Shown here: in pieces, positions 1 through 24,755 of the stretch | Position numbering within the stretch: position 1 is the stretch's first letter | Layout of the letters: every line of letters starts with the position of its first letter | DNA from: Candidatus Limnocylindria bacterium | GTDB lineage: Bacteria; Verrucomicrobiota; Verrucomicrobiia; Limisphaerales; SIBH01 | Length of the DNA: 24,755 nt | Reading direction: 5' to 3' | Assembly (NCBI GenBank): GCA_035489355.1 | Contig: DATHKK010000173.1 | Span: 1 to 24,755, forward strand | Made by a program: the position numbers and the translations under genes | The notes under the pieces: model-generated | What the model was told of the DNA's origin: nothing | The model's input: only the letters and a program-made list of their open reading frames with translations | The model's database searches: none

Positions 1-1905
1 CTCGGTGGCGAGCGGCGACACACTCACGTCCAGGCAACCGATGCTGTTGGTCTTCATGTTCAGCACGAGGATGTCGCCGTCCTTCACCTGCACCGGCGGA
101 TCGAGCAGCCACACACCGGTTTGCTTTTCCTTGCCGTGGTCCCGTGAGACTTTCCACGTATCTTTTATCCCGATGATTTCATAGCCGTTGGAGTAGCGCG
201 GTTCCTTGCGGTCGGCGTCGGCGTGATAAAAGGCCAGCCTCGTCTCCTTCTTCTCACCGGCGCGCTTGAGCGAAGCGGAGAATTGAACATTCGCGCCCGC
301 TTTGTTCCCGCGAAAAACGGTGCCGCCATGCTTCTCGTGTGGAATCAATTCCATCCGAATCGCCGCCAGCCCACCCGCGCTTAACGTCAATGAAATGGAA
401 TGGCCATCTGCCTTCGCGCTGAACAAGAGCGAGCCGTCCGCCTGCACCACGAAGTTGGTCATGATGCTCGTGTTCGTCTTGTAAGCGATCTGGTTCGTGA
501 CGTTCGTCAGGGCAGGGGAACTCTCCGTTGCGGCCAGCATGTTCGTGAGCTTCGTTTTGTTCGTCACCACGGTGATATTGGTCAACACCATCACGACTGG
601 AGTGGGAGCGAGCCAGCCGTCTTGGGATTTTACCAGCCTCGTGCGCAGCGATTTAGCCCACGCATCGACATCGGTTTTTCGCTTCTCAGCGGCGGAGTTG
701 GCCAGCTCAGCGATTTGTCCGCGCATCTTCTCGATGCGCCGCTGAAGATACGGACTGTCCACCACTTCCTCCGGCGGAAACGGATGCTCGTTGCTCCAGT
801 TCTTCAAGTCGGGATTCGGCGTGTATTTGTAATCGCTGTAAACGCCCCACTGCCGCACATCTGCGAAGAAAGCCTTGAGCGAATAAAAATCCTTCGTCGT
901 GAAGGGATCGAACTTGTGATCGTGGCACTCCGCGCAGCCAACAGTCAGGCCCATCCACGCCATGCCCACAGTGCGCGCGCGGTCTCCGCCGTACTTGGCG
1001 AGATATTCCTTCGGCTGCGCGCCGCCTTCGCGCGTGACCATGTTCAGGCGATTGAAGCCCGTCGCGACGCGCTGCTCGACGGTGTTGTTTGGCAACAGAT
1101 CTCCGGCGAGTTGTTCGATGGTGAATTGATCGAACGGTTTGTTCCTGTTGAACGCGTTGATCACGTAGTCGCGATACGGAAACACGTTCACGTTTTGGTC
1201 GCCGTGGTAGCCTACCGTGTCCGCGAAGCGCACCACGTCCAGCCACGGCACCGCCATGCGTTCGCCGAAGTGAGTCGAGGCGAGCAGACGGTCCACTTGT
1301 TTGGCGTAGGCGTTCGCGCTCTTGTCATTCACGAACGACGCGACTTCATCAGGGGTTGGCGGCAAGCCGGTCAAGTCGAGGCTCAAGCGTCGCAACAATG
1401 TCCGCCGATCCGCTTCCGTCGAAGGTTTGATCTTCTTCGCTTCGAGCTGCGCGAGCACGAAAGTATCGATGGGATTTGCCACCCATTTTTTGTTCCCCAC
1501 TTTCGGCAACTCGGGCCGTGTGGGTTTGATGAACGACCAGTGCGGCTCGTAGTTCGCGCCTTTCGCGACCCAGCGCTTGAGCAAATCTTTCTGCGCCGCC
1601 GTGAGCGTCTTGTGCGAATCCGGCGGCGGCATCACGTCATCTTCGTTCGTGGTGTAAATGCGTTTGATCAGTTCGCTCTCGCCAGCATTCCCTGGGACGA
1701 ACGCTTCCTTGGCCAGCGCTTCTTCCCGCACGTCGAGGCGCATCTTGGCCTTACGTGAATTCTTGTCCGAACCGTGGCAGCGGAAGCAATTGTCAGAAAG
1801 GATCGGGCGAATGTCGCGGTTGAAACTGAGAGGCGTCGTCGTGCCTTCCGCACAAACGGAAAGAGCCATCGCGAACAAGAACAAGATGATTGGGCGCACA
1901 CGCAT
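1..1905 (-). CDS. Planctomycete cytochrome c (PSCyt1) + DUF1549 (PSD1-associated) domain protein, 3'-partial (runs off window; DUF1553 expected beyond)
   Basis: Absent from the ORF track because it has no stop in the window. Hand translation from ATG 1905: MRVRPIILFLFAMALSVCAEG (signal-like), SFNRDIRPILSDNCFRCHG (CxxCH), NPIDTFV, LLRRLSLDLTGLPPT, FGERMAVPWLDVVRFADT, YRDYVINAFNRNKPFDQFTIEQLAGD, GCAECHDHKFDP. The translated stretches (including 660 down to base 1) are stop-free. The + strand ORF 400..1758 is its in-register antisense shadow. Confidence 0.92.
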   Translation of the reverse strand, partial: MRVRPIILFLFAMALSVCAEGTTTPLSFNRDIRPILSDNCFRCHGSDKNSRKAKMRLDVREEALAKEAFVPGNAGESELIKRIYTTNEDDVMPPPDSHKTLTAAQKDLLKRWVAKGANYEPHWSFIKPTRPELPKVGNKKWVANPIDTFVLAQLEAKKIKPSTEADRRTLLRRLSLDLTGLPPTPDEVASFVNDKSANAYAKQVDRLLASTHFGERMAVPWLDVVRFADTVGYHGDQNVNVFPYRDYVINAFNRNKPFDQFTIEQLAGDLLPNNTVEQRVATGFNRLNMVTREGGAQPKEYLAKYGGDRARTVGMAWMGLTVGCAECHDHKFDPFTTKDFYSLKAFFADVRQWGVYSDYKYTPNPDLKNWSNEHPFPPEEVVDSPYLQRRIEKMRGQIAELANSAAEKRKTDVDAWAKSLRTRLVKSQDGWLAPTPVVMVLTNITVVTNKTKLTNMLAATESSPALTNVTNQIAYKTNTSIMTNFVVQADGSLLFSAKADGHSISLTLSAGGLAAIRMELIPHEKHGGTVFRGNKAGANVQFSASLKRAGEKKETRLAFYHADADRKEPRYSNGYEIIGIKDTWKVSRDHGKEKQTGVWLLDPPVQVKDGDILVLNMKTNSIGCLDVSVSPLATE

Positions 1906-1951
1906 TGGAAAGTCAGACGGTGCAACCGGAAGGCTTATTCCGCAAGTGTTG

Positions 1952-2135
1952 CATCGCGGAGTGATGAAGTGATGGTAGCCGTGGGATTTATCCCACGGGC
2001 CGCCCTGAGCCGCGTCGCGAAGCGGCGGCTGACTCGGTGCAGCATTTTCAATCGTCGCTCCGCGACGAATGAACTCCTAGCGTATTGAAACGTGGCTTGA
2101 AAGCCATGGCTACCCTCATTAGGTCGCTCCATGAC
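1952..2135. repeat. REP/REPIN-like nested palindromic intergenic element
   Basis: Arms gatggtagccgtgggatttatcccacgg (1971-1998) and cgtggcttgaaagccatggctaccctc (2091-2117) are imperfect inverted copies, each with an internal hairpin. They are flanked and interleaved by degenerate gtcgcggagcgac-type palindromes (1952-1966, about 2014-2028, 2055-2066, 2123-2135). Confidence 0.6.
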
Positions 2136-2173
2136 TCCAATCCGTTGGCGTTAACTCTGGCGTTGAAACATTT

Positions 2174-2205
2174 GTGGCCGCTCCGTCTTTCGACGGAGCG
2201 GCCAC
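2174..2205 (-). terminator. Perfect 14-bp GC-rich hairpin with GAAA loop downstream of the GSDH-CHRD gene; probable terminator or RNA-stabilising stem
   Basis: gtggccgctccgtc-tttc-gacggagcggccac lies 25 nt after the stop at 2230. The following U-tract is weak (aaatgtttc on the - strand). Confidence 0.5.
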
Positions 2206-2229
2206 GGAATTCAAACGACGCTTCCGGCG

Positions 2230-4230
2230 TTAATCATCATCGTCATGATCGCCGTGATGATGATCATGGTCATCATTGTCGTCATTCGATGGGCGATAGA
2301 TTTCGTAGATCGCGCCACTGGAAAGCGAGACCACGAAGAGATTTCCGTTCGGTCCGGTTTGGATGTCCGTGCCCACACCGAAGCCGATGCCGAAGAGCAG
2401 GCTCTCGCTTTCGGTGATGTCGAACTTGGCGAGGTTGTCCGCGACCTTGTCTCTCAAGCGCCGATCGTCCGGTTTGATTTCGCGGCGGCTGCCATCGAGT
2501 TCGAGGCGGAAGAGCGTTCCACCTTGCAGCAGATCGCGCGCGGCGCCCACGATCATGTCGCCACGATATTTTCCGCCCAACTCACGACTGTTGATGAATC
2601 CAATTCCGGCCGGGGCCACTTCAAATTTCCAACTGAACTCGGGATTGCTGTAATGCGACTTCGGGCGCTCATCGAGGACGATCGCCTGGCCGCGGATTTC
2701 GCCGCTGGGATTGGCCAGCGTGTGGAGGTTCACGTAAGCCCGGCCTTGCCGCATGCGTTCGACCAGGTTCGCCAGCGTCGGCGTGAAGCCCGGGCGCGCG
2801 ATGATGTTCGTGTCGCGTAACGTTCCTTTGGCAATCCGATTGCCGCGCTCGAAATTTTCCCCGGTCGAAAGTCCATAAAGAAAAGCCACGATGGGTCCGT
2901 TTTGTCCTTTCGCGCCGAGATGAATGTGCGCGTGCGTCGCGCCTTCGATATTGGCGAGCGCGCGCAGCTCGAAGGTCAATCGGTTGTCGTCCTTTAGGTC
3001 AAACTCCGCGGTCGCGCGTGCGTCCGTGTCCACTACGGGCACTTCCTCGTCGCCTCGTAGCCACGCGCCGAATTCATCGCCGCCCTCGAAGACCCAGAAG
3101 AGCCGTTCCATCGCTTCCTCTTCGCTGTCCGCAATGTTGGTCGGTGGCCAGCGCAATTGTTGGAGGCCAAAGAAATTGGAACTGGTCTCGATGGCTTTGA
3201 ACTGAGCGAGCCGCGAACGAGGTCCCATGAGCTGCACCCAGCCGAGGTTCGCGCCCGGCTCCACCTGGTTGATTTCCGTGAAACTGTCGTCGCCGTTTTG
3301 CGCGTCCCAAAGCCTTCCCGAATACGGATCGAAGGCCATGCCGAAACCGTTGCGGATGCCGAAGGCGAAAACTTTCTGCAAGTTCGTGCCCGCTTCGCCG
3401 CCTCGCAGCGCGCCCGCTTTGTAGAAAGGATTGTCCTTCGGTATCGAGCCATCGTCCCGGAGCCGCAGGATGACGCCGGTGAGATGCGCGTTGTCCGGTT
3501 CCGGCCCGCCGAATTGATCGTCCGACAGATTGCCCGTGGGAACGCCGCAGGGCGGATTGGTGCAGCCAGGCCCGTCGGGCAAGTTTTGCAGTTGTCCACG
3601 CCGCCCATTGTCACCGATGAAGATGTACAATTTCTCGTCGTGGCCGAAACGGATCACGCCGCCATTATGATTGCCGCGCAACGGTTGCCCCGCGTCTGCC
3701 TGGAACGCGCGGAGCTGAATGATGTTGCGATCAAATGTGAGCGCAGAACCGTTCCAGATGAACCGATCCACCCGATTGCCCAGCAACGGCACCGACGCGA
3801 GATCGTTGGTGTCTTCACCCGTCGAGCTTTCTGTCCAATACAGATAAACGCCGCGGTTGCGTGGAAAATCCGGGTGCAACGCCAGTCCCAGCAAGCCGCG
3901 CTCGGAGGCACTGTTCACGGCGAGGTCCAGCGCGGGCGTCGGCTGAATGACGCCGTCGATGACTCGTTGCACTTTGCCGGAGTTTTTCTCCAACACGAGC
4001 AAGTCGTTTCGTCGGAGAAACGCCATCGAAGTGGGCGTGTCCAGGTTGGTCACCACGGCCCTGACGGCGAGATGAGGATCAACCAGGCTCGGCTGTGCGC
4101 TGAGTTCTGCGCCAGGTTGCGCGCACAGGGCGATCAAAGCGGCGCCAAAGATCCAGCGCGCGCATCGGCGCAGGGCTGTGTGTCCGTTCTTAAACATGTG
4201 GATACGTTGGAAGAATAACGATTTTCTCAT
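2230..4230 (-). CDS. PQQ-dependent sugar dehydrogenase family (glucose/sorbosone dehydrogenase, GSDH beta-propeller) with inserted CHRD domain and Asp/His-rich tail
   Basis: GSDH motifs PTSMAFL, ERGLLGLALHPDF, NHNGGVIRFG, AFGIRNGFGMAFDP, GANLGW, GVGTDIQTGPNGNLFV. CHRD motifs LRGDEEVP, THAHIH, AYVNLHT..PSGEIRGQ. Start placed at ATG 4230, which is preceded by AAAGGAG-TGT; signal-peptide-like N-terminus. Confidence 0.9.
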   Translation of the reverse strand: MRKSLFFQRIHMFKNGHTALRRCARWIFGAALIALCAQPGAELSAQPSLVDPHLAVRAVVTNLDTPTSMAFLRRNDLLVLEKNSGKVQRVIDGVIQPTPALDLAVNSASERGLLGLALHPDFPRNRGVYLYWTESSTGEDTNDLASVPLLGNRVDRFIWNGSALTFDRNIIQLRAFQADAGQPLRGNHNGGVIRFGHDEKLYIFIGDNGRRGQLQNLPDGPGCTNPPCGVPTGNLSDDQFGGPEPDNAHLTGVILRLRDDGSIPKDNPFYKAGALRGGEAGTNLQKVFAFGIRNGFGMAFDPYSGRLWDAQNGDDSFTEINQVEPGANLGWVQLMGPRSRLAQFKAIETSSNFFGLQQLRWPPTNIADSEEEAMERLFWVFEGGDEFGAWLRGDEEVPVVDTDARATAEFDLKDDNRLTFELRALANIEGATHAHIHLGAKGQNGPIVAFLYGLSTGENFERGNRIAKGTLRDTNIIARPGFTPTLANLVERMRQGRAYVNLHTLANPSGEIRGQAIVLDERPKSHYSNPEFSWKFEVAPAGIGFINSRELGGKYRGDMIVGAARDLLQGGTLFRLELDGSRREIKPDDRRLRDKVADNLAKFDITESESLLFGIGFGVGTDIQTGPNGNLFVVSLSSGAIYEIYRPSNDDNDDHDHHHGDHDDDD

Positions 4231-4465
4231 ACACTCCTTTTGTTTTTGGGAGGGCGAAAAATGCACGACACCGCTTTTGAATTGATGTCTGCAAAACCTC
4301 CTGTCGTGTGTAGGAGGCTCGATGCGGGGAACAGGTTCCGGGAAATTTTCAGTTTTGTTTTTGGGAAGTTATTTTAAGAGACGAGCACTCCCGCCCGGAT
4401 CATGTCGCCCACATTTCCAGCGCATGCGGCGAGTTCGATATCTTGTTCCTGATCCGTGCCTGATT

Positions 4466-4516
4466 CCTCCGGGCGAGACGCCACGGCTCTACCGCAGGCG
4501 GAACGCCCGCCGCCAC
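4466..4516. repeat. REP-like tandem palindrome remnant
   Basis: cctccgggcgagacgccacggctctaccgcaggcggaacgcccgccgccac contains two imperfect ggcg-N-cgcc palindromes joined by ctctac. It lies between divergent genes, with a possible degenerate left arm near 4385-4400. Confidence 0.4.
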
Positions 4517-4678
4517 GATGCGCCGGAAGGACTCCTTTCGTTTGCTTCTGTAGAAGTCCCCCCGGCGCCTTGGCGTTAAAACCACGGACATAAAGCCTCG
4601 AATTTCCCGCCTCGAATTGCCGTCAACGTCCCGTCACGCCGCAGTTTGGTTTCTGCTGTGAGCGAGGCGGTACCCGTA

Positions 4679-7024
4679 ATGTTTGCCAGACAACTTCAAA
4701 TTTTTACGCAGCTCGCGCTGCTGTGCGCTTTGGCGGAACAGCCTCGACTGGAAGGCGCCGAGCCGAGCCGAGTTCCCAATGGGCGCGACGTTTACCGGCA
4801 GCATTGCGTGAAGTGCCACGGCAAGACCGGCGAAGGGGTGAAGGGGAAATACGATGACGCGCTGCACGGCGATTGGGCGTTGGAAAAGCTCGCTCGCTAC
4901 ATCGATCGAAACATGCCCGAGGATGACCCGGACAAGTGCGACGGCCCCCAATCCGAGGCGGCGGCGCGGTACATCTACGACACGTTTTACTCGCGCGAAG
5001 CCCGGGCGCGGAACAATCCCGCGCGGGTGGAACTGGTGCGCCTGACCAATCGCCAGTACTTGAACACGGTTGCGGATTTATTGAAGCAGTTCGCAGCGAG
5101 TGACGCGGTCATTGGCGAAGAGCGGGGATTGCGGGCGAATTATCAACCGCGTGGCCAGCGGCGCAACCGGCAGTCCCTCGATCGCGTGGATCGCCAGGTG
5201 AATTTTGATTTTGGCTCCGGCACTCCCTTCCGAGAAATCGTGGACACGAACTCACTTTCCACCACAAACGCGCCGCGCAAGGTGACCAACGAATTTTCGA
5301 TGAACTGGCGCGGGTCGATCCTCGCGGACGAAACGGGCGAGTACGAGTTCATCGTCAAAACTCCTAACGGCACGCGGCTCTGGGTGAACGACGAGGACAA
5401 GCCGCTCATCGACGCGAGCGTGGCCTCGGAGAATCTCGACGAGCATAAGGCGACGGTGCGGCTCATTGGTGGCCGCGCCTATCCTTTGCGATTGGAATGT
5501 TTCAAAGCGCCGCGCGACAAAACCAGTTCCGTGACGCTGCTCTGGAAACCACCGCACATTGCGGAGCAGATCATTCCAGCGCGCAATCTTTCGCCCGCGC
5601 GCGCCTCGCCCACGTTTGTCGCAACCACGCCGTTCCCGCCGGACGATAGTAGCGTAGGTTATGAGCGCGGCGTGTCCGTTTCCAAGGCGTGGGACGACGC
5701 GACCACGCACGCGGCGATTGAAATGGCGAATTACGTCGGCAAGAACCTGGACCGCTTGTCGCGCAGCAAAGCGAGCGACACCAATCGTACGGCGAAGGTG
5801 CAATCGTTCTGCAATGAATTCCTCGCGGCGGCTTTTCGCCGACCATTGAGCGAGGAGCAAAAGCGGCTCTTCGTCGCCGCGCAGTTCAAGAACGCGAAGA
5901 AGCTCGAAGATGCCGTGACACGCGTGGTGTTGCTGGGCCTGAAGTCACCCCGCTTTCTTTATCTCGGTCTCGACGAGCGCAAGCCGGATGAATTCGAAGT
6001 GGCGGCACGGCTTTCCTTTGGCCTCTGGGATTCCTCGCCCGATAACGAGTTGGTAAAGTTGGCCACGCAAGGCGCCCTGCGCACGCCGGAGCAAGTGAAC
6101 GCTCAGGCGCAGCGGATGCTCGCCGATCCTCGCGCGCGTTCCAAAATGCAGTACTTCCTCCAGCACTGGTTGCAGATGAACCACGTCGATGATTTGTCGA
6201 AGGACGCGAAATTGTATCCGGGCTTCACGCCGGAAATCATCGCGGACCTGCGCACGTCGCTGAACGTCTTTCTGCACGATGCGGTTTGGAGTGGCTCATC
6301 GGACTATCGCAAGCTGCTGCTCGCGGATTACATGTTCGTCAACAATCGCCTCGCGGAATTTTACGGCATGAGTACGAACGCCACCGATGATTTCGTGAAG
6401 GTGAAAGTGGACGCGAAGGAGCGATCCGGCGTCGTGACGCATCCTTATCTGCTCGCGGCGTTTTCGTATCAGAAGTCAACGTCACCCATTCATCGTGGCG
6501 TGTTCTTGACGCGGAACATCATCGGCCGCGCCCTGAAATCGCCGGCCATGGCGATGACCTTTAAGGATTCTGATTTCGCGCCGAACCTGACGATGCGCGA
6601 AAAAGTGGCGGAGCTAACGCGACCGCAAGCGTGCCAGGGCTGCCACTCGGTCATCAATCCGCTCGGCTTCAGCCTCGAACATTACGACGCGGTCGGACGG
6701 TTCCGGACGCGCGAGAACGGGAAGCCGATTAACGCGGCGAGTGATTACACCACGGACGACGGCGAAACGGTGCGGCTGACCGGCGGGCGCGACGTGGCGG
6801 AGTTTGCCGCGACCAGCGAGCACGCGCAGAATGGCTTCATCGAGCAACTGTTTCACAGCATTGTAAAGCAGCCGATGCTTGCCTATGGTCCCGACATCAT
6901 GGACCGCCTGCGAGCATCCTTTGTGGCGTCCGAGTTCAACATGCAGAAGCTGCTGGTGAACATCGCGACGGTGTCCGCGCTGCACGGGATCGAGAAACCA
7001 AAATCATCCGGGAACAAATCATGA
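4679..7024 (+). CDS. DUF1592/DUF1588/DUF1595/DUF1585 family protein with N-terminal c-type cytochrome and PA14 domain
   Basis: Signal-like N-terminus. [10 protein letters not shown] (CxxCH, 4805-4819); [16 protein letters not shown]; PA14-like [28 protein letters not shown]; [10 protein letters not shown]; LKSPRFLY; [15 protein letters not shown]; TSPIHRGVF; [25 protein letters not shown]. Start placed at ATG 4679 (the ORF track opens at TTG 4646). Confidence 0.92.
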
Positions 7025-8334
7025 ATTCAATCCATCGCCGGCAATTCGTCAAACAACTCGGGCTTTCCGCGGCGTCGCTGCCGTTTCTCATGGGACTGCC
7101 GAGCCTCGGACTCGCGGCGCCCGCGCGCCCACGCCAGCGTCTCGTCATCATGTTCAGCCCGAATGGCACGCTGCCGCCGTCCTACTGGCCGGATGAAACG
7201 GGCGCAGATTTCCAGCTCAAGGAAATCATGACGCCGCTGGCGCCGTTCAAAGATCGGATGCTCATTGTGAAGGGCCTTTCCAACAAAGTGCGCGGCGATG
7301 GCGACGGCCACATGCGCGGGATGAGTTGCCTGCTCACGGGCATCGAACTTTTTCCCGGCAACATCCAGGGCGGCTCGGACACACCGGCGGGGTGGGCGAG
7401 CGGCATTTCGATCGATCAGGAATTGAAGAATTATTTCCAGGGCCGCGAGGAGACGCGTACGCGCTTTGGCTCGTTGGAATTTGGCGTTGGCGTCACGGAC
7501 CGCGCCGACCCGTGGACGCGCATGTCGTACGCCGGTCCGAACAAACCGGTCGCGCCCGTTTCTGATCCTTATCAGATGTACCAGAAGCTTTACGGGCAAC
7601 TGAAAGAGAAGCAGAGCCTGCAAAGCGTGCTCACCGATGTGCAGATGGATTTGAAGAAAGTCAGCAAGCTGATCAGCGCGGAAGATCGTCGGATGATCGA
7701 AGAGCACCAATCGCTCGTCCGCCAGATGGAGAAAGAGATCAAAGACTCCGAGCGGCAAAAGCTGCGCGTGACGCCACCGACCTTCGAGGAAGGCGTCGCC
7801 GATCAGAACGACAACGTGCCGCGCCTCAGCCGCATGCAGATCGATCTGCTTGTGAACAGTTTCGTGAACGACATGGCGCGCGTGGCCACGTTGCAGTACA
7901 CGAAGTCCGTCGGCTCAGCCCGCATGAACTGGCTGGACATCAAAGACGGTCACCATTCGCTTTCGCACGAGCCGGACAAGGACGAAACCGCGCAGGCGAA
8001 GCTGCTGAAGATCAACAAATGGTTCTGCGGCGAACTGCGTTACCTCGTCGAGAAACTCTCCACCACTCCCGAGCCAGGCAGCAATGGCACCTTGCTGGAC
8101 AACACGCTCATCGTCTGGACCAACGAACTCGGCAAAGGCAACTCGCACACGCTCGATAACATTCCGTTCCTTCTCGTCGGCGGCGGGTTTGGTTTCAAGA
8201 TGGGCCGTTCGCTCAAGTTCGACAAAGTAGCGCACAACCGTCTGCACCTCGCTCTCGCGCACGGCGCTGGCCATCGCATCGAAACCTTCGGCAAGAAATC
8301 ACTCTGCGAAGGCGGGCCGCTCGCCTTGAGTTAA
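7021..8334 (+). CDS. DUF1552 (HXXSHH) domain protein, Tat-type signal
   Basis: HRRQFVK Tat-like motif; [10 protein letters not shown]; GDGHMRG; SIDQ; HHSLSH; [23 protein letters not shown] overlap with the DUF1592 gene, the usual gene pair. Confidence 0.93.
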
Positions 8335-8453
8335 GCAGTCGGAGCGCGGTGTTCACGCCTCTTCGTGACCCACGAGATGAGTTGCTGGCAGAATGGTCGC
8401 ATCGTTCCGTTCGAAAATGGGACTCCATGACATGCGCGTTTGCGGCAGACTTT

Positions 8454-8476
8454 CCTCTCCCCTCAAAGGGGAGAGG
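8454..8476. repeat. Short REP-like hairpin (cctctcccct-caa-aggggagagg) between convergent genes; may also act as a terminator
   Basis: Perfect 10-bp stem with a 3-nt loop in the gap between the DUF1552 gene (+) and the TIM-barrel gene (-). Confidence 0.45.
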
Positions 8477-8535
8477 GAGAATCGCATCCAACCGTCGAAG
8501 ATTCTTCCCTTCCGTGACGACTGACTCGTTCCCGC

Positions 8536-9425
8536 TCAAAGCAAATCCTGATACGCCAGCCAGAGCGCGCGGAAGTAGCGCATGACGCGCACCGGATCGG
8601 TGCTGGGAGGAATTTCGGCGAGACAATAGCCGGCGAACTGAATGTCATTCAGCCGCGCGAACAGTTTGCGAAAGGGGTAGTCCTCAATGGACAAGTCGCG
8701 CAGGTGGACGGAGACAATCTCGTTTTTCACGAGATCGAAATTGTGATCGAAGCCCGTGCCGTCGAGGTCCGTTGGATTGAATTCCAGCACACACCGACAC
8801 TCGGATGGTCCGCGATCTCGATGATGCGCTTGATGTTCGGCAGGAGCTGCGTGCCGGCGCCGTGGACTTCGACGTGAATGACCTGCCCGTGCTCTTTCGC
8901 GAAGCCGCCCAATTCGCGCAGGGAACGGCCGATTTGCTCCAGCGTTTTCTCGACCGGCACTTCCTTCGGCAAACCGTTGGGTCGCACCTTCACTCCCCTG
9001 GCGCCCACGTCCTACGCGAGGACGATGTATTCCTTCGTCGCCTCAATGTCCTGGCGCAGCTTCGGCTGGTCCGGCGTGTGAAAATCAAACGCGCTGCCGA
9101 GTCCCATCAACTCGACCTTCGAATCGGCGAACCGCTTCCGCACCTCGGCGCGCTCCTCCTTGCCCAGGGAAACCTCCACGCCGTGCTTGTGGCTCGTGCG
9201 CAACTCGACGCCCTGGAAACCCGTCCCCTCGCAATTCCTGATGATCGTCGGCACGTCCCAGTCCTGCGCGAGATTGTAAGTGACCGTGCCCAGCTTCATA
9301 CGCGGTGCTCGCACGAGAAAACTTTTCTGGCCCGCCGCCTCCGCCGCAAAACTCTCGCGTGTCAGAGCCAGAGCGGCTCCGGTGAAGGCGGCGGCCTTGA
9401 GAAAAGATCGTCGCGTGGATTTCAT
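8536..9425 (-). pseudogene. Tat-exported sugar phosphate isomerase/epimerase (xylose isomerase-like TIM barrel, AP endonuclease family 2), interrupted twice
   Basis: Three ORF-track pieces join into one protein: MKSTRRSFLK.., LGTVTYNLAQDWD, GFQGVELRT, YIVLA-TAG(9012-9014)-DVGARGVKVRPN in the same frame, VEVHG, VCWNS then a 1-nt loss at about 8777-8779 (TGG AAT TC- AAT CCA) into NPTDL..SVHLRD..GYCLAEIP. Confidence 0.85.
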
Positions 9426-9570
9426 GCGCCGATGAGAGCACTCACCGACATGAGTTGTCGAAGCGATTCAGGGCCGCAAAAGTGCCTCCTAATCACATCT
9501 GACACTCACTATTACTCTCTCAATCATGCCCATCTCTTGTGGAATGAATTCGTGACCAAACGATTAAACT

Positions 9571-9598
9571 TTGTCGCCTGTCAAACTGCGCCCATAAT
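9571..9598 (+). promoter_or_regulatory. Possible sigma70-type promoter for vsr
   Basis: TTGTCG-16 nt-CATAAT, ending 12 nt before ATG 9611. Confidence 0.3.
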
Positions 9599-9610
9599 CT
9601 CCGGTTTTGA

Positions 9611-10066
9611 ATGGCTGACGTTTTCACCAAAGCAGAACGCTCGCGGTGCATGTCCAGTATCCGTAGTCGTGGGAACAAAGACACGGAGCTGAAACTCATC
9701 GCCATATTCCGGGCACACGGCATTAAGGGATGGCGGCGAAACCAGCGATTGCACGGCAAACCTGACTTTGTGTTTAGGAAACAACGCCTCGCGGTTTTCG
9801 TTGATGGTTGCTTCTGGCATGGATGCAACCGCCACCTGCGAATGCCTAAGAGCAATCAGATTTATTGGCAAAAGAAGATCGGTCGAAACGTCAGCAGAGA
9901 CCGACGCAACAATAAGACCCTCAAAAGTCTTGGTTGGCGAGTGATCCGAGTTTGGCAGCACGACTTGAAGTTCCCCGATCGCGTCGTCACTAGAATCGCA
10001 AAAGTGATTCTAGTGACGACGGAAGCGTTGCCAACTTCCTCAAAGCAGTGCAAAACAACCGCGTGA
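9611..10066 (+). CDS. vsr: Very short patch repair endonuclease
   Basis: MADVFTKAERSRCMSSIRSRGNKDTELKL, GKPDFVF, AVFVDGCFWHGC, YWQKKIGRNVSRD, LGWRVIRVWQH: the canonical Vsr motif set. Confidence 0.95.
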   Translation: MADVFTKAERSRCMSSIRSRGNKDTELKLIAIFRAHGIKGWRRNQRLHGKPDFVFRKQRLAVFVDGCFWHGCNRHLRMPKSNQIYWQKKIGRNVSRDRRNNKTLKSLGWRVIRVWQHDLKFPDRVVTRIAKVILVTTEALPTSSKQCKTTA

Positions 10067-10236
10067 GCAACAATTCGCATCCCAAGCCGCGCTTTGCCGA
10101 GTTCTTCGCAGGCATCGGACTCATGCGCTTGGGATTGGAGCAAGCCGGTTGGAAGGTCGCGTTCGCCAATGACATCGACGAAAAGAAACGCGAGATGTAT
10201 CGCCACCACTTTGGCGAAGGTCATGAGTTCCGCTGA
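10063..10236 (+). pseudogene. DNA (cytosine-5)-methyltransferase, N-terminal stub only
   Basis: GTG start overlaps the vsr stop (GTGA). RFAEFFAGIGLMRLGLEQAGWKVAFANDID covers motifs I-II. Stop after 57 codons; no catalytic PC motif IV was recognised in the frames that follow. Confidence 0.85.
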
Positions 10237-10257
10237 ACTTGAAACAGTTTTTGAAAG

Positions 10258-11020
10258 ATGCTTCTCGACCCCTCCCAAATCCCAACACGGAGGAAACTGA
10301 TTTTGGCGGGACTATTTCTCGCGAAATACGATTCCCTCGCGTTGAAGAAGTTGGGCTTTGACAGCTTTGTTGAGGCCTTCAACGTCATTGGGTACGCCCT
10401 CGGTGGCAAGCCGATGGCGATCAAAAACTACAGGGACGAATTTGATCCTCTATTCCCAAACCGGAGAAAGGGATGGCACAAGCGGTCGAGGCGCGATTAC
10501 TGCCTAGACGTTATGGAAGAATACCGGACGCTCGATCTGGAAACCTTCACAGCACTCATCAAGGCCTTTGGAAGATATGACGACAATCTCGCGAGCGAGA
10601 GAAAGCGAACTAGAGCCAAGGACGGAGGCGCTTTGTTTGCGCAGCGGCTTGTGACCGGCTTGGCCGCTGAGCGCTACTTTGAAGCCGTTTTCCCGAAGTT
10701 GGTCGAGTTCAGCGGATTCATGCACGAGAACACCACGCGTCTCGGCTGCGGTTACGATTTTCGGCTTCAAACGACGGCTGAGCCGGACTTTCTCGCCGTG
10801 GAAGTTAAAGGGATCAAAGAAAGTCGAGGTGGCGTATCCCTGACACCCAAAGGAGTACGACGTGGCATCAAAACTGGGGAATCGGTTCTTTCTATTTGTC
10901 GTGAAAAACTTCCGCGATTCACCCGTTCATGAGATTTTTCAGAATCCCTTGCGCAGCAAACTCCGCTTTTCCAAAAGAGAACGAGTAATTGTGGACACGT
11001 CATGGTTGACGACGGTTTAA
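10258..11020 (+). pseudogene. DUF3883 (NO VEIN C-terminal, PD-(D/E)xK-like) domain protein with +1 frameshift
   Basis: GCGYDF...LAVEVKG nuclease motif. Removing one A from cccAAAggag (10849-10851) gives SLTPKEYDVASKLGNRFFLFVVKNFRDSPVHEIFQNPL...WLTTV-TAA(11018-11020), a typical DUF3883 C-terminus. N-terminal helical domain KNYRDEFDPLFPNRRKGWHKR. Confidence 0.8.
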
Positions 11021-11066
11021 TAATTGCGGCCGGTCATTTCGATTCGGCCGTTACCGAAAGGAAAAT

Positions 11067-11859
11067 ATGTTGGACCTCGCAATTTGTATTACGACGGATC
11101 GGGCCGGCGTTCCGATGATCTTAACGAATCACGGAAAACGGATGAAGTGCAAGCGCTGGCCGCAAGACTGCGAGTTTCAAGTTGTCGCGTTCAGTTCTTC
11201 GGCGAGAGCGGCGGACGTGATAGGGACCGAGCATCTCCTCAGTGACTTACGCGCTGCGTTGCGTGCTTTGGAGACGGCGGGCGAGCTTACGAAGGTCAAA
11301 CCGGCTTGGTATCGGCGTCTCACGCGATATGCTGCGCCACTTCAGGATACGAACCGAAGAGTTGTTGCGCGGCAGAATAAGCCGTCATCTGATGAACCAG
11401 AGGACTGACGCCGTCGCGATGAATGTGCTTGATCCTTTCGAGGTCGCGGAAATCGCCATCTGGCCCCTCCAGTTGGATGGCTTGCCCGAACCAGATCGTG
11501 ACGCATATCTCAATCGCCCCGAATTCACTCTGTTTCTAAAGGTCGTTGCCGAATCAAAACTCGGCGCAGTGCTGAACGAAAAGCCCCCCACACAAGGCCC
11601 GGCGATCGAATTGCCTCAATCCTATCGCCAGCGCATTATTCCTGAATCCATTTTTCCACAAAGAAAGCATCCGGACATTCGCATCGCCCGCCGTGCCAAC
11701 ACCATTGCCAGCCTCGCACGAGTGATCAGTGAGCGCGATGTTTCGCCAGGACTCCGGAAAACATTGCTCACGCAAGCTAAGCGGTTGGAACGCCTCGCTG
11801 CCGAATGGCTGAAAGAGCTGGGACAGACTGGGAGCGACTCGGAGGCCGTTTTGGACTAG
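11067..11859 (+). pseudogene. GIY-YIG-like nuclease with damaged or replaced N-terminus
   Basis: ORF 11242..11859 carries LRGRISRHL, NQRTDAVAMNVLDPFEV, YLNRPEF, GAVLNEK, HPDIRIARRA. These fit the Arg..His, Glu and Asn elements of GIY-YIG nucleases; the family match is from recall. The GIY and YIG strands are not recognisable in frame. An SD-preceded ATG (aaggaaaatATG, 11067) opens an overlapping ORF in another frame. Confidence 0.55.
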
Positions 11860-11902
11860 CAACGCTGATCCTTTGTCTCCGTGTACTCCAGACCCTTTCG
11901 GA

Positions 11903-12400
11903 ATGCGCCAGTGTGTGAAAACTAAATGTTGGACAGGTTTGTTGGTCCTAGCGCTCGTGGGTGGCTGCGCGTCCGGGCCGCGGTCAATACAGAACGTGTC
12001 GCCCTCATCCAAGGAACAGGCGAAGGAAAAAATCACTGGCGTTGGCGGCGTCTTCATCAAGGCGCGCAACCCAAAAGAGATGGCCAAGTGGTATCGCGAC
12101 CATCTGGGCATTGATGCCACCAGGGGTTATGCGGATTTTTCGTGGCGGGACAAGGAGCATCCCGAACACGTGGGACGCACCACCTGGGCTTTGTTTCCCA
12201 CGAACACGCCTTACTTCCGCCCTTCGACAGCGCCCTTCATGATCAATTATCGCGTGGCGAATCTGGAACGGATGGTGGAGCAGCTTCGCCGCAGCGGCGT
12301 GACGGTGGATAAAGTGCAGGACTTCAATTACGGCCGCTTCGCGTGGATTACTGACCCCGAGGGGAATCGCATCGAACTGTGGGAACCGAAGGGTGAATGA
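11903..12400 (+). CDS. VOC/glyoxalase family protein with lipoprotein-type signal peptide
   Basis: KITGVGGVFIKARNPKEMAKWYRDHLG, FMINYRVANL, YGRFAWITDPEGNRIELWEP. N-terminal LLVLALVGG-C lipobox-like segment. Confidence 0.88.
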   Translation: MRQCVKTKCWTGLLVLALVGGCASGPRSIQNVSPSSKEQAKEKITGVGGVFIKARNPKEMAKWYRDHLGIDATRGYADFSWRDKEHPEHVGRTTWALFPTNTPYFRPSTAPFMINYRVANLERMVEQLRRSGVTVDKVQDFNYGRFAWITDPEGNRIELWEPKGE

Positions 12401-12438
12401 CTATGATTTTGCGCCCGAATCTGCTGGCTCACGCTAGA

Positions 12439-14265
12439 TCACTGCGCGCCCGTGACGGGCAAACTCGCTACAGGCGGCGATGACAATACGGGCGGTGGTT
12501 GCAGACGGATTGGCAACACAGTTCGCATCGCCCGCGCGCGGAATTCCGAATGCAACTTCCGCCGCGACCACACCACGAATACGACATCCTTGATGAGATA
12601 AAGGACCGTCGTCAGCACTGCGGAGAGCAGCGGGAACCACATGAAGAATTGCGGCGACGCGCCCACTCCTCCCTTCATCATCATCGGCATCAGGAGCAGC
12701 GGAACCATCAATCCGGCGGCAAAGGTCACTCCGAACCACGGAATAATCTGCACGAACACCATCGTTTTCAACGTGGCCACATTGGTGTTCTTTGAGTTCA
12801 GTCCCATCCACATTCCGAACCAGCACAGGGCTAAAAGGTTTGCGAACATTGTGAGAGCTGCCGTGATCGCAGTAACAATTGGCATCCATTTCTCCATTCG
12901 AAACATGCCGCCAATGACTGCGGTCGTCCTGCCGGTCCACGTCGTTGACGTAACTACGGTCGTGTTCGTGATCGCGATCGTCCCGCTGTTCGTGGTTGGT
13001 GCGACCGCCGGAACTGCGGCAGCGGCGGCTGCGAATTGCTTGAATGTCATTTGCTGCGCCAACACCGTGCCCACCATCTGCGCCACCAGACACACGGCCA
13101 GCGGTACGCCGAACATCTTCAGCAATGCGCGCCATTGGCCTTGCACGATCTCCTTCACGGTCAACGGTGTGACCAGCAATAACTCGATCAATCCGCTGCG
13201 TTGTGCTTCGACGAATAACCGGCCGGCTTGGGAAGCGATGCCCAAATACAACAGCAGACTCAACGCGCCCGCGGCGTAGCCCCACCCAAGCCAAACCATC
13301 GGCTGGCTGGCTGTGAACATCGCGACGAGCACTCCTGCCATCAGGATCGTTACGATCCAAAGGACCGCCGCCTGCCAGCGCTCGCGACACGCCAGCCATA
13401 AGAATGGATTTACACCGATCCATTTCGCGCGCAGCCGCGCACGCCGTCGAACACCGCTGAACTTCCACCAGCGCTCATAGCGTCCTCGCCTCCGCGAAAT
13501 CTTTGTCGCCTTCTCCTGCCACGTGCGCGGGAGCAGGACGCAACTCAGCACCAGGAGCGTCCACGCGAGAAGCTGATTTATCAGGAGTGCTTTCCAGAAA
13601 AGTGTTCGCCCGAATCCGGTTGACGACACAAACACGTAAACCGGGCTCGTCGTGCTCAGGACAGGTTGGAAAGCGCCAGGCGAGAGCGCCGCATCCATTG
13701 CCGGACCGGCGCCCGCCAACAGCACCAGCAGAACCAACGTTCCGGCCATCGCCTTCTGCGGATCGCGGCTGATGGCGGACACGAACAAGCCCGCCGCCAA
13801 CGAAAGAAAGAGCGCATTGACGAGCGCGAGCGATGTCTTCCAAAACTCCGCGCCGGTCACTCCGCCCATCAGCAAGGTGATGGCGAGAATCGGCAACACG
13901 GCGAAGATGGCGAAAAAACTTCGCAGCGACGTGGCCATCAACTTCCCCAGCACCACGTCATAACCGCGCAGATCGGTCAGGAACAAAAAGCCGAGCGTGC
14001 CCTCGCGCTTTTCCTCGCTCAAACAATCTGATGTGAAAAACAAGCCGGCGGACAACGCCGCGCCCAAACTCAGCCATGTGAGCACGCCAAAAAGGATTTC
14101 ACCCAACGTCGTCGTCGCGAGGGCAAAGCTCCCGACAGCGGACAGGATGAGGAACCCGGTCGCGATCATCAACGCGACGATCGCCGCGACGATGCGTATC
14201 CAGAACGTGCTGCGTTTCCGCGAGGCCACGCGCAACTCTCGCCCAACGATAGGCAGGAATATCAC
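12439..14265 (-). CDS. ABC-2-type transporter permease-like polytopic membrane protein
   Basis: GTG start; FLPIVGRELRVASRK; DCLSEEKREGTLGFLFLTDL..VVLGK; second copy RSGLIELLLVTPLT..IVQGQW; many hydrophobic helices. Confidence 0.8.
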   Translation of the reverse strand: MIFLPIVGRELRVASRKRSTFWIRIVAAIVALMIATGFLILSAVGSFALATTTLGEILFGVLTWLSLGAALSAGLFFTSDCLSEEKREGTLGFLFLTDLRGYDVVLGKLMATSLRSFFAIFAVLPILAITLLMGGVTGAEFWKTSLALVNALFLSLAAGLFVSAISRDPQKAMAGTLVLLVLLAGAGPAMDAALSPGAFQPVLSTTSPVYVFVSSTGFGRTLFWKALLINQLLAWTLLVLSCVLLPRTWQEKATKISRRRGRYERWWKFSGVRRRARLRAKWIGVNPFLWLACRERWQAAVLWIVTILMAGVLVAMFTASQPMVWLGWGYAAGALSLLLYLGIASQAGRLFVEAQRSGLIELLLVTPLTVKEIVQGQWRALLKMFGVPLAVCLVAQMVGTVLAQQMTFKQFAAAAAAVPAVAPTTNSGTIAITNTTVVTSTTWTGRTTAVIGGMFRMEKWMPIVTAITAALTMFANLLALCWFGMWMGLNSKNTNVATLKTMVFVQIIPWFGVTFAAGLMVPLLLMPMMMKGGVGASPQFFMWFPLLSAVLTTVLYLIKDVVFVVWSRRKLHSEFRARAMRTVLPIRLQPPPVLSSPPVASLPVTGAQ

Positions 14266-14419
14266 CGCGCTGAGTTAGCGAGCGGGGCCCGCTGCTGGCA
14301 AACTTTTTTGGCCCTGCCTATGGGCAAGCCATCGCGGTGTGCGATCAGACTTTTCTCTCGAATGGTGGCGTCCCCGCTAGAAATCTGGATTGCCGCGTCA
14401 ACGCCGCGGTGTCCTTGCG

Positions 14420-16441
14420 TTAAGGAAGGCTTAACGCCATGACGGCCCAGCTTGACGCTGCGGCGGAGATCCAGGAATCGCGTCCGTGCGGGAAGCCGCT
14501 GTTCATCGTCGGCTGGAAAGGGAAAGCGCGGCGGCGCACATACCACGTGCCGTCTTCGAGTTGATGGGCGAGGAGGAAGCGCACGCCACGGTCAACGGCC
14601 GGATGTGAACTCTGCATTCCTGCGCCGATGCGCACCGCATACACCGCCTGGCCCGTCGCGTAAGCGTCGCTCTTCGTGCTGGGCAATTGTGACCAACCAT
14701 CATCCTGGTGTTGCTCGGCAATCAATGCTTTGGCGAGCGGTTGGAGTTTGCGCGCAGGTTCACCGGCCCACGCGAGACCAAGGAGTTGATAGATGCGGCC
14801 TTCGTTGTTCTGAGGTTTCGCGCTCCACAACCACTGTTTGGCGCGCTCGACTCGTTTGGCGAACTCCGCTTTTCGTCCCGGCAGTGGATAGCGTTGCAAC
14901 GCATGCACGGCCAGCGCAGTGGCGCCAATGTCGCCCGTCTGAATCGGCGGGCGCGGCAGATTGTTGAACCACTGACCGTCCTCGCCCTGGATCGCAGACA
15001 AGTGATGCACCCACGAGTCGATAGCTTCATCTGGCGTCAGGTCTTCCGCGGCGCATCCGAACAGCTCGTAGCCTTTGGTGTAAACCGCGTCGGGATGAAA
15101 GAGGGGCTGCCAATCCACTTCGGTGTTCTTGAAATCACCCGCGCGCACCATGGCGATGAGTTGCTGCTCGGCCTCGCGATCGATGTTCACGTTTTGTTTC
15201 TTCGCGAATCCAATCGCCGCCATCGGCAACAATTGTTGGTGGCAGGAAATGCAGTCCTGACGGCTGTCATGCGAAACGAACGCGCGCTTGGACTTGATCG
15301 AAGTTTCCTGGAGTGGCGGCACGGCTTGGCTAATCGCAGCCCGCAGCGTGGCAGCATCCAGCGGTTCAGGAAGACGGCGCGCGGCCGGTGTCTTGATGGG
15401 CACGCGGATGGGCGTGGCATTCGTCGCGCCAGCGGCGGACAACATTGTGAGAATGGGAGTTTCGCCGCGGCTGCGCGCGAGCATGAGCGGCGTCTGCGCT
15501 ACGGTCAGAAGAGCGTCCACGTTCTCACCGCCGCCTAGATTTGGATTGGCCTTGTGGTCGAGCAACAGTTTCACCAGCGCGGCGTCGCGTTCTTCAGTCG
15601 AAGCAGCCCAGTGCAACGGCGTGTAGCCGTCCATTGGTCCAGCTTGATCCACGCGCGCCCCACGGGCGAGCAACACGCGGGCGGCCTCGGTGCGATCGGC
15701 CCAAGCTGCTTGCGCCAGCGCGGTGCCGAGTCCGCCTATGGCATTCACGTCTGCGCCGGCATCGAGCAACAACTGCAACATCGCCACGTCTCCGCGGTAC
15801 GCCGCCCACATTAGCGCGGTGCGGCCTCCGCCGAAGATGAAGCCGGGTTGATCGCCGGTGGGTTGGGAATTGACGTTCGCGCCGTGCTTGAGCAGGAGGC
15901 GCGCGGACTTCTCGTCGCCACCGGCGGCTGCGGCCATCAATGCTGTGGCGCCAAAATGGTTTGTGGCCTTGGCATCTGCGCCGCGCGCGAGCAGCAGTTC
16001 CACCGCGCGATGAGAATTGGCGACACGCGCGGCGAGCAGCAAAGCCGTGTTGCCGAATGCGGAACGCGCGTTGACGTCCGCGCCCTGTTTCGTGAGAAAC
16101 CGGACTTTTTCATAATCGAACGCCGCGCGCATCAAGGCCGTTGCGCCGGCCGTGTTGACGGCATTTACTTCAGCGCCCTGTTCGAGCAGCAACCGTACAC
16201 AGGAAATATTTCCGTACACAGCAGCGTGCATGAGCGGAGTGTTGCCCGTGGCGTCACGCGCCTTGGCCGAGGCTCCGTGATCCAGCGCGTCACGGAGTTG
16301 GCGCACATCGCCGTTGCGCAGGACGGTCAGGAATTCGGGACTCAAGGCAGGCGGCTCGACCGCTGCGGCCGAACTCGAAAGCAGGCAGCAGGCGGAACAA
16401 ACGATAATTAGAAAACGGAGTGGAACTGGTTGCATAGCCAT
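14420..16441 (-). CDS. Secreted ankyrin-repeat protein with CxxCH motif and C-terminal prenyltransferase/squalene cyclase-like (QW-repeat) domain
   Basis: Signal-like N-terminus from ATG 16441. Eight ankyrin repeats (GNTPLMHAA, GATALMRAA, GNTALLLAA, GATALMAAA, GRTALMWAA, LGTALAQAA, GYTPLHWAA, AQTPLMLA). QDCISCHQQ at 15239-15253. QGEDGQW, QHQDDGW, QLEDGTW repeats. Confidence 0.88.
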   Translation of the reverse strand: MAMQPVPLRFLIIVCSACCLLSSSAAAVEPPALSPEFLTVLRNGDVRQLRDALDHGASAKARDATGNTPLMHAAVYGNISCVRLLLEQGAEVNAVNTAGATALMRAAFDYEKVRFLTKQGADVNARSAFGNTALLLAARVANSHRAVELLLARGADAKATNHFGATALMAAAAGGDEKSARLLLKHGANVNSQPTGDQPGFIFGGGRTALMWAAYRGDVAMLQLLLDAGADVNAIGGLGTALAQAAWADRTEAARVLLARGARVDQAGPMDGYTPLHWAASTEERDAALVKLLLDHKANPNLGGGENVDALLTVAQTPLMLARSRGETPILTMLSAAGATNATPIRVPIKTPAARRLPEPLDAATLRAAISQAVPPLQETSIKSKRAFVSHDSRQDCISCHQQLLPMAAIGFAKKQNVNIDREAEQQLIAMVRAGDFKNTEVDWQPLFHPDAVYTKGYELFGCAAEDLTPDEAIDSWVHHLSAIQGEDGQWFNNLPRPPIQTGDIGATALAVHALQRYPLPGRKAEFAKRVERAKQWLWSAKPQNNEGRIYQLLGLAWAGEPARKLQPLAKALIAEQHQDDGWSQLPSTKSDAYATGQAVYAVRIGAGMQSSHPAVDRGVRFLLAHQLEDGTWYVRRRAFPFQPTMNSGFPHGRDSWISAAASSWAVMALSLP

Positions 16442-16562
16442 AATTCTTGAGTTGTCGATCGGACGATTCACTTCGCGGCGAAGGTGAGTAGCTGAACGAG
16501 AGACTTCGGGCAAGCCAGAGTAAGGCACGTATTCAATCGCCTTCCGTTGGGCCGAATGGTAA

Positions 16563-18137
16563 ATGCGCTACATGATTGTTCGTGCATTGCTGGTTGCTAT
16601 CTCATGCGCCGCCACTTTCGCCATGTTCGCTGACGATTACGACCTGGTTCTGCGCAATGGACGGGTCATCGATGGCACGGGCAATCCGGCGCGTTTCGCC
16701 GATGTGGCGGTGAAGGACGGACGGATTGCAGCAGTGGGTCGCGTGGCCGGCACCGCGGCGGCTGAACTGGGCGTAAACGGATTGATCATTGCGCCAGGCT
16801 TCATCGACGTTCACACGCACGCGGAGGAGATCGATGAAATACCGCGCGGAGAAAACTTTGTGCGCATGGGCGTCACGACTTTGGTGCTCGGCAATTGCGG
16901 CGGGTCCGTGACAAACGTTGGCGATTTTTTTCACCGCCTCGAAGAAACTAAAATTTCTCCCAACGTGGCGACGCTGGTCGGGCACGGCACGGTGCGCGGC
17001 CGGGCGATGGGTGGAGATTTTGATCGTGCGCCGAGCACGCAGGAGTTGGAGCGCATGAAAGAAGCGGTGGAGCAGGGGATGAAGGATGGCGCAGTGGGGC
17101 TTTCGACCGGATTGATTTATCTACCTGGCACGTTTTCCAAAACGGACGAGATCGTGGAACTCGCGAAAGTGGCCGCGAAATATAACGGCATTTACGCGAG
17201 CCACATGCGCAGTGAGAGCGCGGAGATTTTCCAATCGTTGGATGAATTGTTTCGCGTCGCGAGCGAGGGCGGACTGCGCGCGCACGTCTCGCACATCAAA
17301 CTTTCCGGCCAATCGAATTGGGGACAGACGGAGAAAGTGATCGCCGCGATTGAGAAGGCGCGGGCGGAAGGCCTGGACATCACGGAGGACCAATACGGCT
17401 ACACGGCGTCGAGCACGAGCATCTCGACTTTGATTCCGAAGAAGTATCGCGAGGGCGGGAAGTTCAAGGAGCATTACACCAATGCGGCCTCGCGGGCGCA
17501 GATGATCGAGCAGATGCAATCGCAGCGCGAGCGTGGCGGCGCCGGTGATTATTCGTACGCGGTGATTGCCTCGTACAAACACGATCGATCGTTCAACGGG
17601 CTAAACGTCGCGCAGGCAGCAAAGAAATTGCGCGGCTCGGATGCGTTGAACGATCAGATTGAAACCATCCTGGAGATTCAGAACCAGGGCGGCGCGAGCG
17701 CCGTCTTCCACAGCATGACCGAGCCGGACGTGCAGCAGTTCATGCGACATCCGAACACGATGTTCGCATCGGACAGCGGCGTGCGCGCGTTCGGCCAAGG
17801 CGTGCCGCATCCGCGTGGCTACGGCAACAATGCGCGCATCCTCGCGCGCTACGTTCGCGAGCTGCAGGTGCTGCGATTGGAGGATGCGATTCGCCGCATG
17901 ACTTCGCTGCCGGCGACGACGTTTGGAATCAGGAACCGCGGCTTCGTGCGTGAAGGCGGCTGGGCGGATCTCGTGGTGTTCGATCCGGCGAAAGTTCAGG
18001 ACAATGCCACCTTCGAAAGCCCGCATCAGTACGCGACGGGATTCGCCCACGTGTTCGTGAATGGCGTGGAAGTCGTGAAGGATGACAAGCACACGGGAGC
18101 GAAACCGGGGCGGACGGTGCGGCGAAACCAGGAGTGA
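16563..18137 (+). CDS. D-aminoacylase (N-acyl-D-amino acid deacylase), amidohydrolase superfamily, with signal peptide
   Basis: LVLRNGRVIDGTG, APGFIDVHTH, GVTTLVLGNCG, GAVGLSTGLIY, YASHMRSE, VSHIK, ASD, PHPRGYG, AIRRMTSLPA, RGFVREGGWADLVVFDP. Confidence 0.92.
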   Translation: MRYMIVRALLVAISCAATFAMFADDYDLVLRNGRVIDGTGNPARFADVAVKDGRIAAVGRVAGTAAAELGVNGLIIAPGFIDVHTHAEEIDEIPRGENFVRMGVTTLVLGNCGGSVTNVGDFFHRLEETKISPNVATLVGHGTVRGRAMGGDFDRAPSTQELERMKEAVEQGMKDGAVGLSTGLIYLPGTFSKTDEIVELAKVAAKYNGIYASHMRSESAEIFQSLDELFRVASEGGLRAHVSHIKLSGQSNWGQTEKVIAAIEKARAEGLDITEDQYGYTASSTSISTLIPKKYREGGKFKEHYTNAASRAQMIEQMQSQRERGGAGDYSYAVIASYKHDRSFNGLNVAQAAKKLRGSDALNDQIETILEIQNQGGASAVFHSMTEPDVQQFMRHPNTMFASDSGVRAFGQGVPHPRGYGNNARILARYVRELQVLRLEDAIRRMTSLPATTFGIRNRGFVREGGWADLVVFDPAKVQDNATFESPHQYATGFAHVFVNGVEVVKDDKHTGAKPGRTVRRNQE

Positions 18138-18203
18138 AGGAAGCTCATCTCTCTCTGCACGGTTCGTCCAAGGGCCGGCCTCTTTCCGTCTCTGGTCTGG
18201 GGC

Positions 18204-18232
18204 TTGCCTTTTTGCGCGGCTGCGAAAACAAT
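18204..18232 (+). promoter_or_regulatory. Possible sigma70 promoter giving a leaderless DUF1080 transcript
   Basis: TTGCCT-17 nt-AACAAT, then 6 nt, then ATG 18239; no Shine-Dalgarno. Confidence 0.35.
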
Positions 18233-18238
18233 CCGCGC

Positions 18239-19051
18239 ATGACCACACACCACATAACCCGGCAGATCGTTTTGTCTCTGTTTGCTTTCACAGCCACTTC
18301 GATGTTTGGGGCGGACCAGAAGTCTCTCGGCTACAAAGATACGCCGTTGATTCCCGGCACGCAGTGGCACGTTCACGATGGAGATCGTCCGCAGCCGCGC
18401 GTCCTTACTCCTGGAAAACATTTCAGCGAAATGGCGGCCGCGCCTTCCGACGCGATGGTGCTGTTCGATGGCACAGATTTCTCGAAGTGGAAAGGCGCGA
18501 AGGGTGACGTGCAATGGAAGATCGAAGATGGCTACATGGAGACGACCAAGACCGGCGTCATTCGCACGAAGGATGAATTCGGCGATTTTCAACTTCACCT
18601 TGAATTCGCGACGCCTTCGAAAGTCGTCGGCGATGGCCAGGGACGTGGCAATAACGGCGTGAACATTTTTGGGCGTTACGAAATTCAGGTGCTCGATTCC
18701 TACAACAACCCGACCTACCCCGATGGCCAGGCCAGCGCGATTTACGGCCAGTCGCCTCCGTTGGTGAACGCCAGCCGTCCGCCCGGCGAATGGCAGACCT
18801 ACGACATTGTTTTCGAAGCACCGCACTGGGACGCCGAGGGCAAATTGATCAAGAAGGCGTCAGCGACAGTGCTCCACAATGGTGTGCTGGTCCACAACCG
18901 GCGAGAGATTCTCGGCAACACCCAGCATCGGGCAATGCCCGCCTACGGCAAGCCGCAGGAAAAAGGATTCATCGAACTTTACGAGCACGGGAACCCGGTG
19001 CGCTTCCGCAACATCTGGATTCGCCCGCTCGGTGAATACGACAAACCGTAA
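18239..19051 (+). CDS. DUF1080 (3-keto-disaccharide hydrolase family) protein
   Basis: APSDAMVLFDGTD, FGDFQLHLEF, GNNGV, YEIQVLDS, ASAIYG, GEWQTYDIVF, ATVLHNGVLVH, EHGNPVRFRNIWIRPL. Start placed at ATG 18239 before a signal-like segment. Confidence 0.92.
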   Translation: MTTHHITRQIVLSLFAFTATSMFGADQKSLGYKDTPLIPGTQWHVHDGDRPQPRVLTPGKHFSEMAAAPSDAMVLFDGTDFSKWKGAKGDVQWKIEDGYMETTKTGVIRTKDEFGDFQLHLEFATPSKVVGDGQGRGNNGVNIFGRYEIQVLDSYNNPTYPDGQASAIYGQSPPLVNASRPPGEWQTYDIVFEAPHWDAEGKLIKKASATVLHNGVLVHNRREILGNTQHRAMPAYGKPQEKGFIELYEHGNPVRFRNIWIRPLGEYDKP

Positions 19052-19083
19052 TCGCGCGAACAACAATTCATCCGCGCACGCGT

Positions 19084-19809
19084 ATGAACCGCCTTTTGCT
19101 CAGCCTGATCTTTCTCTCGTTATGCGCGGGATTTTCTTCCGCGGCGGAGCAGAAACTGAAGGTGCTCGTCATCACGGGCGGTCATGGATTTGTGACGAAC
19201 TCCTTCTTCCGCGTGTTCCAGGACAATCCGGAGATCACTTTCACTAACGTCATCCAGGCGAAGAGTTCTTCGACGGCGTACGATCGAGAAGACCTCCTGA
19301 GCTACGACTGCATTGTTCTCTACGACATGGTGCAGAACATCAGCGAGACGCAGAAGGCGAAGTTCCTCTCACTCTTCGACAAAGGTGTCGGACTGGTCGT
19401 GACGCATCATGCGCTGGTGTCGTATCAGGCGTGGCCGGAATTTGAGCGGATCGTCGGCGGCACTTACGCAGAGCCGCAGGACAAGCGCGGCAAGGTGACG
19501 CCCGAGCTGGGCTGGGAACACGATATTGATTTCGAAGTGCAGGTGATCGCCAGGGACCATCCCATCACGGCGGGCGTGAAGGATTTTGCCATCAACGATG
19601 AGATCTATTGGGGCTTTCGGCTGCGACCCGATTCCATTCCGCTGATCACGACGACGCACCCGAAGAGCGGGAAACCGCTGGCGTGGTATCGAACCGAAAA
19701 ACATTCCCGCGTCGTCTATCTGCAACTCGGCCACGGTCCTTCCGCTTTCGAGAACCCCAACTATCGAAAGCTCCTGGCGCAAAGCATTCGTTGGGCGGCG
19801 AAGCACTGA
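19084..19809 (+). CDS. ThuA-like (class I glutamine amidotransferase-like fold) domain protein, secreted
   Basis: KVLVITGGHGF, YDCIVLY, GVGLVVTHHA, DHPITAGV..F.INDEIY, PLAWYR, RVVYLQLGHGPSAFENPNYRKLL; signal peptide. Confidence 0.9.
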   Translation: MNRLLLSLIFLSLCAGFSSAAEQKLKVLVITGGHGFVTNSFFRVFQDNPEITFTNVIQAKSSSTAYDREDLLSYDCIVLYDMVQNISETQKAKFLSLFDKGVGLVVTHHALVSYQAWPEFERIVGGTYAEPQDKRGKVTPELGWEHDIDFEVQVIARDHPITAGVKDFAINDEIYWGFRLRPDSIPLITTTHPKSGKPLAWYRTEKHSRVVYLQLGHGPSAFENPNYRKLLAQSIRWAAKH

Positions 19810-19839
19810 CGTTCAGTCCACTCCCGGTCGCGAGTTGGC

Positions 19840-22054
19840 TCAGCGATCAAGTTTGAACTCAAAACTCCAATTGTGGCCGTCCTGCCCGGTCAAGGCCAGG
19901 CCATCCACCGCCAGCGTGAGACTGTCCCGGCCTCCTTTGAACCAAGGCTCAGTGGCGGTTCGCGCGATGCCGTAGGTGTTGGCGCGCATGTCGAACGCGA
20001 GGCTCAAGGTGCCGGCGTCGGCGAATACTTTTCCAGAGACGTTGCGAAAGAGCGTCGGCGATTGAATCGATTCAAGACGGGTTTCGATGGTGCCCTTGGC
20101 GGAATCCATAGAGAGCACGCGCAGGCGAAGGGAACTGCGGAGCGCCTTCGTTGGATCGACGGCCGTGCCGTCGATCACACCGCCCGGACGGATGGCCGAG
20201 TTGAACGCCTGCCGCCAGGAGGCGGTGGCTCGCAGCCGACGCGCCGCTTCACCTGATGAAAGAGGCTCTAAGCGGAAGGTTTGATTTCGATAGCTGCCGA
20301 TGAGCGCGCCGTTCTCCATCCGTAATGGCAGCGCGCGGAACTGCGGGGCCAATGACTTGGCAGGAATTCCGGGCGGAGTGGCGTCGCGAACTTCCGCGAG
20401 GCGCAGCGGCCAGTTCGCTTCGCGGTGGCGATTGCCGATGAGCGGGCCGGTGAGCTTGAGTTGCCACGCTTCGCGCTCGGGATCTTGCAGCACGACCTCA
20501 ATCGACTTCGTCGCGTCTGCCGCGCGCATCACTCGCAGCAGGATTTGTTGGGTGCTGGCTTCGGATAGTTTTACGGAGCCTGAATAATACGCATCAGGGA
20601 CCATCGCACCGAGCATGGCGAAATAGTCCGGGCTGGCGGCACGCTTGACCCGCTCCGTATCGGCATCGGGAACTCGCGTGAACTGGATCGCGCTGGCGCC
20701 GAGTTGGCCGGAGACCCGGTCTGAGTCGATCACGAGTTCAAGGTTAACCATTTTCGGATCGTCCAGCACCGGCCCGCCATTGCGCGTCATCTGGTCCGAG
20801 CGGGAAACGAGAGAGAGTTCGAAACGCTCGCGGGCGACTTCGAATTTCCATTCTCCCTCAAACAATCGTCCATCACCCCAGCCGCCGTCGTTGTGGATAA
20901 TCGCTTTGAGCGGATGCGTCCCGGAACCGCCGACGGCCTCCGTGACTTCGAGGTAAATGGGTTTCTTTTCATTGGCCGTCCGCCCCGCCATCGTGCCGGT
21001 GAAAATGGCTCCGGGACGGAAGAACGGCACCAGCAATTCTTCCTGTCTCTTGTGCTGGGCCATCACCTCCGCCACGTACGCGCCGCGCGCCTGTTCAAGC
21101 TGCGCGAGAATCTTTGGCTGCGCGTCCACGAGGGAGCGCAGCCGCGCACGGTCGTCATCGCGGCTAACGTCGAACACTTCGCCGGCGAAATTCTCGCGAG
21201 GCCGCTGGTCTGCCGGCCACGACGGCAAGCTGATGGAGCGGACGGACACATCCCAAGTTCCGCTGCTTTTGGACGCCGTAAAATTCGCCATTCCATTGAA
21301 AGTATTCCCTGGCGGCGTGCCGACCTTCACCACTGAAACCTTCGTCACGTCCAAAGGCGGCGACGTCAACCCGGCCAGTTCGAGAAGGCGGCGCGCCTCT
21401 TTGGCACTCGTCAGTTCGGCGATCCGTTTGTTCACCGTCGCATCGATTTTTAGTTCCTCCTGAAGATAGCGCTCCGTGGGCACGCTCACGTACAAAGGCC
21501 GATCCAGTTTTGCGATCAGGGTCGCGTAAACGTCGGCGATGCCCCCATGCTGCGAACTCGTCTGGAAGGAAACGGACGAAAGCGAAAGGCCGCGCTTTCC
21601 GAGTTCGCGCGCCAGGCTCTGCTCGACGGCTGTTTTAGAAATCGAGGGCGGACGACGCTGCCACCAGATCGTCGCAGCGGTGGCGGCGAGCGCCACGATG
21701 ACGGCCGTGACCAGGCTCAACCGACGGAAGCCGCTTGCGCGCGCCAGCTTGTTCCGTGGCCTGTTTCTGCGCCTGGAGCTGGAGAAGGCGCGCGCGCAAG
21801 GCCGCTCCGAGTTCCTGATCGCGGCGACTCACAGCCAGATTCTTCCGCTCTTCGGCCAATTGAGAGAGCGCCCATTCGCAACGCTCGGCGGCAGATTTCT
21901 TCGCCACGGCGTCGGGAAGGTTGATCGGGTTGCTCACCGAATCGCTGATCTGGGCCTTCTCGATCGCCGAACGAAAACGCCGCCGTGTCGCCTCTGAGTT
22001 GTGCCAGGCAGTCAACTGGCTTCGCAGCGGCAAAGGATCGAAATCGTTTTTCAT
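19840..22054 (-). pseudogene. Single-pass membrane protein (about 737 aa if repaired): N-terminal helical/coiled-coil part, TM helix, three tandem beta-rich repeats; one +1 frameshift
   Basis: ORF 21635..22060 (ATG 22054) and ORF 19840..21720 join by removing one base at 21726-21727, giving QAGARKRLRRLSLVTAVIVALAATAATIWWQRR (basic run plus TM helix). The downstream part alone is a 626-codon open frame. The frameshift may be real or a sequence error. Confidence 0.7.
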
Positions 22055-22066
22055 AAACAAATTGGC

Positions 22067-22474
22067 TCAGCCGCCCCCGGCGGAATTGGCCTGGGCAATA
22101 TGGTTTCGGGCATCGCTGGCAAGTTGATCGGCTTGCTGCGCCTGGCTGCTGGCGGCGCTGGCTTCGCTAAAAGCGGATTGCGCGCTGGCACGGGCGTCGG
22201 CGCAATTCTGGCCGGCCTGTGCTGATTCACTCGCGGCGATGCGATGCTGCTCGTCGGCGCGGAGCACATCGGTCGCGGCGGAATTCAGATCGCGGTGCTG
22301 GGCCGCGATGGCGGTCAGGATTGTTCGTTCAGACGCAGCGCGCGGTTGGAGAAATCGTTGTTCGGCGGCGCGCGCGTTGGCGTCGCGCCAGACCAGGCGG
22401 GCATCCGCCACGACTTCCTGCAGCGCGCGGGATTGCCGCTGAAGTGACCAGAGAATGTCGTCGCGATCACTCAT
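22067..22474 (-). CDS. WXG100-like small helical protein (WxD variant) with Ala/Gln-rich C-terminal extension
   Basis: 135 aa, helical composition, ARLVWRDANARAAEQRFLQP. ATGA overlap with the upstream gene and co-oriented with an FtsK-like gene. Confidence 0.7.
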   Translation of the reverse strand: MSDRDDILWSLQRQSRALQEVVADARLVWRDANARAAEQRFLQPRAASERTILTAIAAQHRDLNSAATDVLRADEQHRIAASESAQAGQNCADARASAQSAFSEASAASSQAQQADQLASDARNHIAQANSAGGG

Positions 22475-23313
22475 GGCAGCGGCTCCGCTCGGTTGAGATG
22501 TTGAAGCGTTTCAATGGCTTCCTCGAGTTGCTTGCGTCCGAGATCTTCGTGAATGGCGATTTTCTCCGCCGCGGTGTTCGCAAGGCGCAATTGCGCGTCA
22601 GCCTCGGCGGCGCGGGCGCAGGCAGATTGCGCGGCGGCGGTCATGTCGTCACTGGCGGCTGTCTCGCGATCCACGGCGGCGCGAGCTTGCGTGGCCGACT
22701 GCCGGGAATCCGAGGCGCGGTTTACTGCGCCGTGCGCGCAACTCACCGCAGCGCGCGCGCAACTCTCGCTTTGTGATGCCAGGCTCACCGCTTTTTGGCA
22801 GGCGGCCACGCGTTCCTGCGCGCGTTTCACTTCATTCTGCGCCACGTTGACCTGCTGCTGTGCAATAGCCACAGCCCTCCCCGCCGCCGCCGCCGATGCG
22901 GCCGGGCCGGAACAATCCCGGGCTGGGCCATTGGGATCGTGCGGCGCCGACATGCACGCGCTCAAAGCGTTCGAGGCGCTGTTGTAGCGCTGCTGGCAGG
23001 CCGCCAGATTGTTCATGGCGTTCGCCAGTGCGATCTGCGCGGCCTCCAATCGGTCGCGCGCGGCTTCCAATTCTTTCTTCCAATGAGACAACGCTGAGTG
23101 GGCTTCGAAGGTCGCTGCTTGCGCGTTGCTCAACGACTGATTGCACTGGGCGAGCGCTTGCTGCGCGGTGGCCAGCGCTTGTTGGGAGAGATGCTCGATT
23201 TCCTGGACGTGGCGTTCGTCATCGCGCGCCGTGTCCGCGATCGCAATGGCCAGCTGTCGAGTGCGTTGGGCGCTCTCATCTGAAAGGCGCTGGTCCCGTA
23301 CCGTGTCTTCCAT
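22471..23313 (-). CDS. Ala-rich coiled-coil protein with central Cys-x13-Cys loop (280 aa)
   Basis: From ATG 23313: MEDTVRDQRL... heptad-like A/Q/E/R-rich helices, ALSACMSAPHDPNGPARDCSG, 8 Cys, no signal peptide. The first 74 codons of the ORF-track call 22471..23535 lie in the inverted segment. Confidence 0.78.
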   Translation of the reverse strand: MEDTVRDQRLSDESAQRTRQLAIAIADTARDDERHVQEIEHLSQQALATAQQALAQCNQSLSNAQAATFEAHSALSHWKKELEAARDRLEAAQIALANAMNNLAACQQRYNSASNALSACMSAPHDPNGPARDCSGPAASAAAAGRAVAIAQQQVNVAQNEVKRAQERVAACQKAVSLASQSESCARAAVSCAHGAVNRASDSRQSATQARAAVDRETAASDDMTAAAQSACARAAEADAQLRLANTAAEKIAIHEDLGRKQLEEAIETLQHLNRAEPLP

Positions 23314-23320
23314 GCTCGAC
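23314..23320 (+). repeat. Left 7-bp inverted repeat GCTCGAC
   Basis: Exact reverse complement of GTCGAGC at 23683-23689; sits where coding sense switches strand. Confidence 0.8.
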
Positions 23321-23682
23321 TGGAGAATGCCACCGGTCACGCGGAATGGTATGCGGCGGAACAACCGCGCATCGCGTGGGTCGGTCAGGAATTTAACGTG
23401 CGCGGCTATGCTTCTCTGGTGCTCAAACGCAAACCGTCCGACAACATCGTTTTCGTCGGCAACAATCCCAACGCCCGGCACGGACTGTTGTTGAGCGTGC
23501 TCACCAGCATCGCCCTCAATCTCGACGCGCGGCACACGCAGTTCGCGCTGATTGATCGCACACCCAGAGGCTCACCGTGGGAAAAGGTCGCGCCGACCTG
23601 GAGCGAGCATCTGACTCGCACCGCTGGTGTGATGTGTCGGCTGGCCACCGAGTCCGCGGCAGCGGAGGAATTGTTGCGCGAG
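23321..23682 (+). other. Inverted internal fragment encoding part of a C-terminal FtsK/EccC-like degenerate ATPase domain
   Basis: The + strand frame reads (ARL)ENATGHAEWYAAEQPRIAWVGQEFNVRGYASLVLKRKPSDNIVFVGNNPNARHGLLLSVLTSIALNLDARHTQFALIDRTP...EELLRE with no stop. This is a P-loop-fold-like beta-alpha pattern, opposite in sense to both flanking genes. Confidence 0.75.
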
Positions 23683-24610
23683 GTCGAGCTTCCGCCGCGG
23701 TGTCCCAGTGCAGGAGCAGATAAGTGCCGCCCTCCATGCCGTTGTTGGCGATGCGACGGAGTAATTCTAAGCTGCGAGTGTCGGTGGCGAAGCCGTGGGG
23801 GAAATCAGCAACGACGACAATCCTCAGCTTCTCGCGCCGGCGTTGATTGACCGGTATCTGCTCGAAGGATGTGATCTGGCCACCCAGAGAGTTGCGGCTG
23901 ATGCGCACGAAATTTCGCTCGGCCGCCTCAAGGTCCTGGAACAATTCGGTGTTTTCGATCCGGCCGGGCAGACGATTGGCCCAGCGGAAGGCGTTGCCGC
24001 TGTTGTGCGGATCAACGAAAAGAAACTGCACCTGATTAGGCAGCGCAGCCGCGATGCGCCAGACGAGCGACTGCATCGCGTCGAGGACAGGCTGTCGATG
24101 TTTGGCGTTGCCCGGAAAAACCAGCGTGCGCCTCCGGCCGACGAAGGGAACCATGAACGGAGACGCTGGCCCGCTCGCGCCTTCACCCGCTTGGACACGC
24201 CCGAGGCAAAGCGCGTCGGGCAACGTCACCACTTGCTGTTGTTGCGATGAATTGTAGGCGGCCCATGCCGCTTCGTCCCAACCCGGACGCGAGAGCAACG
24301 GCACGGCGGCGTTGGCAGCGGCGCATGCGCGCTGGGCGGCTTCGCACACCGTGGCCAATTCACCATCAGCCACGCGACTTTCGACGAGCACACGAACCGC
24401 AGTCGAGGCGATGCGTCCTTCGGCTGTCGCTTGGCGAGTCGCGGCATTTTTCACCGCGTCGTCGATGGAGGCCAGCCAGGCGTTAATGCCGCTGGCTTTT
24501 CCGCGCGAACATTGGGCATCGATCTCCGCCTGCGCAGTAGGATCACCGGCACAGGCTCGGACCACCAGCGCCGCAGGTTGGTTTCGATCTGAAGGGGATG
24601 GATTACTCAT
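23516..24610 (-). pseudogene. FtsK/SpoIIIE (EccC/EssC-like) ATPase-family gene, rearranged; first degenerate ATPase domain only in the present orientation
   Basis: LPDALCLG, FMVPF..RTLVF, MQSLVWRIAAALPNQVQFLFVDP..SGNAF, LRIVVVADFPHGF, LRRIANNG..GGTYLLLHWD. This resembles the first pseudo-ATPase domain of WXG100-associated FtsK proteins. No GxxxxGK[ST] motif. The last about 55 codons are antisense read-through of the inverted segment. ATG 24610. Confidence 0.72.
23683..23689 (+). repeat. Right 7-bp inverted repeat GTCGAGC
   Basis: Reads GCT CGA C (A-R-x) on the - strand in the FtsK frame, the same register in which the left copy is read on the + strand. Confidence 0.8.
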
Positions 24611-24755
24611 TTGCAAACCGTCCTGTCGGCGCCGCCCATTCCGTTGAAGTCCATCGACAAGTTCCCGCGCCACGCCGCGGCGAGACGGCGGAAGCAGGGC
24701 TCTCCGAAGAACCGGATGATTGGGATTCCCTGTCGCAAACCGGCGCGGAGAATAC
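24607..24755 (-). CDS. Probable 3' end of an upstream gene, 5'-partial; product unknown
   Basis: One frame (..ILRAGLRQGIPIIRFF...DRTVCK-TGA) ends in an ATGA overlap with ATG 24610. All three frames are open over this stretch, so the frame is uncertain and the FtsK-like ORF could itself extend upstream. Confidence 0.3.
   Translation of the reverse strand, partial: ILRAGLRQGIPIIRFFGEPCFRRLAAAWRGNLSMDFNGMGGADRTVCK

What the first reader, a model, noticed from the sequence alone, without database searches (positions are those of the whole stretch)
19840..24755. Type VII/WXG100-like secretion operon in a probable diderm (Verrucomicrobia-like) genome, with an unfamiliar membrane component
Seen: tightly coupled minus-strand genes (ATGA overlaps at 24607-24610 and 22471-22474; 12-nt gap at 22055-22066) for an FtsK/EccC-like ATPase, a 280-aa Cys-looped coiled coil, a 135-aa WxD helical protein and a single-pass membrane protein. 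The two helical proteins lack signal peptides. Established: WXG100 proteins with an EccC/EssC FtsK-family ATPase define type VII secretion in Actinobacteria and Firmicutes, and related loci in diderm phyla are poorly characterised. Inference: a T7SS-like export or envelope-spanning helical-bundle system in which the repeat membrane protein replaces EssA/EssB/EccB-type parts. More of the operon probably lies beyond 24755.
Basis: partly seen in the sequence, partly recalled or inferred. Interest (0 to 1): 0.75.

Follow-up and report, generated by a model that had tools for sequence, protein, structure and literature searches.

The report
Decayed type VII-like secretion operon
This stretch of a soil Verrucomicrobiota genome is the broken remnant of a rare six-gene relative of the Gram-positive type VII secretion machine: it has lost its motor domain and its small WXG100 proteins, so it matters mainly as a pointer to intact copies in related bacteria.

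Summary
The genes are there, but this copy is a wreck. Six other loci from Limisphaerales/Verrucomicrobiota carry the intact operon. It encodes a 1,008-1,009-aa EccC/EssC-like ATPase without transmembrane helices (three FtsK-like domains, only the middle one with Walker A/B), 90-aa and 95-97-aa WXG100-type proteins, a 317-aa Cys-bearing coiled coil, a 135-aa helix and a 734-746-aa single-pass membrane protein.

In the window only ATPase residues 1-308 remain. A 355-bp piece of the third ATPase domain lies inverted (23333-23687). The active P-loop domain, both WXG100 genes and the first 24 codons of the 317-aa gene (about 2.4 kb) are missing. The membrane gene has a +1 frameshift near 21729. 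Per-run contigs confirm the junctions, and nothing of the operon lies beyond 24755.

The family belongs to the 'mobile' modules of WXG100 plus a middle-active EssC-like ATPase, noted computationally in 2012 and 2024 and never tested. This scan has repeatedly met the membrane-anchored cousin on other DNA, and that cousin is also in this genome.

New here: the anchorless ATPase travels with a dedicated membrane protein (cystatin/NTF2-like domain plus three calycin-like barrels) and a predicted 317/135 helical rod. The 135-aa protein is not a WXG100 hairpin.

The parts
23687..24610 (-). Remnant of the EccC/EssC-like ATPase gene: residues 1-308 only (N-terminal region plus the first, degenerate FtsK-like domain). 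No Walker A/B.
   Evidence: tblastn and blastn against L019 give 79% aa identity over aa 1-308. No Pfam or NCBIfam hit.
23516..23686 (-). Out-of-frame tail of the remnant ORF: 56 codons read antisense through the inverted fragment, ending at stop 23516-23518.
23333..23687 (+). Inverted fragment of the same ATPase gene (aa 716-834 of the third, degenerate domain), now on the opposite strand.
   Evidence: blastn aligns window 23687-23333 to L019 7532-7178 at 82%. tblastn gives 84.6% aa identity in frame -2. The plus-strand translation starts GHAEWY.
23684..23689 (.). Junction 1: ATPase codon 308 joined to the inverted codon 834, with 4-5 nt of microhomology (AGCT).
   Evidence: Spanned by the per-run contigs X1 record 3 and X2 record 9.
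23329..23334 (.). Junction 2: inverted ATPase codon 716-718 joined to nt 75 of the 317-aa gene, with 2-3 nt of microhomology.
   Evidence: Spanned by contigs of X1, X2 and the independent sample X3. A related strain in X4 continues here with intact ATPase sequence (KRPVLEGGAG).
22471..23329 (-). Cys-bearing coiled-coil gene (homologue of the 317-aa protein) lacking its start codon and first 24 codons. The first in-frame ATG at 23313 gives 280 aa.
   Evidence: 70% aa identity to L019 aa 20-317. Alignment A6.
22067..22474 (-). Intact 135-aa helical protein, predicted as one long helix that bundles with the 317-aa protein.
   Evidence: 82% identity to L019. AF2 pLDDT 94.8 with helix 3-132. Complex score 0.71 against best control 0.00.
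21729..22054 (-). 5' part of the membrane-protein gene (cytoplasmic N-terminal region, aa 1-109), now a separate 141-aa ORF that ends at 21635.
   Evidence: tblastn gives frame 2 for aa 1-109. Homologues are 734-746 aa.
21727..21731 (.). +1 frameshift: one extra base relative to L019 and L022.
   Evidence: Alignment. Frame change. X1 and X2 contigs cross it without gaps.
19840..21729 (-). 3' part of the membrane-protein gene: TM helix plus about 600-aa extracytoplasmic domain (open as a 626-aa ORF from TTG 21720).
   Evidence: 70% identity to L019 aa 109-735. Alignment A2. Model of the L019 homologue.

Best explanation
**What it is.** Window 19840-24610 is a recently inactivated copy of a rare six-gene operon that spreads patchily in Limisphaerales (Verrucomicrobiota).

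**Shown: the intact operon (for example L019).** It encodes, in order:
- a 90-aa W-x-D protein;
- a 95-aa WXG100 protein;
- a 317-aa coiled coil with four invariant Cys;
- a 135-aa single-helix protein;
- a 738-aa bitopic membrane protein.

**Shown: the lesions in the window.**
- An inversion plus deletions removed about 2.4 kb: ATPase residues 309-715 and 835-1009, both small WXG100-type genes, and the start of the 317-aa gene.
- Residues 716-834 of the ATPase remain, in inverted orientation.
- A 1-nt insertion splits the membrane gene.

**Inferred: how the intact system works.**
- The ATPase hexamerises on the cytoplasmic helix of the 738-aa protein, which supplies the membrane anchor that the ATPase lacks.
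- The 90/95-aa pair forms a WXG100-type dimer that is both substrate and activator.
- The 317/135 pair forms a rod of about 16-20 nm that is exported to the oxidising periplasm, where its cysteines could form disulfides.
- I put protein export at about 45%. A non-secretory conflict or defence role is the main alternative.

**Consequence for this window.** Without the motor domain and the WXG100 genes, this copy cannot do this.
For: - **Intact synteny in six contexts:**
- **Breakpoints:** at protein level and DNA level.
- **No second copy** of the missing parts of this type in the 73%-complete genome.
- **The junctions are real:**
  - A separate ENA assembly has the same structure and differs at 3 of 4,932 nt.
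  - Single-run contigs X1 and X2 span both junctions and the frameshift.
  - An independent soil sample, X3, spans junction 2.
  - A related strain in X4 runs on with intact ATPase sequence at junction 2 (translation).
- **The decay is recent:** dN/dS of the surviving parts against intact relatives is 0.07-0.32, as between intact copies, and there are no further stops.
- **ATPase type:**
- **WXG100:**, with weaker support.
- **317/135 binding:** model score 0.71 against a best control of 0.00. That mark was reached by 58 of 80 solved complexes and 2 of 110 mismatched pairs.
- **Membrane-protein architecture:**
- **Patchy distribution:** 3 of 401 genomes of the order, each in a different family. 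Operon proteins are 70-82% identical between genomes whose PlsX and YceD are 56-58% identical.
Against: - Coverage is low (about 5x), and only Logan contigs, not raw reads, were available.
- Junction 1 and the frameshift are seen only in runs of the sample that may be the source, and in one other assembly.
- The surviving ORFs are all open and well conserved, so some of them could still be expressed and useful.
- For the mechanism: no secretion has ever been shown for any module of this kind. The ATPase-membrane protein contact was not tested. A single TM helix per subunit is a thin basis for a channel. No outer-membrane component is encoded.
Confidence: 0.8

Rival explanations
1. The rearrangement and the frameshift are assembly or sequencing artefacts, and the organism really carries an intact, working operon.
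For: - The genome is a fragmented MAG (893 contigs, 73% complete).
- Depth is about 5x. Runs X1 and X2 come from the sample that may be the source.
- A contig in X4 shows the uninterrupted ATPase at junction 2, so an intact form exists in at least a close relative.
Against: - Two different assemblies that differ by 3 SNPs share both junctions and the frameshift.
- Single-run contigs of X1 and X2 cross both junctions with no mismatch. X3, from another sample and study, crosses junction 2.
- No repeat in the intact operon would make an assembler invert 355 bp and drop 2.4 kb.
- The intact-looking X4 contig is only 90-95% identical to the window, so it comes from another strain.
Confidence: 0.07
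2. The 355-bp segment is a phase-variable invertible switch, flipping between the 7-bp inverted repeats GCTCGAC (23314-23320) and GTCGAGC (23683-23689). Inversion would turn the ATPase and the downstream genes on and off.
For: The two 7-mers exist, and one sits on junction 1.
Against: - Comparison with intact operons puts junction 2 at 23333/23334, 13 nt from the second 7-mer. The 9 nt between them are native sequence of the 317-aa gene in its present orientation.
- Flipping would restore neither the active P-loop domain nor the WXG100 genes.
- No recombinase gene is nearby.
- No contig shows the opposite orientation (no joints). This is weak evidence, because contigs drop minor forms.
- About five chance 7-bp inverted pairs are expected in 400 bp (my own estimate, not a tool result).
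Confidence: 0.03
3. The operon is damaged, but the surviving genes still work without the ATPase, for instance as an envelope structure. These are the 135-aa helix, the N-terminally shortened coiled coil, and the TM-anchored 626-aa ectodomain translated from TTG 21720.
For: - All surviving frames are open, and their divergence from intact relatives shows purifying selection.
- The ectodomain belongs to a much wider family (161 cluster representatives at E<=0.001). Its distant members sit in loci without any ATPase or WXG100 gene.
- The 626-aa ORF begins just before the TM helix.
Against: - The low dN/dS mostly records time before the lesions (dS is about 1 or more).
- The coiled-coil gene lost its start, its ribosome-binding context and the coupling to upstream genes.
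- Residues 4-30 of the 317-aa protein, part of the predicted interface with the 135-aa helix, are missing or replaced.
- Neither helical protein has a signal peptide, so export would need the lost motor.
Confidence: 0.12
4. Reading of the intact family: it is not a secretion system. It is a cytoplasmic conflict or defence module, like the EssC-like ATPase plus two WXG100 genes inserted in Type III-A CoCoNuT and TerY-P loci.
For: - The ATPase shares the architecture described there: no TM helices, three domains, only the middle one active, one WXG100 with the motif and one without, and a coiled-coil partner (PMC11090510, read).
- PADLOC models SspH and mads_8 hit its P-loop domain.
- Its distribution is patchy and looks mobile.
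Against: - No McrBC/CoCoNuT, vWA or TerY-P genes flank any of the six loci.
- The PADLOC hits cover only the P-loop domain (aa 421-601) and are weaker than the EccCa match over aa 171-601.
- The operon ends with a membrane protein carrying a 600-aa extracytoplasmic domain.
- The coiled coil has four invariant cysteines. Both features point to the envelope.
Confidence: 0.25

Closest known systems
'Mobile' T7SS-like modules of Gram-negative lineages: solo WXG proteins with a distinct YueA/EssC-like ATPase that has three HerA/FtsK domains, only the middle one active. Sources: Zhang et al. 2012, Biol Direct, PMC3482391, Table 1 note 6; and the TM-less version beside Type III-A CoCoNuTs and TerY-P triads in Bell et al. 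2024, eLife, PMC11090510.
   Same: For the intact relatives:
- three FtsK-like domains, with Walker A/B only in the middle one;
- no TM helix in the ATPase;
- two small WXG100-type genes, one matching the family model and one with W-x-D;
- a coiled-coil partner gene;
- patchy distribution;
- occurrence in Verrucomicrobia.
   Different: - This operon stands alone, without CoCoNuT, vWA or TerY-P neighbours.
- The ATPase N-terminus is about 165 aa, not a coiled coil of more than 200 aa.
- The coiled-coil protein has no nuclease domain.
- The operon adds a 135-aa helix and a 738-aa bitopic membrane protein that those descriptions do not mention.
- The window copy has lost the active domain and both WXG genes.
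Membrane-anchored four-gene WXG100 + EssC-like cassette of Verrucomicrobiota and Planctomycetota. It has been met repeatedly in this scan and is present in this genome on contigs C328/C381.
   Same: - EccC-like ATPase: best NCBIfam hits EccCa 1.1e-31 and EccCb 3.1e-26.
- A WXG100 gene above Pfam's threshold about 2.5 kb upstream.
- Small W-x-D helical proteins.
   Different: - That ATPase is about 1,300 aa with two TM helices and is only 26-30% identical to the window's remnant.
- It is common: the ATPase was found in 25 of 41 genomes including G000, and WXG100 above threshold in 24 of 41.
- The window's type was found in 3 of 401 genomes.
- It has no 738-aa partner.
Canonical type VII secretion systems: T7SSa/ESX of Actinomycetota and T7SSb/Ess of Bacillota.
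   Same: The two families common to all T7SS, an EccC/EssC ATPase and WXG100 (PMC10765036, read), are both present in the intact relatives.
   Different: - No TM helices or FHA domains on the ATPase, and one active P-loop domain.
- No EccB/D/E/MycP and no EsaA/EssA/EssB.
- The host is a diderm.
- All matches fall far below NCBIfam's equivalog cut-offs (133.9 bits against 509).
LXG-Lap1-Lap2 pre-secretion complexes of T7SSb (PMC9600955, listed). This is a resemblance in the way it might work, recalled from knowledge and not tested by sequence.
   Same: A long helical effector domain bundled lengthwise with a small helical partner encoded next to it. The predicted 317/135 complex resembles this.
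   Different: - No LXG or Lap family match at E<=1.
- No toxin domain.
- There are conserved cysteines at the hairpin tip.

Membership tests
Type VII secretion system (any subtype) | An EccC/EssC-family FtsK/SpoIIIE ATPase with a functional P-loop domain is encoded in the locus. | tested here: not met
   **Window:** only aa 1-308 and an inverted aa 716-834 remain. Walker A (position 426) and Walker B (531) lie in the deleted part. There is no family hit.

**Intact relatives:** met by best-hit similarity to EccCa, EssC and EccCb and to PDB 4NH0, YukB and EccC5, but below the curated cut-offs.
Type VII secretion system (any subtype) | A WXG100 substrate gene is present in the locus. | tested here: not met
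   **Window:** tblastn with the 90-aa and 95-aa proteins finds nothing in the whole genome. The PF06013 search finds no match on this contig.

**Intact relatives:** the 95-aa protein scores 28.9 bits against a cut-off of 27.3.
Type VII secretion system (any subtype) | The ATPase is anchored in the membrane by its own TM helices and has three nucleotide-binding domains after a DUF domain. | tested here: not met
   The intact L019 and L022 ATPases have no 19-residue window with mean hydropathy of 1.6 or more. They have one Walker A/B pair, flanked by two degenerate domains.
Type VII secretion system (any subtype) | Subtype-specific membrane partners are present (EccB/EccD/EccE/MycP, or EsaA/EssA/EssB). 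| tested here: not met
   No such Pfam or NCBIfam family was found in the operon or its flanks in six loci. The model of the 738-aa protein matches no T7SS component in PDB, AFDB or Atlas searches.
Type VII secretion system (any subtype) | ATPase-dependent export of WXG100 proteins has been demonstrated. | not testable with these tools
   This needs a cultured or heterologous host. The literature states that such Gram-negative loci are not functionally confirmed (PMC10765036).
Mobile solo-WXG + middle-active YueA/EssC-like ATPase module (Zhang 2012; Bell 2024) | [quoted passage not shown] | tested here: met
   **Intact relatives:** a degenerate domain at about 165-310, an active domain with Walker A at 426 and Walker B at 531, and a degenerate domain at about 720-990.

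**Window copy:** the middle domain is deleted, so the window holds a remnant of a member, not a working member.
Mobile solo-WXG + middle-active YueA/EssC-like ATPase module (Zhang 2012; Bell 2024) | Two small WXG100-type proteins, one with the motif and one without. | tested here: inconclusive
   - The 95-aa protein passes Pfam WXG100.
- The 90-aa protein has W-Q-D and no HMM hit.
- By language-model features, its nearest Atlas clusters include WXG100-bearing ones (scores 0.91-0.95). This is a lead only.
- No structure was predicted for it.
Mobile solo-WXG + middle-active YueA/EssC-like ATPase module (Zhang 2012; Bell 2024) | Patchy, mobile-looking distribution in Gram-negative phyla, including Verrucomicrobia. 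| tested here: met
   Found in 3 of 401 genomes of the order, each in a different family, and in none of the 11 other species of the window's genus that were searched. The flanking genes differ at every locus.
WXG100 family (for the 135-aa protein of the window) | A helix-turn-helix hairpin of about 100 aa with a central W-x-G turn. | tested here: not met
   - AF2 gives a single helix over residues 3-132 at pLDDT 94.8, with no turn at W29-R-D.
- No Pfam, NCBIfam or PDB-profile hit.
- hhalign against the 90-aa family gives a probability below 1%, though the alignments are shallow.

The most novel reading that the evidence does not exclude
The intact six-gene family could show how T7SS-like modules whose ATPase lacks a membrane anchor reach the envelope of a two-membrane cell. 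In this reading:
- The 738-aa bitopic protein is the missing anchor and conduit. It has a cytoplasmic helix, one TM helix, a cystatin/NTF2-like domain and three calycin-like barrels.
- The 317/135 heterodimer is a disulfide-stapled rod of about 16-20 nm that is exported into, or spans, the periplasm.

That would be a new architectural class of type VII-like secretion in diderms. The window itself would be a freshly broken example.
Probability: 0.2. Interest if true: 0.75.

Novelty: new variant of a known kind. Interest (0 to 1): 0.42.

Why it matters
Type VII-like gene sets in two-membrane bacteria have been listed by comparative genomics since 2011-2012, but none has been tested. For versions whose ATPase has no membrane anchor, nobody knows how they would touch the membrane. 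This family offers a concrete and testable answer: a dedicated single-pass membrane protein and a predicted two-protein helical rod encoded in the same operon.

The window adds a cautionary example. From sequence alone the operon looked complete, yet it has lost its motor and its substrates through an inversion-deletion and a frameshift. A closely related strain in another soil sample still has the intact junction, so loss of this accessory system can be seen in progress.

Tried and rejected
- **Family scans of the window's own ORFs.** Pfam and NCBIfam gave nothing. The family was recognised only through intact homologues.
- **Search of 40 relatives with the membrane protein.** No match.
- **Profile comparisons among the small proteins.** hhalign of the 90-, 95- and 135-aa families against each other found nothing. 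With 4-6 sequences per alignment this is weak evidence.
- **PDB profile searches.** Nothing for the 90-aa and 135-aa proteins.
- **Atlas feature searches.** Scores for the 738-aa and 317-aa proteins were 0.84 or below and uninformative.
- **Foldseek with the whole 738-aa model.**
  - It gave sliding-clamp and TbpB hits at TM 0.08-0.11, which I read as repeated-domain noise.
  - AFDB and Atlas rows were also below TM 0.5 by the query.
  - Only the domain-level VIA alignment gave usable fold classes, at Z about 7-11. That is only moderately above background for such searches.
- **Pfam on nine distant relatives of the membrane protein.** No domains.
- **Repeats.** No repeats long enough to explain the rearrangement.
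- **Rfam.** Nothing in 19000-24755.
- **Promoter and terminator scan upstream of the ATPase start.** Nothing.
- **PADLOC and PHROGs.** They hit only the generic P-loop domain and coiled coil.
- **dN/dS.** It could not date the decay, because dS is saturated.
- **Horizontal transfer.** It is suggested, not shown. Operon identity of 70-82% overlaps the range of flanking housekeeping genes, 56-81%.
- **Not done.** No phylogeny of the ATPase domain with named reference sequences was built, because reference sequences could not be fetched as proteins.

Full report
**What is in the window.** The window is a whole contig (C173) of a fragmented MAG with 893 contigs, 73% complete. On the minus strand between 19840 and 24610 lie five ORFs:
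- a 364-aa ORF (23516-24610);
- an ORF of 354 aa from GTG 23535, or 280 aa from ATG 23313, ending at 22471;
- a 135-aa ORF (22067-22474);
- a 141-aa ORF (21635-22060);
- a 626-aa ORF (19840-21720) that overlaps the previous one in another frame.

None of them has a significant Pfam or NCBIfam match. The rest of the contig carries typical PVC-group genes: PSD/PSCyt, DUF1552, 3-keto-disaccharide hydrolase and ThuA.

**Intact relatives.** The word-index protein search found homologues of the membrane protein that are 734-746 aa long, not 626. Fetching their contigs showed the same six-gene operon each time:
- FtsK_SpoIIIE ATPase, 1,008-1,009 aa;
- a 90-aa protein;
- a 95-97-aa protein with a Pfam WXG100 hit;
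- a 315-317-aa protein;
- a 134-135-aa protein;
- a 734-746-aa protein.

The genes have 4-nt overlaps between most neighbours. The flanking genes differ at each locus. Two of the records are titled Limisphaerales and Verrucomicrobiota MAGs.

**What happened to the window's copy.** The evidence comes from tblastn with the six L019 proteins and blastn of the DNA.
- Window 24648-23686 equals the first 925 nt of the ATPase gene (aa 1-308, 79% identical).
- Window 23687-23333 equals ATPase nt 2150-2504 (aa 716-834) in the opposite orientation.
- Window 23329-19866 equals the operon from nt 75 of the 317-aa gene to its end.
- Missing are ATPase aa 309-715 and 835-1009, both small genes, and the first 24 codons of the 317-aa gene. 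This is about 2.4 kb in L019 coordinates.
- Both junctions show 2-5 nt of microhomology.
- The membrane gene changes frame near 21729 because of one extra base relative to L019 and L022.
- The missing parts are not elsewhere in the genome.

**Are the lesions real?**
- A separate ENA assembly (L018) has the same structure and differs at 3 of 4,932 positions.
- Logan contigs of single runs X1 and X2 span both junctions and the frameshift without a mismatch. X1 and X2 come from one sample, which may be the source.
- X3, from another sample and study, spans junction 2.
- In X4 a contig that is 90-95% identical leaves the window exactly at junction 2. It continues with letters that translate as KRPVLEGGAG, the ATPase sequence that precedes GHAEWY in intact copies. 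So a close relative still has the uninterrupted gene.
- The surviving parts show dN/dS of 0.07-0.32 against intact copies, like intact copies among themselves, and no other stops. The breakage is therefore recent.

L018 also shows what lies beyond the window's end: about 310 nt of non-coding DNA and a divergent response-regulator gene. The operon starts at 24610, as it does in the relatives.

**The 7-bp inverted repeat.** They exist. However, junction 2 lies 13 nt from the first one, and flipping the segment would restore neither the P-loop nor the lost genes. I therefore reject a phase switch.

**What the intact system is: the ATPase.**
- It has no hydrophobic segment.
- It has one Walker A (position 426) and one Walker B (position 531), in the middle of three FtsK-like domains.
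- It scores EccCa 7.8e-39, EssC 6.8e-31 and EccCb 4e-22, against FtsK 3.5e-7 and HerA 7e-3.
- Its best solved relatives are EccC of Thermomonospora (4NH0, 4.8e-38), YukB and EccC5.

**What the intact system is: the helical proteins.**
- The 95-aa protein passes Pfam's WXG100 cut-off. It weakly matches an ESAT-6-like structure, 4i0x, at E=0.01.
- The 90-aa protein has W-Q-D and is WXG100-like only by language-model features.
- The 135-aa protein models as a single 130-residue helix at pLDDT 94.8.
- Co-folded with the 317-aa protein, the 135-aa protein scores 0.71 against a best control of 0.00. That mark was reached by 58 of 80 solved complexes and 2 of 110 mismatched pairs.
- The contacts run along residues 3-135 of the small protein and residues 4-111 and 198-303 of the large one. 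This leaves the Cys-rich tip (112-197) free. The model supports binding; it does not show it.

**What the intact system is: the 738-aa protein** (AF2, pLDDT 85.7). From N- to C-terminus it has:
- a cytoplasmic helix that runs into the single TM helix;
- a cystatin/NTF2-like domain (137-279, Z about 7-8);
- a long helix;
- three eight-stranded avidin/lipocalin-like barrels (Z about 10, 7 and 10).

Its ectodomain belongs to a Pfam-less family with 161 cluster representatives. The distant members of that family are not linked to ATPases.

**Comparison with what is known.**
- Zhang et al. [quoted passage not shown]
- Bell et al. 2024 describe a version without TM helices, with two WXG100 genes, one lacking the motif, and a coiled-coil partner. 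It sits beside Type III-A CoCoNuTs. They remark that without TM helices 'a different mechanism appears likely' (PMC11090510).
- A 2023 review says such Gram-negative loci are not functionally confirmed (PMC10765036). WXG100 proteins in Verrucomicrobia are credited to Sutcliffe 2011 (PMC6471051).

The intact family fits this kind. Three things are not in those descriptions:
- the stand-alone operon with a dedicated bitopic membrane protein;
- the 135-aa helix;
- the predicted rod.

**Distribution.**
- The type found in the window occurs in 3 of 401 genomes of the order, each in a different family.
- A different, membrane-anchored EccC-like ATPase of about 1,300 aa is common. It was found in 25 of 41 genomes including G000.
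- A WXG100 gene above Pfam's threshold was found in 24 of 41 genomes, usually about 2.5 kb upstream of that ATPase on the same contig.
- The window's own genome has this second type, split over contigs C328 and C381.
- This scan has reported that cassette on other DNA several times.

**Verdict.** The family is type VII-like and sits in a diderm, with an unfamiliar membrane component. The window's copy is a recently decayed remnant that lacks both defining parts. I rate the family a new variant of a known, untested kind. The window itself is of moderate interest.

Noticed in passing
G000 contigs C328 (1-2887) and C381 (5433-7232). Example in a relative: L015:5124-10524.: The window's genome also carries the common verrucomicrobial cassette: a WXG100 gene, a coiled-coil gene of about 195 aa, a 75-aa W-N-D protein and an EccC-like ATPase of about 1,300 aa with two TM helices. 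The ATPase was found in 25 of 41 genomes including G000. WXG100 above Pfam's cut-off was found in 24 of 41, nearly always on the same contig.
   Followed up: partly
Proteins P0012-P0158. Contexts L035 and L036/L037.: The ectodomain of the 738-aa protein belongs to a wide, Pfam-less family of bitopic proteins of about 800-900 aa. There are 161 representatives at 50% clustering, 83 of them at E<=1e-30. In the two contexts examined, members are not next to any ATPase or WXG100 gene. One sits beside response regulators and the other beside a 197-aa gene and sensor kinases.
   Followed up: partly
Run X4 contigs over window 23338-23570.: One soil metagenome holds pieces 100% identical to the window and also pieces 90-95% identical. 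One of the less identical pieces carries the uninterrupted ATPase at junction 2. Broken and intact forms of the operon may therefore coexist in related strains.
   Followed up: partly
Window 23314-23320 and 23683-23689.: There is a 7-bp inverted repeat, GCTCGAC / GTCGAGC. One copy sits on junction 1 and the other lies 13 nt inside the 317-aa gene. It could have guided a template switch, or it could be chance.
   Followed up: partly
Window 12439-14265 (-), 8805-9692 (+), 10258-10932 (+).: Three sizeable ORFs (608, 295 and 224 aa) have no Pfam family at E<=1e-5. The 13-14 kb stretch has unusual skews (AT skew 0.22, GC skew -0.12).
   Followed up: no
Window 14420-16528 (-).: A 702-aa protein made largely of ankyrin repeats (Ank_2 at 2.3e-60), which is uncommon in free-living bacteria.
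   Followed up: no
L021 and L025 (ENA ERZ26871208 nanopore contigs).: Homologous loci in a nanopore assembly are chopped into many short called genes. The 360-aa 'homologue' of the window's ATPase remnant (P0003) is probably such an artefact, so it does not show that a short ATPase form is conserved.
   Followed up: partly

Follow-up and report, generated by a model that had tools for sequence, protein, structure and literature searches.

The question raised by this locus is why the coding sense of an FtsK-like ATPase gene changes to the opposite strand for a few hundred nucleotides and then returns. The window, that is, the whole stretch of DNA that was analysed (24,755 nt), is the complete contig C173 of a fragmented MAG (893 contigs; 4.08-Mb assembly; 73% complete), and its host is an uncultured soil Verrucomicrobiota. 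According to the initial annotation, the reversed piece is bounded exactly by two 7-nt inverted repeats and represents either an invertible ON/OFF switch or a one-off event, namely, a microhomology-mediated inversion or a chimera. Based on comparison with intact orthologous loci, we consider it very probable that the operon in the window is pseudogenised and bears a deletion-inversion-deletion scar, fixed and irreversible, which arose in one step or two.

Comparison with intact orthologous operons

A scan of GTDB genomes yielded two loci with DNA: L032, from a Limisphaerales MAG (79% amino acid identity to the window; ATPase ORF of 1009 aa), and L033, from a Verrucomicrobiota MAG (64% amino acid identity; ATPase ORF of 1054 aa). 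The intact orthologous loci extend over L032:6001-12919 and L033:5863-12916, and their counterpart in the window is 19840-24610. Both orthologues display the same ancestral order: the ATPase, a 90-aa gene, a 95-aa WXG100 gene, a 317-aa coiled-coil gene, a 135-aa gene, and a large membrane protein of >650 aa. The orthologue ATPase is encoded by one ORF with three P-loop domains, comprising an N-terminal region with a degenerate D1, a canonical D2, and a degenerate D3. Its sole canonical FtsK/SpoIIIE domain, PF01580 (FtsK_SpoIIIE), lies at aa 420-576 (Pfam, E 6e-30), and D2 contains the Walker A motif GAGTGMGKS and the Walker B motif LVLVVDEYQ. Additionally, the two small genes directly follow the ATPase in both orthologues and are tightly coupled. 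The WXG100 gene at L032 9318-9602 matches PF06013 with 28.9 bits, above the cut-off of 27.3, and its L033 counterpart reaches 25.0 bits. The coiled-coil ORFs (L032 9602-10555 and L033 9590-10543) start 30 codons upstream of the MEDT motif, and the native start of the ancestral coiled-coil gene overlapped the stop of the WXG100 gene.

In these related Verrucomicrobiota and Limisphaerales MAGs, the intact operon is T7SS-like and translationally coupled, and its ATPase has no obvious N-terminal TM segment. The 90-aa gene product is helical, the WXG100 protein has YEG in place of WxG, the 317-aa protein is a Cys-rich coiled coil, the 135-aa protein is helical, and the membrane protein of >650 aa is single-pass. 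Similar to the EccC/EssC ATPases of type VII (WXG100) secretion, the orthologues have three tandem P-loops, one of them canonical, with a WXG100-family gene nearby. In contrast to EccC/EssC, neither an FHA domain nor an N-terminal transmembrane segment was noted in the 1009-aa orthologue, the NCBIfam scores are far under the equivalog cut-offs (110 vs 509 bits), and the operon belongs to a diderm bacterium of the PVC group. The window itself has lost both the catalytic domain and the WXG100 gene. The only literature found on T7SS in Verrucomicrobia was one article's secondary mention of reports of WXG100 proteins in Verrucomicrobiae (PMC6471051). The intact operon of the related Verrucomicrobiota is a more interesting matter than the inversion, and the occurrence of a WXG100-type system in such a diderm host (PVC group) may deserve a study of its own.

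The features of the window, together with their counterparts in L032, are as follows.

23686-24648, block A: equals L032 6925-5963, reverse orientation (blastn)
23333-23687, block C: equals L032 8150-8504, forward orientation (blastn, 82% identity)
20136-23329, block E: equals L032 12890-9676, reverse orientation (blastn)
23688..24610, minus strand: remnant A of the ATPase gene, N-terminal region and first (degenerate) P-loop domain, aa 1-308 of the 1009-aa orthologue
23333..23687, plus strand: fragment C of the ATPase gene, start of the third P-loop domain (D3), orthologue aa ~717-835
22471..23329, minus strand: coiled-coil gene, 5'-truncated (317 aa in the orthologues)
19840..22060, minus strand: downstream membrane-protein gene of the same operon (one ORF of >650 aa in both orthologues)
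23686-23688: breakpoint 1, end of segment A joined to the inverted 3' end of segment C
23330-23333: breakpoint 2, junction between the inverted 5' end of C and codon ~25 of the coiled-coil gene
23314-23320: left 7-mer GCTCGAC, within coiled-coil-gene DNA over its whole length, 10-13 nt away from the inverted fragment
23683-23689: right 7-mer GTCGAGC, straddling breakpoint 1, made of part C-derived and part A-derived bases

Read in gene orientation, the window has the arrangement A - inv(C) - E, with the blocks running reverse, forward, and reverse relative to L032. The same arrangement was obtained by blastn with L033 at coarser resolution. As observed in a three-way base comparison at breakpoint 1, identity to A begins at 23686 and identity to C stops at 23687, with GA common to both. 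At breakpoint 2, identity to C holds from 23333 (possibly 23331), and identity to E holds to 23329 with partial matches to 23334; ~2 nt, CC at 23333-34, are common to C and E, and 23330-23332 are matched to neither block. The breakpoints are resolved to ±3 nt and were inferred from orthologues that are 18-28% diverged in DNA, so the microhomology lengths are uncertain by a few bases. The inverted piece, which had been given as 362 bp, measures ~355 bp in the orthologue alignment.

Two segments of the ancestral operon are missing. Segment B (L032 6926-8149, 1224 nt), absent at breakpoint 1, is the canonical ATPase domain D2 with Walker A and B and has PF01580 inside. Segment D (L032 8505-9675, 1171 nt), absent at breakpoint 2, comprises the last ~174 aa of the ATPase (the rest of D3), the 90-aa gene, the 95-aa WXG100 gene, and 24-25 codons at the start of the coiled-coil gene. 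Comparison with the locus in related genomes thus confirmed the inversion that the initial annotation had read from the window and additionally revealed two flanking deletions of ~1.2 kb. When the 4.08-Mb assembly was searched by tblastn with the orthologue, no match to the missing parts was found elsewhere at comparable identity, and only a 29-31%-identical paralogue on C381 and C328 was recovered. Relocation of the missing segments within the assembly was rejected on this basis, the only match being to that distant paralogue. The possibility that an inverted D2 is hidden on the plus strand of the coiled-coil region was likewise rejected, with no tblastn match.

The remaining pieces of the ATPase keep a clear resemblance to the orthologue. 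Remnant A aligns with aa 1-308 of the L032 protein at 79% identity (tblastn); as it stands, its ORF comprises 364 aa, reading into antisense nonsense and stopping at 23516. The proposal that the plus-strand peptide is FtsK-family coding sequence on the wrong strand was borne out, with 85% identity to aa 713-835 of the 1009-aa orthologue, and both flanks of the piece match the orthologue in the opposite orientation to it. The degenerate P-loop in fragment C reads VGNNPNARHG. In a search of 1.84 billion proteins, the relatives of the N-terminal piece were ~940-1100 aa long (mostly 900-1100 aa), and the piece aligns with their N-terminal ~300 aa. Pfam and NCBIfam gave zero matches on the remnant pieces and neighbouring genes, so the FtsK assignment came from homologues. 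PF01580 with Walker A/B is absent from the window gene, and the neighbouring WXG100 gene is absent from the window, lying in the second deleted segment. As judged from its sequence, the window ATPase gene is a remnant of a member of the FtsK/SpoIIIE (EccC/EssC-like) family and not a functional member.

More distant and closer relatives also bear on the two pieces. Among 40 same-genus relatives, no orthologue was found, only ~1300-aa paralogues of ~27% identity; such paralogues occur in same-genus genomes, in 26 of 41 related genomes. The N-terminal piece (23690-24610, minus) and the plus-strand peptide match the same ~1300-aa paralogue ORFs on one strand, ~390 aa apart, with PF01580 FtsK_SpoIIIE between the two matches and weak similarity to EccC/EssC. 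These paralogues are informative on the co-strandedness of the pieces and not on the breakpoints. In a closer relative, P0003 is 67% identical to the N-terminal piece, and P0004 is 67% identical to the plus-strand peptide. P0004 extends well beyond the window junction, and the two proteins are encoded on the same strand of the same contig, ~1.25 kb apart. On that contig (ENA ERZ26871208, 57.5 kb), many genes are split, among them PutA (four pieces) and the ATPase (at least four ORFs); this pattern looks like long-read indel error rather than biology.

Origin of the rearrangement and decay of the locus

The ancestor carried a T7SS-like operon, with an FtsK/EccC-type ATPase and WXG100, colinear with L032 and L033. 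The rearrangement took out D2 (1224 nt) and left a 355-bp piece from the start of D3 inverted; the 1171 nt that followed were also lost, and with them the remainder of D3, the two small genes, and ~24 codons at the 5' end of the coiled-coil gene. The ATPase is thereby inactivated, and the change is not reversible. Measured against L032, remnant A has a dN/dS of 0.11 and fragment C one of 0.095. The dN on the window branch does not exceed that on the L032 branch, and the old frames of both remnants have no stops. Because a dN/dS of ~0.1 and stop-free remnants keep the signature of earlier purifying selection, these values indicate that the rearrangement is recent relative to the split from L032, in a qualitative sense given that dS is near saturation.

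Two routes might have led to this structure: double-strand breaks that released a fragment which was then rejoined by end-joining, or replication that switched template twice (MMBIR/FoSTeS). Template switching requires no special genes. As for end-joining, the genome contains a Ku homologue (G000:C175:1285-1827, minus; PF02735, 178 bits), from which NHEJ may be available to the host. Relative to the ancestral order, the inverted segment lies between the 1224-nt and 1171-nt deletions, and each junction has ~2 nt of microhomology (GA at 23686-87 and CC at 23333-34, ±3 nt) with no long repeats. Two deletions around an inversion, microhomology of ~2 nt, no repeats, and no recombinase in the window fit end-joining or template switching. 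The structure resembles the DEL-INV-DEL rearrangements attributed to MMBIR/FoSTeS or end-joining, in which an inverted segment is flanked by deletions, with ~2-nt microhomologies and no long repeats or recombinase. Complex rearrangements of this type with microhomology junctions are known mainly from human and model-organism genomics. In contrast, the present case is a fixed natural scar in an uncultured soil Verrucomicrobiota, with a mechanism inferred from junction anatomy and Ku and a parent seen via diverged orthologues only. The event is ordinary pseudogenisation by microhomology-mediated complex rearrangement. Microhomology-mediated mechanisms in bacteria have been reviewed (PMC6443146).

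More specifically, the scar might stem from a single event of Ku-dependent end-joining (or MMBIR), which would make it a naturally fixed bacterial DEL-INV-DEL that silenced one of two T7SS-like WXG100 loci and left the ~1300-aa paralogous locus (C328/C381) intact; we put this forward tentatively, as a reading that is somewhat more likely to be wrong than right. The window genome keeps this ~1300-aa FtsK/EccC-like paralogue at C328 1-2139 (minus) and C381 5313-7232 (minus). It is 65-80% identical to its same-genus homologues, its only interruption is at contig ends (D1/D2 boundary), and it may be the functional copy. The ~1300-aa paralogue shows weak, sub-threshold NCBIfam similarity to EccCa/EccCb/EssC. 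A weak WXG100-like ORF adjoins the C328/C381 paralogue (22.9 bits, below the cut-off).

The same scar might also have arisen through two successive events, a sub-variant that concerns the route only. Here, an inversion covering the start of D3 together with either D2 or the downstream DNA would have been followed by one deletion that left 355 bp inverted. Two such events yield the exact A - inv(C) - E order with two junctions; furthermore, once the ATPase was broken, additional loss would have been neutral, and another independent lesion of the operon, a frameshift in the membrane-protein gene, shows ongoing decay. However, this route needs two rare independent events whose endpoints by chance leave a clean 355-bp piece. 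Moreover, the remnants bear no sign of a pseudogene interval between the events, and the intermediate was not found in any relative examined. We therefore regard the two-event route as rather unlikely.

The frameshift itself results from a 1-nt indel near 21726-21728, which leaves the membrane-protein gene as two ORFs (141 aa and 626 aa). The frame changes at orthologue aa 129 (tblastn), and the indel appears as a 1-nt gap in blastn. An independent contig, L026, has the same split of the membrane-protein gene, with gene calls of 139 and 618 aa. This frameshift is a second sign of decay across the whole locus.

Recurrence of the junctions in other assemblies

Both junctions recur outside the MAG. 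The ENA megahit contig k141_1340997 (38 kb) encodes an identical 364-aa product and has both junctions. It matches window 19824-24755 with 3 mismatches (SNPs), all in the last gene, and its contig ends differ from those of the window. This contig continues 9.8 kb beyond the window end, so the ATPase gene is not 5'-truncated. Additionally, a Logan contig from run X1 covers both junctions with 0 differences, and a 625-nt contig from run X3, which belongs to another sample and study, covers breakpoint 2 (junction B) with 0 differences. Run X1 is possibly the source sample, with the ENA contig perhaps built from the same reads; X3 alone is clearly independent, and it covers junction B and not junction A. 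The alternative orientation was not seen in 3 assemblies and 2 samples, nor were its joints seen in 4 runs, this public-run evidence consisting of short-read contigs at 3-5x depth, which drop rare variants. In runs X4 and X5, the sub-90% pieces are too short to show orientation. Coexistence of intact and rearranged alleles in the population is less likely than the single-event reading, and a rare intact or re-flipped allele could go undetected at this depth.

These observations decide the standing of an assembly or amplification chimera, that is, a structure with no counterpart in the living genome. The fragmentation of the MAG into 893 contigs and the low depth (3-5x) would permit such an error, as would the fact that the run that holds the locus best may be the MAG's own source. 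However, the identical double junction is found in a separate ENA megahit contig with different ends and 3 SNPs as well as in the Logan assembly of X1, and junction B is found in the other sample and study over 625 nt. Furthermore, a de Bruijn assembler cannot, without junction-bearing reads, invert a 355-bp unique segment across 2-nt overlaps. Because the same junctions turn up in separately assembled contigs and in a second sample, they are not an artefact, and a chimera is highly improbable. Of the one-off alternatives in the initial annotation, the microhomology-level rearrangement holds; in contrast, the chimera fails on the recurrence of the junctions, and the 7-mers are not the microhomology, which amounts to ~2 nt at the true breakpoints.

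The 7-nt repeats and the proposed switch

The sequence elements from which a switch had been proposed are all present in the window. GCTCGAC at 23314-23320 and its reverse complement GTCGAGC at 23683-23689 are both in the sequence, and the plus-strand frame is open across 23320-23682 (121 codons between the 7-mers). An in-silico flip between the 7-mers produces a continuous minus-strand ORF of 444 aa, from ATG 24610 to TGA 23276-23278, and sets GAGGT 5 nt ahead of ATG 23313. A 7-nt inverted repeat near both ends, an open flipped frame, and GAGGT ahead of ATG 23313 speak for phase variation, whether site-specific or repeat-mediated, in which both the C-terminus of the ATPase and translation of the following gene would alternate between states.

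However, base-by-base alignment to L032 places the left breakpoint at 23330-23333 and not at 23313/14, and the inverted DNA is not bounded by the 7-mers. The region 23314-23329, including the left 7-mer, is coiled-coil-gene DNA, whose minus-strand reading G-I-L-Q-S-S-M is conserved in both orthologues; the orthologue has GCTTGAT where the window has the left 7-mer. The right 7-mer mixes C- and A-derived bases and is thus a product of the join. Within ±10 nt of both real breakpoints, there is no 7-nt inverted repeat. For two points 357 nt apart, an inverted repeat of 7 nt with its copies within ±20 nt is found at 11% of window positions and 9% genome-wide. Since 9-11% of random places have a pair this near, the 7-mer pair is no better than chance, and the inverted match between the two 7-mers is a coincidence.

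The flipped product also does not correspond to a functional gene. Without the catalytic domain and most of D3, it misfits the ~1000-aa architecture of the family. The 444-aa re-inverted ORF was rejected as the ancestral gene because the 408-aa middle segment (PF01580) and the C-terminal ~174 aa are missing from it. The four residues LENA with which its "restored" part begins are antisense to the neighbouring coiled-coil gene. In both orthologues, ATG 23313 corresponds to the conserved internal Met31 of the coiled-coil protein and is not the native start, so the Shine-Dalgarno sequence that the flip was said to restore is irrelevant; the real start lies 30 codons upstream.

As the initial annotation had stated, the scanned window ORFs contain no recombinase domain. 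A genome search for invertases of the resolvase family (PF00239) gave no match in the 73%-complete genome. Like the present locus, invertons such as hin, fimS, and Bacteroides promoter flips have a short inverted segment near a short inverted repeat. In contrast, they possess exact, longer inverted repeats, a dedicated recombinase, both orientations in populations, and function in both states, and none of these was seen here, the data on orientation being contigs at 3-5x depth. With the left repeat outside the inverted DNA, a repeat pair expected at ~10% of places, a product and a start codon that misfit, no recombinase in the window and no resolvase-family gene in the 73%-complete genome, and a single orientation in 3 assemblies and 2 samples, an invertible switch is contradicted by the orthologue comparison and can be dismissed as extremely improbable.

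The short inverted repeat and the open flipped frame looked like a phase-variation switch, and the orthologues show a dead gene, which removes a tempting false positive. In GC-rich genomes, 7-nt inverted repeats near any two points are common (~10%); because they are common, a switch should be proposed only after the breakpoints have been located by comparison with orthologues. The 150-aa ORF at 23398-23850 (plus) is a by-product of the rearrangement and of open antisense frames in GC-rich DNA, and not a gene, and the extended coiled-coil ORF (354/336 aa) at 22471-23535 (minus) is likewise a by-product and not a gene. For annotation, these two ORFs and the 364-aa ORF are all artefacts that stem from pseudogenisation of the locus.
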